Source: an uncultured delta proteobacterium
Lineage (GTDB): Bacteria > Myxococcota_A > UBA9160 > SMWR01
Length of the DNA stretch: 64,000 bases
Assembly (NCBI GenBank): GCA_963832165.1
Contig: CAWHTE010000001.1
Span: 192,001-256,000, forward strand
Direction: 5' to 3'
Both the position numbers and the translations under genes were made by a program. Within the stretch, counting starts at the first letter, position 1. The number at the start of each line of letters is the position of its first letter. The notes beneath the pieces are model-generated. The model had not been told where the DNA came from. It did not search any database and saw nothing but the letters and a program-made list of their open reading frames with translations. Of this stretch, positions 1 through 64,000 are shown in pieces.

Positions 1-6
1 GGCTGA

Positions 7-288
7 CTAGAAGCCCGACGGCATGTGCGGACTCGGATCGCCCATGAGCGCGTTCGCGAGCATCCGGCTCGACGGGAACACGTGATCCTTGTCCTCGAAG
101 CGCAGGCCGAGCGCGAGCAGGATCTTGCGCTTCGTGTCCATGCGGCAGTTCATGCCCTTTTCGACGCTGTGGATCGTGCGCAGCGCAACCTTCGCCTTGC
201 GAGCCAACTGGGCCTGCGTCATCAGGCGGTTCTCGCGCAGTTCGCGGACCCGGTTCATGCTGATCGCCTTCGAACGACTGCTCTCCAT
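7..288 (-). CDS. XRE-family helix-turn-helix transcriptional regulator (start may be 258)
   Basis: NRVRELRENRLMTQAQLARKAKVALRTIHSVEKG is a typical HTH_3 motif. Confidence 0.85.
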   Translation of the reverse strand: MESSRSKAISMNRVRELRENRLMTQAQLARKAKVALRTIHSVEKGMNCRMDTKRKILLALGLRFEDKDHVFPSSRMLANALMGDPSPHMPSGF

Positions 289-584
289 TGCGCACCCACC
301 CCCTTCGGTCGGCCGGATTGGGAGCCGACTGGGTTCAACTCCACGTGGTGCGTTTCGTCTGGGCAGGGATTTTCTTTAGGGAAAATGCAGCCTTGCCCGG
401 TCTTTGGGGGGGGTGCCCCGCAATTCAATCCGCTGGCGGAGGCCGAAGATCCAACCTCCCGACGCACATGAGAGATTTGGCCGCGCGCGCATCACGGCAC
501 GCGCCCCGGGGGCCGCGACCGGCACAGTTTCCGGGCCGAGCGCCCGCGATCTGGGCCATCTTCGGGCCCCGCGGAGGTGTGGAG

Positions 585-1073
585 GTGGCCGGGTTGAGCG
601 CCCGAGATCGGATTCTTTCGCGCAGCGCCGCGCGCGCCGCGGTGCGCTCGGCTCAGCGCCGCGGCGAGCGGGTGGTCTTCACGAACGGCTGCTTCGATCT
701 GCTCCACGTCGGCCACGTGCGCAGCCTCGAGCAGGCGAAGAGCCTCGGCGATCGCCTGGTCGTGGCCGTGAATCGCGATGCGTCGGTACGGCGGCAGAAG
801 GGCGACAGCCGGCCGATCGTCGGCGAGCGCCAGCGCGCCGAGCTGCTCGGGGCGCTCGCGTGCGTCGACTGGGTGGTGCTGTTCGGCGAGGACACACCGC
901 TCGCGCTGATCCGGAGCCTGCGGCCCGACGTGCTCGCGAAGGGCGGCGACTGGCGGCCCGGCGAGATCGTCGGGAGCGAGGACGTGCTCAGCTGGGGCGG
1001 CCGCGTGGAGCGGCTGCGCGTGGTGCCCGGCGTCCGCACCACGCGGCTCGTCGACCGCGCGCGGCGCTCCTGA
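585..1073 (+). CDS. rfaE2: D-glycero-beta-D-manno-heptose 1-phosphate adenylyltransferase
   Basis: VFTNGCFDLLHVGH, LVVAVNRDASV, KGGDW motifs; GGAGG upstream of GTG; start approximate. Confidence 0.9.
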   Translation: MAGLSARDRILSRSAARAAVRSAQRRGERVVFTNGCFDLLHVGHVRSLEQAKSLGDRLVVAVNRDASVRRQKGDSRPIVGERQRAELLGALACVDWVVLFGEDTPLALIRSLRPDVLAKGGDWRPGEIVGSEDVLSWGGRVERLRVVPGVRTTRLVDRARRS

Positions 1074-1339
1074 TGTCGGTGCGCGGCGAGTTCAGGCGCC
1101 TGCTCGGCGACGTGCTCGCGACACTGCGCGACGCGCAGCTCGCGCCCGACACCCAGCGCGCGCTCGAGCCGTTGCTCGAACGCTCCCGCGAGGATCTGAC
1201 CGGCGCGGCAGAAGCCGCACTCGCGCTGTCGGCGCGACTCGACGCGCGCGCGTTTCCCGACCCGGCCACGCGGTGGCGCTTCGAGGAGGCGTTCGAGCGC
1301 CTCGACGCCGTGTGCCGGATCATCCTCGGGAAGACGTAG
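1073..1339 (+). CDS. hypothetical helical protein (88 aa)
   Basis: TGATG overlap with previous stop; coding-like codon use (MSVRGEFRRLLGDV...). Confidence 0.65.
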   Translation: MSVRGEFRRLLGDVLATLRDAQLAPDTQRALEPLLERSREDLTGAAEAALALSARLDARAFPDPATRWRFEEAFERLDAVCRIILGKT

Positions 1340-1411
1340 GGCGGGAGGAATCCCGCCTTCCGCGGCCGGAACGCGAAAGGCGGGATCCGCCTTCGGCTCC
1401 TCCCGCCCTAC
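1336..1411. repeat. inverted pair of GTAG-type REP palindromes (REPIN-like)
   Basis: GTAG-GGCGGGA-GGAA-TCCCGCC ... GGCGGGA...TCCCGCC-CTAC between convergent genes. Confidence 0.75.
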
Positions 1412-2013
1412 GCCGACCGCGTAGATGGAGTCGAGAGGCGCGCGACGTCCTCGGGCGTGTTCAGATTGGTGAGCGCGGTGCCATCGGGATCGACCCCGCG
1501 CAGATCGTCGCCTTCGAGGTAGCGCGTCGCGAGCGCGTCGAGCAGCGCAGACAGCGCGAGCCGCTCCTCGGCGAGATGGCGGCGCGCGACCGCGAGCGCG
1601 GGCTTGCGTCGGTAGAGCGCGCACAGCGGATGCACGCCGTCCGCGCCGCGCGGCACCACCGCATCGGCCTCGGGCCACGCGATCAGCGCCAGGAGCAGGT
1701 CGGGCGTGACGAACGGGACGTCGGTCGCCACGACTAGCACGCGCTCGGCGCGCGCGGCCTCGAGCGCGGCGACCAGGCCGCGCAGCGCGCAGCGCTCCCC
1801 TTCGCCGTCCTGCACGCGGCGTCCCGGCGCGTCCGCGGGCGGATCGCCGCCCACGAGCACCACGTCCTCGCACAAGAGCGCGAGGCAGCGCGCGACGCGC
1901 GTGGCGGCGGCGACGCCGTCGATCGCGAGATGGGCCTTGTCGCTGCCCATGCGCGAAGAGGTGCCACCCGTGAGCACGGCGCCCGAGATGTTCGAGAAGC
2001 GATCTGCGGACAC
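1408..2013 (-). CDS. mobA: molybdenum cofactor guanylyltransferase
   Basis: GAVLTGGTSSRMGSDKA, VATDVPF, HPLCALY, NLNTPED motifs. Confidence 0.9.
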   Translation of the reverse strand: MSADRFSNISGAVLTGGTSSRMGSDKAHLAIDGVAAATRVARCLALLCEDVVLVGGDPPADAPGRRVQDGEGERCALRGLVAALEAARAERVLVVATDVPFVTPDLLLALIAWPEADAVVPRGADGVHPLCALYRRKPALAVARRHLAEERLALSALLDALATRYLEGDDLRGVDPDGTALTNLNTPEDVARLSTPSTRSA

Positions 2014-2021
2014 GTCCCGCC

Positions 2022-3284
2022 TCAGAACCCCGGTCCGTCGGCGGCGAGGAAGTCCGCGTCGAGCACCTGCACCGCTGCGCTCGCGCCCGCGGCGAGCTCG
2101 CTCTCCTCGGCGGGGAAGATCAGCACGCCCTGGGCGCGGATCATCGACGTGAGCACGCCGGAGCTCTGGCTGCCGGTGCTGCGGGCAACGATGACACCAT
2201 CTCCCTCGCGCTCGAGCGTCACGCGCACGAGGTGCATGCGGCCCGGCTTCTTGCGCATCGTCTCGGCGACCCGGGCGCGCACGATCGGCCGGTACAGCTG
2301 CGCCGCGCCCTGCATGCGCAACAGCGCCGGACGCACGAACTGCTCGAACGTCATCATCGCCGACACGGGATTGCCGGGCAGGCCGAACACGAGCGGACCG
2401 CGCGCCTCCTCCCCCACGCGCCCGAACGCGAGCGGATAGCCCGGCTTGATCTTCACCCCCCAGAAGTGGAGCCGGCAGCCGAGCTTCTCGAGCACGCCGC
2501 GCACGAAGTCGCGATCGCCCACGGAGACGCCCGCCGAGCTCACGATCACGTCGGCGGCGAGGCCCGCGCGCAGCCGGCGCTCGATGTCTTCGGGTGTGTC
2601 GCGCGCGATGCCGAGATACACGGGGTCCGCGCCGAGCTCTCGGCACTGCGCGGCGATCGACCACGAATTCGAGGACACGATCCGCCCGCCCGCGATCTCG
2701 CCGTCGGGCTCCACGAGCTCGTCGCCGCCCGAGAGCACTGCGACGCGCGGACGCTGGACCACCGCGACGACCGTGCGTCCGAGCGACGCGAGCATGCCGA
2801 TCTGCGCTGCGCCGAGCCTCGCACCGGCCGCGAGCACGTGGTCGCCGGGCTGCACGTCCTCGCCCGCGCGGCGCACGTTCTCGCCGAGCTCGGGCGCGAC
2901 GCGGATCGCGACGCGGTCGCCCTCGCGCTCGGTGTCCTCCTGGCGCACCACCGAGTCGGCGCCCGGCGGCAGCGGCGCGCCCGTGAGGATGCGCGCGGCG
3001 GACCCGCGCGCGAGATGCGGCAGGTCCGAGCTGCCCGCGGGCACCTCGAATACCACCGGCAGCGAGACGGGCGCGCCCGCGGAGGCATCCGCGCAGTCCG
3101 CGGCGCACACGGCATAGCCGTCCATCGCCGAGTTGTCCGCGGGCGGCAGCACGCGCGTGGAGCGCACGTCCTCGCAGAGGACCCGCCCGAGCGCCTCGCC
3201 GAGCGACACGGTCTCGGGGCCGAGCACGGGCGTCTCGGCGAGCACGCGCGCGAGCGCCTCGGCCGCGGTGATGTCGCGCTGCAT
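2022..3284 (-). CDS. moeA: molybdopterin molybdotransferase
   Basis: DNSAMDGYA, ILTGAPLP, SGGDELV, GVSVGDRD, GLPGNPVS motifs. Confidence 0.95.
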   Translation of the reverse strand: MQRDITAAEALARVLAETPVLGPETVSLGEALGRVLCEDVRSTRVLPPADNSAMDGYAVCAADCADASAGAPVSLPVVFEVPAGSSDLPHLARGSAARILTGAPLPPGADSVVRQEDTEREGDRVAIRVAPELGENVRRAGEDVQPGDHVLAAGARLGAAQIGMLASLGRTVVAVVQRPRVAVLSGGDELVEPDGEIAGGRIVSSNSWSIAAQCRELGADPVYLGIARDTPEDIERRLRAGLAADVIVSSAGVSVGDRDFVRGVLEKLGCRLHFWGVKIKPGYPLAFGRVGEEARGPLVFGLPGNPVSAMMTFEQFVRPALLRMQGAAQLYRPIVRARVAETMRKKPGRMHLVRVTLEREGDGVIVARSTGSQSSGVLTSMIRAQGVLIFPAEESELAAGASAAVQVLDADFLAADGPGF

Positions 3285-3354
3285 GACGCGAACCTTACCG
3301 CGCCCCATCTCTAGTGCCCCGCCAAGGGGCGCCCGCCGGAGTCCACCGCTAAAT

Positions 3355-3371
3355 TGCCCAAACTTTGGGCA
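3355..3371. promoter_or_regulatory. putative NtrC-type binding site
   Basis: 17-bp palindrome TGCCCA-AACTT-TGGGCA (TGC-N11-GCA) upstream of the ntrBC-like genes. Confidence 0.6.
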
Positions 3372-3399
3372 CCCAGCCGACTTCGACGCGGGGCCGGCG

Positions 3400-4481
3400 G
3401 TGAGCCGGCGCGACCTCCAGGACGTCCTCGAGGCGGTGCTCGACGGCGTGGTCGTGGTCGACCGCGAGGGGCGCGTCGAGCTCGTGAACGGCGAGGCGTG
3501 CCGGATGCTCGAGACCTCCGCCGAGTTCGCGGCCGGGCTTCCGCTCGCGCGCGTCGCCGATGCCGGGTTCGACGCGCTCGTGCGCTCGGTGCTCGAGCTC
3601 GGCCGCCCCGCCGTCCAGGACGATCGCGTGCTCGCGCGCCGCTTCTCCCCCGATCTCTTCCTCGACGTCGCGGCGGCGCCGCTCTGGGACGAGGAGCGCG
3701 GGCTCTCGGGGGTCGTGCTCGCGCTGCGCGATCGCACGATCCACCGCTCGCTCGCCGAGCGTGCGACCGAGCGCGAGCGCCTCTCGGCGTACGGCACGAT
3801 CGCGTCGGGCATCGCGCACGAGGTGAAGAATCCGCTCGGCGGGATCCGCGGAGCGGCCGAGATCCTCGCGTCGCGCACGACCGACGAGAAGTCGCGCGAC
3901 GCCGCGGCGCTGATCGTGCGCGAGGTGGACCGGATCCGCTCGCTCGTCGACGACCTGCTCGTGTTCCACCAGCGCGACGCACTGCGGCTCACGCCGTGCA
4001 ACATCCACCGCGTGCTCGACGAGATGCTTCAGCTGCTCTCGATGGACCCGATCGCGACGGGCGTGAAGCTCGAGCGCAGCTTCGACCCGTCGATTCCCGA
4101 GCTCATCGCGGACTCCGACCGGCTCACCCAGGTGTTCCTGAACCTCGGGCGCAATGCGCTCCAGGCGCTCGACGGCGAGGGAACGCTGCTCGTCGAGACG
4201 CGCATGGCGCTCGACCAGCGCTTGACCTCGCAGCGCGGCAGCTCGCTGCCGACGCTCGCGATCACGGTCGCGGACGACGGGCCCGGGATCGAGCCCGAGG
4301 TGTTCGAGCAGCTCTCGACACCGTTCTTCACGACACGCGCGGGCGGCACCGGGCTCGGGCTCGCAGTTTCACGGCATTGGGTGGCGCGCCACGGCGGCAC
4401 GCTGCGGCTCGAGAGCGAGCCCGGAAGCGGCACGCGCGTGCGCGTGTTCCTGCCGATCGGTGGGCCCGAGGAGGCAGGGGT

Positions 4482-4485
<4 letters not shown>
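3400..4485 (+). CDS. ntrB: PAS sensor histidine kinase, NtrB-like
   Basis: PAS N-terminus, IAHEVKNPLGGIRGAA H-box, DDGPGI, PFFTT, GTGLGL. Confidence 0.8.
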
Positions 4486-5905
<1,420 letters not shown>

Positions 5906-5909
<4 letters not shown>

Positions 5910-6580
5910 ACGCTCTCCGCCGGTGGGAAGGGCTGCACGTCATTGCCGACGACGACCCGCGCTGGAAGTGCGACCCGGTCGATCAGGCGCTCGCCGCGTG
6001 CGCGGGGGGCGCCGCCGTGGTGCAGCTGCGCGCGAAGCTCGCCACCGATCGCGCGGCGCTCGCGTGGGGAGAGGCGATCCGCGCGGCCACCCGGCGCGCG
6101 GGTGCGCTGTTCTGCGTGAACGACCGCATCGACATCGCGCTCGCGTGCGGCGCCGACGGCGTCCACCTCGGCCAGGAGGACGTGCCGCCCGCGCGGATCC
6201 CGGCCGAGTGGCGCGAGCGGATCGCGATCGGCCGGTCCACCCACACGCTCGAGCAGGTCGCGCGCGCGTGCGAGGAGCCCGTCGACTACGTCGCGTTCGG
6301 ACCCGTGTTCGAGACGCGCACGAAGACGCAGGAGTGGGGCGAGCGCGGTCTCGCGCTGCTCGCCGACGCGGTGGTGCGCGCGGCGCCGCGCCCCGTGGTG
6401 GCGATCGGCGGGATCGACGCGGGCCGCGTCTCGTCCGTGCGCGCCGCGGGTGCGGGGGGCTTCGCGGTGATCTCCGCGGTGGCGGGCGCGGCCTCTCCCG
6501 AGGCGGCCGTGCGCGAGCTCGCGCAGGCCTGGCTGCAAGCCGAAGTGAAGCCGAGCGGTGACCCCGAGGGCGGCGCATGA
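5906..6580 (+). CDS. thiE: thiamine-phosphate synthase
   Basis: VQLRAK, VNDRIDIA, GVHLGQED, GRSTH, VAIGGI motifs. Confidence 0.92.
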
Positions 6581-7809
6581 CCGACCTCGCGCCGCGCGCG
6601 GTCTCCGCGCTCGGATTCCTGGTCTGGATCGCGCTCGCGTGGGCGCTCTCGGAGGACCGCCGCGCCGTGCCGTGGCGCACCGTCGGCTGGGGCATCGCGC
6701 TCCAGCTCGCGCTCGGCCTCCTGCTGCTCAAGACGCCGTTCGGAACCGGCTTCTTCTCGATGATGAGCGCGCTCGTCGCCGCGCTGATTGCCTGCACGGA
6801 CGCGGGCGTGCGCTTCGTGTTCGGCTCGCTCGTCGACACGGGCTTCTCGTTCGCGATCAGCGTGCTGCCCACGATCGTGTTCATGGGCAGCCTGTTCGCG
6901 GTGCTCTACCACGTGGGCTTCCTGCAGCTCGTCGTGCGCGCTCTCTCGGTCGTGTTCGCGCGCACGATGCGGATCTCGGGCGCCGAGAGCCTGTGCGCGA
7001 TCGCGAACATCTTCCTCGGCATGATCGAGTCGGCGCTGGTCGTGCGGCCCTACCTGTCGCGCATGACGCGCTCGGAGCTCTTCTCGCTGATGACGCTCGG
7101 CATGGCCACGGTCGCGGGGTCGGTGATGCTCGCCTACGTGGGCATGCTCGGCGGCGGCGACTACGCGGGTCATCTCGCCACGGCGAGCCTGATCTCGGCG
7201 CCCGCGGGCGTGCTGATCGCCAAGCTCATGGTGCCCGAGCGCGAGCACCCCGCGACCGCGGGCGGCGACGTCGCCGACATCCCGGGCGGCGCCGCGAACC
7301 TGATCGACGCGGCCGCGCAGGGCGCGATCGCGGGGCTGCGCCTCGCGGGCTACGTCGGGGCGCTCCTGATCGCGTTCGTGGCGCTGATCGCGCTCGCCAA
7401 CGGCGTGCTCGGGTGGGTCGGCGGGCAGCTGGGCGTGCCCGATCTCACGCTGCAGCGCGCGCTCGGCGTGCTCATGGCGCCCGCGGCGTGGCTGCTCGGC
7501 GTGCCGTGGGCGGACGCGAGCGCCGTGGGATCGCTGATCGGCCTGAAGACCGTGCTGAACGAGTTCCTGGCCTATCAGGATCTGGCAGCCCAGATCGCCG
7601 CGGGCTCGATCGCGCCGCGCTCGGCCGTGATCGCCTCGTACGCGCTGTGCGGCTTCGCGAACTTCGGCTCGCTCGCGATCATGCTGGGCGGTCTCGGGGG
7701 CCTCGCCCCGGACCGGCACGGCGAGGTCGCGCAGCTGGGCCTGCGCAGCATCGTCTCGGGCACGCTCGCGAGCTTCTCGACCGCGTGCGTGGCCGGAATG
7801 CTCCTGTAG
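6577..7809 (+). CDS. nupC: NupC/CNT-family nucleoside transporter
   Basis: Multi-TM; ANIFLGM, MTRSEL, GMATVAGS, LNEFLAY, LCGFANFGS. Confidence 0.9.
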   Translation: MTDLAPRAVSALGFLVWIALAWALSEDRRAVPWRTVGWGIALQLALGLLLLKTPFGTGFFSMMSALVAALIACTDAGVRFVFGSLVDTGFSFAISVLPTIVFMGSLFAVLYHVGFLQLVVRALSVVFARTMRISGAESLCAIANIFLGMIESALVVRPYLSRMTRSELFSLMTLGMATVAGSVMLAYVGMLGGGDYAGHLATASLISAPAGVLIAKLMVPEREHPATAGGDVADIPGGAANLIDAAAQGAIAGLRLAGYVGALLIAFVALIALANGVLGWVGGQLGVPDLTLQRALGVLMAPAAWLLGVPWADASAVGSLIGLKTVLNEFLAYQDLAAQIAAGSIAPRSAVIASYALCGFANFGSLAIMLGGLGGLAPDRHGEVAQLGLRSIVSGTLASFSTACVAGMLL

Positions 7810-7866
7810 GAACCGCCAGCTACTATCGCGGCCCGCAGCCCCCCGAGAAAGGACCGACCGATCCCC

Positions 7867-9786
7867 GTGCTGCGCCTGTCCGACGTCCCGCGGTGGCTGG
7901 TCGCGCTGGCCGCGCTGCTCCTGGCCGCGCCCGCCGCGCGCGCGCTCACGTACGAGCCGGTCTACCGCGTGTCCGAGATCTCCGTCGAGTACTCGCTCGA
8001 GAGCCCTCAGCACGTCCCGATCGACGAGGTGCTCGATCTCGAGGTGGGGCTGCGCCGCGCGGAAGAGGCCTACGTGGCGCCGCGCCCGGTCGACCGCACG
8101 GTGCGCATGCGGCTCTCCGCGCTGCCGCGCGACGCCTCGTTCGGCGCTTCCGCGCTGCTCCACATCAACCAGTCGATCGTCAGCGCGTTCAACCGGCGCG
8201 GCATCAACGGCGTGATCGTGACGGTGCCCGACGTCGAAGAGGGCACGGGTCGCGACCTGCGCCCGCCCGGCGAGACGCGGCTGCGGCTGCGGATCTGGAC
8301 CGGACAGGTGTCGCGCGTCGCGAGCATTGCGGACGGCGAGCGCTTCGGCGGACTCACGGTCGACGAGCGCACCAACCACGCGGCGCATGCGTGGATCCGC
8401 GAGCGCGCGCCGGTGCGCCCGGGCGGGCCGCGCGGGCTGCTCTCCGTCGCCGCGCTCGAAGACTACGCGGCCGAGATCTCGCGCCATCCGGGCCGGCGCA
8501 TGGACATCGAGGTGGCGCCGGGTCCGCGCACGGGCACGACCGCGGTGAATCTGCGCATCACCGAGGCCAAGCCCTGGTACGCCTACGCGCAGTACGCGAA
8601 CACGGGCACCTCGACCACGACGATGAACCGCGAGCGCTTCGGCTTCACGCACAACCAGCTGCTCGGCCGCGACGACACCCTGCACCTCGACTACACGACG
8701 GGCGACTTCGACGAGGTGCACGCGGTGAGCACCGCGTACTCGGCGCCGTTCGACCTGCGCGACCCCGAGTGGCACTACTGGCGCTATGCCTTCGGCGGCG
8801 GCTACAGCCAGTTCGACGCGCGCGAAGCGGGCTTCACCGCGACCGGAGTCGAGGGCGAGGACGCGAACGCGGGCGGCGAGGTCTCGCGGCAGCTGCTCCA
8901 GCACCACGAGCTGTTCGTCGACGCGGCGGCCGGTGCGCGCTGGCAGCACATCTCGGTCGAGAACCGCCAGCTCGTCGGCGCGGTGCTCGAGGCCGACATC
9001 GACTACGCGGTGCCGCACGTCGACCTGCGGCTCGTGCGCAACACCGCCACCTCGAGCCTGCGCGGTCGCGTCGGCGTGCTGGGCGGCTTCACCGACACGA
9101 GCGACTCCGACCTCGCGAGCGTGAGCACGGGCACGAACGTCTCGGGCCCGCCCGAGCTCGACGTGCTCGGCAACGCGCGCGCCGACGACGACTTCGCGCT
9201 GACGGGCTTCGACGCGAGCTACTCGTTCTACCTCGAGCCGCTGTTCGACCCGTACGGCTGGCGCGATCCGAACCGCAAGACGAGCGGCGCGCTCGCGCAC
9301 GAGATCGCGGTGCTCGCGCGCGGGCAGTGGGCGATGAACCACCGCCTCGTGCCGCATTTCCAGCAGGTGGCCGGCGGCTTCACGACCGTGCGCGGCTACA
9401 AGCAGTCGGCCGTGGTCGGCGACGATCTCCTGCTCGGCTCGGTCGAGTACCGCTTCCACCTGCCGCGCCTGTTCTCGCCCGACTCGTCGCCGCCCGAGCT
9501 GCCGGGCATGGGCGCGTTCCGGCTGCGCCCGACGCACGTCTGGGATACGCCCGACTGGGATCTGATCTTCCGCGTGTTCAGCGACGCGGCCTACGTCGAG
9601 GCGAGCCGTGCGCTCGACAGCGAGCCGGACGAGACGCTCGTCTCCGCGGGCGGCGGCGTCGAGCTCACGGTGCTGCGAAACCTCACGCTGCGCGCCGACG
9701 TCGGACACACGCTGGGCAACCTCTCGGCGCGCGGCAACCAGGCCGGCGATACGCGCGCGCACGTGGCGGCCACGGTTCTCTATTAG
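7867..9786 (+). CDS. ShlB/FhaC/HecB-family TpsB outer-membrane transporter
   Basis: Signal peptide, POTRA-like region, NTG motif, TVRGY loop motif, terminal aromatic residue; precedes TpsA. Confidence 0.85.
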   Translation: MLRLSDVPRWLVALAALLLAAPAARALTYEPVYRVSEISVEYSLESPQHVPIDEVLDLEVGLRRAEEAYVAPRPVDRTVRMRLSALPRDASFGASALLHINQSIVSAFNRRGINGVIVTVPDVEEGTGRDLRPPGETRLRLRIWTGQVSRVASIADGERFGGLTVDERTNHAAHAWIRERAPVRPGGPRGLLSVAALEDYAAEISRHPGRRMDIEVAPGPRTGTTAVNLRITEAKPWYAYAQYANTGTSTTTMNRERFGFTHNQLLGRDDTLHLDYTTGDFDEVHAVSTAYSAPFDLRDPEWHYWRYAFGGGYSQFDAREAGFTATGVEGEDANAGGEVSRQLLQHHELFVDAAAGARWQHISVENRQLVGAVLEADIDYAVPHVDLRLVRNTATSSLRGRVGVLGGFTDTSDSDLASVSTGTNVSGPPELDVLGNARADDDFALTGFDASYSFYLEPLFDPYGWRDPNRKTSGALAHEIAVLARGQWAMNHRLVPHFQQVAGGFTTVRGYKQSAVVGDDLLLGSVEYRFHLPRLFSPDSSPPELPGMGAFRLRPTHVWDTPDWDLIFRVFSDAAYVEASRALDSEPDETLVSAGGGVELTVLRNLTLRADVGHTLGNLSARGNQAGDTRAHVAATVLY

Positions 9787-9795
9787 GATGGAGCG

Positions 9796-12700
9796 ATGAT
9801 GCGGCGCGCGGCGATCGGTGGAACGGTGAGGCGCACGGGTGCGGGGCTCGCGCTCGCGGCGATCGCGTCCGCGCCCGCGTTCGCGGCCGAAGATGGGCAG
9901 GTGGTCTCGGGTGAGGCGACCTTCACGCAGAACGGCAGCGTCCTCCAGATCGACACCGCCACGCCGCAGACGATCATCAACTGGTGGGGCGGCTTCGACA
10001 TCGCGCCGGGCACGACGGTCCAGATCAATCAGCCGAGCTCGCTCTCGAACACCCTGAACCAGGACCTCTCGAGCGACCCGACCTGGATCCAGGGCACGCT
10101 GCTCTCGAACGGCGGCGTCTGGATCGCCAACCCCGTCGGCGTGTTCTTCGGCGATCAGGCGATCGTCGACGTGGGGCGGCTCGTCGCAGGCGCCGGCACC
10201 GTCGACGCGGAGGCGTTCCTCGCGGGCGTCGAGCGCTTCGACACATCTGACCGGGCCCGTCGAGGTCGGTGCGGGTGCGCAGATCCGCGCGGCCGACTCG
10301 GTGCTGCTCGTGGGTGCCGCGCTCGCGAACTACGGAAACATCAGCGCGACGGATGGCATGATCGCGATGGTCGCGGGCGGTGAGGTGCGGCTCGCGACCG
10401 TCGACAGCCGCGTGATCGTGACGGCCGACCGCGCGATCGCGCCCGATCCCGAGCGCTGGGCCGTCGTGCAGGCGGGCACGCTCGACGCGGGCGCGGGCCG
10501 CGTCTCGCTGACCGCGGGCGACGCCTACTCGCTCGCGATCAACCACAGCGGGATCACGCGCGCGCACGACATCGAGGTCGCGGGCGGCGACGGCAGCGTC
10601 GTGGAGGTTTCGGGCGAGCTCGATGCGAGCGCGACGGGCGCGGGCGAGACGGGTGGCCGGATCACGGTGCTCGGCGATCAGGTGGGCATCGGGGCCGCGA
10701 CGCTCGACGCGTCGGGCGACGCGGGCGGCGGCGAGATCCGCGTGGGCGGCGACCTGCAGGGCGGCGGCGACCTGCGCACGGCGCGGCGCACGATCGTGTC
10801 GCGCGACGCCGCGCTGCGCGCCGACGCGCTCACGACGGGCGACGGCGGCACGATCATCGTCTGGTCCGACGAGGCCACGCGCTTCTACGGCGCGCTTTCG
10901 GCGCGCGGCGGCGCCGTGGGCGGCGACGGCGGCTTCGCGGAGATCTCGGGCGCGAGCCTCGACTCGCGCGGAAGCGTCGACCTCGGCGCGAGTGCGGGAA
11001 GCACGGGCACGCTGCTCTACGACCCGAAGGACATCGTGCTGCACGCGGGAGCGCTCGACGGCACCGACGCGCCCGACGCGTCCGACACCACACTCTTCGG
11101 CCAGGAGCTCGGCCAGGTCTGGTACAGCAACCCGGGCGAGGACTTCACGCCGTTCGACGTCTACGAGTCGGAGCTCGAGGGCACGAACGCGAACATCCTG
11201 CTCCAGGCGACCAACAGCATCAGCTCGACCGAATCGTTCGCGGTGCAGCTCGTCGGCAGCAACTCGCTCGCGATGGTCACGCGCAACGCCGCCGGTGACG
11301 AGACTGGAACCACGCAGACGCCCGGCATCCACCTCGCGGGCGTCTCGTTCTCGACCACGGGCGGCGACATCAGCCTCACCACGGGCAATGGCAGCATCGA
11401 GGTGGGCGATCTCTCCACGCGGGGCGCAGACGGCGCGACGGGCGGCGCGGGTGGCGACGTGGCGATCACCGCGGGCAACACCGGCTCGCTCACGGTCGGC
11501 GCGATCGACGCGTCGGGCGGCACCGGCTCGGCGGGGCGCGGCGGCAACGGCGGAACGATCCGCCTGGTCGCCGACCTCGATCCGAATACGACGGCGTCCG
11601 GAACCGGCGCGCGCGTGGTCACGGTGAACGGCGATCTGTCCGCGCGCGGCGGCAGCGGCACGGGTGCGGCGACGGACACGATCGCCGAAGGCGGCAGCGG
11701 TGGGCAGATCGCGATCTCGGCCGGCGTGGTCGCGGACCAGGGCAGCGTCGTGCTCGGCTCGCTCGCGAATCCGGTGCGGCTCGATGCGAGCGGCGGCAAC
11801 GGCACCGCGGGCGGTGGCGACGCCTCGATCACGGCGATCCAGATCGCCGCGCGCGGCGACGTCGATGCACACGCGGAGCTCGTCGCAACGGGCGGTGACA
11901 CGAGCCCGAGCACGGGGCCCGGTGGATTCGGCGGTCAGGGCGGCGGCGTGTCGATCACCACCGAGGCCGGCAGCGTGACGCTCGCGGACACGGGCGCGCC
12001 CGCGATCGTTGCGGTCGACGGCGGCGACGGCCGCACCGACACGATCACGATCACGGACGGGGTGCCGCGCTTCGACGGCCAGGGCGGCAGCGCGGGGCGG
12101 CTCGACGTCACGGTCGCGGGGGCCGGCGAAGGGATCGCGGTGCTAGGTGGCGTGAGCGGCACGGGCGGCAGCGGCACGCTCGGCGCGGGCGGCGCCGGCG
12201 CCACCGTGACGCTCACCGCGGACGACGGCCCGATCGCGCTCGCGGACGTCGCCGTGAGCGGCGGATCGGGCACGGGCAGCGTCACGACGGCCGAGGGTGC
12301 GACCACCGCGACCGGTGTGAAGGGCGGCAGCGGCGGCAGCGTCACGATCACGGCGGAGGCGGGCGAGGGCGACACCGCCGCGGGCGGCGGCGACGTGTCG
12401 CTCGGCGGAAGCATCGTCTCGCTCGGCGGCGCGGGCGTCGCCCATCCCGACGGCGACATCGCCGATCCGAACGAGAACCACGGCACTCCGGGCGCCGTGC
12501 GGATCACGTCGCCGCGCGACATCGCGGCGGGCGTGGGCGCGATCGCGCCGAGCATCCAGGCCGGCACGATCGCACTCGACGGGCGCAACGTGTTCCCGGG
12601 CAGCGGCACGCCGCTCCTGCTCGCATCGTCGGGCGCGACCGCACCCGCGAGCTTCGTCGACACGGCGACCGTCACCGCGGGGCGCGACGAGACGGCGGCG

Positions 12701-15583
12701 ACGGGCGATGTACGCGTGCGGCTCGACGACAGCGAGCGCTTCGATCGCTTCGAAGTCGTCGAGACCGATGCGCGCGGAAGCGTGAACGTGCTGCGCGAGG
12801 ACGGCGCGACCGTGATCGCACGCGGCACGGGCGCGGGGACGGTCCACACGATCGAGCAGCTCACCACCAACGCGACCGATCCGCACTTCACGTACCGGCT
12901 CGCCGATCCGATCGTCTCCTCGAGCGGCGTCGAGCAGATCGACATCACGACGCTCGCGGTGGCGAGCGGCGCGGTGTCGCTGGGCGCGTCGGGCGGCACG
13001 CTCGCGAACTCGGCCGCCGATTCGACCCAGGTCGAGGGCGAGCGGCTGCTCGGCCGCATCCAGGGCTCGGGTGCGGGCCCGCACGTCACGACGGCGGGCA
13101 ACCTGCAGGTGTTCGCGACGAACATCGGCGACGAGACGCCGCTCGGGATCACGGGATCGGGACCCAACGTCGAGCTCGGCGCGGCGGGCGTCGTGCGCGC
13201 CGACGTCGGCGGCACGATCGCGCGCGTCGACCTCGTGCAGCGCAGCGCCGCAGGCGACACCAACCTCACCCTGCCGGGCGGAGGCGCCGCGGTGATCGAC
13301 GGCAGCGTGATCGACACGGGGGCGAGTCTGATCGAGACGTCGCGCATCACGAGCATCGACACGCGGCCCGCAGGTACGGAGTTCTACTATCACCTCGCCG
13401 ACAACTCCGTGTCCTCCGACGAGACGACGAGTGGCGAGCCGGTGCTGTCGGTCGCGAGCGGCGCCGTCACCGCAGGCGGCACGCTCGGGCTCGCCGCGAC
13501 GGGCGAGATCGAGCTCGAGCGCGGCGCGATCGATGCGGGCGGCGAGACCGTCGTGCTCGTGGCCGACTCGGATCGCGACAGCACGGGCGCGATCGATGCG
13601 CTGGCGACCGGCACCGCTCCGCACGTCGCGAACGCGGGCGCGCTCGTGGCGATCGCGGGTTCGGGCGTCGGCACCGAGGCGGCGCCGCTGCGCACGAGCG
13701 GCTCCGCGGGCAAGCTCGCGCTCGCGGGCAGCGGCGGCACGGGCGACTTCCGGATCGCCAACGAGGCGGGCCGGCTCTCCGTCGAGCGCATTCCGCTCAC
13801 GGGCTCGCTCCCGGTCGCGAACGCGGGCACGACCGACACCGTGACCTATCGCGGCCTGTACGCGGGCGGCGCCGTGGTGCTCGACAACAGCGCGGCATGC
13901 ACGGCCGGCCCGTGCGGGATCGAGCTGGGCGATGTCCAGGAGGCGATCGTCGGCGAGACGCTCGAGCGGGTCACGAGCGCTCCCTCGCTCGGGCTCACGG
14001 GCACCACGGTGGGCACCGACCTGCGCTACGGCTTCGGCGATCTGCGCATCCCGATCGCGGCGCTCACCACCGCGACCGCGAGCGCACCCACCGTGCAGAG
14101 CGGCGGCAGCCAGCGCTACGTCGGGCCCGTCGAGCTCTCGGCGGACTCGGCGCTCGTCGCGGGCTCGGGGGTGACGTTCGAGAACGATGTCGACTCGATC
14201 GGCCTGATCGCGCGCGACCTCGACGTGCGCGCGGGGGGTACCACCACGTTCGGAGCAAACGTCGGCACGAGCGCACCGCTCGACCGGCTCGCGGTCACCG
14301 ACGCGGAGTTCACGGCCGGCGTCCATACCGTGAACGTCGCGAGCGGCGACTTCCGCGCGATCGACGGGCCGGGGTCGCTCGAGCTGCGCGGTGTCGGGAC
14401 GGACTCCCGGATCGAGATCCGCGACAACGTGGGCGCGCGCACGCGGCTTTCGAGCTTCGACGCCGACGCGGAGCTGATCGTGTTCAGCTCGCGCGAGGAG
14501 GGCGGCGCGCTCGTCACGAGCGCGGACCGCGTCGTGGCCGACTCGATCGCGCTCAACGACGCAAATCCGAGCACCGATCCCGCCGCCACGATCGCCGATA
14601 CGACGGGCGGTCTCTCGCTCGAGAGCGCGGGCGACGTCGTGATGGGCGCGGGCGAGAAGCTCTCGAGCACGGGGCCGCTCGTGATCCGGGCCGGTGGCAC
14701 CGCGGCGCTCTCGGATCTGGCCGCGTCCGAGCTCGTCGTCGACGCGCCGCAGATCGTGATGCGAGGCCGCGATCCGGGGCCGGTCGAGCAGCCGGGCGGC
14801 ACGCTCGTGCAGGACAACGGGGTCGACTGGGTGGCCAACGACATCACTACGACGTCCGTGCCGCAATGGGACGGGGTCGGCACTCCGCCGACGTTCGTGC
14901 TCGGCAGCGGCGGCATCATCCTGCCCGGGCCCATTCCGCACGACGTGATCCGCTTCACGGCTGCCATCGACGAGATCCGCCCCGAGAGCTTCGCGGGGGA
15001 CGGGCACATCCTCGACCTCACGGGGCTCGGTCCGCGCGTCGTGTCCGACGCGCGCCGCGATGTACCTCAGGCGACACCGCCCGTGCTTCCGGGTCTCGCC
15101 GCGCGACCCGGCGACGAGCCGCCGAGCCCGCCTCGCGTGGTGTCGAGCCAGGAGGTGATCGCAGCGCTGCACTGCCGCACGGCCGTGGGTGATGTGTGTG
15201 TGCCCCCCGTCGGCGACGATCCGCTCGCGACCGAGCGCGCACACGAAATCGTGAAGCGCTACCGGTGGCTCGTCGCGAGCGATGAGGCGGTGCAGAGCCT
15301 GCGCGCATCGTTCGCTCCGCTCGCGTCGATGCCTTCGGGCGACGTCGACGCGCTGTCCCGCGCGCTCGCGCACGACCCCGCGGCCGGCGAGGCGCGCGCG
15401 CGGATCGGCGAGCTCGCGGTGACGCTCGCACAGGTCGAGCTGCTCGGGCTCGACGAGCAGGAGAGCGAGCGCGTGCGGCGCGAGATCGCGTCCGAGTTCG
15501 CGAGCGCGAGCGGGGTCGCGGGCCTCGGTGCCGACGCGGTGCTCGCCGCGGTCGAGGCGAGCGGCGTCGCGGCGCTGCCCTGA
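9796..15583 (+). CDS. filamentous-haemagglutinin-type TpsA exoprotein (~1930 aa) with a +1 frameshift near 10240-10246
   Basis: Signal peptide and TPS domain (IINW, WIANPVGVFFG) in ORF 9796-10383; continues in ORF 10301-15583 (IIVWSDEAT, GGFAEISG, LLYDPKDI, Gly-rich repeats). Confidence 0.85.
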
Positions 15584-16615
15584 CTAACCGGGCGGAATCG
15601 CCGCCAGGAGAGCGCGCGCGACGCGCTCGGCGCCCTCGGACGACAGGTGGCTGTCGTACGGGCGCAGGAAGAGCTGCTCGACCGGCTGGCCCGTGAAGTC
15701 GGCGAGTGGCGATACGAACGCGAGCCCCTGCTCGGCGGCGATCGCGCGCAGGTGCACCTCGTCATCCGCCGGCAGGCCGCGCTCGAGCTTGTAGGCGTCG
15801 GGGATGTAGACGACCGTGAGCGAGATCCCGCGCGCTGCGAGCGTCGTGTGCAGGCGATCGAGCCACTGCGCATAACGGCCCCAGATCTCGTCCACGCGCT
15901 CGGCCGGTACGTCGAACGACGTGAGCGGCTCGTCGAGCCCGCCTTTGCGAAGCTGGCGCCAATGCTTCCAGCGGACCTGCCCGCGCAGATAGAGCTCGTA
16001 GAGCGCGCTCGAGACCACCAGCTCGTGAAACGGTCCGAAGCCCCTCATGACGGTGTTCTTCTGACCCTCGTATACGGGGAGCCCGGGGCGGATCAGATCG
16101 CGGATGTCGTTGGCGCAGAACGCGAGCACGACCGAATCGGGCTCGAGCGCGAGCGCGCGCTCCTCGAGGAACAGCGTCTCCGAGGCGATCGACCAGCCGC
16201 CGCTGCCCGCGTTCACGACCTCGACGTCGCGACCCGCGCCGCGCAGCAGCGCTTCGAGCCGAGCGGGCCACGTCTCCTCTTCTTCGAGGTAGTAGCCGAA
16301 CGTCATCGAGTCGCCGAGCGCGAGGATACGCGTGCGCCCGGGCGGAGGCGTGCGCTCGATCTCGGGCCCGCGCAGCCCGAGCGAGTTGATGTTCACGTGA
16401 TAGGCGAGCTCGGGCGGCCACATCACGGTGGCGCGCGCGTTCGGGCGGAATACGCCGATCGCCTCCTGCCAGCGCTGCGCATCGAAGTTGAGCAGCTTGC
16501 TGAACGAGCGCACGCGATCGGTCGGCCAGCCCGCGAGCCGGAGGCCACCCTCGAGCAGCGCCAGCGGCGCGATCGAGATGAGCGCGGTCGCGACCGCCTG
16601 ACGCAGGAATTTCAA
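15584..16615 (-). CDS. SGNH/GDSL hydrolase, membrane-anchored
   Basis: INSLGLRG, ILALGDSMTFG, VVNAG, CAND, DSH; N-terminal TM; TTG start overlapping previous stop. Confidence 0.85.
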   Translation of the reverse strand: MKFLRQAVATALISIAPLALLEGGLRLAGWPTDRVRSFSKLLNFDAQRWQEAIGVFRPNARATVMWPPELAYHVNINSLGLRGPEIERTPPPGRTRILALGDSMTFGYYLEEEETWPARLEALLRGAGRDVEVVNAGSGGWSIASETLFLEERALALEPDSVVLAFCANDIRDLIRPGLPVYEGQKNTVMRGFGPFHELVVSSALYELYLRGQVRWKHWRQLRKGGLDEPLTSFDVPAERVDEIWGRYAQWLDRLHTTLAARGISLTVVYIPDAYKLERGLPADDEVHLRAIAAEQGLAFVSPLADFTGQPVEQLFLRPYDSHLSSEGAERVARALLAAIPPG

Positions 16616-17460
16616 TGCGCGCGCCCCAGCCGCGCCCGCAGCGTTTCGCATCGCTGCTCGAGCGCGGTCGCGGTGTCGGCGTCGCCCGCGTGCTCGATCG
16701 CGGCCTCGAGATCGGCGATCGCGGGCGCGAGCCAGCCGAGCTGCTGATACACGAGTGCGCGATCGCGCAGCGCGGTCGACTCGCTCGGAGTGAGCAGTAC
16801 GATCCGATCGCAGCACGCGAGCAGGCGCTCCACGTCGCCGCTGCTCGCGAAGATCCGCTGCAGATTCGAGAGCATGCGCACGAGGATCTCGCGCGCACTC
16901 GCGTCGCGCAAGTGCAACTCGCGGCGCAGCTGCGCACCGGGACCGAGCACGTTTGCTAGGCGAGTCTCGCACTCGCCGAGCGTGATCGTGCGGCCGTGGA
17001 ATGCGTCGACGATCTGCTCGTGGGGGCCCGCGCAGCGCACGAGGAAGTGGCCCGGAAACGAGATGCCGCGCGCGTCGAGTCCCGCGCGGCGCGCGACCGC
17101 CATGTAGACGATCGCGAGCGTGATGGGGATGCCACAGCGACGAGCGAGGACGTCGCTCAGGTAGCTGTTGCGCGGATCGTAGTACTCGCTCGCGCCCGCG
17201 AAGCCCTCCTCGCCGAACAGGAAGCGGTTGAGCCGCTCCACGCGCGCGGCGTCCTCGGACTCGCCCGCGAGCCGCTCGACCGCGCGCAGGCCCAGCTCGT
17301 CGAGCACGGCGCGGACCGTCTCGAGGTCGAGGGCCGGGTATTCCTCGGCGGCGATCAGGATCGCCCCGAGCTCGAGATCGACCGGGCCGAGATCGGCGTC
17401 GCGTCGGCTCGCGAGTTCCGCGAAGAGTTCGCGCGCCGAGCGCGTGGTCGAGGCGGCCAT
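16612..17460 (-). CDS. SirB1/YchA-like transglutaminase-core + TPR protein
   Basis: YYDPRNSYLSDVL, GIPITLAIVY, FPGHFLV, RMLSNL, RDRA. Confidence 0.88.
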   Translation of the reverse strand: MAASTTRSARELFAELASRRDADLGPVDLELGAILIAAEEYPALDLETVRAVLDELGLRAVERLAGESEDAARVERLNRFLFGEEGFAGASEYYDPRNSYLSDVLARRCGIPITLAIVYMAVARRAGLDARGISFPGHFLVRCAGPHEQIVDAFHGRTITLGECETRLANVLGPGAQLRRELHLRDASAREILVRMLSNLQRIFASSGDVERLLACCDRIVLLTPSESTALRDRALVYQQLGWLAPAIADLEAAIEHAGDADTATALEQRCETLRARLGRAH

Positions 17461-17487
17461 GCCCGGTTTAGCGTAGCCTCACGCGCC

Positions 17488-19437
17488 GTGAGCGCTCCCC
17501 TCTGGCAGCCCACGGCCGAGCAGATCGAGCGCGCGCAGTGGACCGCGTTCCGGCGCCGCGCCGAGGTGCGCACGGGGCGCGATCTCTCCGATCCGAGCGC
17601 GCTGCATCGCTGGTCGATCGACGAGCCGGCCGCGTTCTGGGAGCTCGTGTGGTCGTTCGCCGAGCTGCGCGGCGACGGCCCCGGTCCCGCGCTCGAGAGC
17701 CGACGCACGCGCGCGATGCCGGGCGTGCGCTGGTTTCCCGAGGCGCGGATCAACTTCGCGGAGAACCTGCTGCGCAAGAGCGGCAGCGAGCCCGCGCTGA
17801 TCTTCCGCGCCGAGGACCAGCGCGAGGGCGCATGGAGCTGGGACGAGCTCGCGGGCGCGGTGGCCGCGTGCGCCGCGTGGCTGCGCGAGCGCGGTGTGCG
17901 CCCGGGCGATCGCGTCGCGGGCTGGCTGCCGAACGGTCCGCACGCGATCGCGGCGATGCTCGCGAGCGCGAGCGTCGGCGCGGTGTGGACGTCGTGCTCG
18001 CCCGATTTCGGGGCGCGCGGTGTGATCGATCGCTTCGGCCAGATCGAACCCGTCGTGCTATTCGCGGCCGACGGCTATTTCTACAACGGCCGCGCGCACG
18101 ACGTCCTGCCCCGGCTCGACGAGGTGCGCGCACAGCTCCCGAGCCTGCGCGAGACCGTGCTCGTGCCGTGGGCGAGTGCCGATCCGCCGCTCGCGGGCGG
18201 CGTGCAGCGTTGGGACGACGCCCTGGCGCCGCACACGGGCGCCGCGCTCGCGTTCGACCGCCTGCCGTTCGACCACCCGCTCTACGTGCTCTATTCGAGC
18301 GGCACGACCGGCCCTCCCAAGTGCATCGTGCACGGCGCGGGCGGCACGCTCTTGCAGCACCAGAAAGAGCAGCTGCTGCACGTCGACCTGCGCGCGCGCG
18401 ATCGGTTCTTCTACTTCACCACGTGTGGCTGGATGATGTGGAACTGGCTCGCGTCGGGGCTCGCGTGCGGTGCGACGCTCCTGCTCTACGACGGATCTCC
18501 CTCGCATCCCGAGATCGGCACGCTGTTCCAGTGGGCCGAGCGCGAGCGGGTCGCGGTGTTCGGCACCTCGGCGAAGTTCATCGACGCGGTCGCGAAGTCG
18601 GGGTTCGCGCCGCGCGAGCACTGCGACCTCTCGCGCGTGCGCGCGATCCTGTCGACGGGCTCCCCGCTCTCGCCCGAGGGCTTCGACTTCGTGTACGAGC
18701 ACGTGGCGCCGCACGCGCAGCTCGCGTCGGTGTCGGGCGGAACCGACATCGTCTCGTGCTTCGTGATCGGTTGCCCGGTCGCGCCGGTCTGGCGCGGCGA
18801 GATCCAGATGCCCGGGCTCGGCATGGCCGTGGACGTGTTCGACGACGCGGGGCGCCCGCTGCGCGGTGAGAAGGGTGAGCTCGTGTGCACGAGGCCGTTC
18901 CCGTCGATGCCGACGGGATTCTGGAACGATCCGGACGGCGCGCGCTATCGCAAGGCCTACTTCGAGCGCTTCCCGGGCATCTGGTGTCACGGCGACTACG
19001 CCGAGTGGACCGAGCACGGCGGCATCGTCATCCACGGCCGCTCCGACGCGGTACTGAATCCCGGCGGCGTGCGGATCGGCACCGCGGAGATCTATCGCCA
19101 GGTGGAGCAGCTCGAGGAGGTGGTCGAGTCGCTCGTGATCGCGCAGGAGTGGCGGGGCGATCAGCGCGTGGTGCTGTTTGTGCGCCTGCGCGACGGGCTC
19201 GCGCTCGACGACGCGCTGCGCGCCCGGATCTGCGAGCGCGTGAAGCGCGGCGCGAGCCCGCGCCACGTGCCCACGCGGATCGTGCAGGTGCCCGACATCC
19301 CGCGCACGCGCAGCGGCAAGATCGTCGAGCTCGCCGTGCGAGACGTGGTGCACGGGCGCGCGGTCAAGAACCGCGAGGCACTCGCGAATCCCGAGGCGCT
19401 CGAGCACTTCGCCGGGCGCGAGGAGCTCTCCAGCTGA
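17488..19437 (+). CDS. acetoacetate--CoA ligase
   Basis: [58 protein letters not shown]. Confidence 0.93.
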
Positions 19438-19442
19438 GCCGG

Positions 19443-20342
19443 GTGACTCCGCGCATCGCAGTGCACGGCGGCGCGGGCCGCGTTCCCGACGACGCTGCCC
19501 GCGCGCAGCGCGAGGCCGAGGGGCTGCGCGCCGCGCTCGTTGCGGGCGGAGATCCCCTCGCTGCGGGCGGGAGTGCGCTGGACGCGGTGGTGGCCGCGGT
19601 GAGGGAGCTCGAGCGCTGCGAGGTGTTCAACGCGGGGCGCGGCGGTGCGCTCGACCGCGACGGCGGCATCGCGCTCGATGCAGTCGCGATGGACGGCAGT
19701 GCGCGGCGCGCGGGCGGCGTGATCGGCGTCGCGCGGGTCGCGCAGCCGATCGACGCAGCGCTCGCGGTGCTGCGCGACGGACGCCACGTGCTGCTCGCGG
19801 GCGAGGGCGCCGAGCAGTTCGCGCGCGCGGCGGGTCTCGCGATGGTCGAGCCCGCGTTCCACATCACCGACGAGCGGCGCGCACAGCTCGCGCGCGCACT
19901 CGAGGAACGCCCGCGATCGGGCGGCACGGTCGGTGCGGTCGCATGCGATGCGCAGGGTCATCTCGCCGCGGCGACTTCGACCGGAGGACTCGTCGCGCGC
20001 CTGCCCGGGCGCGTTGCCGACAGCGCGCTGCCCGGCAGCGGCACCTGGGCCGACGACGCCACCTGCGCCGTCTCGGCGACCGGTTACGGGGACTTCTTCA
20101 TCCGCGCGGGCTTCGCGCGCGACGTCGACGCGCGCATGCGCTACGGCGGCCGCGACCTCGACACCGCGTGCGCCGAGGCGCTCGCGGAGGTGGCCGCGCT
20201 CGGCGGCAGCGGAGGCTGCATCGCGATCGACGCGCACGGCCGCATCGCGTTCCACTTCGACACACCCGACATGCCGCGCGGCCTGCGCGTGGGCTCGGGC
20301 GAGGCGAAGGTCGCGGTGTACGGCCGCGGCGATCCGACCTAA
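19443..20342 (+). CDS. iaaA: isoaspartyl peptidase/L-asparaginase (Ntn hydrolase)
   Basis: [32 protein letters not shown] motifs. Confidence 0.9.
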
Positions 20343-21322
20343 CGCGGAGCGCGCGGGGGAAAGCGCGGCTCGCGGCGCTCGATCAGATCGACGAGGTCGC
20401 GCGCGAAGTCGTCGTAGGTGCGATGAGCGCGCGCGAACGCGTGGCCTTCCGCGGCGATCCGCGCGCGCTCGTCGGGGCGCGAGCGGTAGTGGTCGATCAG
20501 CTCGACGCACTCGTCGGTCGACCGGTACCACACGAGGTGCCGGTGGTTCTCGAAGATGTCCTCGAGCCCCGGCGCGTAGTTCGTGATCAGGAAGCCGCGC
20601 GCTCCGAGCGTGAACCAGGTGCGATTCGAGAAGTACCACGCGACGTCGTGGCGCCAGTCGCAGCCGAGCACGATCGATGCGGCGCGGCAGATCTGGCGGT
20701 ACTGCTCGGGGAACACGTCCTCGCGCGCCGCGGAGAGACCGAGCTCGGGCCAGCCGCTGCCGTAGAGCTTCAGATCGAAGCGCGTCGCCACTGCGGGAAT
20801 CAGCGCGCCGCGCGTCGCGTGCAGCGGTGAGTTGCTCGCATACTTGCCGATGAATGCGACCTCGGACTCGAACGCGGGATCGGCGTGCTCCACGGGGAAG
20901 TAGACCTCGGGGTCGTGCGCCTCCGCGAGATAGGCGGCGCGCTTGGCGCCCGCGCGCTCGAACTCCGCGACCTGTCCGCGTGCGACCGTACACACGAGGT
21001 CGACGTGCGCCGAGAGCCCGAGCTGCTCGGACGCGATCGGCGACGGCCAGCAGTCGGGCGTGAACATCACGGTGGGGAAGCGCCCCGCGAGCGCCGCGAA
21101 CACGGGCTTCGAGACGTCCTGCGCGTGGATGAACGCGAAGTCGGGCGCGAAGCGGCGCACGCTCGCGAGCGTCCAGCGCTGGGCGAGCCAGCGGCCCACC
21201 CACTGGCGGCGCTTGGCCTCGCGGATCACGCACAGCGTGTGGCCTGCTCGCGCGAGCGAGCGCGCGATCGAGCGCGTGGTCTGGGTGCGGGCCTTGCTCT
21301 TTGCGAATACGGCGATGCGCAT
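20339..21322 (-). CDS. CgeB-like glycosyltransferase
   Basis: [25 protein letters not shown]...HTY pattern. Confidence 0.75.
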
Positions 21323-21371
21323 GGACGGGCCAAGCATCTCACGGGTACCGGCACCGCGCTAGGTTGTGCGG

Positions 21372-22541
21372 GTGCCGGATCCGCCGCTGCGCATCTCGTT
21401 CATCGCGCTGGGCTTCCCGCCCGATGTCGGCGGCACCGAGCTCTACAACGCCGAGTACGCGCGGCGGCTCGCCGCGCGGGGTCACGCACTGCGCGTGTAC
21501 ACCTGGAGCGGGGAGAGCGGCGCGCGCGCGGAGCTGCCGTTTCCCGTGGAGCGCGCGCCGCGGCCCGCGCGCGGCGCGACTCTCGACGCGCGCGGCGTCG
21601 CCGCGTGGCTCGCGCGCGGTGCGCCCGAGGTGGTGCTCGTCTCGCGCGCGTCGCGCCTGCTCCGCGACGTCGTGCCCGCGGCCGCGCGCGTTGCGCCCGT
21701 CGTGCTCTCGGTGCACGAGCTCGGCGGACGCCACACGCGCCGCGGTCGGATCGGGCGCTGGCGCGTGCGCCGGCGCTATGGGCTCGACCGCGCGCGCTGT
21801 GTGGTGGTGAACAGCGAGGACACGCAGCGGCGCGTCGCGGCGCTGCGCTCCGCGGCGGCGATCCGCGTCGTGTACCCGGGCGTCGACACCGCGGCGTTCG
21901 CGCCGAGCGCCGAGCGGCGCAGGCACGCGCGCGAGAAGCTCGGCGTTGCGCAGCGGCGCGTGCTGCTCACGGTGTCGCGCCTCGCCGCGAACAAGGGACA
22001 CGCGCACATGATCGAGGCATTGCCCGCGCTGCGCGAGCGCTTTCCCGATCTCGTCTACCTCGTGGTGGGGCAGGGCGGCGAGCGCGACGCGCTCGAATCG
22101 CTCGCGGTGCAGCGCGGCGTCGCCGACGCGGTGCGCTTCGAGGGTCTGGTCGACGATGTGCGCGCCTACTACGCCGCGTGCGACGTGTTCGCGATGCCGT
22201 CGGGGCGTCTCGCCGCACGCGGCGACGGCAAGGCCGGCGAGGGATTCGGGATCTCGTACATCGAGGCGGGCGCGAGCGGCGTGCCCGCGGTGGCGAGCGC
22301 GAGTGGCGGCGGTTCGGAAGTGGTGATCGACGGCGAGACGGGCTGTGTGGTCGATCCGGGCGATCCGCGCGCGCTCGAGCGCGCGATCGCGGGCCTGTTC
22401 GAGGACCCCGCGCGCGCGCGCCGGCTCGGCGACGCGGCGCAACGGCACTGTCAGCGGTTCGACTGGGAGCGCGGCGCCGACGCGCTCGAGGCGGTGCTGC
22501 GCGACGCCGCCGGCGCGCCGCGTCACCGCTCCCGCGCGTAA
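21372..22541 (+). CDS. GT4-family glycosyltransferase
   Basis: FPPDVGG, VSRLAANKG, EGFGISYIEA motif. Confidence 0.9.
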   Translation: MPDPPLRISFIALGFPPDVGGTELYNAEYARRLAARGHALRVYTWSGESGARAELPFPVERAPRPARGATLDARGVAAWLARGAPEVVLVSRASRLLRDVVPAAARVAPVVLSVHELGGRHTRRGRIGRWRVRRRYGLDRARCVVVNSEDTQRRVAALRSAAAIRVVYPGVDTAAFAPSAERRRHAREKLGVAQRRVLLTVSRLAANKGHAHMIEALPALRERFPDLVYLVVGQGGERDALESLAVQRGVADAVRFEGLVDDVRAYYAACDVFAMPSGRLAARGDGKAGEGFGISYIEAGASGVPAVASASGGGSEVVIDGETGCVVDPGDPRALERAIAGLFEDPARARRLGDAAQRHCQRFDWERGADALEAVLRDAAGAPRHRSRA

Positions 22542-24424
22542 CCCGCCTCGCGCAGCAACGCGCGGATCTCGTCGAGGATCGCGGGATCGTCGATCGTGGG
22601 CGGCGTGCGATAGGGCTCGGAGTCGGCGATCCGGCGCAGCGTGCCGCGCAGCACCTTGCCCGAGCGCGTCTTGGGCAGCCGCGGCACCACGAGCGCGCGC
22701 CGGAACGCCGCGACCGGACCGATCGCCTCGCGCACGCGCGCCACGAGCTCCTGCTCGAGCTCCGCCGGGTCGCGCTCCACGCCCGCGTTCAGCACCACGA
22801 AGCCGAGCGGCACCTGACCCTTGAGCGCGTCGGCCACGCCCGTGACCGCGCACTCCGCCACGTCGGGGTGGCCCGCGATCGCCTCCTCCATCGCACCCGT
22901 CGACAGGCGATGGCCCGCGACGTTGATGATGTCGTCGGTGCGGGCCATGATCCAGAGATAGCCGTCGACGTCGATGTGGCCCGCGTCGGCCGTCTGGTAG
23001 TAGCCCGGGAAACGCGTGAGGTAGCTCTGCTCGAAGCCCGCGTCGTTCTCCCAGAGCGTGCGCAGGCAGCCCGGCGGCAGCGGCAGCTTGATCACGATGT
23101 GGCCCGTCTCGCCGCGCGGCAGCTCGTGGCCGTCGTCGCTCAGGACGCGCACGTCGTAGCCGGGCACCGCGCGCGTGGGCGATCCGCGCTTCACGGGCAG
23201 CGGCTCGAGTCCCATGCAGTTGGCGGCGATCGGCCAGCCGGTCTCGGTCTGCCACCAGTGGTCGATCACGGGTACACCCAGCGCGCGCTCGCTCCACGCA
23301 ACGGTATCGGGGTCGGCGCGCTCGCCCGCGAGGAAGAGCGTGCGCAGCGATGAGGTGTCGTACTGCTTGGGCAGCTGTGCCTGCGGGTCCTCGCGCTTGA
23401 TCGCGCGGATCGCCGTGGGCGCCGTGAACAGCGCGTTCACGCGGTGCTGTTGGATGACGCGGAAGAACGCGCCCGCATCGGGCGTGCCCACGGGCTTGCC
23501 CTCGTAGAGCAGCGTCGTGCAGCCGAGCAGGAGCGGCGCGTAGACGATGTAGGAGTGCCCGACCACCCAGCCGATGTCCGACGCGGCCCAGAACACCTCG
23601 CCGGGCGACATCCCGTACACGTTGCGCAGGCTCCACTTGAGCGCGACGGCGTGGCCGCCGTTGTCGCGCACCACGCCCTTCGGCATGCCCGTGGTGCCCG
23701 AGGTGTAGAGGATGTAGAGCGGGTCGGTCGCCTCCACCGCGACCGCGTCGGCCGGCGACGCGCTCGCGACGGCGCTCTGCCAGTCGACGTCGCGCCCGGG
23801 CTCGAGCGTCGCCTGTGCCTGGGGGCGTTGCAGCACCAGGCAGTGTCGCGGCTTCGCACCCGAGCGCGCGATCGCTTCGTCGAGCATCGGCTTGTAGGCC
23901 ACCACGCGCCCGGGCTCGATCCCGCACGACGCCGTGAGCACGGCGACGGGGGCCGCGTGCTGGATGCGCTGGGCGAGCTCGCTCGCAGCGAAGCCGCCGA
24001 ACACCACCGAGTGGATCGCGCCGATCCGCGCGCACGCGAGCATCCCGAACACGGCCTCGGGCACCATCGGCATGTAGACGAGCACGCGATCGCCGCGCCC
24101 GACACCGAGCGCGCGCAGCGCGCCCGCGAGCTGCGCCACCTCGTGCTGGAGCTCTGCATAGCTGTACGCGCGCAGCGTGCCCGTGACCGGGCTGTCGTAG
24201 ATCAGGGCGGTCTGCGCGCCGCGCCCGGAGGCCACGTGCAGATCGACCGCGTTGTAGCAGGTATTCAGCGTCGCATCGGGGAACCACGCTGGGCGCAGCG
24301 GGTCGGCGTCGTTCCAGACCGCGCGCGGGCGCCGCACCCATTCGATGTCCTCGGCTGCGCGTGCCCAGAACGCGCTCGGGTTCGCGAGCGATTCGGCATG
24401 GGCGCGCGCGGTGGCATCGGTCAT
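22523..24424 (-). CDS. prpE: propionyl-CoA synthetase
   Basis: YTSGTTGMPKGVVRDNGG, ASDIGWVVGHS, DHWWQTETG, LPKTRSGK. Confidence 0.92.
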   Translation of the reverse strand: MTDATARAHAESLANPSAFWARAAEDIEWVRRPRAVWNDADPLRPAWFPDATLNTCYNAVDLHVASGRGAQTALIYDSPVTGTLRAYSYAELQHEVAQLAGALRALGVGRGDRVLVYMPMVPEAVFGMLACARIGAIHSVVFGGFAASELAQRIQHAAPVAVLTASCGIEPGRVVAYKPMLDEAIARSGAKPRHCLVLQRPQAQATLEPGRDVDWQSAVASASPADAVAVEATDPLYILYTSGTTGMPKGVVRDNGGHAVALKWSLRNVYGMSPGEVFWAASDIGWVVGHSYIVYAPLLLGCTTLLYEGKPVGTPDAGAFFRVIQQHRVNALFTAPTAIRAIKREDPQAQLPKQYDTSSLRTLFLAGERADPDTVAWSERALGVPVIDHWWQTETGWPIAANCMGLEPLPVKRGSPTRAVPGYDVRVLSDDGHELPRGETGHIVIKLPLPPGCLRTLWENDAGFEQSYLTRFPGYYQTADAGHIDVDGYLWIMARTDDIINVAGHRLSTGAMEEAIAGHPDVAECAVTGVADALKGQVPLGFVVLNAGVERDPAELEQELVARVREAIGPVAAFRRALVVPRLPKTRSGKVLRGTLRRIADSEPYRTPPTIDDPAILDEIRALLREAGYARER

Positions 24425-24510
24425 CGCACGTAGCATACGCGCCGGGCGCGGTGTGATCCCGCGCCGTGTATGATTCCGCGGGATCCACCGGACGCGCCCG
24501 GGAGAGCCGC

Positions 24511-25182
24511 ATGTCCACCGCACTCCTGCTCGCCGCCCTCTGGATCGCGTTCGCCGTCAGCCACATGGCGCTCTCGAGCCAGAGCTGGCGTCCCCGGCTC
24601 GTCACCGCGCTCGGCGAACGGGCGTTCCAGGGCCTCTATTCCCTGGTCGCGCTCGGGATCTTCGTGCCGCTCGTGGCGATCTACTTCGGGAACAAGCACA
24701 CGGGGCCCTATCTCGGCACGCTCGCGGGCGTCCCGGGGATGCGCTGGCTGATGTACGTGGGCATGGCGGCTGCGTTCGCGATGCTCGTCGCGGGGCTCGC
24801 GCGGCCTTCGCCCGCGGCGATCGCGCCGGGCGCGACCGAAGTGCGCGGCATCTACCACGTGACGCGTCATCCCGTGCTCATGAGCTTTGGGCTCTACGGC
24901 ATCCTGCACCTGTGCGTGGTCGCCGTGCACGCGACCGAGCTCGCGTTCTTCGCGGGCTTCCCGCTGTTCGTGTGGATCGGCACGCGCCACCAGGACCAGC
25001 GCAAGCTCGCGAGCGGCGGTGAGGCATTTCGGCGCTTCCACGACGCGACGCCGTTCACGCCGTTCTCGCGGCCCGCGGGCGTGCTCTCGGCGCTGCGCGA
25101 GCAGCCGATCCCGATCGCGCTCGGCGTCGTGCTCACGATCGCGGTGCGCTGGTTCCATCCGGCGCTGTTCGGGCCGGGGTAG
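24511..25182 (+). CDS. NnrU-family membrane protein
   Basis: Multi-TM; YSLVAL, VTRHP, HQD, TPFTPF. Confidence 0.8.
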   Translation: MSTALLLAALWIAFAVSHMALSSQSWRPRLVTALGERAFQGLYSLVALGIFVPLVAIYFGNKHTGPYLGTLAGVPGMRWLMYVGMAAAFAMLVAGLARPSPAAIAPGATEVRGIYHVTRHPVLMSFGLYGILHLCVVAVHATELAFFAGFPLFVWIGTRHQDQRKLASGGEAFRRFHDATPFTPFSRPAGVLSALREQPIPIALGVVLTIAVRWFHPALFGPG

Positions 25183-25229
25183 CGCTCCGCCTATACTCCG
25201 CGCGCTTCACGGTAGAAGGAGGTATCGCG

Positions 25230-25607
25230 ATGCTGCGAGCCCAGGGTGTCCATCACGTCTCGTTCACGGTGCGCGATCTCGAGCGCTCGAAGCAGTTCTA
25301 CGGCGAGCTGCTCGGTCTCGAGACGATTCCTCGGCCTAATATGGGTATTGCGGGCGTCTGGTACCGCGCCGGCGCGGCCGAGATCCACCTGATCGCGATG
25401 CCCGCCGCGAGCGCCGAGCGCGCGGAGCAGAAGCTCACGCCGCTCGCGAATCACGCGGCGTTCGCGATCGACGACTACGCCAGCGCGCTGGCCGAGCTCG
25501 AGTCGCGTGGTCTCGAGGTGCAGCAGACCAGCCCCGAACGCGGGCAGCTCTGGGTGCAGGATCCGGATGGAAACGTGATCGAGCTGATCGTGCCGAGGGC
25601 TGGATGA
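25230..25607 (+). CDS. VOC/glyoxalase-family protein
   Basis: HHVS, FYGELLG, HAAF, DPDGNVIEL; strong AGGAGG RBS. Confidence 0.9.
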   Translation: MLRAQGVHHVSFTVRDLERSKQFYGELLGLETIPRPNMGIAGVWYRAGAAEIHLIAMPAASAERAEQKLTPLANHAAFAIDDYASALAELESRGLEVQQTSPERGQLWVQDPDGNVIELIVPRAG

Positions 25608-26782
25608 TTCTCCGCGTCCGGCGCGCACCGCGCGCGCGCAGCGGGATCGCGATGTTCGCACTCGCCGCGCTGTTCGCGTGCGATCGCGGCGCAGAGACCG
25701 CGCCTCCCCCGGAAGCCGCCGAGCCGGAGATCCCCGCGCCCACCGCGCCTGCCCCCGCGGCGCCGGTCGCGCCTCCCGCGCCGCAGGCCACCCATGCCGC
25801 TCCGCTCTCGCCGCACCGCCAGGCACTGATCGAGCGCGCGCGGGGCAACTTCGGCGTGCTGCCCAGCGAGGCGACGAGCTCGGCCAATCCCGTCACCGCC
25901 GAGAAGATCGAGCTCGGCCGGATGCTCTACTACGACGCGCGGCTCTCGAAGAACCACGACATCGCGTGCAGCGACTGTCACAAGCTCGACCGGTTCGGCG
26001 TCGACGGCGAGCGCACGTCCCCAGGTCACAAGGGACAGCGCGGCACGCGCAATTCGCCCACCGTGCTCAACGCCGCGCTCCAGGTCGCGCAGTTCTGGGA
26101 CGGCCGCGCGCCGAGCGTCGAGCAGCAGGCGAAAGAGCAGGTGCTGAAGCCGGTCGAGATGGCGATGTCGTCGGACGCCGCGGTGGTCGCCATGCTCGAG
26201 TCGATTCCGGGCTATGCGCCGCTGTTCAAGGCGGCGTTCCCGGGCGCGGTGAAGCCGATCACGTACGACAACATGGCGCGCGCGATCGGCGCGTTCGAGC
26301 GGCGGCTGATCACGCCGTCGCCGTTCGACGAGTTCCTCGCGGGCGATGCCACCGCGCTCGACGACGCCCAGATGCGCGGGCTCGAGATCTTTCTCGACAC
26401 GGGCTGTGGCACCTGCCATCAGGGCGTCGGGATCGGCGGCGGCATGTTCCAGAAGCTCGGCGCAGCGCTTCCCTATCCCACGAGCGACGAGGGCCGCGCC
26501 GCGGTCACCCACCAGGAGGTCGACAAGTACTTCTTCAAGGTGCCCATGCTGCGCAACGTCGCGAAGACCGCGCCCTACTTCCACGACGGCAGCCTCGCGA
26601 CGCTCGACGAGGCGATCCGCACGATGGCCAGGATCCAGCTCGGAAACGACCTCGCCGACGACCGCGTGACGTCGATCCGCGCATTCCTGGAGTCGCTCAC
26701 GGGCACCGTGGACGGCAGCTACGTGGCGCGCCCGGTGCTCCCGCAGAGCGGTCCCGACACACCCAAGGCGGATCCGAGCTAG
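25604..26782 (+). CDS. di-haem cytochrome c peroxidase, probable lipoprotein
   Basis: Two CxxCH motifs (CSDCH, CGTCH), RNSPTV, QFWDGRA, TAPYFHDGS; LFAC lipobox; start uncertain. Confidence 0.9.
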   Translation: MILRVRRAPRARSGIAMFALAALFACDRGAETAPPPEAAEPEIPAPTAPAPAAPVAPPAPQATHAAPLSPHRQALIERARGNFGVLPSEATSSANPVTAEKIELGRMLYYDARLSKNHDIACSDCHKLDRFGVDGERTSPGHKGQRGTRNSPTVLNAALQVAQFWDGRAPSVEQQAKEQVLKPVEMAMSSDAAVVAMLESIPGYAPLFKAAFPGAVKPITYDNMARAIGAFERRLITPSPFDEFLAGDATALDDAQMRGLEIFLDTGCGTCHQGVGIGGGMFQKLGAALPYPTSDEGRAAVTHQEVDKYFFKVPMLRNVAKTAPYFHDGSLATLDEAIRTMARIQLGNDLADDRVTSIRAFLESLTGTVDGSYVARPVLPQSGPDTPKADPS

Positions 26783-26819
26783 TCTATTCGATCCTGTTGC
26801 GCGCCAAGGGAGAGCGCCC

Positions 26820-27906
<1,087 letters not shown>

Positions 27907-27923
<17 letters not shown>

Positions 27924-28611
27924 ACAAGAGGTGCGTGTAGAACACGGGCACGGGTCCGACCGTGCCCTCGGCGGTCGACCGGCGCAGATACTCGGTGTAG
28001 TCCATCTCGGTGAGCGCGGCGCGCGCGTCGGGTGCGAAGAAGCCGTCCGGGAGCTCGAGGTCGCTCTGCCAGTTCACGTAGTCGGTGGTGCGCTGCTCGC
28101 CGGATTCGCGGTCGAAGATCTCGATGCGCAGCGGGATGCGCAGCGCGTCCTGCGTCACCCAGAGCTCGCGACGGCCGAGCTCGTCGGTGAGGCGGTAGAT
28201 GCCCGCGCGCCGTCCCACCACGGTCTCCTCGCGCACGAGCTCGGCGCCCTGGCCGGTCAGGATGTCGTACTCGCGCGCGAACGGGCGCTCGTCCGCGCGG
28301 TCGGCGGCCACCGCGGCGGGCTCGCGGCGGATCGACAAGCCCTGGCCCGTGAGTCCGTCGTAGGCGTAGTAGCGGTCTCCGCGCACGATCGTCACGATCT
28401 TGTGTCCCGCCACCACGGTCTCGGCGCGCAGCGACGCTCCCTTCGACCACAGATGGGTCACGTTGAGGCCCGCCGATCCACGCGTGAGCGCCTGCGCATA
28501 CCAGGTGGCGGGCCCGGCCGGCTTCTTGGGCTCCTCCGCGGCGGCAGGGAGAGCGGCCGCGAGCATCAGCACGGCGAGCATCGCGAGGCGCGGGACGAGC
28601 GACGTGGGCAC
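27907..28611 (-). CDS. secreted hypothetical protein (possible LolA-like fold)
   Basis: Signal peptide; LWVTQD..IPLRIE and FFAP patterns. Confidence 0.6.
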
Positions 28612-28639
28612 GCGGGGCTAGGCTAGCTTTCCCGGGCTC

Positions 28640-29443
28640 ATGAGCCACGCAGAGGGCGCTCGGCTAGTCGTGCAGCTCGCACTCAGCATCGCGGGATCGG
28701 ATCCCACGGGCGGCGCCGGCCTGCAGGCCGACCTCCAGGTGTTCCGCAAGCTCGGCGTTCACGGGATGGGCGTGGTCACCGCGCTCACGGTGCAGGACAC
28801 GACGCGTGTGCACGAGGTGCTGCCCGTGTTTCCCAGCGTCGTGCTGAAGCAGCTGCGCGCGGTGCTGCGCAGCACGCCGCCCGATGCGCTCAAGCTCGGG
28901 ATGCTCGCGAGCGACGATGTGGCGCGCAACGTCGAGCTCGGGTTGCGCGAGCTCGACCCCGCGCGCCGCACGCCGATCGTGATCGACCCCGTGCTCGCGG
29001 CCAGCGACGGCACGCTGCTGCTCGAGCGGCGCGCCTACGGGACGCTCCAGGACCTGATCAGCCGCGCACACGTCGTGACTCCGAATCTGCTCGAGGCCGC
29101 GGCGCTCACGGGCATCGACGTTTCGACGCGCGAAGGCGTCGAGGCTGCGGCCGCGCAGCTCGTCTCGGGTCTCGGCGCGCGCGCGGCGCTCGTGAAGGGC
29201 GGGCACCGCGACGGCCCGCCCGACGATCTGCTCGCGCTGCGCGAGGGCGGCAGCGTCTCGTTCCACTGGCTTCCAGGCGAGCGCATTCCGGGCGGGCCTG
29301 TGCACGGAACGGGATGTGCGCTGTCGTCGGCGATCACGGCGCATCTCGCGCGCGGCGCCGAGCTGCGCGACGCGGTCGAGCGCGCGCGCGAGTTCGTGCG
29401 CGAGGCGATCCGCAACGCCCAGGCGCGATTGCTGGTGTACTGA
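28640..29443 (+). CDS. thiD: hydroxymethylpyrimidine/phosphomethylpyrimidine kinase
   Basis: IAGSDPTGGAGLQADL, TPNLLEA, KGGH, HGTGC. Confidence 0.95.
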   Translation: MSHAEGARLVVQLALSIAGSDPTGGAGLQADLQVFRKLGVHGMGVVTALTVQDTTRVHEVLPVFPSVVLKQLRAVLRSTPPDALKLGMLASDDVARNVELGLRELDPARRTPIVIDPVLAASDGTLLLERRAYGTLQDLISRAHVVTPNLLEAAALTGIDVSTREGVEAAAAQLVSGLGARAALVKGGHRDGPPDDLLALREGGSVSFHWLPGERIPGGPVHGTGCALSSAITAHLARGAELRDAVERAREFVREAIRNAQARLLVY

Positions 29444-30031
29444 ATGAACGTCGGATGGCGCAGCGCGCTCGTGCTCTGGCTCGTGCTCGGCTGCGCGACG
29501 ACGGTGGAAGACCTCCCGCTGCTCGAATCGCGTGCGCGCGCGGACTTCGAAGCGGGCCGCACCGAAGAGGCGATCGAGACGATGGAGCGCGCGGTCGCGC
29601 TCGCGCCCGACGACGCCGAGGCGCACTTCCTGCTCGGCGTGATGAAGCTGCGCACCGACCGCGTGATCGAGGCCGAGGCCGAGCTCGCGCGCGCGGTCGC
29701 GCTCGCGCCACGCGATGCAAAGATCCTCGCGGCGCACGGCATCGCGTTGCGCGCGCAGAAGAACTGGAGCGCGGCGGAGCGCGCGTTCCTGCGCTCGCTG
29801 CTGCTCGAGCCCGGCGACTCGAGCACGCTCGCCGCGCTCGGGGAGCTCTATCACCTCTCGGGCGACTTCGAGAAGTGCGTCGTGCGCTACGAACAGTTCG
29901 TGTGGCAGCTCGAGCAGCGCAATCCGGAGACGCTCACCGCGACCGAGCAGCGCGCGCTCGAGTCCGCGCGCGGGAAGGTCACCGAGTGCGGCGACGCCGC
30001 GCGCGCGATGAAGATCGAGGACACGCGCTAG
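29444..30031 (+). CDS. TPR lipoprotein
   Basis: VLGC lipobox; TPR helices. Confidence 0.8.
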   Translation: MNVGWRSALVLWLVLGCATTVEDLPLLESRARADFEAGRTEEAIETMERAVALAPDDAEAHFLLGVMKLRTDRVIEAEAELARAVALAPRDAKILAAHGIALRAQKNWSAAERAFLRSLLLEPGDSSTLAALGELYHLSGDFEKCVVRYEQFVWQLEQRNPETLTATEQRALESARGKVTECGDAARAMKIEDTR

Positions 30032-31392
30032 TTCTTCGTGCGCTCGAGGATCTCTCGCGCGGCGCGCTCGCCGGACCGCACCGCCCCGTCGATCGCGCCG
30101 TGGGAGACCGTAGCCGTCTCGGTACCGGCCCAGTGGACGCGTCCGAACGGCTCCCGCAACAGGTGTCCGTAGCGCGTGAGCGTGCCGAGCGTGAAGTGCG
30201 CCATCGAGCATCCGCGCGACCATTCCTCGGTCTTCCACGAGGTCTCGATGAAATCGGATGGGTTCGCCGCGCGCGGGCCCAGCCGCGAGGCGAGCGCGTC
30301 GAGCACCGATTTCCGGCGCACGCCGGGGTCGAGCGACGCCAGCCGCTGCGAGACCGGCCCGAACGTGAACGCTGCGATCACGCCCGGCCTCCCCGACGCG
30401 GGACCCGCATCGATCGTCACCTCGGCAGCCGATCCGGGCTCTGCCGTCTGGCCGCTGTAGCCGTCGGCGCGCCAGAACGGCTCGTCGTACACGACGAGCG
30501 TCTTGGTCGCCCACCCGCCGATCGCGTTGCGGTAGAGCGCCGCGCGGTCCTCGGGAAGAGCCGGGTCGAATGCGATCTCGAGCGCGAGCGCGGGCGGAGT
30601 CGACACCACGACGTGTCGCGCCTGCACGGTGAGCGCATCGCCCGCGACGAGCACGTGTCCGTTCCGCTGAGTGATCGCTCGGACGGGCGTACTCAGCCGG
30701 ACCGACCCGCCCAGCTCGTCGGCCACCCTGCGCGCGATCGAGCCCGCGCCGCCGTTCACGAGGTTCTCTTGCGCGCCGTTCTCGATCGAGAACAGCGTAT
30801 CGATGCTGCCGTGCGTGTGCGCCAGGTACAGAAGATGGAGCAGCGACGCCTCCGACAGATCGGCCGTCATGCAGCCGCGCACCGCCGACTCGAAGAGATC
30901 GCGCGCGATCTGCGTGCGGATCCCCGACCGCTCGAGCCACGATGCGATCGAGCACGCATCCCACTCGGCCGCGCGCGGCGCTGTCCAGGGCGCCTCGATC
31001 GGCACCTGCCGCGCCATCCGGTTGATCTTCCACTGCGCGAGCGCGAGCGTGAGGACCGCGAGCGGGCTGATCTTCGGAATCAGTCCCGTGTAGCGGCGCA
31101 CTCGCCCGTCGCCCACCAGGAGATGGGCGCCCTTCACCCACGTCTTGTACGTGGTCACGCCCATCTCTTTGGCGAGGCCGAAGATCGCGTCGTCCTTGGG
31201 GCCGAGCCATCCACCGCCGCGATCGACGGCCGAGCCGTCCGCGAGATGATGCGTCCAGATCCGGCCGCCCACGCGGTCGCGCGCCTCGAGCACGACGACC
31301 GACTGGCCCGCTTGGCTCAGTCGGCGCGCCGCGGTGAGCCCCGCATAGCCCGCACCGACCACACAGACATCACATTCCAATCGATCGGCCAC
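30028..31392 (-). CDS. flavin monoamine oxidase family protein
   Basis: VVGAGYAGL, EARDRVGGR, HWAGTETA, DGAVRSGERAA. Confidence 0.92.
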   Translation of the reverse strand: MADRLECDVCVVGAGYAGLTAARRLSQAGQSVVVLEARDRVGGRIWTHHLADGSAVDRGGGWLGPKDDAIFGLAKEMGVTTYKTWVKGAHLLVGDGRVRRYTGLIPKISPLAVLTLALAQWKINRMARQVPIEAPWTAPRAAEWDACSIASWLERSGIRTQIARDLFESAVRGCMTADLSEASLLHLLYLAHTHGSIDTLFSIENGAQENLVNGGAGSIARRVADELGGSVRLSTPVRAITQRNGHVLVAGDALTVQARHVVVSTPPALALEIAFDPALPEDRAALYRNAIGGWATKTLVVYDEPFWRADGYSGQTAEPGSAAEVTIDAGPASGRPGVIAAFTFGPVSQRLASLDPGVRRKSVLDALASRLGPRAANPSDFIETSWKTEEWSRGCSMAHFTLGTLTRYGHLLREPFGRVHWAGTETATVSHGAIDGAVRSGERAAREILERTKN

Positions 31393-31404
31393 GTCGCCAT
31401 ACCA

Positions 31405-31932
31405 TCACAGGTGCTTGGTCATGCGCAAGAGTGGAACGGGAGCTCCGCCGCGATCGTCCGTGATCCACTCGTGGGCCTCGTAGCCGCACGCGCGATAGAG
31501 CGGCTCGCCCGCCACCGTCGCCATGAGCTCGACCTGCCCGAAGCCCGCGCGCCGCGCCGCATCCTCGCACAGGGCGAGAATCAGCCTTCCCACACCCTGG
31601 CGCGCATGGTCCGGATCGGTGTACATCGCGCGCACGCGCGCGGCATCCACCGAGGGATCGAGCAGGGCGTCGCTGCGCCCGGGCGACTGGTCTCCGCCGT
31701 AGAGCGTGGCGCGGCGGCTCCAGCCGCCACAGCCCGCGAGCCGGCCCTCGGCTTCCACTACGAAATAGGTTCCGTCGTCGATGAGCTGCGTGTCGAGTCC
31801 CATGATCGTCCGGCTCGATTCGATCTGGCGTTCGTCGAGGTATGGCTTCTGCAATCGGGAGATCGACGCATCCATGAGCTCGCGCAGCGCATCGAGATCG
31901 CCGCGATGCGCGAGTCGGTGCGTCAGGATCAC
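31405..31932 (-). CDS. GNAT N-acetyltransferase
   Basis: GCGGWS, RAMYTDPDHARQGVG, GEPLYRACGY. Confidence 0.88.
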   Translation of the reverse strand: MILTHRLAHRGDLDALRELMDASISRLQKPYLDERQIESSRTIMGLDTQLIDDGTYFVVEAEGRLAGCGGWSRRATLYGGDQSPGRSDALLDPSVDAARVRAMYTDPDHARQGVGRLILALCEDAARRAGFGQVELMATVAGEPLYRACGYEAHEWITDDRGGAPVPLLRMTKHL

Positions 31933-32369
31933 GGCTGGGCCGCTGCCAGCAGGCGATGGATCGAGAGAAGACATCCGACACCGGCGCCGGCCACGATCAG
32001 CGAGAGGCCCACGCCCACGCGACACAGTCGTTGTATCCCGGGGCCCACGGCCACCCGCGCCGACCCCAGGCTCCACCAGCCCGACGGAGGCAACCTGTGC
32101 TCGCGGAGCCCGAGCTGGAAGTAGCGGATCAACAGGGCGCTCGAGACGAGCGCGAAGCCACAGACGGACAGGCCTAGCACGCGCAGGCCGGATTCGGCGG
32201 CGGCAAGCGCCGCCTCCGGGTCCGAAATGCGGAGCGTCTCCAGCCCCTGGAGGTATGCGTGAGTCCAGAGGTGCGCGGAGGCGCTCAGCACTGCGACGAG
32301 CGCGAGAGCGCAGAGCCAGGGGACCCAGAAGCGGGGGTCGCGCCGGGAGCGAAGGGTGTTCCACTCCAT
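31929..32369 (-). CDS. hypothetical membrane protein
   Basis: Three hydrophobic segments; GTGA overlap with GNAT. Confidence 0.65.
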   Translation of the reverse strand: MEWNTLRSRRDPRFWVPWLCALALVAVLSASAHLWTHAYLQGLETLRISDPEAALAAAESGLRVLGLSVCGFALVSSALLIRYFQLGLREHRLPPSGWWSLGSARVAVGPGIQRLCRVGVGLSLIVAGAGVGCLLSIHRLLAAAQP

Positions 32370-32402
32370 GGTCAGGCCACGTGCCCTCCGCGGCGCCAGG
32401 CC

Positions 32403-33242
32403 TCAGCTCTCGCCGGTATCGGCTGCCATCATCTGGGCGTACCCGGCACGCATCACGCCCGACAGACGGTCGAACAGCGCGTCGGGATCCTTCCGGCGCA
32501 GCTCCGCGAGGTCGCGCTCGAAGCCCGTCGCCATCACGAGCTCCCGTTTCCCGGTCTCGATCGCCGATAGGATCGCCTCCGCAGATTCGGCAGGCGAAAC
32601 GCCCTTCTCGATCGCCGTATCGCTCACGCCGCGCCTCGAGCCGTCGGCGACGAGCGCGTTCCTCGACACGTTGGTCTTGACCGAGCCCGGGGCGATGACG
32701 TGCACCTGAACGCCCAGATGCTCGTTCTCCGCGCGAACCGCATCGTGATAGCCGACCAGCCCGTGCTTGGCTGCACAGTACGCCGACCGCAGCGGCGCTC
32801 CGAAGACTCCCGCGACACTCGAGATCGCGACGATCCGACCTCCACCGGTCTGCACCATCTTCGGGAGCACCGCTTGGGTGAGAGCGATCGGGCCTAGCAG
32901 ATCGACCGCGATGATCTGCTGATAGACCGCGAACGCGGTTTCGGCGGCGAGTGAGCGCTGCGAGATTCCGGCGTTGTTGACGAGGCCGTCGATCCGTCCC
33001 TTCCAGGACCAGGCACGCTCGACGATCTCGGGAATCGCGTCGAAATCCGTCGCTTCGAAGGGAAGCGCGAGTGCATCGCCGCAATCCTTCGCGACCGCGC
33101 CGAGGGCGGCGGCATTGCGCCCGGACAGGACGAGCCGCGCACCCCGCGCGGCCAGGGCGCGCGCAAGGGCCTCGCCGATTCCCGACGACGCGCCCGTGAT
33201 CCACCAGCATCGGCCTTGGAACATGGGAACCTCTTCCAGCAC
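32403..33242 (-). CDS. SDR-family oxidoreductase
   Basis: TGASSGIG, NNAG, YCAAK. Confidence 0.92.
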   Translation of the reverse strand: MLEEVPMFQGRCWWITGASSGIGEALARALAARGARLVLSGRNAAALGAVAKDCGDALALPFEATDFDAIPEIVERAWSWKGRIDGLVNNAGISQRSLAAETAFAVYQQIIAVDLLGPIALTQAVLPKMVQTGGGRIVAISSVAGVFGAPLRSAYCAAKHGLVGYHDAVRAENEHLGVQVHVIAPGSVKTNVSRNALVADGSRRGVSDTAIEKGVSPAESAEAILSAIETGKRELVMATGFERDLAELRRKDPDALFDRLSGVMRAGYAQMMAADTGES

Positions 33243-33247
33243 TACAT

Positions 33248-33622
33248 CTACTGGAACACGCTGCGGACGGCGGCGGCGTCGAGGTACTCGAAGAGGCGCT
33301 CGATCCGTCCCCCGGAGACATAGATGACGATGCAGACGGGCGCGGCGACGAGCTCACCGGATGCGAGCTTTCCGTGGAGAATGTGACGCTGAACGAATCC
33401 ACCTGCGAAGAAGTCTCGGGCGAGGATTTCGTAGCGACGCTCGGAGACGCGCCCGGTGAAGTATCGCAAGAGCGCCAGATTCTCGTCGCGCGTCTGCGAT
33501 TTGCCCGTGACGTTGTGCCAGATCTCCACGTCGGGCGAATAGAGCTCGCCAACGGCATCCAGGTCGCCCCGCTCGATCGCGGAGAACAGAGCCGTGGCGA
33601 CCGTCTCGATCGGATTGCTCAA
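33248..33622 (-). CDS. NTF2/SnoaL-like protein
   Basis: IWHN, IERLFEYLD C-terminus. Confidence 0.8.
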   Translation of the reverse strand: MSNPIETVATALFSAIERGDLDAVGELYSPDVEIWHNVTGKSQTRDENLALLRYFTGRVSERRYEILARDFFAGGFVQRHILHGKLASGELVAAPVCIVIYVSGGRIERLFEYLDAAAVRSVFQ

Positions 33623-33682
33623 GGGTCGACCCTCATCGGATCAGGCGGGGTGTGCCGTTGGAGTACAAGCATATGCCATCCC

Positions 33683-34090
33683 TCAGGACTGCGAGGCTTC
33701 TCGCTTGAACGAGAGAGCCAGATAGAGGGCACCGAGCACCGAGCTCCCGAAGATGAGAAGACGGGAGAGGGGAGACGAGAACTCGTAGCTCGGGTCGCCC
33801 GCGGACAACGCATGCATCAACCCGTGGACGACGAGGAAAGCGCTGATCACGAGTCGCGAGAGCCCGCGAATGCGTTCGTCTCTGCTCGCAACGAGCGCGA
33901 TCAAGATGGCGAAGAGAGGAACATGGGCCGCGATGAATACCCACATTCCAGTGTCGTCGGGTAGCGTCCCGAGCAACGGCATTCCGCGCCACTCGTGGTT
34001 CGGAACTGCATCGATCTCGTGCGTGAACAGTGATCCCAGACCGAGATAGAACGCGATGTCACGTATCCGGTGCACGAGCGAAGTGCTCAT
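33683..34090 (-). CDS. small membrane protein (DUF6713-like)
   Basis: THEIDA..HEWR, HVPL, HGLMH; four TM segments. Confidence 0.7.
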   Translation of the reverse strand: MSTSLVHRIRDIAFYLGLGSLFTHEIDAVPNHEWRGMPLLGTLPDDTGMWVFIAAHVPLFAILIALVASRDERIRGLSRLVISAFLVVHGLMHALSAGDPSYEFSSPLSRLLIFGSSVLGALYLALSFKREASQS

Positions 34091-34605
34091 TCCCGCCGCC
34101 CGAAGGATCGCGGTTCAGCTGCGGCACCGCCACGGATCAGCAAGATGAGGCACGCCACGTGGCTGATGACGAGGGGTGGACCCGCGAACACCGGGACATA
34201 CCACTGCGCCGCCATGTGTGTGATGGCTCCCGTGGCAGCGGCGTGAGGGAACGCAATCAGGAGGTCGAGAGAACCCACGACGGTGCAAGCCCATGCCAGA
34301 CCGCGAGCTGAGGTCCACCCGCGGCGCAACCCCGTGAAAGCCAACGCTGCCAGAAGTGCGGTGAGGGAATCGCCGATTGCAGTGGAGACGGCGAACTCCA
34401 TGGGCATGCCCGGCGACAGATTGGGCACCAGGAGACCCACCCCGAGGACACGGAACATCTCTGGCGCTACCCAAACGCTCAGTCTCGACTCGGGCGAAAG
34501 TCGCGCGGACCACGGCCAGAGCACGAAGTACGTGATGAGACACCAGGCGGTGAGGAACCACAGGAACTGCAAGACGAAGATGACGAGCGGTTCCACTTGG
34601 ACCAT
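34087..34605 (-). CDS. hypothetical membrane protein
   Basis: Multi-TM ORF (FRVLG, AIGD, GSLDL); 3' end reads through an attC remnant. Confidence 0.7.
   Translation of the reverse strand: MVQVEPLVIFVLQFLWFLTAWCLITYFVLWPWSARLSPESRLSVWVAPEMFRVLGVGLLVPNLSPGMPMEFAVSTAIGDSLTALLAALAFTGLRRGWTSARGLAWACTVVGSLDLLIAFPHAAATGAITHMAAQWYVPVFAGPPLVISHVACLILLIRGGAAAEPRSFGRRE
34095..34125 (-). repeat. attC remnant (L'-R' arm, degenerate core)
   Basis: GCCGCCCGAAGGATCGCGGTTCAGCTGCGGC shares GGATCGCGGTTCAGCT with 43518-43533. Confidence 0.65.
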
Positions 34606-34607
34606 GA

Positions 34608-35027
34608 CTAGGATTTCGCCTTCTTCGAAGGCTTCGACTTGCGAGAGCTGTTGAGCGCGACCGCCTGGCGAACGAGCGCCTTGAAGGCGGACGCGTCGAC
34701 TGAGTCTCCTTCGTGGATGTCGATCGCGCGGCGTACTTTCCCGTCGAGACTCGCGTTGAAGAGACGGGCCGGATCCTTCAGGGACGCGCCCTTGGCGAAG
34801 GTGAGCTTCACGACATTCTTGTAGGACTCGCCAGTGCAGAGGATGCCGTCGTGCGACCAGACCGGAGTGCCCATCCACTTCCACTCCTCGACGACGTCCG
34901 GGTCTGCCTCCTGGATGAGCTTGCGCATCCGGCTGAGGGTCTCCCCGCGCCAGTCCCCGAGCTCGGCGATTCTCTTCGAGATGAGCCCCGATGCCGACTG
35001 GCCTCGGCTCGCGCCCGACTTCTTCAT
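34608..35027 (-). CDS. DUF1801-domain protein
   Basis: [34 protein letters not shown]. Confidence 0.9.
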
Positions 35028-35068
35028 GCTTTCATCCCTCTACCAGTTTCGGGAAGGCGCAGGACGAT

Positions 35069-35087
35069 CTGCAGCGCACCGTTAGGC
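35069..35087 (-). repeat. attC remnant (R''-L'' arm)
   Basis: Minus strand GCCTAAC-GGTGC-GCTGCAG just after the GFA stop. Confidence 0.65.
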
Positions 35088-35098
35088 GGAAGGTCGCC

Positions 35099-35375
35099 TC
35101 AGCCGAGACCAAGGCGCTCGTGCCACTCAGCGATCGACTCCTCGGGAAAGTGCGGATACAGCTTGTCCTGAGGATCAGACCGGACTTGCACCCAGGAGGC
35201 CTTCGAGTCGAGCAGGAGATGCGTCCGCTCCGGGGGGACAGGAAGCGGGGTATCGATGGCGGATGCGAGCGGGTGCACCAACTCGGGCCAGCGAGGATCC
35301 CACATCCAGAGGTGGCTTCCACAGAGCGCGCAGAAGTGGCGCCTCCCGGGACTCTGGTGGGGAGCAGACTCACCC
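35099..35375 (-). pseudogene. 3' fragment of a GFA-family protein
   Basis: Reads SPGRRHFCALCGSHLWMWDPRWPELVHPLASAID; 5' part replaced by the IS3 remnant. Confidence 0.75.
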
Positions 35376-35377
35376 GG

Positions 35378-36317
35378 ATACTTCCTGAAAAAAGCGCTGG
35401 CCTACTTCGCGGACGACCAGAAGTGAAGTTCCGGTTCGTCCAGGAGCACCGGGAGACCTTCCGGGTAGGCATGATGTGCAAGGTCCTGAAGGTCTCCCGC
35501 AGTGGATACTACGCCTGGCGCGAGCGTCAGCCAAGTCGACGCGAGCGCGAAGATCGTGTGCTCGCCGGACGGATCCATGCGATCCATCGCGAGAGCCGGG
35601 AGACCTACGGCTCGCCTCGGATCCATGCCCGATTGCGTCGGGAAGGAGAGACGGTGGGTCGCCATCGCGTGGCCCGTCTGATGCGCTGGGAGGGGCTGCA
35701 GGGCTGTGCGAAGCAGCGCTTCCGGCGAACGGCCACCGTGCGCGCGGAGCTTCCGGCTGCACCGAATCTCTTGAACGGTAATTTCTCTGCGAAAGTGGCC
35801 AATCGGGTCTGGGTCGCCGACATCACTCAAGTGCGAACCCGCGAGGGTTGGCTCTATCTCGCGATCGTGCTCGACCTCTTCTCCCGCAAGGTCGTCGGTC
35901 ACGCCAGTGCCTCGACCCCGCGCCAGGAGCTCGCTCTCGAAGCTCTCGATCGAGCCCTTCGCATCCGCCGACCCCAACTCGGAACTGATCCATCACAGCG
36001 ATCGCGGTGGGCAGTACCTGAGTGCCGAATATCAGGACCGTCTGGATCGCCACGGCATCGTCTGCAGCATGAGCCGTCCAGGTCGATGCGCGGACAACGC
36101 CGCGGCCGAGAGCTTCTTCCACACGCTGAAGACGGAGTGGCTCTACCACTTCGACTTCTTCACTCGCGAAGAGGCTCGGCTGGCGATCTTCGACTACGTC
36201 GAAGCCTTCTACAACCGGAACCGCTTGCACTCCAGTCTCGACTACCACTCACCCGAGGAGTATGAAACACTGCACAATGCTGCTTGAAACCCCGTCCACT
36301 TTATCGGGGCAAGATCC
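35378..36317 (+). mobile_element. truncated IS3-family element (orfA tail, orfB with frameshift ~35980-35992, right IR)
   Basis: FLKKALAYF with AAAAAAG slip site 35388-35394; [30 protein letters not shown]-like GTCCACTTTATCGGGGCAAGATC. Confidence 0.9.
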
Positions 36318-36341
36318 GTCCGCTAGAGCGGTTGGTTCGGC
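36317..36341 (-). repeat. attC remnant (R''-L'' arm) abutting the IS3 end
   Basis: Minus strand GCCGAAC-CAACC-GCTCTAGC-GGACG. Confidence 0.7.
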
Positions 36342-36441
36342 ACGCCTTCGAACAACTGCTCAGTCGGCCCAACGGTCTGCAGATGCAACAGTTTGGTGGC
36401 CAGATGTGGCGCGAAAACCGAAAGATAGACGACATGGCCGA

Positions 36442-37104
36442 TCACGATGGCGCCGCAATCGAGAGAAGGGAAGAGCGGAGAGGGCGCTTCGACTTCGAAT
36501 CCGCCCACGCCTCGATGAGTGTGCGCCCCTGTGAATCCGTTCGTCCGAGGAGGTAGGTGAAGACCATCATCTGCACGCCCATCGCAAGAGAGTCGTAGAG
36601 CGGATACTGGTGCTTCGTGCCCGGCCAGAGAGCGAGTCCCTCGATCACGCGGCCATAGTAGAACACGCCCAGCTGAGCCCCGAGGAGCGCATTGAACGTG
36701 AAAGCCCAGAGGCAGCCGACCACGAGGCCGACGATCAGCAGCGTGATCGCCGCACGCCACTGGTTTCTCGAGCTCAACCAGCGCCCTAGCGAGGCGCCTA
36801 TCACGGCAGGAAGCACGAAGTAGGCGATGTAGCCGGGGGGGACCGCTGCCGGCAGGCCACCCCATGTCATGTTCAACGGCCACCAGGAAGGCATGCGCGG
36901 AATAGCGGGCGGGAACTGCGCATACACCGCCCAATCGTAGGGGGCTTCGATCCAGGAGAACGAGATGGCGGATATGCACAAGAGCAGGAGCGGGTGCGGG
37001 CGGCCTCGGCGGTAACTCAGAAACACGCCAATGACCACGAAAGAAAACCCGCCGATGTAGGCGAAGCCGATGGCCGCCTTCAGGAGCGGTGTCAGTTCAG
37101 ACAT
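36442..37104 (-). CDS. AveC-like (spirocyclase family) membrane protein, probably C-terminally truncated
   Basis: WIEAPYDWA.YAQF, WWPLNMTWGGLP, HQYPLYD; family recognised from memory. Confidence 0.55.
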   Translation of the reverse strand: MSELTPLLKAAIGFAYIGGFSFVVIGVFLSYRRGRPHPLLLLCISAISFSWIEAPYDWAVYAQFPPAIPRMPSWWPLNMTWGGLPAAVPPGYIAYFVLPAVIGASLGRWLSSRNQWRAAITLLIVGLVVGCLWAFTFNALLGAQLGVFYYGRVIEGLALWPGTKHQYPLYDSLAMGVQMMVFTYLLGRTDSQGRTLIEAWADSKSKRPLRSSLLSIAAPS

Positions 37105-37252
37105 CAGTCGGCCCCGCCATTCTTCGAAGGACCGCGTGCCTCCGGATCATGTCGAAGCACCAATGCGAAGATGAGCACGATCAGTCCGAAGAGCGTACCC
37201 AGCATGATCAATGCGCCCAGCGTCGTATCCTCTAAAAGCTCTTGGCGGCATC

Positions 37253-37495
37253 CTATTTCGAGATGTGGAGTACGAAGGGCCGGAACAGGTGCCTGACGGC
37301 AGCGACGAACGCGAATAGCGCCGGGATCCCCGCGACTAGGCCAAAGGTGTTCCGACCCGCGTCGAACAGAGCGAGTGAACATGCGCCGAGAACGAGCGCA
37401 AACCCCAGAAGAAGCAACGATGAGCGCGGAAGCTTCGAGGGCGGAGGCGGCACGATCGCAGATCGACTCATGAAGATCGTGTCCTCGCCGTTCAA
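37253..37495 (-). CDS. short membrane ORF, possibly a gene fragment
   Basis: Two hydrophobic segments, no clear RBS. Confidence 0.35.
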   Translation of the reverse strand: MNGEDTIFMSRSAIVPPPPSKLPRSSLLLLGFALVLGACSLALFDAGRNTFGLVAGIPALFAFVAAVRHLFRPFVLHISK

Positions 37496-37663
37496 CGGAT
37501 CGGGTTCAATTGCGAGTCACAGTGCCTCAGCGGACGGACCGATGCACCGAAGCTCGACGCCGGACGGTATCACGGATCGATTGGAACTCGCGTGGCTCGG
37601 CAGCTGCGGCGCCTTGTTCTGCGCGTGCGTTACTGTGCCGATCCAGATGGTCAGGAGCCGGAG

Positions 37664-38125
37664 ATGATCGCGATCTTCGTGGACGGCGATGGCTGTCCGG
37701 TGAAGGACGAAACGTACGTGGTGGCTACGCGCTATGGGGTGCGTGTGGCGCTCGTGGCCAACTCTCGCCTCGGCGTGCCTCAGGGCTTGGGTGTCGAGTT
37801 GATCCTGGTCGATCAGGGACCCGATGCCGCAGATGACTGGATCGTGGAGAACGTGCGGCCCGGGGACGTCGTCGTGACGGCCGATATTCCGCTCGCGGCG
37901 CGCTGTCTGGAAGCGGGGGGTCGCGTGCTGGGTACCAATGGGCGGATCTTCAGCGAGGATTCGATCGGAACTCAGCTTGCCACTCGGGATCTGAAGGCTC
38001 AGCTACGAGAGGCGGGGATCATGTCCGGCGGCCCACCTCCCATGTCTGCAAAGGACCGCTCTCGATTTCTCTCGAGCCTCGACCAGCTCGTGCAGACTGG
38101 CCTCCGCGAAGATCGAGCCAGGTAG
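37664..38125 (+). CDS. YaiI/YqxD (DUF188) family protein
   Basis: IFVDGDGCPVK, DAADDWI, VTADIPLA, GGPPP. Confidence 0.92.
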   Translation: MIAIFVDGDGCPVKDETYVVATRYGVRVALVANSRLGVPQGLGVELILVDQGPDAADDWIVENVRPGDVVVTADIPLAARCLEAGGRVLGTNGRIFSEDSIGTQLATRDLKAQLREAGIMSGGPPPMSAKDRSRFLSSLDQLVQTGLREDRAR

Positions 38126-38139
38126 CCCGTTCTCACGCC

Positions 38140-38148
38140 GCCTAACGG
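38140..38148 (-). repeat. attC core remnant (R')
   Basis: GCCTAACGG between convergent genes. Confidence 0.5.
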
Positions 38149-38152
38149 AGCT

Positions 38153-38593
38153 TCACTGGGAGGAGTTCCAGATGTCGCGATGCAATAGCCACTTACCGCC
38201 GGTCCGCTTCCAGATCACGAGGTACCGGGCGTTGCTGGCGGTGCCGTCCTTGGCGATCAAGCCGACGTTCCCGGTTTCGTAGGCGAGATCGCCGACAGAT
38301 TCGACCTCCGCGGTCTCGAGAGTGACGTCCTTGACTCCGGAGTCGATCGATTTCTGCCAGAAGGCTGCAATGGCGGGGCGCGCTTTCGCCACGGGCGCTC
38401 CCGGAGCAATCACTTGCGCATCTGGCGTATAGAGACCGGCAACGGCCTTCGCGTCGCCGCGCAGGAAGGCGGTGATGAATGCGCGATTACCCGCCTCCAC
38501 CGCATCGCGAACCTCGTCGGATCGCGCCGGCGCAGCAGCAACGATGCATGCCAGGGCGAGGAGCGCGGTTGAAGTTCGGTGGGTGCTCATCAT
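38153..38593 (-). CDS. secreted NTF2-like (DUF4440/YybH) protein
   Basis: Signal peptide; LYTPDA, GDLAYETG, YLVIWKR, DIWNS; GGAGGA RBS. Confidence 0.88.
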   Translation of the reverse strand: MMSTHRTSTALLALACIVAAAPARSDEVRDAVEAGNRAFITAFLRGDAKAVAGLYTPDAQVIAPGAPVAKARPAIAAFWQKSIDSGVKDVTLETAEVESVGDLAYETGNVGLIAKDGTASNARYLVIWKRTGGKWLLHRDIWNSSQ

Positions 38594-38660
38594 GAGGTCC
38601 TCCAATCTGTTAGGAATGCCAGGGTTCTCGAGACGGTCAGCTGTCGTGCTCTTGAATGTG

Positions 38661-38680
38661 GCCTAACTCATTCTAGGCAG
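38661..38680 (-). repeat. attC remnant, second family (copy 1)
   Basis: GCCTAACTCATTCTAGGCAG; 19/20 identical to 39060-39079. Confidence 0.65.
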
Positions 38681-38689
38681 CGGGTAGCA

Positions 38690-39043
38690 TCACCGGGTAC
38701 CCACCGGTCGAAGGGCTCGAGCCGGAATGCGGAGCCGGTACTGCTCGCTGGAGGACGCGTTCCAACGGACGGTATCCCTGGTCTGGTGGATCTCGTGCAT
38801 GCCGGACGGATCGAAGACGCGGAGATAGAGATCCGGCGCTGATTCTCGAACGTCACGGAAGTCATCGCGGGTGAACCGGATCTCGAACCGGCCGTCGTCG
38901 TCAGTTGTAGTGAATCCGATTCCGTCGTCGAAGATCAGGTCGCGATCGAATGCCCGGACGATGAAACCGGAGAGCGGACGCCCCGTCTCCTCCTCTTCGA
39001 TCACACCGAAGACGCGGAAGGAGTCTTGATCGGGGGTTGCCAC
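38690..39043 (-). CDS. transthyretin-like / carboxypeptidase-regulatory-like domain protein
   Basis: TGRPLSG..VRAFDRDLIFDD, TDDDGRFEI, PDLYLRV. Confidence 0.7.
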   Translation of the reverse strand: MATPDQDSFRVFGVIEEEETGRPLSGFIVRAFDRDLIFDDGIGFTTTDDDGRFEIRFTRDDFRDVRESAPDLYLRVFDPSGMHEIHQTRDTVRWNASSSEQYRLRIPARALRPVGTR

Positions 39044-39059
39044 TAGCGTATCTCCGGCT

Positions 39060-39079
39060 GCCTAACTCATTCTGGGCAG
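39060..39079 (-). repeat. attC remnant, second family (copy 2)
   Basis: GCCTAACTCATTCTGGGCAG. Confidence 0.65.
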
Positions 39080-39095
39080 AGTACGCGCTAACGCA

Positions 39096-39428
39096 TCAGC
39101 GCACTTCGGACCGATGACCCCACACGCCACCATGCTTGGTGACCTTGAGATCACCCAGCACTTTGCATTGGCACGCCAGGCGAAGTCCTGATCCGTGATG
39201 ATGAGGAAAGACCCCGAGCCGTCGCTGCTCAGCTGCAGTCGCCTCGGAGATCTCGCCCTCGACCTCGACCGCGCAGCTCCCACACATCCCGCGTCCGCGA
39301 CAATTGAGAGCCTGGGCGACGCTGTTGTAAAGGGGAAGGCGCGCCCGTAGCAGAACCACTCGGAGGTTCGCTCCCGGAGGGCACTCGATCGACTGGCCGG
39401 AGAAATGAACGATCGGCATGGCTGTCAT
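39096..39428 (-). CDS. 2Fe-2S ferredoxin
   Basis: CRGRGMCGSC ... RLACQ. Confidence 0.9.
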   Translation of the reverse strand: MTAMPIVHFSGQSIECPPGANLRVVLLRARLPLYNSVAQALNCRGRGMCGSCAVEVEGEISEATAAEQRRLGVFPHHHGSGLRLACQCKVLGDLKVTKHGGVWGHRSEVR

Positions 39429-39537
39429 GACCCCGGTTCACGCTGAGTAACGGCCATGGCCAGCTGCGCGCGCCCGTGTACGACTATGCCACGACCGGTG
39501 GGCAGCGGGCGAATCGACAGCACGGCCCAGCTCATCT

Positions 39538-39765
39538 CTAGGCGCCCTGCGCGGACCCGCGGCCGACGCGACGCCAGACGGCACGCGCAATCACGACCGG
39601 CACGACAAGAACGATCGCCAACGCCGACAGAACCACGAGTGGCTGAAGAAACGAGGGGAGCAGAGAACTGTGTGGGCCCGCGAGAAATATGACGGCGAAG
39701 AAGCAGAGCGGAGCCAGCAGGGCCAGCGAGCCGAGCCAAACAAGGAGGGTTAGAAGCCAGCGCAC
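39538..39765 (-). CDS. small two-TM hypothetical protein
   Basis: Hydrophobic hairpin with LAGPHSSLLP loop. Confidence 0.6.
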   Translation of the reverse strand: MRWLLTLLVWLGSLALLAPLCFFAVIFLAGPHSSLLPSFLQPLVVLSALAIVLVVPVVIARAVWRRVGRGSAQGA

Positions 39766-39809
39766 TAGGCGGAAGGCCTAGCAGGGCCAGCTGCTAGATT
39801 CAACGAGCG

Positions 39810-40217
39810 ATGATCTCCGTAGACGAATTCGTCGAGCGCCTTTGCCGACTGGGTGCCGACCGGGGTCCTCGCGGTTTTCCGCGCAGGCGCCGCGATCGCG
39901 AGATCCTCCTCAAGAGTGTCGTGATGCTGATGGACAGCAGTCGGACATACGCCGAGCGCGAGGTGAACGCCCTCCTGCAGGACTGGAACCGCGACGTAGC
40001 CCCCGCAATCAAGACCGACCACGTGACTTTGCGACGACTCCTGGTCGACTACGGATACCTGGAGCGGACAAGGGACGGTCATGCGTATCGGGTTGGGTTC
40101 CCACCGCAACCTGTCGCGTTCGCTCTCGAGGTCGACGAGATCGACGTGCGAGCGACGATTGCGGCCTACGGAGAGTACCTGCGCAAGACGAGGCGTCGCG
40201 TGGGTCCCACCGCCTAA
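39810..40217 (+). CDS. DUF2087-domain protein
   Basis: YAEREVN..L, DHVTLRRLLVDYGYLER..DG..Y. Confidence 0.85.
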   Translation: MISVDEFVERLCRLGADRGPRGFPRRRRDREILLKSVVMLMDSSRTYAEREVNALLQDWNRDVAPAIKTDHVTLRRLLVDYGYLERTRDGHAYRVGFPPQPVAFALEVDEIDVRATIAAYGEYLRKTRRRVGPTA

Positions 40218-40237
40218 CGGGTCGCGGCTCAGCTGCG
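40212..40237 (-). repeat. attC remnant (L'-R' arm)
   Basis: Minus strand GCAGCTGAGC-CGCGACCC-GTTAGGC. Confidence 0.75.
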
Positions 40238-40648
40238 ACCGGGCGGGCGTGTAACACTCGTAGCGAGCGCCAGGTTATTCCCGTCCGGATCCTTGAAGAA
40301 TGCCATCCACTCCTCGGTCCCGGGCTCGCCAAAGGTGCCGGCGTCGTCACGATGGATCAGGTGCGGTGGTGAATCGAAGACGATCTCGCGCGCCCTGAGG
40401 GATTTGTATGCAACATGGATGTCCGGGACCCAGAAGTAGAGGACGGAACCTCCGGGATCGGCAGCTTCGTGTCGCTCGAGAAGGAGACGCGTGTCGCCGA
40501 GCTGGAAGAAAGCAATCCCGGGAGGATCGAACTCGGCGATCAGGTGAAGGCCAAGGTGATCTCGGTAGAAGCGGATCGATCGCTCGAGATCGGTCGACGG
40601 CAGGGCGACCTGGTGGAGCGGTCCACCTATCGGTGCGTGACTTCCCAT
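40229..40648 (-). CDS. VOC/glyoxalase-family protein
   Basis: LHQVAL, FYRDHLG, WMAFFKDPDGN; GGAGGAG RBS. Confidence 0.9.
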   Translation of the reverse strand: MGSHAPIGGPLHQVALPSTDLERSIRFYRDHLGLHLIAEFDPPGIAFFQLGDTRLLLERHEAADPGGSVLYFWVPDIHVAYKSLRAREIVFDSPPHLIHRDDAGTFGEPGTEEWMAFFKDPDGNNLALATSVTRPPGRS

Positions 40649-40659
40649 GTCTCTCCTCC

Positions 40660-40706
40660 GCCGAACGGACCAATGCTCAGCCGTGCGGCGCAGCGCCGTC
40701 AGCTTC
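40660..40706 (-). repeat. attC site lacking R''
   Basis: Minus strand GAAGCTGAC-GGCGC-T-GCGCC-GCACG-GCTGAGC-ATTGGTCC-GTTCGGC. Confidence 0.75.
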
Positions 40707-40717
40707 GGTCTCTCTCC

Positions 40718-41104
40718 CTAGAGATTCTCGAGAAGAAGGCTGCCGGCCGACACCAACAGCACCGCGAACGTGCCGAGCGTCCCCGCTGAGCGCGCTGGAG
40801 AGGTCGTGGTGAGCGAGACGCCGACTGCATGCGCAACGCGCGCGGCCAGCAAGCCAGCTCCGAGGGCCCATACGAGGCCTCCTGAGCCGCCGCCCAGCTC
40901 GACAAGCGCAATCAAGAGGAGAGCAAGAGGGACGTACTCGATGAAGTTGCCCTGAGCGCGCATACGGCGCGTCAGCTCTTCGTTCCCGCCATCGAGGAAC
41001 CAGATCTTCTCCTTGGACCGAAGAAGCCCGACGCGCAAACTCAGAAACACGAGCATGACTCCGAAAATGGCAGCAATGACTGAGGTGATGGGAACCGGTG
41101 ACAC
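40718..41104 (-). CDS. MAPEG-family protein
   Basis: RAQGNFIEYVP, ARVAHA. Confidence 0.9.
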   Translation of the reverse strand: MSPVPITSVIAAIFGVMLVFLSLRVGLLRSKEKIWFLDGGNEELTRRMRAQGNFIEYVPLALLLIALVELGGGSGGLVWALGAGLLAARVAHAVGVSLTTTSPARSAGTLGTFAVLLVSAGSLLLENL

Positions 41105-41637
41105 AATGCTCCTTGTTGGGCGGCAAGCCAGTCAGAACCGCTAGCACTTCGTCGCGGGTCGAGCTTCTTGGTGAGAAAGCGCGTGGGGCCAGAGTCGCCT
41201 AAGACGAAATCGGCGAACCCAAAGTTCTTGTAGAGCGCCAGGGCTCTTGCGTTGTCGTCCTGGACCTCGAGCGTGAGCTTGCAGCACCCCCGACGCCTGG
41301 CGCGATCCTCCGCAGCTACCAGAAGTGCGCGTCCAACTCCTTGCCCTCGCCACTGCGGCAACACCGCCAGATCGTGGATATTCAAGAGCGGTCGAGCCTG
41401 GAAAGTGGACAACCCGAGAAAACACACCGCGACGCCTGCGGCGTGCCCTTCCGCGATGGCGAGTAGCACCAGTGTCGTGGGGTGATCCCGGAGAGCGGGT
41501 ATGAGTCGATCGCGGACCTCGGGTCCAAGAGGTTCTGCACCGCCCACGGGATCAGCTGCATACGAGTTGAGGACATCGATGATGCCGTCACGGTGTGCAG
41601 CATCGTCGAAGTCCGCGTCTACGATCTCGACTTGCAT
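41041..41637 (-). CDS. GNAT acetyltransferase (real domain ends ~41160; read-through tail)
   Basis: FSTF-like LSTFQARPLLNIHDLAV, WRGQGVG, CCKLTLEV. Confidence 0.88.
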   Translation of the reverse strand: MQVEIVDADFDDAAHRDGIIDVLNSYAADPVGGAEPLGPEVRDRLIPALRDHPTTLVLLAIAEGHAAGVAVCFLGLSTFQARPLLNIHDLAVLPQWRGQGVGRALLVAAEDRARRRGCCKLTLEVQDDNARALALYKNFGFADFVLGDSGPTRFLTKKLDPRRSASGSDWLAAQQGALCHRFPSPQSLLPFSESCSCF

Positions 41638-41657
41638 GTCAACAGACTGCTCTCGCC

Positions 41658-41726
41658 GCCCAACGGATCGGCATTGAGCTGCCGGCCGCCCGGAAGGACC
41701 AGGAGACCCGCCCCATCTTATTAGGC
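41658..41726 (-). repeat. near-complete attC site
   Basis: R'' GCCTAAT holds the dinB stop; L' GCTCAAT; R' GTTGGGC; L'' degenerate. Confidence 0.75.
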
Positions 41727-42269
41727 AGCGCCCTCGGGCATGAGCGCTGTATGCATGAAATCGGTGCCGCCAGGGTCATGGCCGAGCTGGAAGAGCAGCG
41801 CCGTGACTTGGCCACGGTGGTGTGTCTGGTGATTGAAAAGGTGCGCGACCACGTGCCAGAACGGCACCACCATGCTCTGGCCGGTGGAACGAGCATACGA
41901 AAGGTCGCTCTCGAGAATGTCGGGGGTAAGCTCAGCCACCCACGATTGGATCGCAGCATCGGTTTCGCGACGCTGCGCGGCCAGCTCCGGGAAGCTCTCG
42001 TATAGGACTTGTGCGAGCGACTGGAACTCGAAGACCAGTGGGGTCTTCTCGAGGGAGCGAAACCCATGAGGATGCTTGCTGATCCGACCCAGCCATATGC
42101 GATCCGTCAGGAGGATGTGGTTGAGCGTGCCGTGGATGGACCGAAAGAATGCACCCATGTCTCGGTTCCGCTCCTCCTCCGACAGGGACGATGCCAGGTC
42201 ATAGAGTCGGCCGTTGAACCAGGCGTTGTACTGTGCGAATCGGTAGAACTGCTTGAGATGGAGATTCAT
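41721..42269 (-). CDS. DinB/YfiT-family metal-binding protein
   Basis: YNAWFN, SIHGTLNHI, HLFNHQTHHRGQ. Confidence 0.92.
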   Translation of the reverse strand: MNLHLKQFYRFAQYNAWFNGRLYDLASSLSEEERNRDMGAFFRSIHGTLNHILLTDRIWLGRISKHPHGFRSLEKTPLVFEFQSLAQVLYESFPELAAQRRETDAAIQSWVAELTPDILESDLSYARSTGQSMVVPFWHVVAHLFNHQTHHRGQVTALLFQLGHDPGGTDFMHTALMPEGAA

Positions 42270-42299
42270 GCTCGATCCCTGGCGCCGCCTTGTATCTAC

Positions 42300-42490
42300 C
42301 CCGTGGCCGTGCCGACGATCCGACCTAGCATGATCACGCTTCCGGGGAGACCGTTGCTGCCTGAAGCCACGAGCTTGTCCGTTAGATGGGTCCCCCGCCC
42401 TCTTCGCCCATGCCGTGGAGGATCCGAGGCCCGAGAGCCTGCATCCACAAGGTCGGTAGGCGACGGTACAGGGTCGGGGAACCCGGAAGC
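42300..42490 (+). ncRNA. predicted bridge RNA (5' hairpin, target-binding loop, donor-binding loop); ends approximate
   Basis: Two stem/internal-loop/hairpin modules carrying guides TTGCTGCCT/CCGTTAG (target) and GGAGGATC/ACAAG (donor). Confidence 0.85.
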
Positions 42491-42510
42491 AGCGTAACAC
42501 GGGGGGACGC

Positions 42511-43497
42511 ATGCGTGGAGCCTGCTATGTGGGAGTCGATGTCAGCGCGGACGAGATCACGGTGGCGATCGAGGGGCGTGCCGAGCGGGTCACACTGGCC
42601 AACGATATCGAGGGCCACGAGCGACTGATTCGGTTGCTGACCCGCCGCGGAAAGGCCGCGCGCGTGTGCCTGGAGGCGACGGGCATCTACCACCTCGACT
42701 TGGCATTAGCGCTGCATCGAGCGCGAGCGATCGACGTGATGGTGGTGAACCCCTCGGCGGCGCGGGACTTCGGACGCGCGCTGCTGCAGCGCTCGAAGAC
42801 GGATCGCGTGGACGCAGGGGTGCTGCTGGAGTTTGCGCAGCGAATGCCTTTCGCATCGTGGCAGCCGCCCGCGCCCGAGATCCTCGATCTACGGGCGATC
42901 GTCCGTCGGATCGGCGCCCTCACCGTCACGCGAACCCAGGAGCGCAATCGACTTCATGCGGCGGGCCGCTGTGCGGAGCTCACCGAAGCGATCGCCTGGG
43001 ACATCGAAGCGCACCTCGAGCATCTCGCGCAGAGCCTGGAGCGTTTGCAGCAGCAGGCGCTCGAGCTCGTGCAAGCGCACCCCGAGCTCGCGCAACGCTT
43101 CGAGCGGCTCATTTCGGTCCGCGGCATCGCGACCACCAGCGCACTGCGCATTCTCGCCGAGCTCGCCGTGCTGCCCGCCGACATGACCCCTCGTCAGTGG
43201 GTCGCTCACGCGGGACTCGACCCGCGTGCGCACGACTCGGGAACCTCGCTGCACAAGCCCGCCCGGATCAGCAAGAAGGGAAACAGTCACCTGCGAGCGG
43301 CGCTCTACATGCCGGCGATGGTCGCAGCCCGTGAGGAGCCCAGTGTGAGGACCTTCTATCAGAAGCGCCTCGCAGGAGGACTCAAGCCCATCCAAGCCCT
43401 GGTCGCCGTAGAGCGAAAGCTCCTGCATAGCATCCACGGAATGTGGGCGAGCAATAGCAACTTCGACGGCGAGAAATTCTGCGCGATGAGCGCTTGA
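42511..43497 (+). CDS. IS110-family DEDD transposase/recombinase
   Basis: VGVDVS, CLEATG, KTDRVDA, AGLDP..DSG serine motif, ISKKGN..LR.ALY. Confidence 0.95.
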   Translation: MRGACYVGVDVSADEITVAIEGRAERVTLANDIEGHERLIRLLTRRGKAARVCLEATGIYHLDLALALHRARAIDVMVVNPSAARDFGRALLQRSKTDRVDAGVLLEFAQRMPFASWQPPAPEILDLRAIVRRIGALTVTRTQERNRLHAAGRCAELTEAIAWDIEAHLEHLAQSLERLQQQALELVQAHPELAQRFERLISVRGIATTSALRILAELAVLPADMTPRQWVAHAGLDPRAHDSGTSLHKPARISKKGNSHLRAALYMPAMVAAREEPSVRTFYQKRLAGGLKPIQALVAVERKLLHSIHGMWASNSNFDGEKFCAMSA

Positions 43498-43512
43498 CAG
43501 CGCAGAGAGGAT

Positions 43513-43535
43513 CTAACGGATCGCGGTTCAGCTCT
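43513..43535 (-). repeat. remainder of the attC site split by IS110
   Basis: Minus strand GCTGAAC-CGCGATCC-GTTAG. Confidence 0.75.
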
Positions 43536-43615
43536 GCCGCCCCGCGTACCTCCGAGTATCAATCCAGCGGCCGCCGCGCGTCAATCACCGACCGGCGGCC
43601 GCCGACATGCCCCGA

Positions 43616-43789
43616 TCAAGGTGCGTCGGGGTCAGATAGAGCCCTGTGGCGCGCGGTGCGGCGGATGTGCGATTCGCCGAACGGCTCGAGCCGGTAGGCG
43701 ATCCCCTTCGCGCGCAGATAGGCCTCGAGCTTGCCGGTGAAGTACGAAGCCGTGGTGCCGTAGATGGTGAGCGCGGTGGCGCCCGTCAT
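43616..43789 (-). pseudogene. N-terminal fragment of a glutathione S-transferase
   Basis: IYG...SYFTGKLEAYLRAKGI then stop after 57 aa at the island edge. Confidence 0.7.
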
Positions 43790-43791
43790 CG

Positions 43792-45219
43792 CTAGCGCGC
43801 GAGCGCCGCGAGCAGCTTCTCCCAAACGCCGCCGAAGTCGCCGTTGCTCATCACCACGGCGACGTCACCCGGCTGTGCAGTGGCGGCGATGTGCGCGACG
43901 ATCGCGTCGACGTCGGGCAGCGCCACGGCGGGTACGCCGCGCGCGGTGATGTCTGCGGCGAGCTGCTCCGCGGAGAAGCGCTCGGTGACCTCGCCCGTGG
44001 CGCTGTAGATCGGCGTGTCGGGCACGATCCGGATCACCACCGTGCCGGCCCGGTCGAACGACTGCGCATACTGCTGCTGGAACACCTTGCGCCGGCTCGT
44101 GTTGGTGCGCGGCTCGAAGATCGCCACCACGCGCCGGCCCGGATAGCGCGCGCGCACGGCCTCGAGCGTGGCGGACACGGCGGTCGGATGATGCGCGAAG
44201 TCGTCGAGCACGGTCACGCCGCGTGCTTCGCCGCGCACCTCGAGCCGGCGGCGCACGCCGCGGAATTGCGCGAGCGCCGCTGCGGCATCGGCGAGCGGTA
44301 CGCCGAGCTCGACCACGGCCCCGAGACCCGCGACGGCGTTCTCGATGTTGTGCGCGCCGTAGAGCGGAACGAGCGTGGAGACCGCGGCGCCGCCGGGCCC
44401 GCGCAGGACGAAACGCGTGCCGCGCTCGTCCGATGAAAGATCCGTGGCGGCGTAATCGAAATCGCCGCCGCTGCCCACGCCGTATCCGACCACGCGACAC
44501 GGCGCACCGCGCACCACGTCGCGCACGCCCTCGTGCGCGAGCGCGGCCACGATCGTTCCCTCGCGCGGCATCTGCCGCACGAGCGTGCGGAACGCGTCCT
44601 TCACGTGCTCGAGGTCGCGGTAGATGTCGGCGTGGTCGAACTCCACCGACGTCACCACGAGCGTGCGCGGGTGGTAGTGCAGGAACTTCGGCGTCTTGTC
44701 GAAGAACGCGGTGTCGTATTCGTCGCCCTCGACCACGAAGTGCGAGCCTGCGCCCTCGCGGAAGCTGCCGTCGAAGTCGAGCGCGTGTCCGCCCACGAGC
44801 AGCGACGGGTCGCGGCCGCAGCGCAGCAGGAGCGACGCGAGCAGGCTCGTCGTGGTGGTCTTGCCGTGCGTACCGGAGACCACCACCGAGTGCTTGCCCG
44901 CGATCGCGAGCTCGTAGAGCGCGTCGGAGAACGAGCGGTAGGGCAGGCCCTCGTCGATGGCTGCGCGCGCCTCGGGGTTGTCGGGGCGCACGGCATTGCC
45001 GATCACCACGAGGTCGGGGTCGGCCGCGTGCACGTGCTCGGCGCGGAAGCCGTCGTTCACGCGGATGCCCCAGGTCTCGAGCAGCGTGCTCATGGGCGGG
45101 TAGAGGTGATCGTCGGAGCCCGTCACGCGCAGGCCGCGCGCGTGCAGCAGGCCCGCGAGGCTGCCCATGCCCGTTCCACCGATCGCTACGAAGTGGACGC
45201 TGCGCGGAGTCTCACTCAC
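43792..45219 (-). CDS. mpl: murein peptide ligase
   Basis: IGGTGMGSLA, YPPMST, GTHGKTTT, EGDEYDTAFFDK, DDFAHHPTA, EPRTNT, MSNG. Confidence 0.93.
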   Translation of the reverse strand: MSETPRSVHFVAIGGTGMGSLAGLLHARGLRVTGSDDHLYPPMSTLLETWGIRVNDGFRAEHVHAADPDLVVIGNAVRPDNPEARAAIDEGLPYRSFSDALYELAIAGKHSVVVSGTHGKTTTTSLLASLLLRCGRDPSLLVGGHALDFDGSFREGAGSHFVVEGDEYDTAFFDKTPKFLHYHPRTLVVTSVEFDHADIYRDLEHVKDAFRTLVRQMPREGTIVAALAHEGVRDVVRGAPCRVVGYGVGSGGDFDYAATDLSSDERGTRFVLRGPGGAAVSTLVPLYGAHNIENAVAGLGAVVELGVPLADAAAALAQFRGVRRRLEVRGEARGVTVLDDFAHHPTAVSATLEAVRARYPGRRVVAIFEPRTNTSRRKVFQQQYAQSFDRAGTVVIRIVPDTPIYSATGEVTERFSAEQLAADITARGVPAVALPDVDAIVAHIAATAQPGDVAVVMSNGDFGGVWEKLLAALAR

Positions 45220-46432
45220 CGTCGGACGGTTCCTCTTCGCTCGGCGCATCGCCCTCGCTCTTCGGCTCGCGCGGCGGTGGCTCCGCGAGGAAGCCCTCCA
45301 TCACGAGATCGTGCACGATCGGGCGCAGCTCGAAGCGGCTCTTCTTGGCCACCTGATGCACGCGGTTCGAGAGCATCACGACGATCGCCTCGCGTTCCAG
45401 ATCGATCCACAGCGATGTCCCCGTGAAGCCGAGGTGCCCGATCGAGCGCGCCGAGAAGTACTGGCCCGACGAGGACTGCCCCGGCGTCGGCGTGTCCCAG
45501 CCGAGCGCCCAGTCCGAATCCTTCGGCAGCTGCTGGCGTTCGCTGAAGGCCTGCAGCGCTGCGCGGGGCAGCGCGTCGCTGCGGCCGTGCCAGACGTCCA
45601 CCACGGCCTGCGCGAAGCGCATCACGTCGTCGGCCGTGGAGAACAGGCCCGCGTGGCCCGCGATGCCGCCCATCGCCCACGCGTTCGGGTCGTGCACCTC
45701 GCCCCAGACGATCCGCTCGCGCCACGGGCAGTTCTCGGTGGCGGCGACGCGTCGGCGCTGCGCCTCGGACAGCTCGCCGCCGCCGCCCACGGGCACGAAG
45801 AACGTCTCGCGCATGCCGAGCGGCTCGAACACGCGCTCGCGGCAGTAGTCATCGAGGCGCCGCTGCGTCACCGCCTCCACCACCGCGCCCAGCGTGATGA
45901 AGTCGAGGTCGCCGTACACGGCGGCCTCGCCGGGCGCGTGCACGAGCGCCGAGCGCACGATCCGGTCGATCACGAACTCTCGCGCTGCGGGTGTCGCGAG
46001 CCAGCGCTCGCCGGTCTTGTGCTCGCGCTCGAGCAGCAGCTCGTGGAAGCCGCGCCAGGGCTTGAGCCCGGACGAGTGCGTGAGCAGATGGCGGATCGTC
46101 ACGATGTCCTTGCCGCGCTCCGCGAACGCGGGCAGGTACTTCGCGACCGGCGCATCGAGATCGACGCTGCCCTCGTGCACGAGCCAGAGCAGCGCGCTCG
46201 TGGTGGCCATCGGCTTGGTCAGCGACGCGAGATCGAAGATCGTCTCGCGCGTCATCGGGATGCGCTCGGGCCGCACCACGGCGTGACCGCGCACCGAGAG
46301 GTGCTCGATGATCTCGCCCTCGCGCGGCATGCGCGCGAGCACGACCGCGCCCGGGATCTCGGCGGATTCGATCGCCTTGTCGAGCGCGCGATCGATCTTC
46401 GCGAGCTTGCGCCGAATCAGACTCCACTTCAC
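45212..46432 (-). CDS. serine hydrolase, beta-lactamase class C-like
   Basis: DLASLTK (SxxK), LLTHSSG, VHDPNA, GHAGLF, GHLGFTGTS. Confidence 0.88.
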   Translation of the reverse strand: MKWSLIRRKLAKIDRALDKAIESAEIPGAVVLARMPREGEIIEHLSVRGHAVVRPERIPMTRETIFDLASLTKPMATTSALLWLVHEGSVDLDAPVAKYLPAFAERGKDIVTIRHLLTHSSGLKPWRGFHELLLEREHKTGERWLATPAAREFVIDRIVRSALVHAPGEAAVYGDLDFITLGAVVEAVTQRRLDDYCRERVFEPLGMRETFFVPVGGGGELSEAQRRRVAATENCPWRERIVWGEVHDPNAWAMGGIAGHAGLFSTADDVMRFAQAVVDVWHGRSDALPRAALQAFSERQQLPKDSDWALGWDTPTPGQSSSGQYFSARSIGHLGFTGTSLWIDLEREAIVVMLSNRVHQVAKKSRFELRPIVHDLVMEGFLAEPPPREPKSEGDAPSEEEPSDGE

Positions 46433-47370
46433 GACGCGATCACCGGCTCACGACCCCCACTTCGAGCAGCTCGAGCGTGCCCACGAGCGCCGTCGATCGT
46501 AGCGCGCGCGCCGACCGGCCACGCGCGGTTGTCCTTGCAGTGACCGAACGGAAGGCCCGTGACGAGCGGGATGCGCAGCGCGCCCGCGATCTCCGCCACC
46601 ACGTCCTCCGCGGAGGGCTCCGGGTAACGCTCGTCCTTGCACGCGATGAAGGCGCCGCAGCCGATCCCCGCGAGTCGCGCGAGCTTGCCCGCGCCGCGCA
46701 GCTGCTGGAGCAGGCGGTCGATCCGGTAGGGCGCTTCGTTGACCTCTTCGATCAAGAGGATCGCGCCGCGCGTGTCGATCTCCCACGGCGTACCGAGGCT
46801 CGCCGCGACGAGCACGAGGTTTCCGCCCACGAGGCGACCGGTGCCGCGGCCCTTCACGCGCGCGGTGCCGGTCCAGCGCCGGTCCGCCGCATCGCGCGCG
46901 CCGGTGAGAGCTGCGACCAGCGCGCGCATCGCCCCCGGATCGACGTCGCTGCCGCGCTCGAGCATCGGACCGTGGAACCCGACCAGGCCCGCGCAGCGCC
47001 GCTGCCAGAGCAGGAGCGCCGTCGCGTCGCTGTAGCCGACCAATGGCTTGCGCGCCGCGCGAAACTTCTTCGCGTCGAGCCGATCGAGGATGCGCGGCAG
47101 GCCGTAGCCGCCGCGCGCACACACGATCGCGTCGATCTCCGGATTCGCGATGAGCTCCGCGAGCTCGGCGGCGCGCCGGTCGTCGTCGCCCGCGAGATAG
47201 GCATGCCGCGCGACCACGTCGTCGCGGTGTACGACGCGGAAGCCCGCCGCCTCCCATACCTTCTTCCCGCCCGCGAGCAGCAGGGGGTCGACCGGGCCGC
47301 CCGGCGCCGCGATGCCGAGCGTCGCGCCGGGCGCGATCGCGCGCGGCTTGAGGAGCCGCGGGGCGCTCAC
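46429..47370 (-). CDS. ldcA: LD-carboxypeptidase (S66); probable frameshift near 46480, corrected stop ~46440
   Basis: ARGGYG, GYSD, HGPM, GGNL, EEVNE.PYRIDR, PFGH. Confidence 0.92.
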   Translation of the reverse strand: MSAPRLLKPRAIAPGATLGIAAPGGPVDPLLLAGGKKVWEAAGFRVVHRDDVVARHAYLAGDDDRRAAELAELIANPEIDAIVCARGGYGLPRILDRLDAKKFRAARKPLVGYSDATALLLWQRRCAGLVGFHGPMLERGSDVDPGAMRALVAALTGARDAADRRWTGTARVKGRGTGRLVGGNLVLVAASLGTPWEIDTRGAILLIEEVNEAPYRIDRLLQQLRGAGKLARLAGIGCGAFIACKDERYPEPSAEDVVAEIAGALRIPLVTGLPFGHCKDNRAWPVGARATIDGARGHARAARSGGREPVIAS

Positions 47371-47372
47371 GA

Positions 47373-48884
47373 CTAGAAGAAGCCCTCTTCGGACGAGCCC
47401 GTCCCGAAGTCGTCACCGCCTCCGGAGAATCCGCCGGCCAGGGGCCCCGCCTCGGAGCCGAAGCCGGGCCGAGCGGGCAGGCCGAGCTCGCTGCGGCGCT
47501 GGTCGGAGAGGTCGCTGAACTTCGCGTACTTGCCGTCGAACTGGAGCTTGATCGTGCCGGTCGGGCCGTTGCGCTGCTTGGCGACGATCAGCTCGGCGAT
47601 CCCGTGGTTCTCTTCCTTGGGGTTGTACACCTCGTCGCGGTAGATGAACGCGATCAGGTCCGCGTCCTGCTCGATCGCACCCGACTCGCGCAGGTCGCCC
47701 ATGTTGGGCCGTCGCTTGTCGGGGTCGCGCTGCTCGGGGCCGCGATTGAGCTGCGAGAGCGCCACCACGGGGATGTCGAGCTGCTTCGCGAGTGCTTTGA
47801 GGCCGTGGCTGATCTCGCCGATCTCGAGGTCCTTGCGCTGGGTGGGCGTGTTGCCGTGCGCGAGCTGGAGATAATCGAGCACCACGAGGTCGAGCCCGTG
47901 CTCCGACTTGAGGCGTCGGCAGCGCGCCTTGATCTCGAGGATCGTGATCGTGCCCGAATCGTCCATCCAGATCGTCGCGTCCGAGAGCCGGTTCGCGGCG
48001 CGCTGGATCTTCTTGTAGTCCTCGGCGTGGCCGTAGCCCTTGCGGAAGCCCGTGAGGTCGACGCGCGCCTCCGAGGCGAGCAGCCGCAGCACGAGCGAGC
48101 GCTTGGTCATCTCGAGCGAGAAGATCGCGACCTTCTTGTGGTGATCGACGGCGGCGTTGCGCGCGAGGTTGAGCGCGAGCGCGGTCTTTCCCATGCTCGG
48201 CCGCGCCGCGATGATCACGAGCTCGCCGGGCTGCAGCCCGCCCGTGTCGGCGTCGAGGTCCTTGAAGCCCGTCGGCACGCCCGTGAGCTCGCCGCTGCTG
48301 CGCATGAGCGCCTCGACGTGATCCATCGCGTCGTGGAGCCCGCCGTCGAGCGGCGTGAAGATCGGGCGCGCCTTGTTCTGGCCGAGCTCGAAGATCTTCG
48401 ACTCGGCGAAGTCGAGCAGCGGCTCGGCGCGCTCGCTCTGCTCGAAGGCCGCCTCGGTGATCTCGGACGACACGCGAATCAGGCTGCGCTTCACCGACTT
48501 GTCGCGCACGATCTTCGCGTGGTGCACGACGTTGGCCGCGGTGGCTTCGTAGTCGGCGAGCTCGGCCAGCGCCACGAGACCCCCGACGCGGTCGAGCTTC
48601 TTGGCCGCGTTCAGGTGATCGGAGAGCGTGTGCAGGTCGACGGGCTCGTTCTCGTCCTGGAGCGAGAGCATCGCCTTGTAGATAATCTGGTGCGACGGGT
48701 GATAGAAGTCTTCCGGCGCAACTTCGTTGAGCACCGAGTGGATCGCCGCGTTGTCGATCAGGAGCGCCGAGAGCACGGCCTTCTCGGCTTCGAGATCGTG
48801 GGGCGGAATCCTTCCGATCACGCCATCGGGCAACCCGGATCCGTCGGACCCGTCGCGCGAACCTGTGCTGGATGACCGCGCCAC
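47373..48884 (-). CDS. dnaB: replicative DNA helicase
   Basis: PPHDLEAE, AARPSMGKT, FSLEM, DYLQL, LSQLNR, LRESGAIEQDAD, KQRNGP. Confidence 0.97.
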   Translation of the reverse strand: MARSSSTGSRDGSDGSGLPDGVIGRIPPHDLEAEKAVLSALLIDNAAIHSVLNEVAPEDFYHPSHQIIYKAMLSLQDENEPVDLHTLSDHLNAAKKLDRVGGLVALAELADYEATAANVVHHAKIVRDKSVKRSLIRVSSEITEAAFEQSERAEPLLDFAESKIFELGQNKARPIFTPLDGGLHDAMDHVEALMRSSGELTGVPTGFKDLDADTGGLQPGELVIIAARPSMGKTALALNLARNAAVDHHKKVAIFSLEMTKRSLVLRLLASEARVDLTGFRKGYGHAEDYKKIQRAANRLSDATIWMDDSGTITILEIKARCRRLKSEHGLDLVVLDYLQLAHGNTPTQRKDLEIGEISHGLKALAKQLDIPVVALSQLNRGPEQRDPDKRRPNMGDLRESGAIEQDADLIAFIYRDEVYNPKEENHGIAELIVAKQRNGPTGTIKLQFDGKYAKFSDLSDQRRSELGLPARPGFGSEAGPLAGGFSGGGDDFGTGSSEEGFF

Positions 48885-48929
48885 CGCACCCCCATTCGGT
48901 GTGAGCGGGTCTCGATCTTACCAGAGACG

Positions 48930-49532
48930 CTACTCGCTCGGAGCGGATTCCTCGTCGGTCTTGCGCGGCCGCTCGTCTTCTTCCTCGTCGTCATCGTCGT
49001 CGTCTTCGTCGCGGCGGCGCCGGCGCCGCCGATCGTCGACCTCTTCCTCGGGCGCCTCCTCGTCCTCGGGGGACGGTCCGCCCTCGGCCACGACGTTGAC
49101 CGTGACCTGCGCGATCAGCTCGCGCAGCAGCTTCACGGACACTTTGTGTTCGCCGACTTCCTTGATCGGATCGCGCAGATCGATCCGGCGCCGATCGATG
49201 TCGAGACCCGCGGCCGCGATCTTCTCCGCGATCTGCGCCGTGGTCACGGATCCAAACAGCTTTCCGCTTTCGCCCGCGCGCGCGCCCACCTCGATCCGGA
49301 GCGCTTCGAGACGCGCCTTGACCGCCTGGAGGTCCTTGAGCTCGCGCGCAGCCTTCTCCTCCGCGATCCGCCGCTTGTGCTCGAACTCCGCCACGCGCGA
49401 CTCGGTCGCGAGCATGGCCTTGCCCTGGGGGAGCAGGAAGTTGCGAGCGAAGCCGGGCCGGACGCTCACGAGGTCGCCCGCCTCGCCGAGGCGGTGGATC
49501 GATTCCACGAGGATGAGTTTCACGTTCGCCAT
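48930..49532 (-). CDS. rplI: 50S ribosomal protein L9 with charged C-terminal extension
   Basis: LGEAGD.VSVRPGFARNFLLP, KLFGSVT. Confidence 0.97.
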   Translation of the reverse strand: MANVKLILVESIHRLGEAGDLVSVRPGFARNFLLPQGKAMLATESRVAEFEHKRRIAEEKAARELKDLQAVKARLEALRIEVGARAGESGKLFGSVTTAQIAEKIAAAGLDIDRRRIDLRDPIKEVGEHKVSVKLLRELIAQVTVNVVAEGGPSPEDEEAPEEEVDDRRRRRRRDEDDDDDDEEEDERPRKTDEESAPSE

Positions 49533-49535
49533 CGC

Positions 49536-50057
49536 CTACTCCCGATCCTCGTCGTCGTCGCGATCGCGCCGGACGCGATCCCGCTCGCGATCGTCCTCGT
49601 CCACGTCCAGGTCCACGTCCTCGTCGTCGTCGCGGTCGCCCACCGCCGTCGCCTCTTCGGCCATGCGCGCGGCGTCCTCGGCGTCGCGCACGGCTTTCTC
49701 GGCCGCGCGCTTCTTGCGGTCTTCCTCGAGCGCGACGGCCTCGGTGCGGCGCGCCTCGACGTCCGTGACCGCGTCGTTCGCGAGCACGGTCAGGAAGCGC
49801 AGGATCGAGTCGTCGAGCCGCGCAGAGCGCTCGAGCTCCGGTATCACCTTGCCGTCCGAGAGGAAGTGGAGGACCTGGTAGTGGCCCTTCTGGAAGTTCC
49901 GGATCTCGTAGGCGAGGCGCCGGCGGCCCCAATCTTCGTAGAAGAGCTTCTCGGAGTTGTGGCTGGCGAGAATGCCCTCGAAGCGCTGCGAGATCGCCTG
50001 GACGCCTTCGTCCGTGATCTCCGGCTGAACGACGAACGTAAACTCGTATTCGCGCAA
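49536..50057 (-). CDS. rpsF: 30S ribosomal protein S6 with charged C-terminal extension
   Basis: MREYE, WGRRRLAYEI, ILRFL; AGGAGG RBS. Confidence 0.95.
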   Translation of the reverse strand: MREYEFTFVVQPEITDEGVQAISQRFEGILASHNSEKLFYEDWGRRRLAYEIRNFQKGHYQVLHFLSDGKVIPELERSARLDDSILRFLTVLANDAVTDVEARRTEAVALEEDRKKRAAEKAVRDAEDAARMAEEATAVGDRDDDEDVDLDVDEDDRERDRVRRDRDDDEDRE

Positions 50058-50159
50058 GATCCCTCCTGGACGGGCCCCGTTCGGGGTGCCGGGCCCGCGC
50101 GCGGCGGGCCGAGGAATGGGCGGCCCAGGGGGCCGCTCGTGGGGGCGCTACCGGTAGCA

Positions 50160-50726
50160 CTACCGGGCGGCTGAAACCAGCGCGGCGTGGACGCGGGAGT
50201 CGTCCGTGAGCTCGGGGTGGAACGTCGTGGCCCAGACCTTTCCCTGGCGCACGGCGACCGGCCAGCCGTCGTGGCGCGCGAGGACCTCCACGTCCGGGCC
50301 GGGACGGCGCAGCCGGGGCGCTCGGATGAACACGCAGCGCATGCCGGCCCAGGGGCCGGCCTCCGCGGGCGCCGCGAACGAGTCCACCTGGGTGCCGTAG
50401 GCATTGCGGATCGCGATCACGTCGAGGAGGCCCAGGCTGCGCACGGCGTGATTCTCCACCTCGCGCGCGAGCAGGATCGCGCCCGCGCACGTGCCTAGCA
50501 CCGGGCGCCCCGCGCGCGCGAACGCCTCGATCGGCTCGTAGAGCGCGAGCCGATCGAGGCCCTTCGAGATCGTGGTGCTCTCGCCGCCGGGCAGGATCAG
50601 CGCGTCGAGCCCGTCGAGCTCCTTCGCGCGCCGCACCGCGATCGCTTCGGCGCCCAGGCGCTCGACCGCTTTCGCGTGCGCGTCGACGTCGCCCTGGATC
50701 GCGAGAATTCCCACCCGGGTCGTCAC
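50160..50726 (-). CDS. pdxT: PLP synthase glutaminase subunit
   Basis: LAIQG, PGGESTT, GTCAG, RNAYGTQ, FIRAP, FHPEL. Confidence 0.95.
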   Translation of the reverse strand: MTTRVGILAIQGDVDAHAKAVERLGAEAIAVRRAKELDGLDALILPGGESTTISKGLDRLALYEPIEAFARAGRPVLGTCAGAILLAREVENHAVRSLGLLDVIAIRNAYGTQVDSFAAPAEAGPWAGMRCVFIRAPRLRRPGPDVEVLARHDGWPVAVRQGKVWATTFHPELTDDSRVHAALVSAAR

Positions 50727-50731
50727 GACGG

Positions 50732-51646
50732 CTACCAACCTCGGTTCGCGAGCCGCTCGTGCTCCGCGAGCTTCTCCATCTCGATGCCGGGCATCGCGGC
50801 CGCGAGGCCGCGGCTCGCCGCGAGCACCTCTTCGGGGTCGCTCCAGTGCGTGGTCGCGCGCACGACTGCGCGCGCGCGCGCGGCGGGATCCTCGCTCTTG
50901 AAGATCCCCGAGCCCACGAACACGGCCTCGGCGCCGAGCGCCATGCACAGCGCCGCGTCGGCGGGCGTGGCGATCCCGCCCGCGGCGAAGTTCGGCACGG
51001 GCAGCTTCCCGTCGCGCGCCACCGCCTTCACGATCTCGTACGGAGCCTGGAGCTCCTTCGCTCGCGTTGCGACCTCTTCGGGGCGCAGCGCCGCGAGCGC
51101 GCGGATCTCGCCCGTCACCGCGCGCAGGTGGCGCACCGCCTCCACGATGTTGCCGCTGCCGGCCTCGCCCTTGGTGCGGATCATCGCGGCGCCCTCGCCG
51201 ATCCGGCGCAGCGCCTCGCCGAGGTTGCGCGCGCCGCACACGAACGGCGAGCGGAAGTCGTGCTTCGCGACGTGGTGCTCCTCGTCGGCCGGTGTCAGCA
51301 CTTCGCTCTCGTCGATGAAGTCGACGCCGAGCGACTCGAGCACGCGCGCCTCGAGGAAGTGCCCGATCCGCACCTTCGCCATCACCGGGATCGAGACGCA
51401 GCGCTGGATGCCCTCGATCACCTCGATGCTGCACATGCGCGCGACGCCGCCCTCCTTGCGGATGTCGGCCGGCACGCGCTCGAGCGCCATCACGGCCGCG
51501 GCGCCCGCCTCCTCGGCGATCTTCGCCTGATCCGGGTTGGTGACGTCCATGATCACGCCGCCCTTGAGCATCTCGGCCAGGCCGATCTTGATCTCGATCG
51601 ACTGCGCCCCGCGCCGTTCTCCGCCGTCTCCGTTGGTTTGGCTCAT
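50732..51646 (-). CDS. pdxS: PLP synthase lyase subunit
   Basis: [42 protein letters not shown]. Confidence 0.97.
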
Positions 51647-51678
51647 CTCGTTTCTCCCTTTCTCCCTGTCTCGAAGGT

Positions 51679-53169
51679 TCAAACCGGAACGCGACCCGCC
51701 GCGGGCGCGCCGTTCGCGCGGTGCGCCGCGATCACGCGTGCGAGCACCTCGACGCCGCGCCGCAGCGCGTCCTCGTCCGCCATCGCGAACGCGAGCCGCA
51801 GCGCGTTCGACGGCCGGCCGTCGTGATAGAACTGCGAGCCCGGCGCGAATAGCACACCCGACGCGACCGCGTCCGCGAGCAGGTCGCGCGTGTCGACCGC
51901 GCCCGGCAGCTCGAGCCACACCTGGTAGCCGCCCTCGGGATCGGTCCAACGCGCGCCCTCGGGCATGTGCTGTGCGAGCGCTTCGAGCAGCGCGTCGCGC
52001 CGACCGCGCAGCACGCGGCGCAGCCGCGAGAGATGGCGGTCGTACTCGCCGCTCCCGACGAACTCCGCGAGCGCGGCCTGGATCGGCAGCGCGTCGGAGA
52101 GATCGCTCGCGTGTTTGAGCGCGAGCACGGCCTCGCGCAGCCGGCCGCGCGCGGTCACGGCGCCTACGCGCGCGCCCGGAAACAGCGACTTCGAGAACGA
52201 GAACAGGTGCACGACGAGGCCGCTCGTGTCGAGGCCCGCGAGCGGCGCGACGGGTGTGCCCGCGAAGCGCAGGTCCATCTCGTAGCCGTCCTCGATCACG
52301 GGCACGCCCGCGCGGCGAGCGATTTCGAGCAGCGCGCGGCGGTGCGCGAGATCGGTGGTGGTTCCGAGCGGGTTGTGGAAGGTCGGGATCGTGTAGAACG
52401 CCTTCACCTCGGGCCGCGCGAGCGTCTGTTCGAGCTGCGCGAGGTCGACGCCGCTGTCGCGCATCGGCACGGGCGCCGTGCGCAGCCCGAGCGCGATCGC
52501 TGCGCCGAGCACGTTGTTGTAGGTGGGCTCTTCGAGCGCCACGACGTCGCCGGGCGTGCAGAACAATCGCAGCGCGAGCGCGATCCCCTGGCTCGCGCCG
52601 TGACAGAGCACGAGCTCGTCGGGTCCGACGGGCATGGCGGCATCACTCATTCGCTGCGCGAGCACCTCGCGCAGCGTCGCGTCGCCCTGTGGGCTGCCGT
52701 AGATCAAGAGCTCGGGCCCGCCGCGCGCGAGCGCGCGGTTGAGCGCGCGCCGGAACGATTCGGCCGGATAGAGCGAGGGATCGGGAATCAGCGCGTGCAT
52801 TGCGACCGCGTCGCGCGCGCTGCCGAAGCGCGGCCGCGCGCGCTCGAACTCGAGCAGCCGCTCCACCACGGGCGAGAGCGCGGGTGCGAACGGCGCAGGC
52901 GCCCCGTACGTGGGCGCCTGCTCACTCTCGGCCACGAACGTGCCGCGGCCGACCGCCGACTCGATCACGCCGTCGGCCGCGAGCGCCTCGTACGCGGTCG
53001 CCACGGTGTCGCGGTGCACGCCGAGCTCGCGCGCGAGGTCGCGGATCGCGGGCAGCCGCGCGCCCGACCCGAGGCCGTTGCGCGCGATCGCGGCGCGTAC
53101 TGCCTCGGCGATCTGCAGGTAGACCGGGCGTCCGCCGGCCTCTTGCTGCCGATTCCACTCGATCTGCAT
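51679..53169 (-). CDS. MocR/GntR-family PLP-dependent regulator (PdxR-like)
   Basis: GntR HTH ([17 protein letters not shown]) plus aminotransferase domain ([12 protein letters not shown]); adjacent to pdxST. Confidence 0.9.
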
Positions 53170-53176
53170 GGATCGG

Positions 53177-53206
53177 AACGTACAAGCCGACCAAATAGCC
53201 TGTCAA
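53177..53206 (-). promoter_or_regulatory. sigma70-type promoter of the pdxR-pdxST unit
   Basis: TTGACA-N18-TACGTT, 7 nt before ATG. Confidence 0.6.
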
Positions 53207-53234
53207 TCCGACAATAATCGGAATTTTTTCGCGA

Positions 53235-54458
53235 TCAATGAGCATTTTGACCGGACAATTTGTCCGGCCAGAGCCGTGCGATCGCCACAGCGATGAGCCC
53301 GACGCCGCCCGAGAGCAGCGCGCCCATCTTCGCCTGACCGAGCACGACCGGATCCTCGAACGCGGCCGAAGCCACGAACAGCGCGACGGTGAGCCCGAGC
53401 GCGGCCAGGTAGCCCGCCATCCAGAGGTCGCGCCACGCCATCCGCTCGGGCAGCGGGAAGCCGAGCCGCACCGCGAGCCAGCCGAAGCCGGCAATGCCCG
53501 CGGTCTTGCCGATCACGAGCGATCCGAGCACGAGCCAGGTCATCGGGCCGACGTCACCGAGCGTCACGCCCGCCTGCGTGAACGCGAACCAGAACAGACC
53601 GAAGTCGACGAAGCGCTTGAGCTGGTGCTCGAACTGATGGAGCGGGGAGGGATCGGCTTCGTCCACGAACATTCCGGCGTCGCCGCGCGCGCTCGGCAAG
53701 AACGGCACGATGAACGCGAGCGAGAGCGCGGGGTGGAGCCGCGCGAGCGTGAGCCCGAGCCATGCGAGGGGTCCGCCGAGCGCCACGTAGGGGATCCAGC
53801 TGTTCACGCCGAGCCGGCGCAAGGCGAACGCGAGCGCCATCCCGACCAGCACGAGGCCGAGGAACACGGGTCGGGCGGGGTGCCCCGGATCGCCGTAGAA
53901 GAGCGCGATGATCGCGAGCCCGATGCCGTCGTCGACCACCGCGAGCAGCAGCAGAAAGTTGATCGCGGGGTGGCCGCGGCCGAACACCGTGCGCGCGGCG
54001 AGCCACGCCAGCGCGATGTCGGTGGCGGTGGGCACGCCCCAGCCGCGCGCCAGCGCGGCCCAGTCGTCGACTCCGCGCTCGTAGACGCCGAGCGCGAACA
54101 GCAGCTCGAGCCCCGCGAAGAACGCCGCGACCGGGCCGAGCACGCCGCCGATCGTCGCGATCAGCGGATTCATCGCCTTCGCGGGCGGATTCAAGTCGCC
54201 GCCGGGAAGGCAGGCCTCGGTGATCTCCTTGGCCGCGATTGCGAAGAAGAACACCATGAAGATGTCGTTGACCAGGTAGTGCAGGTCGAGCGCATGCCCG
54301 AACAGCGCGAGATCTCCGAACGGGCGCCAGTGCACGATGCGCTCGTAGCCGTCGGGATCGATGTTCGCGGCCAGCATCGCGGCCGCGATGCCCGCGAGCA
54401 GCGGGACCGAGAACTCCTGGAGCAGGTCGACGATGCCTGTGCGCGGCGGACGGCTCAT
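53235..54458 (-). CDS. nhaA: Na+/H+ antiporter NhaA family
   Basis: NDIFMVFFF, GWGVPTATDIA, LAVVDD, HPAL, GK..GI, GLTVALF. Confidence 0.9.
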   Translation of the reverse strand: MSRPPRTGIVDLLQEFSVPLLAGIAAAMLAANIDPDGYERIVHWRPFGDLALFGHALDLHYLVNDIFMVFFFAIAAKEITEACLPGGDLNPPAKAMNPLIATIGGVLGPVAAFFAGLELLFALGVYERGVDDWAALARGWGVPTATDIALAWLAARTVFGRGHPAINFLLLLAVVDDGIGLAIIALFYGDPGHPARPVFLGLVLVGMALAFALRRLGVNSWIPYVALGGPLAWLGLTLARLHPALSLAFIVPFLPSARGDAGMFVDEADPSPLHQFEHQLKRFVDFGLFWFAFTQAGVTLGDVGPMTWLVLGSLVIGKTAGIAGFGWLAVRLGFPLPERMAWRDLWMAGYLAALGLTVALFVASAAFEDPVVLGQAKMGALLSGGVGLIAVAIARLWPDKLSGQNAH

Positions 54459-55073
54459 GACGACGCCAAACTATCGTCGGGGTCGCGATCGGGGTCGCGA
54501 TTGAACTCGTTCATCGCGGCGGCGACGCCGTGCCGCAGCGCGGCCTCGAGTGCGCGCGCGGCGCGATCGATGTGCTCGGGCAGCACCGACTGCTCGCCAG
54601 CTGAGAACGGCTCGAGCACGTAGTCGGCGGTCTCCTGTTCTTGCGCGGGCCGACCCACCCCGAAGCGCAGCCGCGCGAAGTCGCTCCGCTCGAGCCGCAG
54701 GGTCACATCGGCGAGGCCGCGGTGGCCGCCCGCGCCGCCCGCCGGGCGCAGGCGCAGCCGGCCGAACGGCAGGTCGACGTCGTCGAACACCACCAGGAGA
54801 TCGCCCGCGACGTCGTCGACGCCGAGCTCCGCGACCGCTTGCGCGACCGCTTCGCCCGAGCGGTTCATGAACGTCTCGGGCGCGAGCAGCGCCACGGCGA
54901 TCCGCGGCTCCGGGCCCGCGAAGCCAGCCGGTGCCGAAGCGCGAGCCGAAGCGGCGCGCGTCGAGCGTGATCCCGTGCTCGCGCGCGAAGCGCTCGAGCA
55001 CGCGCACCCCCACGTTGTGCCGGGTGTCGGCGTAGCGCGGCCCCGGGTTGCCGAGGCCGACCACCAGCTTCAC
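54455..55073 (-). CDS. pth: peptidyl-tRNA hydrolase, frameshifted near 54896
   Basis: VGLGNPG..Y..TRHNVG in one frame; [27 protein letters not shown] in another. Confidence 0.92.
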
Positions 55074-55088
55074 GCCGCGAGATCCGGC

Positions 55089-55766
55089 CTACTCGCCCTC
55101 GGACTCCTCGGCACCCTCGGCGGGCGCAGCCCCTTCCGCGGGCGCGGCACCTTCCTCGCCCTCCACGGCCACCGTCTCGGCCACCACCGCCTCTTCTTCC
55201 TTCGCGGGCAGCACGACCGAGACCACCGAGAGATCCGGATCCGAGACGAGCTCGACGCCCTGGGGCAGTGCGATGTCGCGCACGTGGATCGAGTCGCCGA
55301 CCTGGAGCTCACCGACCTCGATCGGGAGCTCTTCCGGGATCGCGCGCGGCAGGCATAGCACCTCGATCTCGCGCAGCGGGAAGTCGAGGATACCGCCGCC
55401 GAACGTCACGCCGAGCGGCGTACCGACGATCCGCACCGGCACCTTCACCTCGATCGGCTTGTCGACGTCGAGCGCGTAGAGGTCCGCGTGCAGGAGTGAG
55501 TGCGTCACGGGGTCGCGCTGCAGCTCCTTCACGAGCACGACCTTGCCGTCGAGCCCGCCGCCCTGGAGATCGATCAGCGTGTTCATGCCGGCCGAGCTCT
55601 TGCGCAGCAGGCGGTCGAGCAGCTTCGGGTCGAGCTCGATCGCGGTGGCGGCCGCGCCCGGTGCGTAGCAGACGGCCGGGATCCGGCCGGCCGCGCGCAG
55701 CTTGCGCGCATATCCCTTGCCGCTTCCCACGCGCGATTCGACGGCGAGCTGATGTTCGGAAGGCAC
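55089..55766 (-). CDS. rplY: 50S ribosomal protein L25/Ctc
   Basis: GKGYARKLR..GRIPAV.Y, QRDPV, HADLY. Confidence 0.95.
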   Translation of the reverse strand: MPSEHQLAVESRVGSGKGYARKLRAAGRIPAVCYAPGAAATAIELDPKLLDRLLRKSSAGMNTLIDLQGGGLDGKVVLVKELQRDPVTHSLLHADLYALDVDKPIEVKVPVRIVGTPLGVTFGGGILDFPLREIEVLCLPRAIPEELPIEVGELQVGDSIHVRDIALPQGVELVSDPDLSVVSVVLPAKEEEAVVAETVAVEGEEGAAPAEGAAPAEGAEESEGE

Positions 55767-55778
55767 GGACAGGACCTC

Positions 55779-56720
55779 TCAGACGAAGAGAGAGCTCACG
55801 CTCTCTTCGTTGTTGATGCGTCGGATCGCCTCCGACAGCAGATGCGAGATACTGACGACGCGGATCTGCTCGCAGTCGTCGGCCTCGGGTCGAAGCGGCA
55901 CGGTATCGGTGATGACGAGCTCGGTCAGCGACGACTCGCGGATCCGCTTGACCGCGGGGCCCGAGAGCACCGGGTGCGTGATCGCGGCCGACACCACCGC
56001 GGCGCCGGCGTCCTTGAGCGCGTTGGCGGCCTCCGTGAGCGTGCCCGCCGTGTCGACGATGTCGTCGACGATCACGCAGGTGCGCCCCTGCACGTCGCCG
56101 ATGATGTTCATCACCTGCGAGACGTTGGCGGCCTCGCGGCGCTTGTCGATGATCGCGAGGCTCGCGTTGAGGCGCTTCGCGTAGGCGCGCGCGCGCTCCA
56201 CGCCGCCCGCGTCGGGCGAGATGATCGTGAGCGGCTGGCTGCCGTAGCGGTGGCGGATCGCGTCGAGCAGCACGGGCGTCGCGAAGAGATTGTCGACGGG
56301 GATGTCGAAGAAGCCCTGGATCTGGCCCGCGTGCAGGTCGATGCACAGGAGGCGGTCGGTGCCCGCGGTGGAGATCAGGTCGGCCACGAGCTTCGCGGAG
56401 ATCGGCAGCCGCGGGCGCACCTTGCGGTCCTGGCGCGCGTAGCCGTAGTAGGGGATCACCGCGGTGATCCGGCGCGCGGAGGATCGGCGCAGCGCGTCGA
56501 TCATGATCAGGAGTTCCATCAGGTGCGTGTTGGCCGGCTGGCACGTGGGCTGCAGCACGAAGCAGTCGCAGCCGCGCACGTTCTCCTGGATCTCCACGTT
56601 CACTTCGCCGTCGCTGAACGTCCCGACGTGCGCCTTGCCGATCTCGATGTCGAGGTACTGCGCGACGGCCGCGGAGAGCGCCGGGTTCGCGTTGCCCGTG
56701 AAGAGCTTCAGGAGGTTCAT
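55779..56720 (-). CDS. prs: ribose-phosphate pyrophosphokinase
   Basis: [42 protein letters not shown]. Confidence 0.97.
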
Positions 56721-56766
56721 GCGGAGGGCCTCATCGGAACGGCGGGGGGGACACGATCGGACGAAG

Positions 56767-56842
56767 TGGCTGGGGCGGCAGGACTCGAACCTGCAGATGG
56801 CGGCTCCAAAGGCCGCTGCCTTACCAGTTTGGCGACGCCCCA
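56767..56842 (-). tRNA. tRNA-Gln(TTG)
   Basis: 76-nt cloverleaf TGGGGCG...CTTTGGA...GGTTCGAGTCC...CGCCCCAGCCA; usual ispE-tRNA-prs context. Confidence 0.97.
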
Positions 56843-56908
56843 ACAGGGGTGCCCCGGCGGGCTCCGCGGCGCTACCGGGGCGCGGCTCGCTCCCCAGAGC
56901 GGCGGAGC

Positions 56909-57787
56909 TTATCGGGATTCCGCGGTGGCCGCGACCCGGGTCCAGCCCCTTCCCGCTACGGGAAAGCTCGCCGCGGCGCGCCCGGCCGCAGCGCGATCCG
57001 CGAATACGCCATAGATCGTTGCGCCGCTGCCGGACATGCCGACCGCGCGCGCGCCGGCCGCCGCGAGCTGCGCGCGCAGCCGCGCGATCGGCGGACACAG
57101 CCGCACCGCGGGCCCTTCGAGATCGTTGTGGAGCCGCGCCGCGAGCGCGCGGTCGTCGGCGAGCTCGCGCGCGAGGTCGCGCGGCGGCCCCGCACCCGGT
57201 TCGCGCGCTTTCGCGAGTGCGTCGAACGCGCGGAACACCTGCGCGGTGGCGAGCCCCTCGCCCGGATTCGCGAGCAGCAGCGCGAGCGAGGGCACACCCG
57301 CCACGGGCTCGCGCCGTTCGCCGATCCCGGTGACCCAGGCCGGGCGCGGATCGAGGAAGAACGGCACGTCGGCGCCCAGCGCCACCGCCAGCGCTTCCAG
57401 CGCCTCGGCCGACACCGCGCCCGGGAACGCCTGGGCGAGGCCGCGCAACACCGCGGCCGCATCGCTCGACCCGCCGCCGAGCCCCGCCGCCACGGGCGTG
57501 TGCTTGGTGAGTGCGATCGCCACGCGCGCGCGGACTCCGCTCTGCGCGAGGAACGCACGCGCGGCACGAACCGCGAGGTTGTCGTCGCCGGGCGGCGCGC
57601 CCGCGGCGTCGCCCGCGACCTCGAGCGAGATCTCCGACTCGCGCGCGGACTCGACCTGCAACGCGATCGCGTCGGCGAGATCGATCGGCACGAACAGGCT
57701 CTCGAGCTCGTGATAGCCGTCGGCGCGGCGACCTGTGATCCGTAGCCCGAGGTTCACCTTGGCCGGCGCGTCCAGCTTGATATCCAC
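56909..57787 (-). CDS. ispE: 4-diphosphocytidyl-2-C-methyl-D-erythritol kinase
   Basis: [36 protein letters not shown]. Confidence 0.97.
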
Positions 57788-57827
57788 CTGATGGGCCTTC
57801 GCTCGCCTTCGGCTCGCTGCGCGCCGG

Positions 57828-58145
57828 CTACGCCGGCTTGCCTTCGCGCGCCTTCACGTAGCCCATGCGCAGCTCGTACAGAACGCTCTGCAGGAGCTTG
57901 GTCTCGTCCTCGCTGAGGTTGCCGCGCGTCTTGTTCTGGAGCATGTCGAGCGTGTCGATCGTCTGATGCGCGAGCGAAAGGTTCTTCTCGGGAATCGCGC
58001 CGCCCTCGGAATCGGGCACGAGGCCCATGTGGACCATCGCGGAGGTCGCGAGCGAGAGCACGAGCGTCGAGAAGTCGATCTGCGGCAGCGCGCGCTCGGC
58101 GTCGCCCGGCCTGGCTTCGGTGGGCTTGGGATCATCGGGCGTCAT
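57828..58145 (-). CDS. DUF1844-domain protein
   Basis: IDFSTLVLSL, TID.L.ML..KTRGNL. Confidence 0.85.
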   Translation of the reverse strand: MTPDDPKPTEARPGDAERALPQIDFSTLVLSLATSAMVHMGLVPDSEGGAIPEKNLSLAHQTIDTLDMLQNKTRGNLSEDETKLLQSVLYELRMGYVKAREGKPA

Positions 58146-58758
58146 GGGGCTCCAGCTCCAGTTTGCCCTCGGCGGCGTCGAGGCGCGACATCTCGCGATA
58201 GGCCAGCGCGATCCGCTGGCCGGCCGTGATTGCGCTGCCGATCGCGATCACCCAGAGCGCCGCGACGAGCAGTCCGAACAGCGCGCCCGCGGCGAGGATC
58301 ACGACGCGCTCGGCGCGCTCGAGCAGGCCCACCTCGAAGTGGTCGAGCTCGAGCTCCGCGCGCGCCTTCGTGTACGAGACCAGCACCGTGGTGGCGAGCG
58401 CGAACCCCGCGAGTGCCACGTGCTGCGGCGCGCCTTCGCGCGCGTAGTGGACGCTGATGCCCACCAGCAGCACCACGTCGACCCAGCGGTCGAGCGTGGA
58501 GTCGAGGAATGCGCCGAAGCGGGTCGCGATGCCGCGATGCCGCGCGACCACGCCGTCGACGAGGTCGAAGAAGCCACCCGCGAGGATCAGGAGGCCACCT
58601 GCGATCGGCTCGCCCGACGCGAACGCGGCCGCCGCGCCCGTGGACACGGCCGCTCCCGTCACCGTGAGCGCGTTGGGATCGAGCTTCCGCCAGAACAGGA
58701 ATGGGAACAGCCGGCGGATCCAGACGTCGAGGTTCTTTCCGACCGTCGCCTTGATCAA
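58132..58758 (-). CDS. CDP-alcohol phosphatidyltransferase
   Basis: PNALT, DLVDGVVAR...FGAFLDSTLDR, VSYTKARAE. Confidence 0.92.
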   Translation of the reverse strand: MIKATVGKNLDVWIRRLFPFLFWRKLDPNALTVTGAAVSTGAAAAFASGEPIAGGLLILAGGFFDLVDGVVARHRGIATRFGAFLDSTLDRWVDVVLLVGISVHYAREGAPQHVALAGFALATTVLVSYTKARAELELDHFEVGLLERAERVVILAAGALFGLLVAALWVIAIGSAITAGQRIALAYREMSRLDAAEGKLELEPHDAR

Positions 58759-58767
58759 GGGAGGCGT

Positions 58768-58962
58768 TTACGCGCCGGCTTCGGGCGTCTCTTCTGGAGC
58801 CCCGCGTTCCTCTTCGCCGCTCTCGGCGCCGAGCGTGGTCGCCTTGTTGGAGACGTCGGGCAGGTCCGCGAGCGCGCGTGCGCGCTCCGCTGCGGTCATC
58901 CAACCCCGCCGGCCCATCAGGCGGCGGTCGAGCCGAAGCTTCTCGAGCGATGCGCGGTTCAT
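58768..58962 (-). CDS. small hypothetical protein
   Basis: GGAGGA RBS; LDRRL...LPDVS pattern. Confidence 0.6.
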   Translation of the reverse strand: MNRASLEKLRLDRRLMGRRGWMTAAERARALADLPDVSNKATTLGAESGEEERGAPEETPEAGA

Positions 58963-59070
58963 GCCAGGAGTCCTCCGCAGAAGGGGGGCGAATCTAGCAG
59001 TCGCTCAGTGCGCTCGCATTGACGCTCACGCGGGGGGCCGATAGGTTGCGAGCCCTGCCCCGGGGGCCCA

Positions 59071-59850
59071 TTGCGCACCGTCCGAATCGCCGCCGCAGTG
59101 CTCGCGCTGTGCGCGATCGTGAGCTGCAAGACCGACGAGGCGCTGTTCGAGGAAGTGGCGCCGGCCGAGCAGCTCTGGGCCGAGGGCACCAAGCTGCTCG
59201 AGGGCCGCGAGATCCTCTGGGTCTACAAGTACGTCGACTACGAAGAGGCGATCGCGAAGTTCCAGGCGATCGTCGACAACTATCCCAACAGCGACTTCGC
59301 GATCCGCTCCGAGCTCGCGATCGCCGACGCCTACTTCGGCAACGAGAAGTACGAGGAGGCGCTCTCCTACTACCGCGACTTCTCCGATCTGCACCCGCAG
59401 CACGAGAAGGTGCCGTACACACTCTGGCAGGCTGCGCTGTGCCACGAGCGGCGCGCGCTCATGCCGGCGCGCGACCAGGCCGCGACGCGCGACGCGATCG
59501 TGTTCCTCGACCGGCTGCTGCTCAAGCACGCGCATTCGGGCTACGCCCAGCGCGCCGAGGAACTGTGGCGCGAGCTCCAGACGAAGCTCGCCACCAACGT
59601 CGAGGGCATCGCCGACTTCTACTACTCCCGCGGCGAGTTCGAGGCCGCATCGGAGCGCTATCGAGCGCTGCTCAACGAGTATCCGGGTCTCGGCTTCGAC
59701 GCGCGCGTCCTGTTCAAGCTCGGCGAGTGCTATGCGGAGCTCCAGCGCACCGACGAGGCCGATCGGATCTTCCGCACCCTCGTCGCACACTACGCCGACA
59801 GCGAGTTCGCGACGCGCGCGCGCGAGCAGCTCGCGACCAACCTGCCGTGA
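59071..59850 (+). CDS. bamD: outer membrane protein assembly factor BamD
   Basis: IVSC lipobox, TPRs, F..LHP.H, RDQ. Confidence 0.88.
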   Translation: MRTVRIAAAVLALCAIVSCKTDEALFEEVAPAEQLWAEGTKLLEGREILWVYKYVDYEEAIAKFQAIVDNYPNSDFAIRSELAIADAYFGNEKYEEALSYYRDFSDLHPQHEKVPYTLWQAALCHERRALMPARDQAATRDAIVFLDRLLLKHAHSGYAQRAEELWRELQTKLATNVEGIADFYYSRGEFEAASERYRALLNEYPGLGFDARVLFKLGECYAELQRTDEADRIFRTLVAHYADSEFATRAREQLATNLP

Positions 59851-60659
59851 TCCGGCACGATTCCGAGCAACCGCGCACCGCCCTCACGGACACCGAGCGC
59901 CGCTGCTACGAGATCGGGCGTCGCCGCTGGGAACGCGGCGACCGCGACGGAGCGCTGCGCGCGCTCGAGCGCTTGCTCGAGACGCGCCGCGAGTTCGCCG
60001 ACGTGCACTACATGGTGGGCACGCTGCGCGAGCAGGCCGACGATCTCGCCGCGGCCGCGGAGAGCCTGCGCGAGGCGCTGCGGCTCAACCCCGCCTATGC
60101 CGAGGCGATGGTCGCGCTCGCGAGCATCTACGAGCGGCTCGGCGAGTTCTCGCGCTCGCGCGCGCTCGCGGAGCGCGTGGCGCAGCTCGCGCTGCCCTCG
60201 GCCGGCGCGCTCGATGCCACGACGCGCGGCAAGCTCGCCAACCTCGAGGCCGCGCTCGCGGACGCCTATCGCGAAGCCGGCGCGCTGCCCGACGCGATCG
60301 ACGCCTATCGCAAGGCGCTCGACCGCTGTCCCACGTTCCACGACATCCGCTTCCGGCTCGCGATCACGCTGCGCGAGGCGGGCTTCCCCGACCGCGCGCT
60401 CGCGGAGCTCGCGCGCGTCCAGCGCGCGAACCCCGATCTGCTCGACGCGGCGGTGCAGACCGGCCTCACGCTCTACACGCTCGGACGCGGCGACGAGGCG
60501 ATCGCGCAGTGGCGCGCCGTGCTCGAGCGCGACCGAGGCCGCGAGGACGCGCGCATGTACCTGCGCATGGTCTCGCGCGCGCTGGGCCGGCCCGTGGAGC
60601 CGGCCGCGACCTCGGAGCACCCCACCCCGGCCGGTCCCCGGGGGAAGTTGCGCACTTGA
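59847..60659 (+). CDS. TPR protein
   Basis: FADVH, ALRLNPAYAEA, KLANL, CPTFHDIR repeats. Confidence 0.85.
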   Translation: MIRHDSEQPRTALTDTERRCYEIGRRRWERGDRDGALRALERLLETRREFADVHYMVGTLREQADDLAAAAESLREALRLNPAYAEAMVALASIYERLGEFSRSRALAERVAQLALPSAGALDATTRGKLANLEAALADAYREAGALPDAIDAYRKALDRCPTFHDIRFRLAITLREAGFPDRALAELARVQRANPDLLDAAVQTGLTLYTLGRGDEAIAQWRAVLERDRGREDARMYLRMVSRALGRPVEPAATSEHPTPAGPRGKLRT

Positions 60660-60759
60660 GAACCGATTCCCTTCGGGCGCAATTCGTGGTTCGATGTAAG
60701 GAAGACGAGAGAACGAACCAGGCGCGAGCGCGGATCGTGCTCGCGCGCAGGAGGGCTCG

Positions 60760-61185
60760 ATGCACACCCTGCGACAGGTGATCACACGGCTCAAACTCGT
60801 CCACGCTGCGCCGACCGCGACGGTATTCGACGTCGCGGTGCTGATGAGCGAGGCGCGCGTGGGCTGCATCCCGGTGCTCGATGGCGAGCAGCTCGTGGGC
60901 GTGTTCTCGGAGCGCGACCTCATGACCCGCGTCGTGGTCGAGGGCAAGGATCCGCACGCGACGTCCGTGGCGTCGGTGATGACGCGCAATGTGATCACGG
61001 CGAAGCTCGACGATCGCGTCGAGAAGAGCCTCGACATGATGCGCGACCGCGGCTGCCGCCATCTGCCCGTGGTGGCCGACAGCCGCGTGATCGCGATGGT
61101 CTCGATGCGCGACCTCTTGCGCGACGAGATCGAGGAGCAGGTCGAGGAGATCCGCGGCCTGCGCGACTACATCCACCAGGCGTAG
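60760..61185 (+). CDS. CBS-domain protein
   Basis: VGVFSERDL, RHLPV, VSMRDL. Confidence 0.92.
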   Translation: MHTLRQVITRLKLVHAAPTATVFDVAVLMSEARVGCIPVLDGEQLVGVFSERDLMTRVVVEGKDPHATSVASVMTRNVITAKLDDRVEKSLDMMRDRGCRHLPVVADSRVIAMVSMRDLLRDEIEEQVEEIRGLRDYIHQA

Positions 61186-61215
61186 GGCGGATTAGGCCGA
61201 AGGCCGTAATCCGCC
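61182..61215 (+). repeat. GTAG-type REP palindrome
   Basis: GTAG-GGCGGATTA-GGCCGAAGGCC-G-TAATCCGCC. Confidence 0.75.
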
Positions 61216-61231
61216 ATTCCGCTGGCGCGCC

Positions 61232-62812
61232 TCAGCCCGCGCGCAGGATTTCGTTCGCCGCGTTGCGGCCGCAGGCGCCCATCACTCCTCCGCCCGGGTG
61301 CGTGCCCGCGCCGCAGAGCCAGAGCCCGCGGATCGGCGTCGCATAGCGCGACCAGCCCGGCAGCGGGCGCATCAGCGCGAGCCGATCGGGTGTCATCGCG
61401 CCGTGGAAGAGATTCCCGCCCGTGAGCCCGAACAGCTGCTCGAGATCGGGCGGCGCGAGCACTTCGCGGTGCAGGATGCTCGCCGTGAAGCCGGGTGCGA
61501 CCTCTTCGACCTGCGCGCACGCGCGCTCGGCGATTGCGTCGCGGATCGCGGGCCAGCGCTCGGGCGGCGCCTCGCACGGAACCCACTGCACGAACAGCGA
61601 CGCGACATGCTGTCCACGCGGCGCGAGGCTCGTGTCGAGCGCCGATGGCAGCGTGAGCTCGACGAGCGGGCGGTCCGGGACGCGACCCGCGCGCGCGGCC
61701 TCGAATGCGGCGTCGAGCGCATCGAGGTCGGCCGCGCCGACGTGGATCGTGCCGCGGTGCTCGGGGCCCGGGCCCGCGGCGGTGTGGCCGCGGAACGCGG
61801 GCAGCCGGTCCAGCGCGAGATTGATCTTCACGCTGCCGCTCTTGAAGTCGATCTGCGCGACCTCGCGGCGCAGCGGCTCGGGCAGGTCGGCCGCGCCGAC
61901 CCAGTCGAGCAGCGTCACGCGCGGGTCGGCGCCCGACACCACGAGCGGCGCCTCGATCGCGCTGCCGTCCGCGAGCACGACGCCGCGCGCCGCGCCGGCT
62001 TCGACCGCGATCCGCGCGACCGGCGATGCGAGCCGGATCTCTGCGCCCGCCTCGCGCGCGGCCGCCGCGATCGCCTCGGAGAGCCGGCCCATGCCGCCCT
62101 CCACGTAGGCCCACACGCCGCGCGCGCCGCCGGTGTCTCCCATCACGTGGTGGAACAGCACGTAGCCGGTGCCCGGCGACGAGGGCGATGCCCACGCGCC
62201 GATCACCGCGTCGGTCGCGAGCGTGGCGCGCAGCGGCTCGCTCTCGAACCAGCGCTCGAGCTCGGGTCGCGCGGGCCCGAGCAGGAGCGCGAGCGCGCGC
62301 GGCAGCTCGGCGCGCAGCCGCCACGCGCGCGCACCGAGTGCCGCGAGCAAGCGTAGATCGCGCGCGCGCGGGTGCGCGAGGTCGGGCGGCGGCGCGTCGA
62401 GCGTCGGTTCGAGCCAGCGCGCGATCCGGTCGAGGAAGGCTTCGTAGGCGGGATAGCACTCCGCGTCGCGGAGCGAGAACGCCGCGATCGAGTCGCGGGT
62501 CGCCTCGGCGCTGCCGCCGAGCAGGAGTCCACGCCCATCCGGCAGCGGGGTGAACGAAGACGGCGAGCGGGGGATCAGGCGCAGGCCGTGGCGCGAGAGA
62601 CCTAGCTCGCGTGCAACGGCGGGCCGCAACAGCCCGGCCACGTAGGCCGCGCGCGAGACCCGGAATCCCGGCCAGAGCTCTTCGGTCACGCACGCGCCGC
62701 CTACGAGCTCGCGCCGCTCGAGCACGACCACGCGCCGGCCCGCGCGCGCGAGATAGGCCGCAGCCACGAGCCCGTTGTGTCCCGCACCGATCACGATCGC
62801 GTCGTAACCCAC
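61232..62812 (-). CDS. phytoene desaturase-like FAD oxidoreductase
   Basis: IGAGHNGL, GGACVTEE, GGMG, GGNLFHG, CGAGTHPGGGV. Confidence 0.9.
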   Translation of the reverse strand: MGYDAIVIGAGHNGLVAAAYLARAGRRVVVLERRELVGGACVTEELWPGFRVSRAAYVAGLLRPAVARELGLSRHGLRLIPRSPSSFTPLPDGRGLLLGGSAEATRDSIAAFSLRDAECYPAYEAFLDRIARWLEPTLDAPPPDLAHPRARDLRLLAALGARAWRLRAELPRALALLLGPARPELERWFESEPLRATLATDAVIGAWASPSSPGTGYVLFHHVMGDTGGARGVWAYVEGGMGRLSEAIAAAAREAGAEIRLASPVARIAVEAGAARGVVLADGSAIEAPLVVSGADPRVTLLDWVGAADLPEPLRREVAQIDFKSGSVKINLALDRLPAFRGHTAAGPGPEHRGTIHVGAADLDALDAAFEAARAGRVPDRPLVELTLPSALDTSLAPRGQHVASLFVQWVPCEAPPERWPAIRDAIAERACAQVEEVAPGFTASILHREVLAPPDLEQLFGLTGGNLFHGAMTPDRLALMRPLPGWSRYATPIRGLWLCGAGTHPGGGVMGACGRNAANEILRAG

Positions 62813-62855
62813 CGCGCGATTGTAGAAGCCCGATCTCGAGAAGTAGAATGGGCGC

Positions 62856-63371
62856 ATGGCCGGTTGGGAAGCGATCGACCTCGGCGTTCTCGTGATCCTC
62901 TTGATCGCGGCGCTGCGCGGTCTGTCGCTGGGCCTGATCCGCGAGGCGTTCTCGATCGGCGCGCTCGGAGCGGCCGTGATCGCGGTGCGGGTCTGGAACG
63001 AGCCCTTCACGAAGTGGCTCCAGGAGGAGTCGCGGGGAGCGGTGTCGGTGGGCGTCGCGCCGTGGCTCGCGGGCGCGCTGCTCGCGGTGGGCGTGGTCGT
63101 GGCCGTGGGCATCTTCGGGCGCGTGATGCGGCAGGGCGCGCGCGCGGTCGGGCTCGGCTGGTTCGATCGTCTGGGGGGCGCCGCGCTCGGCGTGGCCGAG
63201 GGCGCCCTCGCCGCGAGTCTGCTGCTGTTCCTGATCGGGGGATTCCTCGGACGCGACCACGCGGTGCTCCAGGCCTCGCGCTCTTTCGCATGGTTCGAGC
63301 GCGCCGAGCAGATCGCCGGCACCCCCGCGCTGCTCGAGCCCGACGTCGCCGCTCCGCCGCGCAAGCGTTGA
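62856..63371 (+). CDS. cvpA: CvpA-family membrane protein
   Basis: GLIRE, DRLGGA.LG..EG. Confidence 0.85.
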   Translation: MAGWEAIDLGVLVILLIAALRGLSLGLIREAFSIGALGAAVIAVRVWNEPFTKWLQEESRGAVSVGVAPWLAGALLAVGVVVAVGIFGRVMRQGARAVGLGWFDRLGGAALGVAEGALAASLLLFLIGGFLGRDHAVLQASRSFAWFERAEQIAGTPALLEPDVAAPPRKR

Positions 63372-63390
63372 TCGCGCGGCGGAAGCCGCG

Positions 63391-64000
<610 letters not shown>

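What the first reader, a model, noticed from the sequence alone, without database searches (positions are those of the whole stretch)
42282..43519. IS110 bridge recombinase programmed against integron attC sites, with a directly readable bridge RNA
Seen: the junctions are GCGCCGC-CT|TGTAT (left) and AGAGGAT-CT|AACGG (right). This gives target GCGCCGC-CT-AACGG (an attC core) and donor AGAGGAT-CT-TGTAT. The ~220-nt non-coding end upstream of the transposase folds into two loop modules. Target loop: outer stem GGGGAGACC/GGTCCCCC, left guide TTGCTGCCT (42354-42362; 6/9 identical to the target, 8/9 allowing G:U), inner hairpin AAGC/GCTT, right guide CCGTTAG (42379-42385; exact reverse complement of CTAACGG). 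Donor loop: left guide GGAGGATC (42417-42424; 7/8 vs AGAGGATC), inner hairpin AGGC/GCCT, right guide ACAAG (42447-42451; reverse complement of CTTGT). Known: IS621 uses this bispecific architecture, a CT core and a similar donor; IS1111-group elements are known to target attC. Inference: this is an IS621-like element with an upstream RNA naturally aimed at attC cores. I cannot confirm from here that it is undescribed.
Basis: partly seen in the sequence, partly recalled or inferred. Interest (0 to 1): 0.93.

Follow-up and report, generated by a model that had tools for sequence, protein, structure and literature searches.

The report
Bridge-RNA insertion sequence aimed at integron attC
This is an intact IS621-like mobile element whose own upstream RNA carries short guide sequences that match one end of integron cassette recombination sites (attC); it belongs to a large family in soil bacteria in which guides and insertion sites change together.

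Summary

- **The element.** Window 42291-43514 is a 1,224-bp IS110-group element: a 220-nt non-coding left end, a 328-aa DEDD/Transposase_20 recombinase and a 17-nt right end. A second, identical copy lies on another contig.
- **The target.** Both copies sit at ..CGC-CT|AACGGATCG. This is the R' end of attC sites in cassette arrays. In 5 of 5 relatives tested there is a true integron integrase, with an IS copy 1.8-28 kb away in 4 of them.
- **Conservation of the RNA.** In 71 of 80 related loci from several phyla the same RNA scaffold lies upstream of the recombinase gene.
- **Support for the fold.** 15 of 28 pairs show compensatory changes, and 0 of 500 shuffles reach the observed values.
- **Guides track insertion flanks.** The left target guide matches its own flank at 4.34 of 7 positions against 2.46 for other flanks. 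The right target guide matches at 5.05 against 2.30. In both cases 0 of 10,000 permutations reach the observed value.
- **Donor guide.** It covaries with the right end in 4 variants.
- **Junction promoter.** Joining the two ends gives TTGACA-17 nt-TATCTA, and this spacing holds in 47 of 49 relatives.

Bridge RNAs and attC-targeting IS1111 elements are both known. An IS621-type lineage aimed at attC was not described in the papers I could search. I judge it a new member of a known kind, of moderate interest.

The parts
42282..42290 (+). Left target half plus core (GCGCCGC-CT). Read on the minus strand this is the 3' part of the attC R' box, followed by the DinB cassette.
   Evidence: The second copy has ATGACGC-CT at this place. 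Uninterrupted sites read GCCTAACGGATC.
42291..43514 (+). The insertion sequence, 1,224 bp, counting the core copy at 43513-43514.
   Evidence: It is 100% identical to G000:C11 over exactly this span, and the flanks diverge outside it.
42291..42510 (+). Left non-coding end (220 nt) that encodes the bridge RNA. The first ~50 nt vary in sequence among relatives.
   Evidence: Alignment A1. nhmmer finds the core upstream of the recombinase gene in 71 of 80 related loci.
42293..42298 (+). TATCTA, the -10 half of the promoter that forms only when the right and left ends are joined.
   Evidence: In the joined ends, TTGACA is followed by 17 nt and then TATCTA. Relatives have a TATNNN-type hexamer at the same place in nearly all cases.
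42349..42392 (+). Target-binding module: outer stem GACC 42349-52 with GGTC 42389-92, enclosing the two target guides and an inner hairpin.
   Evidence: Outer stem pairs are GC:34/AU:6, CG:40/UA:3 and CG:41/UA:1; helix 98.8% paired.
42354..42362 (+). Left target guide TTGCTGCCT (same sense as the left flank, so it pairs with the bottom strand).
   Evidence: Own-flank match is 4.34 of 7 against 2.46 for other flanks, over 35 distinct guides and 51 insertions; 0/10,000 permutations. Guides with C at position 5 have flank C in all 9 cases. Guides with U have C or T there (my reading).
42364..42376 (+). Inner hairpin of the target module (AAGC / GCTT).
   Evidence: Compensatory changes: AU:36/GC:4 and CG:20/GC:17.
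42377..42385 (+). Right target guide GTCCGTTAG. The last 7 nt are the reverse complement of CT-AACGG.
   Evidence: Own-flank match is 5.05 of 7 against 2.30, over 27 distinct guides and 42 insertions; 0/10,000 permutations.
42393..42479 (+). Donor-binding module. Closing stem 42393-42401 with 42470-42479, second stem 42404-42411 with 42456-42463, inner hairpin AGGC 42427-30 with GCCT 42437-40.
   Evidence: Helices 3-5: CG:26/UA:16, CG:23/UA:17, GC:34/AU:7 and GC:26/AU:15. RNAalifold finds the same helices.
42417..42424 (+). Left donor guide GGAGGATC.
   Evidence: It covaries with the right end: GGAGGATC with GAGGATCT, GGAGTATC with GAGTATCT (43 loci), GGAGAATC with GAGAATCT (5), GGAGCATC with GAGCATCT (1).
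42447..42451 (+). Right donor guide ACAAG, the reverse complement of core plus left end (CT-TGT).
   Evidence: The Rhodothermales relatives have ACAAT together with an AT-TGTAT left end.
42511..43497 (+). Recombinase gene, 328 aa.
   Evidence: D/E/D/D positions and the SG-motif serine region align with ISCro4 (alignment printed).
43494..43499 (+). TTGACA, the -35 half of the junction promoter. It overlaps the stop codon.
   Evidence: TTGA starts 21 nt before the right end in 47 of the 49 loci where a TTGA was found. 51 loci had both ends defined.
43498..43514 (+). Right end (17 nt after the stop codon), containing the left donor half AGAGGAT and the core CT.
43515..43615 (+). Right target half (AACGGATCG...) and the rest of an attC-like site that lacks its closing arm.
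   Evidence: It resembles the complete sites at C2:367275 and C7:817158 up to ...CCGGCGGCCGCCG and then diverges. No hairpin closing the R box was found within 175 nt.
38140..41790 (-). Cassette array. R' ends of further attC-like sites lie at 38140, 40212 and 41658. Cassette genes on the minus strand: DinB, GNAT, MAPEG, glyoxalase and SnoaL families.
   Evidence: GC3 is 0.5-0.8 in this region, against above 0.9 in the core genes to the right of 43.8 kb.

Best explanation
Window 42291-43514 is a recently active IS110-group (IS621-like) insertion sequence.

**How it most likely works**
- **Excision and promoter.** The element excises as a circle. Joining its right and left ends builds a sigma-70-type promoter: TTGACA in the right end, a 17-nt spacer, and TATCTA in the left end. 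This step is inferred.
- **Bridge RNA.** That promoter transcribes a bridge RNA of about 190 nt from the left non-coding end, followed by the recombinase gene. This step is inferred.
[quoted passage not shown] - **Donor loop.** It holds GGAGGAUC and ACAAG, which read the element's own joined ends AGAGGAT-CT-TGTAT.
- **Recombination.** The DEDD/serine recombinase bound to this RNA recombines donor and target at the CT core. The result is ...GCCGC-CT-[IS]-CT-AACGG... with no duplication beyond the core.

**What the target is.** The specified sequence of about 14 nt is the R' (GTTAGGC) end of integron attC sites, read on the strand opposite to the cassettes. The element therefore lands at cassette boundaries, in a fixed orientation opposite to the cassette genes.

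**Shown here:** the element ends, two identical copies, the identity of the target as attC ends, the conserved and covarying RNA fold, the covariation of guides with flanks and with the donor end, and the conserved promoter geometry.

**Inferred:** transcription, the circular form, and catalysis.
For: **Family**
- Pfam DEDD_Tnp_IS110 and Transposase_20.
- NF033542 'IS110 family RNA-guided transposase', 188.9 bits against a cut-off of 140.
- Full-length matches to the solved ISCro4 and IS621 transposases.
- IS621's own sequence, as printed from the supplement of PMC11208160, starts CT-TGTAT. Its RNA contains ...ATCGGGCCT...GCGTAG-AT... and ...GACAGTATCA...GCAAG. That is the same order of guides as here.

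**Ends and activity**
- Two 100% identical copies with unrelated flanks.

**Target**
- Both copies have CGCCT | AACGGATCG.
- Empty GCCTAACGGATC-type motifs cluster in arrays.
- They close RYYYAAC...GTTRRRY hairpins of about 115-165 nt.
- The C11 copy sits in a complete attC of about 128 nt.
- The genes between the sites are small and unrelated: DinB, GNAT, MAPEG, glyoxalase and SnoaL families.
- An integron integrase scores above the cut-off in 5 of 5 relatives, 1.8-28 kb from an IS copy in 4 of them.
- The strand relations in G129 (integrase on the minus strand, motif on the minus strand) place the motif at the R' end.

**RNA**
- The scaffold is found upstream of the gene in 71 of 80 related loci.
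- Fold statistics: 93.9% paired, 15 of 28 pairs compensatory, 0/500 shuffles.
- Guides differ widely between elements while the stems stay the same.
- Guides match their own flanks better than other flanks. Examples are L135 at 7/7 on both sides and G085 at 9/9 on the left.
- The donor guide and the right end covary in 4 variants.

**Promoter**
- The spacing is conserved in 47 of 49 loci.
- PMC11208160 (passages read) reports such a promoter, reconstituted across the joined ends, for IS621.

**Weak hint of expression**
- Contigs from three metatranscriptome libraries cover 42339-42610, 42344-42515 and 42347-42507.
- No listed difference from the window falls within either loop, 42349-42460.
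Against: - No experiment supports the model, and no RNA 5' or 3' end has been mapped.
- The RNA-library contigs end where a DNA contig also ends. They may stem from DNA in the libraries, and no silent control stretch was laid.
- Folding of the single sequence is no better than shuffles.
- In the window the left guide is imperfect: 6/9 identical plus 2 wobbles. The second core position of the left donor guide reads C where the donor has T. IS621 shows a mismatch at the same place.
- The window's genome has no integron integrase above the cut-off: best 72.6 bits against 265, in an 89% complete assembly. The site occupied in the window has no closing arm.
- In G156, 4 of 6 copies lie at sites that share only the short core sequence. 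attC is therefore the usual carrier of the target rather than the thing recognised.
- Relatedness inflates the shuffle statistics. Many of the 43 and 71 sequences are close kin.
Confidence: 0.87

Rival explanations
1. The recombinase, or a host factor, recognises the attC site by its folded structure or by protein-DNA contacts. On this view the upstream 220 nt are only a leader and promoter, and the guide-like matches are leftovers of target sequence or chance.
For: attC sites are structured and are recognised as folded DNA by integron integrases (recalled). The left guide in the window is imperfect. The fold of the single sequence is not better than shuffles.
Against: Guides and flanks change together across 27-35 distinct guide sequences. 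This includes relatives whose targets are not attC-like, such as CTATGTAAC, CTCCGGG and CTTTTCT. The window copy sits in a site without a closing arm. In G156, 4 of 6 copies lie outside attC-like flanks. The stems covary while the loops vary.
Confidence: 0.04
2. The element is a member of the known IS1111-attC group (ISPa21, ISKpn4, ISPst6 and relatives), which carries its seeker RNA downstream of the transposase gene.
For: It is in the same superfamily and has the same kind of target, one end of attC. PMC11187229 (passages read) shows RNA-guided attC targeting for ISKpn4 and ISPst6.
Against: Only 17 nt follow the stop codon, while 220 nt precede the start. No inverted repeat longer than 6 nt links the first and last 70 nt. 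The bottom-strand guide lies 5' of the top-strand guide. Per PMC11187229 that is the IS110-type order and the reverse of IS1111. The closest named and solved relatives are IS621 and ISCro4.
Confidence: 0.02
3. The repeats that carry the target are not integron attC sites. They would be another kind of repeated palindromic element (REP-like), and the association with integrons would be incidental.
For: G000 has no integron integrase above the cut-off. IS110-family elements often target REP sequences (PMC11208160 reference list). I could not run the IntegronFinder attC model. The spacer between the R' box and the next arm is longer than on the other side.
Against: The boxes fit RYYYAAC / GTTRRRY, and site length, array spacing and gene content are those of cassettes. 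In 5 of 5 relatives a true integron integrase is present, with arrays of the same motif next to it. By my reading, 17 of 40 xTAAC-type insertion sites in other genomes close on a complementary GTT... box, against 0 of 10 sites of other types.
Confidence: 0.06

Closest known systems
IS621 (E. coli) and ISCro4: IS110-group bridge recombinases with a bridge RNA encoded in the left end
   Same: - Domain architecture, with a full-length alignment.
- Protein size: 328 aa here, and a 328-residue IS621 chain in PDB 8wt6.
- A long upstream non-coding end and a short right end.
- A CT core and a left end starting TGTAT.
- Two RNA modules in the order left target guide, hairpin, right target guide, then left donor guide, hairpin, right donor guide.
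- A promoter split between the right and left ends.
   Different: - About 35% protein identity.
- The natural target is the R' end of attC rather than E. coli REP-type sequences.
- The right target guide is 7-9 nt, whereas the paper's analysis of IS621 uses a four-base right guide.
- The hosts are soil Myxococcota and other uncultured phyla.
IS1111-attC group (ISPa21, ISKpn4, ISPst6, ISPa25)
   Same: - A DEDD transposase superfamily member that inserts site- and orientation-specifically at one end of attC sites.
- RNA-guided, as shown for ISKpn4 and ISPst6 in PMC11187229.
   Different: - The RNA of those elements is downstream of the gene, with the top- and bottom-strand matches in the reverse order.
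- They have subterminal inverted repeats of 7-17 bp.
- Here the RNA is upstream and no such repeats exist.
- On this evidence the two groups reached attC separately. That is an inference; no tree was built.
Group IIC-attC introns
   Same: Another mobile element class that homes to attC sites using base pairing by its own RNA (abstract of PMC3001079 in the listing).
   Different: They are retroelements (ribozyme plus reverse transcriptase), not DNA recombinases. They share no sequence or mechanism with this element.

Membership tests
IS110 group (IS621-like) bridge-RNA elements | Recombinase with an N-terminal DEDD RuvC-like domain and a C-terminal Transposase_20 domain carrying the catalytic serine | tested here: met
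   PF01548 at 2.9e-18 and PF02371 at 9.8e-19. NF033542 above its cut-off. The alignment with ISCro4 keeps GvDvS, cLEAT, KTDxvDA and dSGtS.
IS110 group (IS621-like) bridge-RNA elements | Long non-coding left end upstream of the gene, short right end, and no long subterminal inverted repeats | tested here: met
   220 nt upstream against 17 nt downstream. The longest inverted repeat between the first and last 70 nt is 6 nt.
IS110 group (IS621-like) bridge-RNA elements | Insertion without target duplication other than a core dinucleotide present at both junctions | tested here: met
   CT lies at 42289-90 and at 43513-14. Empty sites read GCCTAACGG.
IS110 group (IS621-like) bridge-RNA elements | RNA with a target-binding and a donor-binding internal loop, whose guides covary with target and donor | tested here: met
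   Fold covariation. Guide-versus-flank permutation tests and donor covariation.
IS110 group (IS621-like) bridge-RNA elements | Promoter reconstituted across the joined right and left ends of the circular form | tested here: met
   By sequence only: TTGACA-17 nt-TATCTA across the joined ends, with the spacing kept in 47 of 49 relatives. Promoter activity was not tested.
IS110 group (IS621-like) bridge-RNA elements | Circular intermediate, an RNA bound by the recombinase, and RNA-dependent recombination | not testable with these tools
   The only relevant data are RNA-library contigs over 42339-42610, which do not prove transcription.
IS1111 group / IS1111-attC | Non-coding RNA region downstream of the transposase gene, and subterminal inverted repeats of 7-17 bp | tested here: not met
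   Definition taken from PMC11208160 and PMC11187229.
Integron attC site (for the target) | Outer boxes RYYYAAC and GTTRRRY bounding an imperfect palindrome of about 60-150 nt | tested here: met
   Met for the arrays on C2, C5 and C7 and for the C11 copy. Not met for the site occupied in the window, which lacks the closing arm. The consensus itself is recalled.
Integron attC site (for the target) | Arrays of single-gene cassettes adjacent to an integron integrase gene | tested here: inconclusive
   Arrays and cassette-like genes are present in the window, but G000 has no integrase above the cut-off. In 5 of 5 relatives the integrase is present, next to arrays with the same motif.
Integron attC site (for the target) | Detection by the curated attC covariance model (IntegronFinder), and recombination by IntI | not testable with these tools
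   The model is not in Rfam. The Rfam scan of the window found only a tRNA.

The most novel reading that the evidence does not exclude
An IS621-type clade that spans several phyla appears to have taken integron attC ends as its main natural target, apparently separately from the IS1111-attC group. Its members are in Myxococcota, Burkholderiales-type beta-proteobacteria and Rhodothermales, among others. Its guides track lineage-specific variants of the attC core.

Within the clade, four elements of one Myxococcota genus are natural hybrids:
- The target core is AT and the left target guide reads AU.
- The donor core, the right target guide and the right donor guide are still CT-type.
- The left junction carries AT and the right junction carries CT.

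This suggests that recombination in nature tolerates a mismatch between donor and target at the first core position. Alternatively, it may use only the T as the overlap.

A second point is that the element's right end turns the split R' box into GTTAGAT, which still fits GTTRRRY. The interrupted attC could therefore stay usable by the integron integrase. In that case the IS would ride along as part of a composite cassette.
Probability: 0.4. Interest if true: 0.65.

Novelty: new member of a known kind. Interest (0 to 1): 0.5.

Why it matters
**For integron biology.** A second, mechanistically distinct branch of RNA-guided elements parasitises cassette boundaries, here in chromosomal arrays of soil bacteria. 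Each insertion places 1.2 kb, in the opposite orientation, between a cassette and whatever promoter lies upstream of it.

**For bridge recombinases.** The family is a ready-made natural reprogramming series. One scaffold carries dozens of guide pairs, with both CT and AT cores, 7-9-nt right target guides and a U that accepts either C or T in the target. It also includes a natural case in which donor and target cores differ. These can be tested directly in the existing two-plasmid assays.

**Limits.** It does not change the known mechanism, and the kind of system has been well described since 2024.

Tried and rejected
- **Single-sequence folding.** The minimum-energy folds differ from the model and are no better than shuffles. 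This is uninformative in such G+C-rich RNA with large internal loops.
- **Rfam scan of the window.** Only a tRNA was found, and no bridge-RNA family matched.
- **Register-shift idea for the AT-core relatives (target GCCGC-AT-CTAACGG).** Rejected. That 14-mer has no exact occurrence in the four genomes, and its one-mismatch hits are no more frequent than the control. The empty sites read GCCGCA|TAACGG.
- **Ungapped search for partner arms of the attC motif.** It was swamped by chance matches in this G+C-rich genome and abandoned in favour of DNA folding. The first version of the script failed on a programming error.
- **First right-end rule in the flank script.** It cut two bases too early. It was corrected, and only onwards is used.
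- **Earlier notes of this scan.** Nothing to show.
- **Sequencing runs.** No run holds half of the stretch. Shares of 0.06-0.26 turned out to be the conserved RNA region and parts of the gene. All contigs, including the DNA one, stop near 42338-42347, so nothing can be said about a transcription start, and I name no habitat from them.
- **One paper look-up failed on the format of a term.** It was not repeated.
- **Not run.** I did not run the large protein searches, structure prediction or complex prediction, because the family assignment did not need them.
Full report
**1. What is in the sequence**

The window's genome holds a second copy, on contig 11, that is identical over exactly 42291-43514. 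Outside this span the two loci share only CGCCT on the left and AACGGATCG on the right.

The element is 1,224 bp long and has three parts:
- a 220-nt non-coding left end;
- one ORF, 42511-43497 (328 aa);
- 17 nt after the stop codon.

CT lies at both junctions, and uninterrupted sites elsewhere in the genome read GCCTAACGGATC. The element has therefore inserted at a CT core without any other duplication.

**2. The protein**

- Pfam finds DEDD_Tnp_IS110 and Transposase_20.
- NCBIfam NF033542, 'IS110 family RNA-guided transposase', scores 188.9 bits against a cut-off of 140.
- The only solved structures matched are the ISCro4 and IS621 transposases, over the full length (E = 3.6e-46 and 3.1e-45). 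The acidic residues and the SG-serine region are aligned.
- Among plasmid records, annotated IS621-family transposases are 35.5% identical over 98% of the length. The best hits, at 45-46%, are unnamed IS110-family genes of Acidisarcina and Salinibacter.
- No inverted repeat longer than 6 nt links the two ends.

By the criteria in PMC11208160 and PMC11187229 (passages read) this is the IS110 group, not the IS1111 group.

**3. The target is the R' end of attC sites**

*In the window's genome.*
- The 12-mer with at most one mismatch occurs 33 times, against 13 for the reversed control.
- Many hits are clustered: three in the window (38140, 40212, 41658), five within 3.7 kb on contig 2, and pairs on contigs 2, 5 and 7.
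- Folded as DNA, sites on contigs 2, 5 and 7 form imperfect hairpins of 115-165 nt. Their ends are GCCTAAC/GCCCAAC... and ...GTTAGGC/GTTAGCC/GTTAGAC/GTTGGGC. That is the RYYYAAC/GTTRRRY arrangement of attC; the consensus is recalled.
- The contig-11 copy lies in a complete site of about 128 nt.
- The site occupied in the window resembles the long sites up to its centre but has no closing arm.

*Genes between the sites.*
- They are small, unrelated and mostly on the minus strand: DinB, GNAT, MAPEG, glyoxalase/bleomycin-resistance fold, ferredoxin, SnoaL and DUF1801 families.
- Their GC3 is lower than in the core genes that start at 43.8 kb.
- Gene starts lie 10-37 nt to the left of the motif. 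Read in cassette direction, the motif is therefore ...GATCC-GTTAGGC, the 3' (R') end of the attC.

*Integron integrase.*
- G000 has no integron integrase above the cut-off: best 72.6 bits against 265, in an 89% complete assembly.
- Five of five relatives examined do, at 426-450 bits, with none of 14 control genomes matching.
- In four of these relatives an IS copy is on the same contig, 1.8 kb (G046), 2.8 kb (G156), 3.7 kb (G129) and 28 kb (G130) from the integrase. Motif arrays lie between them in G129 and G130.
- In G129 the integrase is on the minus strand and the motif is also on the minus strand, as expected for the R' end of cassettes transcribed away from the integrase.

**4. The RNA**

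Folding the single sequence is uninformative. Relatives decide the matter.

*Relatives found.*
- A search of the window's order found the protein in 20 of 193 genomes at E <= 1e-40.
- A scan of one genome per species found 548 confirmed relatives among 602 pattern matches, and the best 80 were kept. They come from MAGs labelled Myxococcota, Casimicrobiaceae and other beta-proteobacteria, Acidobacteriota, Thermoanaerobaculia, Terriglobia, Rhodothermales, Latescibacterota, Gemmatimonadota, Binatia and others.
- A profile of the conserved part of the left end finds a match upstream of the gene in 71 of these 80 loci.

*The fold.*
- In the alignment the stems are kept while four short stretches vary freely.
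- RNAalifold on 16 sequences gives two consecutive stem-loop modules, each with a large internal loop capped by a short hairpin. [quoted passage not shown]
- I used 43 distinct sequences, chosen from 53 distinct cores by leaving out the ten most gapped or most divergent, and a structure of 28 pairs. 93.9% of cells pair, 15 pairs have compensatory changes (105 cells), no shuffle of 500 reaches these values, and sliding the partners gives at most 61.5% paired. The shuffle control overstates significance for related sequences; the slid control does not have that weakness.
The alternative, 42393-42401 with 42470-42479, is 97.2% paired, with CG:26/UA:16 at one pair. Both pairings show a compensatory change in the same five sequences, so I prefer the second but cannot exclude the first.

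**5. Guides against flanks**

I fixed the ends of each related element from conserved end motifs. I then compared the nine columns aligned with 42354-62 and with 42377-85 to the flanks, leaving the core out. Loci with gaps in a guide or with an end not found were dropped: 51 insertions remain for the left guide and 42 for the right.

| Guide | Distinct guides | Own flank (of 7) | Other flanks (of 7) | Permutations reaching observed |
|---|---|---|---|---|
| Left target guide | 35 | 4.34 | 2.46 | 0 of 10,000 |
| Right target guide | 27 | 5.05 | 2.30 | 0 of 10,000 |

*Individual cases.*
- L135: guides specify CCGTTAC-CT and CT-ATGTAAC, and both flanks match 7/7.
- G085: the left flank matches 9/9.
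- G094: the only guide with U next to the core, and both of its flanks have T there.

*Wobble.* Guides with C at the fifth position always face C in the flank (9 of 9). Guides with U face C or T, as expected if U pairs with G or A of the bottom strand (my reading).

*Donor guide.* It changes with the right end in four variants: GGAT, GTAT (43 loci), GAAT (5) and GCAT (1). There are two exceptions, GGAGTGTC with GAGTATCT and the Rhodothermales GGAGTTTA with GAGTATAT.

*Results against a perfect picture.*
- Several left guides match poorly: L112 at 1/7, L120 at 1/7 and L151 at 1/7.
- In G156 only two of six copies have attC-like flanks.

The RNA reads a short sequence. attC sites are where that sequence is common.

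**6. Promoter**

Joining the right and left ends gives TTGACA (43494-99, overlapping the stop codon), then 17 nt, then TATCTA (42293-98). Among 51 relatives with both ends defined, a TTGA was found in 49. In 47 of those it starts exactly 21 nt before the right end, and the hexamer supplied by the left end is TATNNN or TACCTC in all but two. PMC11208160 describes this arrangement for IS621. Promoter activity here is inferred.

**7. Expression**

No run holds the whole stretch. Contigs from three metatranscriptome libraries of three studies cover 42339-42610, 42344-42515 and 42347-42507. None of the differences listed falls within either loop. A DNA contig ends at the same left position. This is at most a weak hint that the RNA region is transcribed somewhere. 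It gives no ends and does not exclude DNA carry-over.

**8. Comparison with what is known**

- Bridge RNAs of IS110 elements (PMC11208160) and seeker RNAs of IS1111 and IS110 elements (PMC11187229) were published in 2024.
- The latter paper shows RNA-guided attC targeting for the IS1111 members ISKpn4 and ISPst6, with the RNA downstream of the gene and the two strand matches in the reverse order.
- Two full-text searches found no paper describing an IS110-group element with an upstream RNA that targets attC.
- In PMC11208160 the word attC occurs only in the reference list.
- Its supplementary alignments do contain at least three target entries with CCGCCTAACG, next to guides ATGCCGCCT and GCGTTAG. 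Such elements are therefore already in public data sets without being named as attC-targeting.
- ISfinder could not be consulted, and the stored supplements are cut.

I therefore call this a new member of a known kind.

**9. Verdict**

The mechanism is that of IS621, at 0.87 confidence. Interest is moderate (0.5). The find is a clean natural example and a useful comparative series, with one odd sub-case described under 'noticed in passing', but it is not a new kind of system.

Noticed in passing
L039/L105 (G130), L040/L106 (G129), L043/L110 (G126), L049/L172 (G118); empty sites in L073-L101: In one Myxococcota genus the empty attC ends read GCCGC-AT-AACGG, and the left target guide of the resident element reads ..GCAU. 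The right target guide (..UUAG), the right donor guide (ACAAG) and the right end (GAGTAT-CT) are still CT-type. All four left junctions carry AT, and the three right junctions that could be read (the fourth, in G118, was not found) carry CT. Donor and target cores thus differ at the first position.
   Followed up: partly
L148, L150-L161 (Rhodothermales MAG, many copies): A relative with a fully consistent AT core: left guide ..CAU, right guide ..UUAU, right donor guide ACAAU, right end GAGTAT-AT, left end AT-TGTAT. It is inserted at ..GYAT|AACGGCTGGCGGA sites, several of which close on GTTATAC or GTTATGC boxes.
   Followed up: partly
window 43506-43519, read on the minus strand: After insertion the split R' box reads GTTAG-AT instead of GTTAG-GC, which still fits GTTRRRY. 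The attC body therefore keeps a consensus R' box that now leads into the IS. Whether the integron integrase can still use it was not tested.
   Followed up: no
window 43515-43790: The attC-like site carrying the IS has no closing arm and lies at the very edge of the array, next to a Mur ligase gene (43795-45249, minus strand). GC3 jumps from about 0.5-0.8 in the array to above 0.9 in the core genes.
   Followed up: partly
window 34991-36284 (+): Two overlapping ORFs carry HTH_21 and rve integrase-core domains. They look like an IS3-type transposase split into two frames, inside the cassette region.
   Followed up: no
G156 loci L044, L058, L060, L061: Four of the six identical copies in this complete genome lie at sites that share little more than ..C-CT-AA(C/G).. 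with the guides. They look like off-target or half-matched insertions.
   Followed up: no
L118 (downstream sequence): The right end of this Casimicrobiaceae-type copy is preceded by a direct duplication of about 45 nt, which includes the TTGACA box and the first part of the right-end motif.
   Followed up: no
window 56770-56842 (-): A tRNA gene, the only Rfam match in the window.
   Followed up: no
window 45215-46432 (-): A 406-aa ORF of the Pfam Beta-lactamase family (PF00144) lies among the high-GC3 core genes, beside an LD-carboxypeptidase gene. This is more likely a cell-wall or esterase-type housekeeping gene than a cassette.
   Followed up: no

Follow-up and report, generated by a model that had tools for sequence, protein, structure and literature searches.

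The recombinase gene at 42511-43497 of the window, by which we mean the whole 64-kb stretch of DNA that was analysed, is preceded by a conserved non-coding stretch of 220 nt that is otherwise unannotated. The locus raises the question whether this stretch encodes a bridge RNA, and whether two dinucleotides directly behind its guides, AU and GU, act as handshake bases that pair with DNA once strands have been exchanged. The window segment 42289-43514 is very probably an intact IS621-like IS110 insertion sequence, with a bridge RNA in its left end of which the handshakes would pull the reaction towards insertion; the non-coding stretch and an adjoining REP-like insertion hotspot are thereby explained. 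The anatomy of the element, its pairing potential, the covariation of guides and flanks and the existence of a second identical copy were established directly. Features lie on the plus strand unless stated otherwise.

The recombinase and the ends of the element

The gene encodes an IS110-family recombinase of 328 amino acids, as indicated by Pfam (PF01548, 2.9e-18; PF02371, 9.8e-19; both above their cut-offs), structure matches and catalytic residues. In a structural database the best match is the ISCro4 bridge recombinase of the same family (PDB 9t56, E 3.6e-46, residues 6-323), for which the comparison concerns the protein level only, and the IS621 transposase of E. coli was found with E 3.1e-45 (chain 8wt6_A). 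Residues D10, E55, D98, D101 and S243 align with the D/E/D/D/S of the IS621 chain and are invariant in 16 relatives. As in IS621, the protein has a DEDD RuvC-like domain at its N-terminus, followed towards the C-terminus by a Tnp domain that carries the catalytic Ser; the two proteins are distant, with roughly 35-40% identity as estimated by eye from the alignment. The closest relative in a genome (L011, CAVQTC010000003.1) has 90% identity over residues 7-318; tblastn gave only a short in-frame segment of its recombinase gene, which may be frameshifted, and its bridge RNA is intact (182 bits).

The element starts behind a left CT core (42289-42290) with the right donor arm RD, TGTAT (42291-42295), which is complementary to one of the guides described below and overlaps a -10-like hexamer, TATCTA (42293-42298). 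The left target flank LT occupies 42282-42288 (positions 1-7), with GC at positions 6-7 (42287-42288), and its last three bases CGC also flank the second copy. At the other side the left donor arm LD (43506-43512, positions 1-7, with AT at 43511-43512 as positions 6-7) is followed by the right CT core (43513-43514) and the right target flank RT, AACGG plus ATCG (43515-43523), which is common to both copies and provides the first bases of a REP-like repeat reaching about 43600. The second copy is 100% identical and is located on another contig of the same genome with different flanks; the common sequence extends only from 42286 to 43523. Since the flank bases specified by the guides are common to both, the two copies alone cannot place the ends. 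The boundaries were obtained from a 56%-identical relative present in five copies in one genome, of which the sequences diverge exactly before CT+TGTAC at the left and after ...GTAT+CT at the right, and by homology the cores of the window are therefore 42289-90 and 43513-14. The first-pass annotation had placed the junctions correctly, in agreement with these divergence points.

The boundaries thus placed have CT cores at both sides and no inverted repeats, as expected for IS621-like elements. Among the relatives CT or AT precedes TGTA at the left end, whereas the right core is CT in every right junction that was located. Most rows have CT as the left core; the five exceptions with AT are L014, L060, L084, L092 and L021, and in the first four of these the left target guide likewise reads AU at the core places. 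In the subclade with AU at the core places of this guide, the left core is AT in the same four elements but CT in L074 and L076, with CT as the right core; such a pattern would be left behind if target and donor had different cores and the resulting 2-nt heteroduplex were resolved.

The ends could instead be drawn at an ATCTA direct repeat, which is present at both sides (42294-98 and 43511-15); the two copies in the genome, with their common flank bases out to 42286 and 43523, do not fix the ends by themselves. With ends at this repeat, ACAAG-GT would pair with target instead of donor DNA and the handshake reading would fail. Against this placement, the five copies of the relative part exactly before CT+TGTAC, the bases left of CT+TGTA match the element's own left target guide across 74 relatives, the unoccupied copies of the repeat in the same genome read ...GC-CT-AACGGATCG without TGTAT in between, and RD is the same as the RD of IS621 described in PMC11208158. 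Ends at ATCTA are considered exceedingly improbable. An initial boundary model that used this direct repeat, with the element starting at 42299, was ruled out by the unoccupied repeat copies and the five-copy relative.

The element is flanked by a gene of the DinB family and one for a Mur ligase, each encoded on the minus strand. Within 42267-42290, the left core is found 19 nt upstream of the DinB-family start codon (42269-42267, minus strand), and the insertion may have separated this gene from its promoter. The right side adjoins the REP-like repeat, of which at least four more copies are present in the genome; the family begins with CT-AACGGATCG, followed by ...TCAGCTG..., and in the unoccupied copies GC precedes the CT. 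This repeat, at 43513-43600 of the window, is also found at L003-L006, L121, L122 and L124. Both copies of the insertion sequence are located at the first bases of a REP-like repeat, and several unoccupied repeat copies are left in the genome.

Joining of the two ends in a computed circular junction brings a -35-like TTGACA of the right end (43494-43499, computed from the window) to 17 nt from the -10-like TATCTA of the left end, a spacing that at the level of sequence resembles a sigma-70 promoter. In the relatives TTGAC occurs at a constant distance from the core. A -35 in the right end and a -10 in the left end are likewise described for IS621 in the relevant part of PMC11208158, and by analogy the RNA would be transcribed from the promoter rebuilt in the circle.

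The bridge RNA and its guides

The bridge RNA scaffold, comprising a target-binding loop, a donor-binding loop and enclosing stems, extends from 42337 to 42490 (covariance model 184.6 bits, E 2e-37) and is located upstream of the recombinase gene (42511-43497). A search of Rfam over 41800-44000 with E up to 1 returned no family apart from a chance miRNA match, and a minimum free energy fold of the single sequence 42299-42480 was uninformative (z = -0.88). RNAalifold misdrew the donor loop, so the structure was drawn by hand in an IS621-like form and then tested. In 12 relatives and 211 columns, 95.6% of the cells are paired and 11 pairs are changed on both sides; neither value was reached in any of 500 shuffles, and slid controls gave 20-54% paired cells. 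The RNA is a conserved structure with two internal loops, the target-binding and the donor-binding loop.

A covariance model built from the hand-drawn structure found the RNA in 93 places across 100 sources, which comprise the window together with 19 loci from genomes and 80 from metagenomes; the latter are 80 of the 546 relatives detected with a query made from the 9 closest proteins. Guides were parsed from the covariance-model alignment. To place the left junctions, the final five bases of the right donor guide were used as their reverse complement, and the right junctions were placed with the left donor guide plus T. For elements whose right end lay beyond the contig, the left donor guide supplied donor positions 6-7. 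After removal of 19 rows, 74 of the 93 were kept as non-redundant. The removed rows are three exact duplicates (L021, L063, L114), four that lacked a left junction in range (L046, L069, L085, L086), six cut by contig ends (L054, L088, L089, L095, L104, L107) and six deep relatives of 35-48% identity with differently built left ends (L023, L024, L026, L027, L029, L030). Distinct flanks among the relatives are distinct insertion events.

Four guides were assigned. In the target-binding loop, the left target guide (LTG, 42354-42362) has the same sense as LT plus core (target positions 1-9) and the right target guide (RTG, CCGUUAG, 42379-42385) would pair with core plus RT (43513-43519, positions 8-14). 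In the donor-binding loop, the left donor guide (LDG, 42417-42424) runs in the sense of LD positions 1-7 plus the core C, with 7 of 8 bases identical to 43506-43513, and the right donor guide (RDG, 42443-42451), consisting of AU, a 2-nt bulge and ACAAG, would pair with core plus RD (42289-42295) at positions 8-12 and, across the bulge, 13-14.

The sequences of relatives strongly support this guide assignment, which rests on covariation of RTG with RT, LTG with LT, LDG with LD and RDG with RD. Positions 3-9 of the LTG equal the actual flank by Watson-Crick in 57-69 of the 74 relatives. Between RTG and RT, 276 of 305 cells at positions 10-14 are Watson-Crick (61 elements), as compared to 193.6 after shuffling, a count not reached in any of 2000 shuffles; pairing is found in 59 of 61 elements at position 12, in 57 at position 13 and in 41 at position 14. 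The native RTG, with 7 nt, is fully paired in both genome copies. At position 5 of the LDG, G/U changes together with G/T in the right end, and the 5' AU or GU of the RDG covaries with RD position 14 (T/C). Complementarity of LTG and RTG to the flanks and of LDG and RDG to the ends follows the scheme of bottom and top strands, as judged position by position and against shuffled controls in 74 and 61 elements.

Guide layout, junctions and handshake positions, as proposed in the first-pass annotation, all fit the scheme given for IS621 in those sections of PMC11208158 that deal with its RNA. IS621 likewise has a left-end RNA with two pseudo-symmetric loops, CT cores, the same RD TGTAT (its donor positions 10-14), and an RDG (A157-G165) split by a 2-nt bulge in the same layout (PMC11208158). 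There are also differences. The RTG pairs with positions 8-14 here, as compared to 8-11 in wild-type IS621 according to the corresponding passages of PMC11208158 and 10.64898/2026.08.31.748434, and RDG position 12 forms a canonical A-T pair here instead of the G.T described for IS621. Unlike in IS621, the right target arm is AACGG, the host is GC-rich, and about 25 extra conserved bases at the 3' side form stems that enclose the donor loop. Site choice is also RNA-guided in the IS1111-group seekRNA elements of the same IS110 superfamily, of which the guide RNA is located downstream of the recombinase gene, while it is upstream here.

In several deep relatives (L023, L024 with L035 and L037, L026 and L027; 38-48% protein identity) the left ends, located some 340-375 nt before the recombinase gene, contain two modules resembling a target loop. 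The RTG of the distal module matches the actual right flank at 7 of 7 bases and is followed by AU (GU in L024), and the proximal module, which adjoins the donor loop, matches the flank at only 5-6 of 7 bases and is followed by other dinucleotides. The two modules could represent a duplicated target-binding loop, a feature of which we know no earlier description.

Contigs from all four RNA libraries considered, belonging to four studies, cover 42317-42610 with 95-100% likeness and have no differences at the four handshake positions. The runs were found via this conserved part and the data are contigs for which DNA carry-over is possible, so that they provide a weak hint that the bridge RNA region is expressed. 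Their coverage does not reach the junctions, and neither a circle nor an empty-site joint is represented in them, an absence that carries no weight in either direction. In three studies, three contigs stop at 42339-42347 with no loose ends; these stops were not taken to mark the RNA 5' end, as the sequence upstream varies between relatives. Among public sequencing runs, none contained more than 0.20 of the sampled words.

Handshake dinucleotides in the window and in relatives

In the target loop, AU (42386-42387) would pair with donor positions 7 and 6 (43512 and 43511) after exchange of the top strands, and in the donor loop the G of GU (42452-42453) would pair with target C7 (42288) and its U wobble with target G6 (42287). 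The proposal that the guides extend into the recombinant junctions agrees with the letters: 42379-42387 (CCGTTAGAT) and 43511-43519 (ATCTAACGG) are exact reverse complements, and ACAAGGT (42447-42453) is complementary to GCCTTGT (42287-42293) except for one wobble of RNA U with DNA G. The 9-mer has two matches in the 64-kb window, at these two places only, with 0.11 expected and no shuffle out of 100 reaching two. Among 20,000 dinucleotide-shuffled versions of the 220-nt left end, the 9-mer was counted 13 times and the 7-mer, with U or C allowed at its last place, 241 times; both came up together once. From the base composition of the left end, the chance that both dinucleotides pair beside guides that are already matched comes to about 0.005, with 0.030 for the AU and 0.161 for G followed by C or U. 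The extra dinucleotides provide weak evidence when considered in isolation, and the handshake reading consequently depends on context and on relatives. By count, GU pairs equally well with the element's own donor AT (G.T wobble and U-A) and with target GC (G-C and U.G wobble), and it discriminates between donor and target only by which position is Watson-Crick; the net gain hence comes from the AU of the target loop.

The same letters are found in IS621, which according to the parts of PMC11208158 and PMC13626964 that treat the handshake has AU and GU, AT at donor positions 6-7 and GC at target positions 6-7; its handshake bases A81/U82 and G166/U167 have the same positions and letters as AU and GU here.

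Among the 74 relatives, the first handshake base of the target loop is A throughout and has donor T7 as its partner in 74 of 74, and the second base pairs with donor A6 in 67. The dinucleotide reads AU in 68 elements, and 73 of 74 have AT at donor positions 6-7. With both partners nearly invariant, these places are conserved but leave hardly any variation in which covariation could be seen. The donor-loop dinucleotide is more varied, with GU in 33, AC in 18, GC in 8, CC in 4, GA and AG in 3 each, CU and CG in 2 each and UU in 1, as are target positions 6-7 (GC 43, GT 13, AC 7, CC 4, TT, AG and GG 2 each, GA 1). Its first base is Watson-Crick with target position 7 in 58 of 74, as compared to 36.9 after shuffling (0 of 5000 shuffles), and compensatory cases occur, with C facing G7 in L020, L100 and L115 and U facing A7 in L094. 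The second base is paired or wobbles with position 6 in 62 of 74 versus 57.5 shuffled (127 of 5000), and is Watson-Crick in 33 versus 28.7 (476 of 5000), so that from the alignment it appears weakly tied to target position 6. Pairing with the non-cognate DNA after exchange is accordingly found for position 7 in 74 of 74 target loops and 58 of 74 donor loops.

Counted over the four places, the change in Watson-Crick pairs upon exchange is +2 in 52 of the 74 elements, +3 in 7, +4 in 4, +1 in 7 and 0 in 4; a gain of at least one is thus found in 70 and the change is never negative. A is the first donor-loop handshake base in 21 of 74, and this base pairs with the element's own donor T7. Seven elements (L009, L011, L042, L014, L048, L060, L061) have AC at sites with C7, and in these the first handshake base would go from a match with the element's own donor T7 before exchange to a mismatch once strands are exchanged. 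Three of them (L009, L011 and L042, 77-90% protein identity) belong to the four closest relatives first found and carry AC instead of GU. In IS621 the equivalent state, G166A, lowered recombination in the experiments reported in PMC11208158.

A tree of the 700 nt downstream of the RNA contains 12 changes of 'T7' and 8 of 'A'. A tree-aware test of the association of A with T7, using 11 independent pairs, gave about four changes in the same direction, none opposite and seven unchanged (p about 0.125). This test is underpowered, and with this p value the association is not shown independently of relatedness. The first-pass annotation had also seen in the handshake an independent support for the guide assignment; this claim had to be weakened, as the target-loop dinucleotide and donor positions 6-7 hardly vary and the covariation of the guides is far firmer.

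Direction of the reaction and choice of site

The order of events and the directional effect set out here would be those of IS621. LTG and RTG in the target-binding loop would read the insertion site, with its GC-rich left arm, CT core and AACGG right arm, and LDG and RDG in the donor-binding loop would read the joined ends of the element itself. With AU directly 3' of the RTG and GU directly 3' of the RDG, AU would face target GC and GU would face donor AT before exchange, giving one U-A pair and wobbles. The top strands would be cut behind the CT cores and swapped, upon which AU would become fully paired with donor AT, G would pair with target C7 and U.G would form at position 6. The change from one Watson-Crick pair before to three after exchange would pull the reaction towards insertion and hold back excision. 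By direct analogy with wild-type IS621, the RNA would favour insertion, because the handshakes AU and GU, target GC and donor AT are identical; an insertion bias has been measured for IS621 with these letters (PMC11208158, PMC13626964). In its discussion of this combination, PMC13626964 likewise counts one Watson-Crick pair before and three after exchange, states that this drives insertion and disfavours excision, and describes the pattern as conserved in IS110 elements. Mutations and cryo-EM reported in PMC11208158 show a complex that is locked when the pairing is cognate, with exchange being promoted by pairing to non-cognate DNA, and the directional role is restated in the pertinent part of a preprint (10.64898/2026.08.31.748434).

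The matches might also arise as a by-product, with AU as part of a fixed scaffold (…AGAUGGG…), AT as part of a fixed right end, their pairing unused, and GU present by chance. For the target loop the data agree with such an origin, as AU and AT occur in 68 and 73 of 74 elements without compensatory change and the six variants (AA, AC, AG) just lose a pair; this match could be due to conservation of scaffold and end rather than to selected pairing. The chance of 0.16 for G followed by C or U at the donor-loop site and the non-significant tree-aware test point the same way. A by-product does not explain that the first donor-loop base tracks target position 7 (58 of 74 versus 36.9 shuffled, 0 of 5000), including C:G and U:A combinations, nor that, among the 63 relatives with an LTG specifying C7, 8 of the 16 elements with donor-loop A use T7 sites as compared to 2 of 47 others (Fisher 1.1e-4). 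For IS621, which has identical letters, mutational and structural work shows that such pairing is formed and has an effect (the respective parts of PMC11208158 and PMC13626964). We therefore regard a by-product as improbable and retain the handshake that favours insertion.

The T7 usage in A-bearing elements suggests that the handshake base co-determines the choice of site, which is a mildly new signal. That the donor-loop base acts as a second, independent reader of target position 7, shifting site choice even against the LTG, is a rather doubtful extension that we put forward tentatively. If true, GU in the window and AC in its closest sisters would be two alleles tuned to ...GC|CT and ...GT|CT sites, and the net gain of two in 52 of 74 elements would suggest selection for a set level, not a maximum, of insertion bias. 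An origin of the T7 at left junctions from the donor via a shifted bottom-strand cut was rejected, as it predicts C at donor position 7, and T is present in all right junctions found.

The element is a known kind of insertion sequence, of which the identical handshake letters already have published behaviour; it adds little that is new and raises no new question. It shows that the handshake arrangement measured in E. coli IS621 is found again, with no letter changed, in a soil lineage that is distant and GC-rich. It also provides 74 natural relatives of which the junctions are defined, and for the donor loop these obey the published rule by which position 7 is read by the handshake base of the other loop. 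Designers of bridge RNAs can make some use of the natural RTG of 7 nt and of the GU/AC variants.

In the element's own genome, the pattern GCNGCCTAACGG is found at 7 sites as compared to 15 for the reversed control, so that the bare motif is not enriched, and only 3 of the 7 sites are at the REP-like repeat. An unoccupied 12-mer, GCCGC-CT-AACGG, at 38137-38148, ~4 kb upstream of the element and outside the repeat family, fits the guides.
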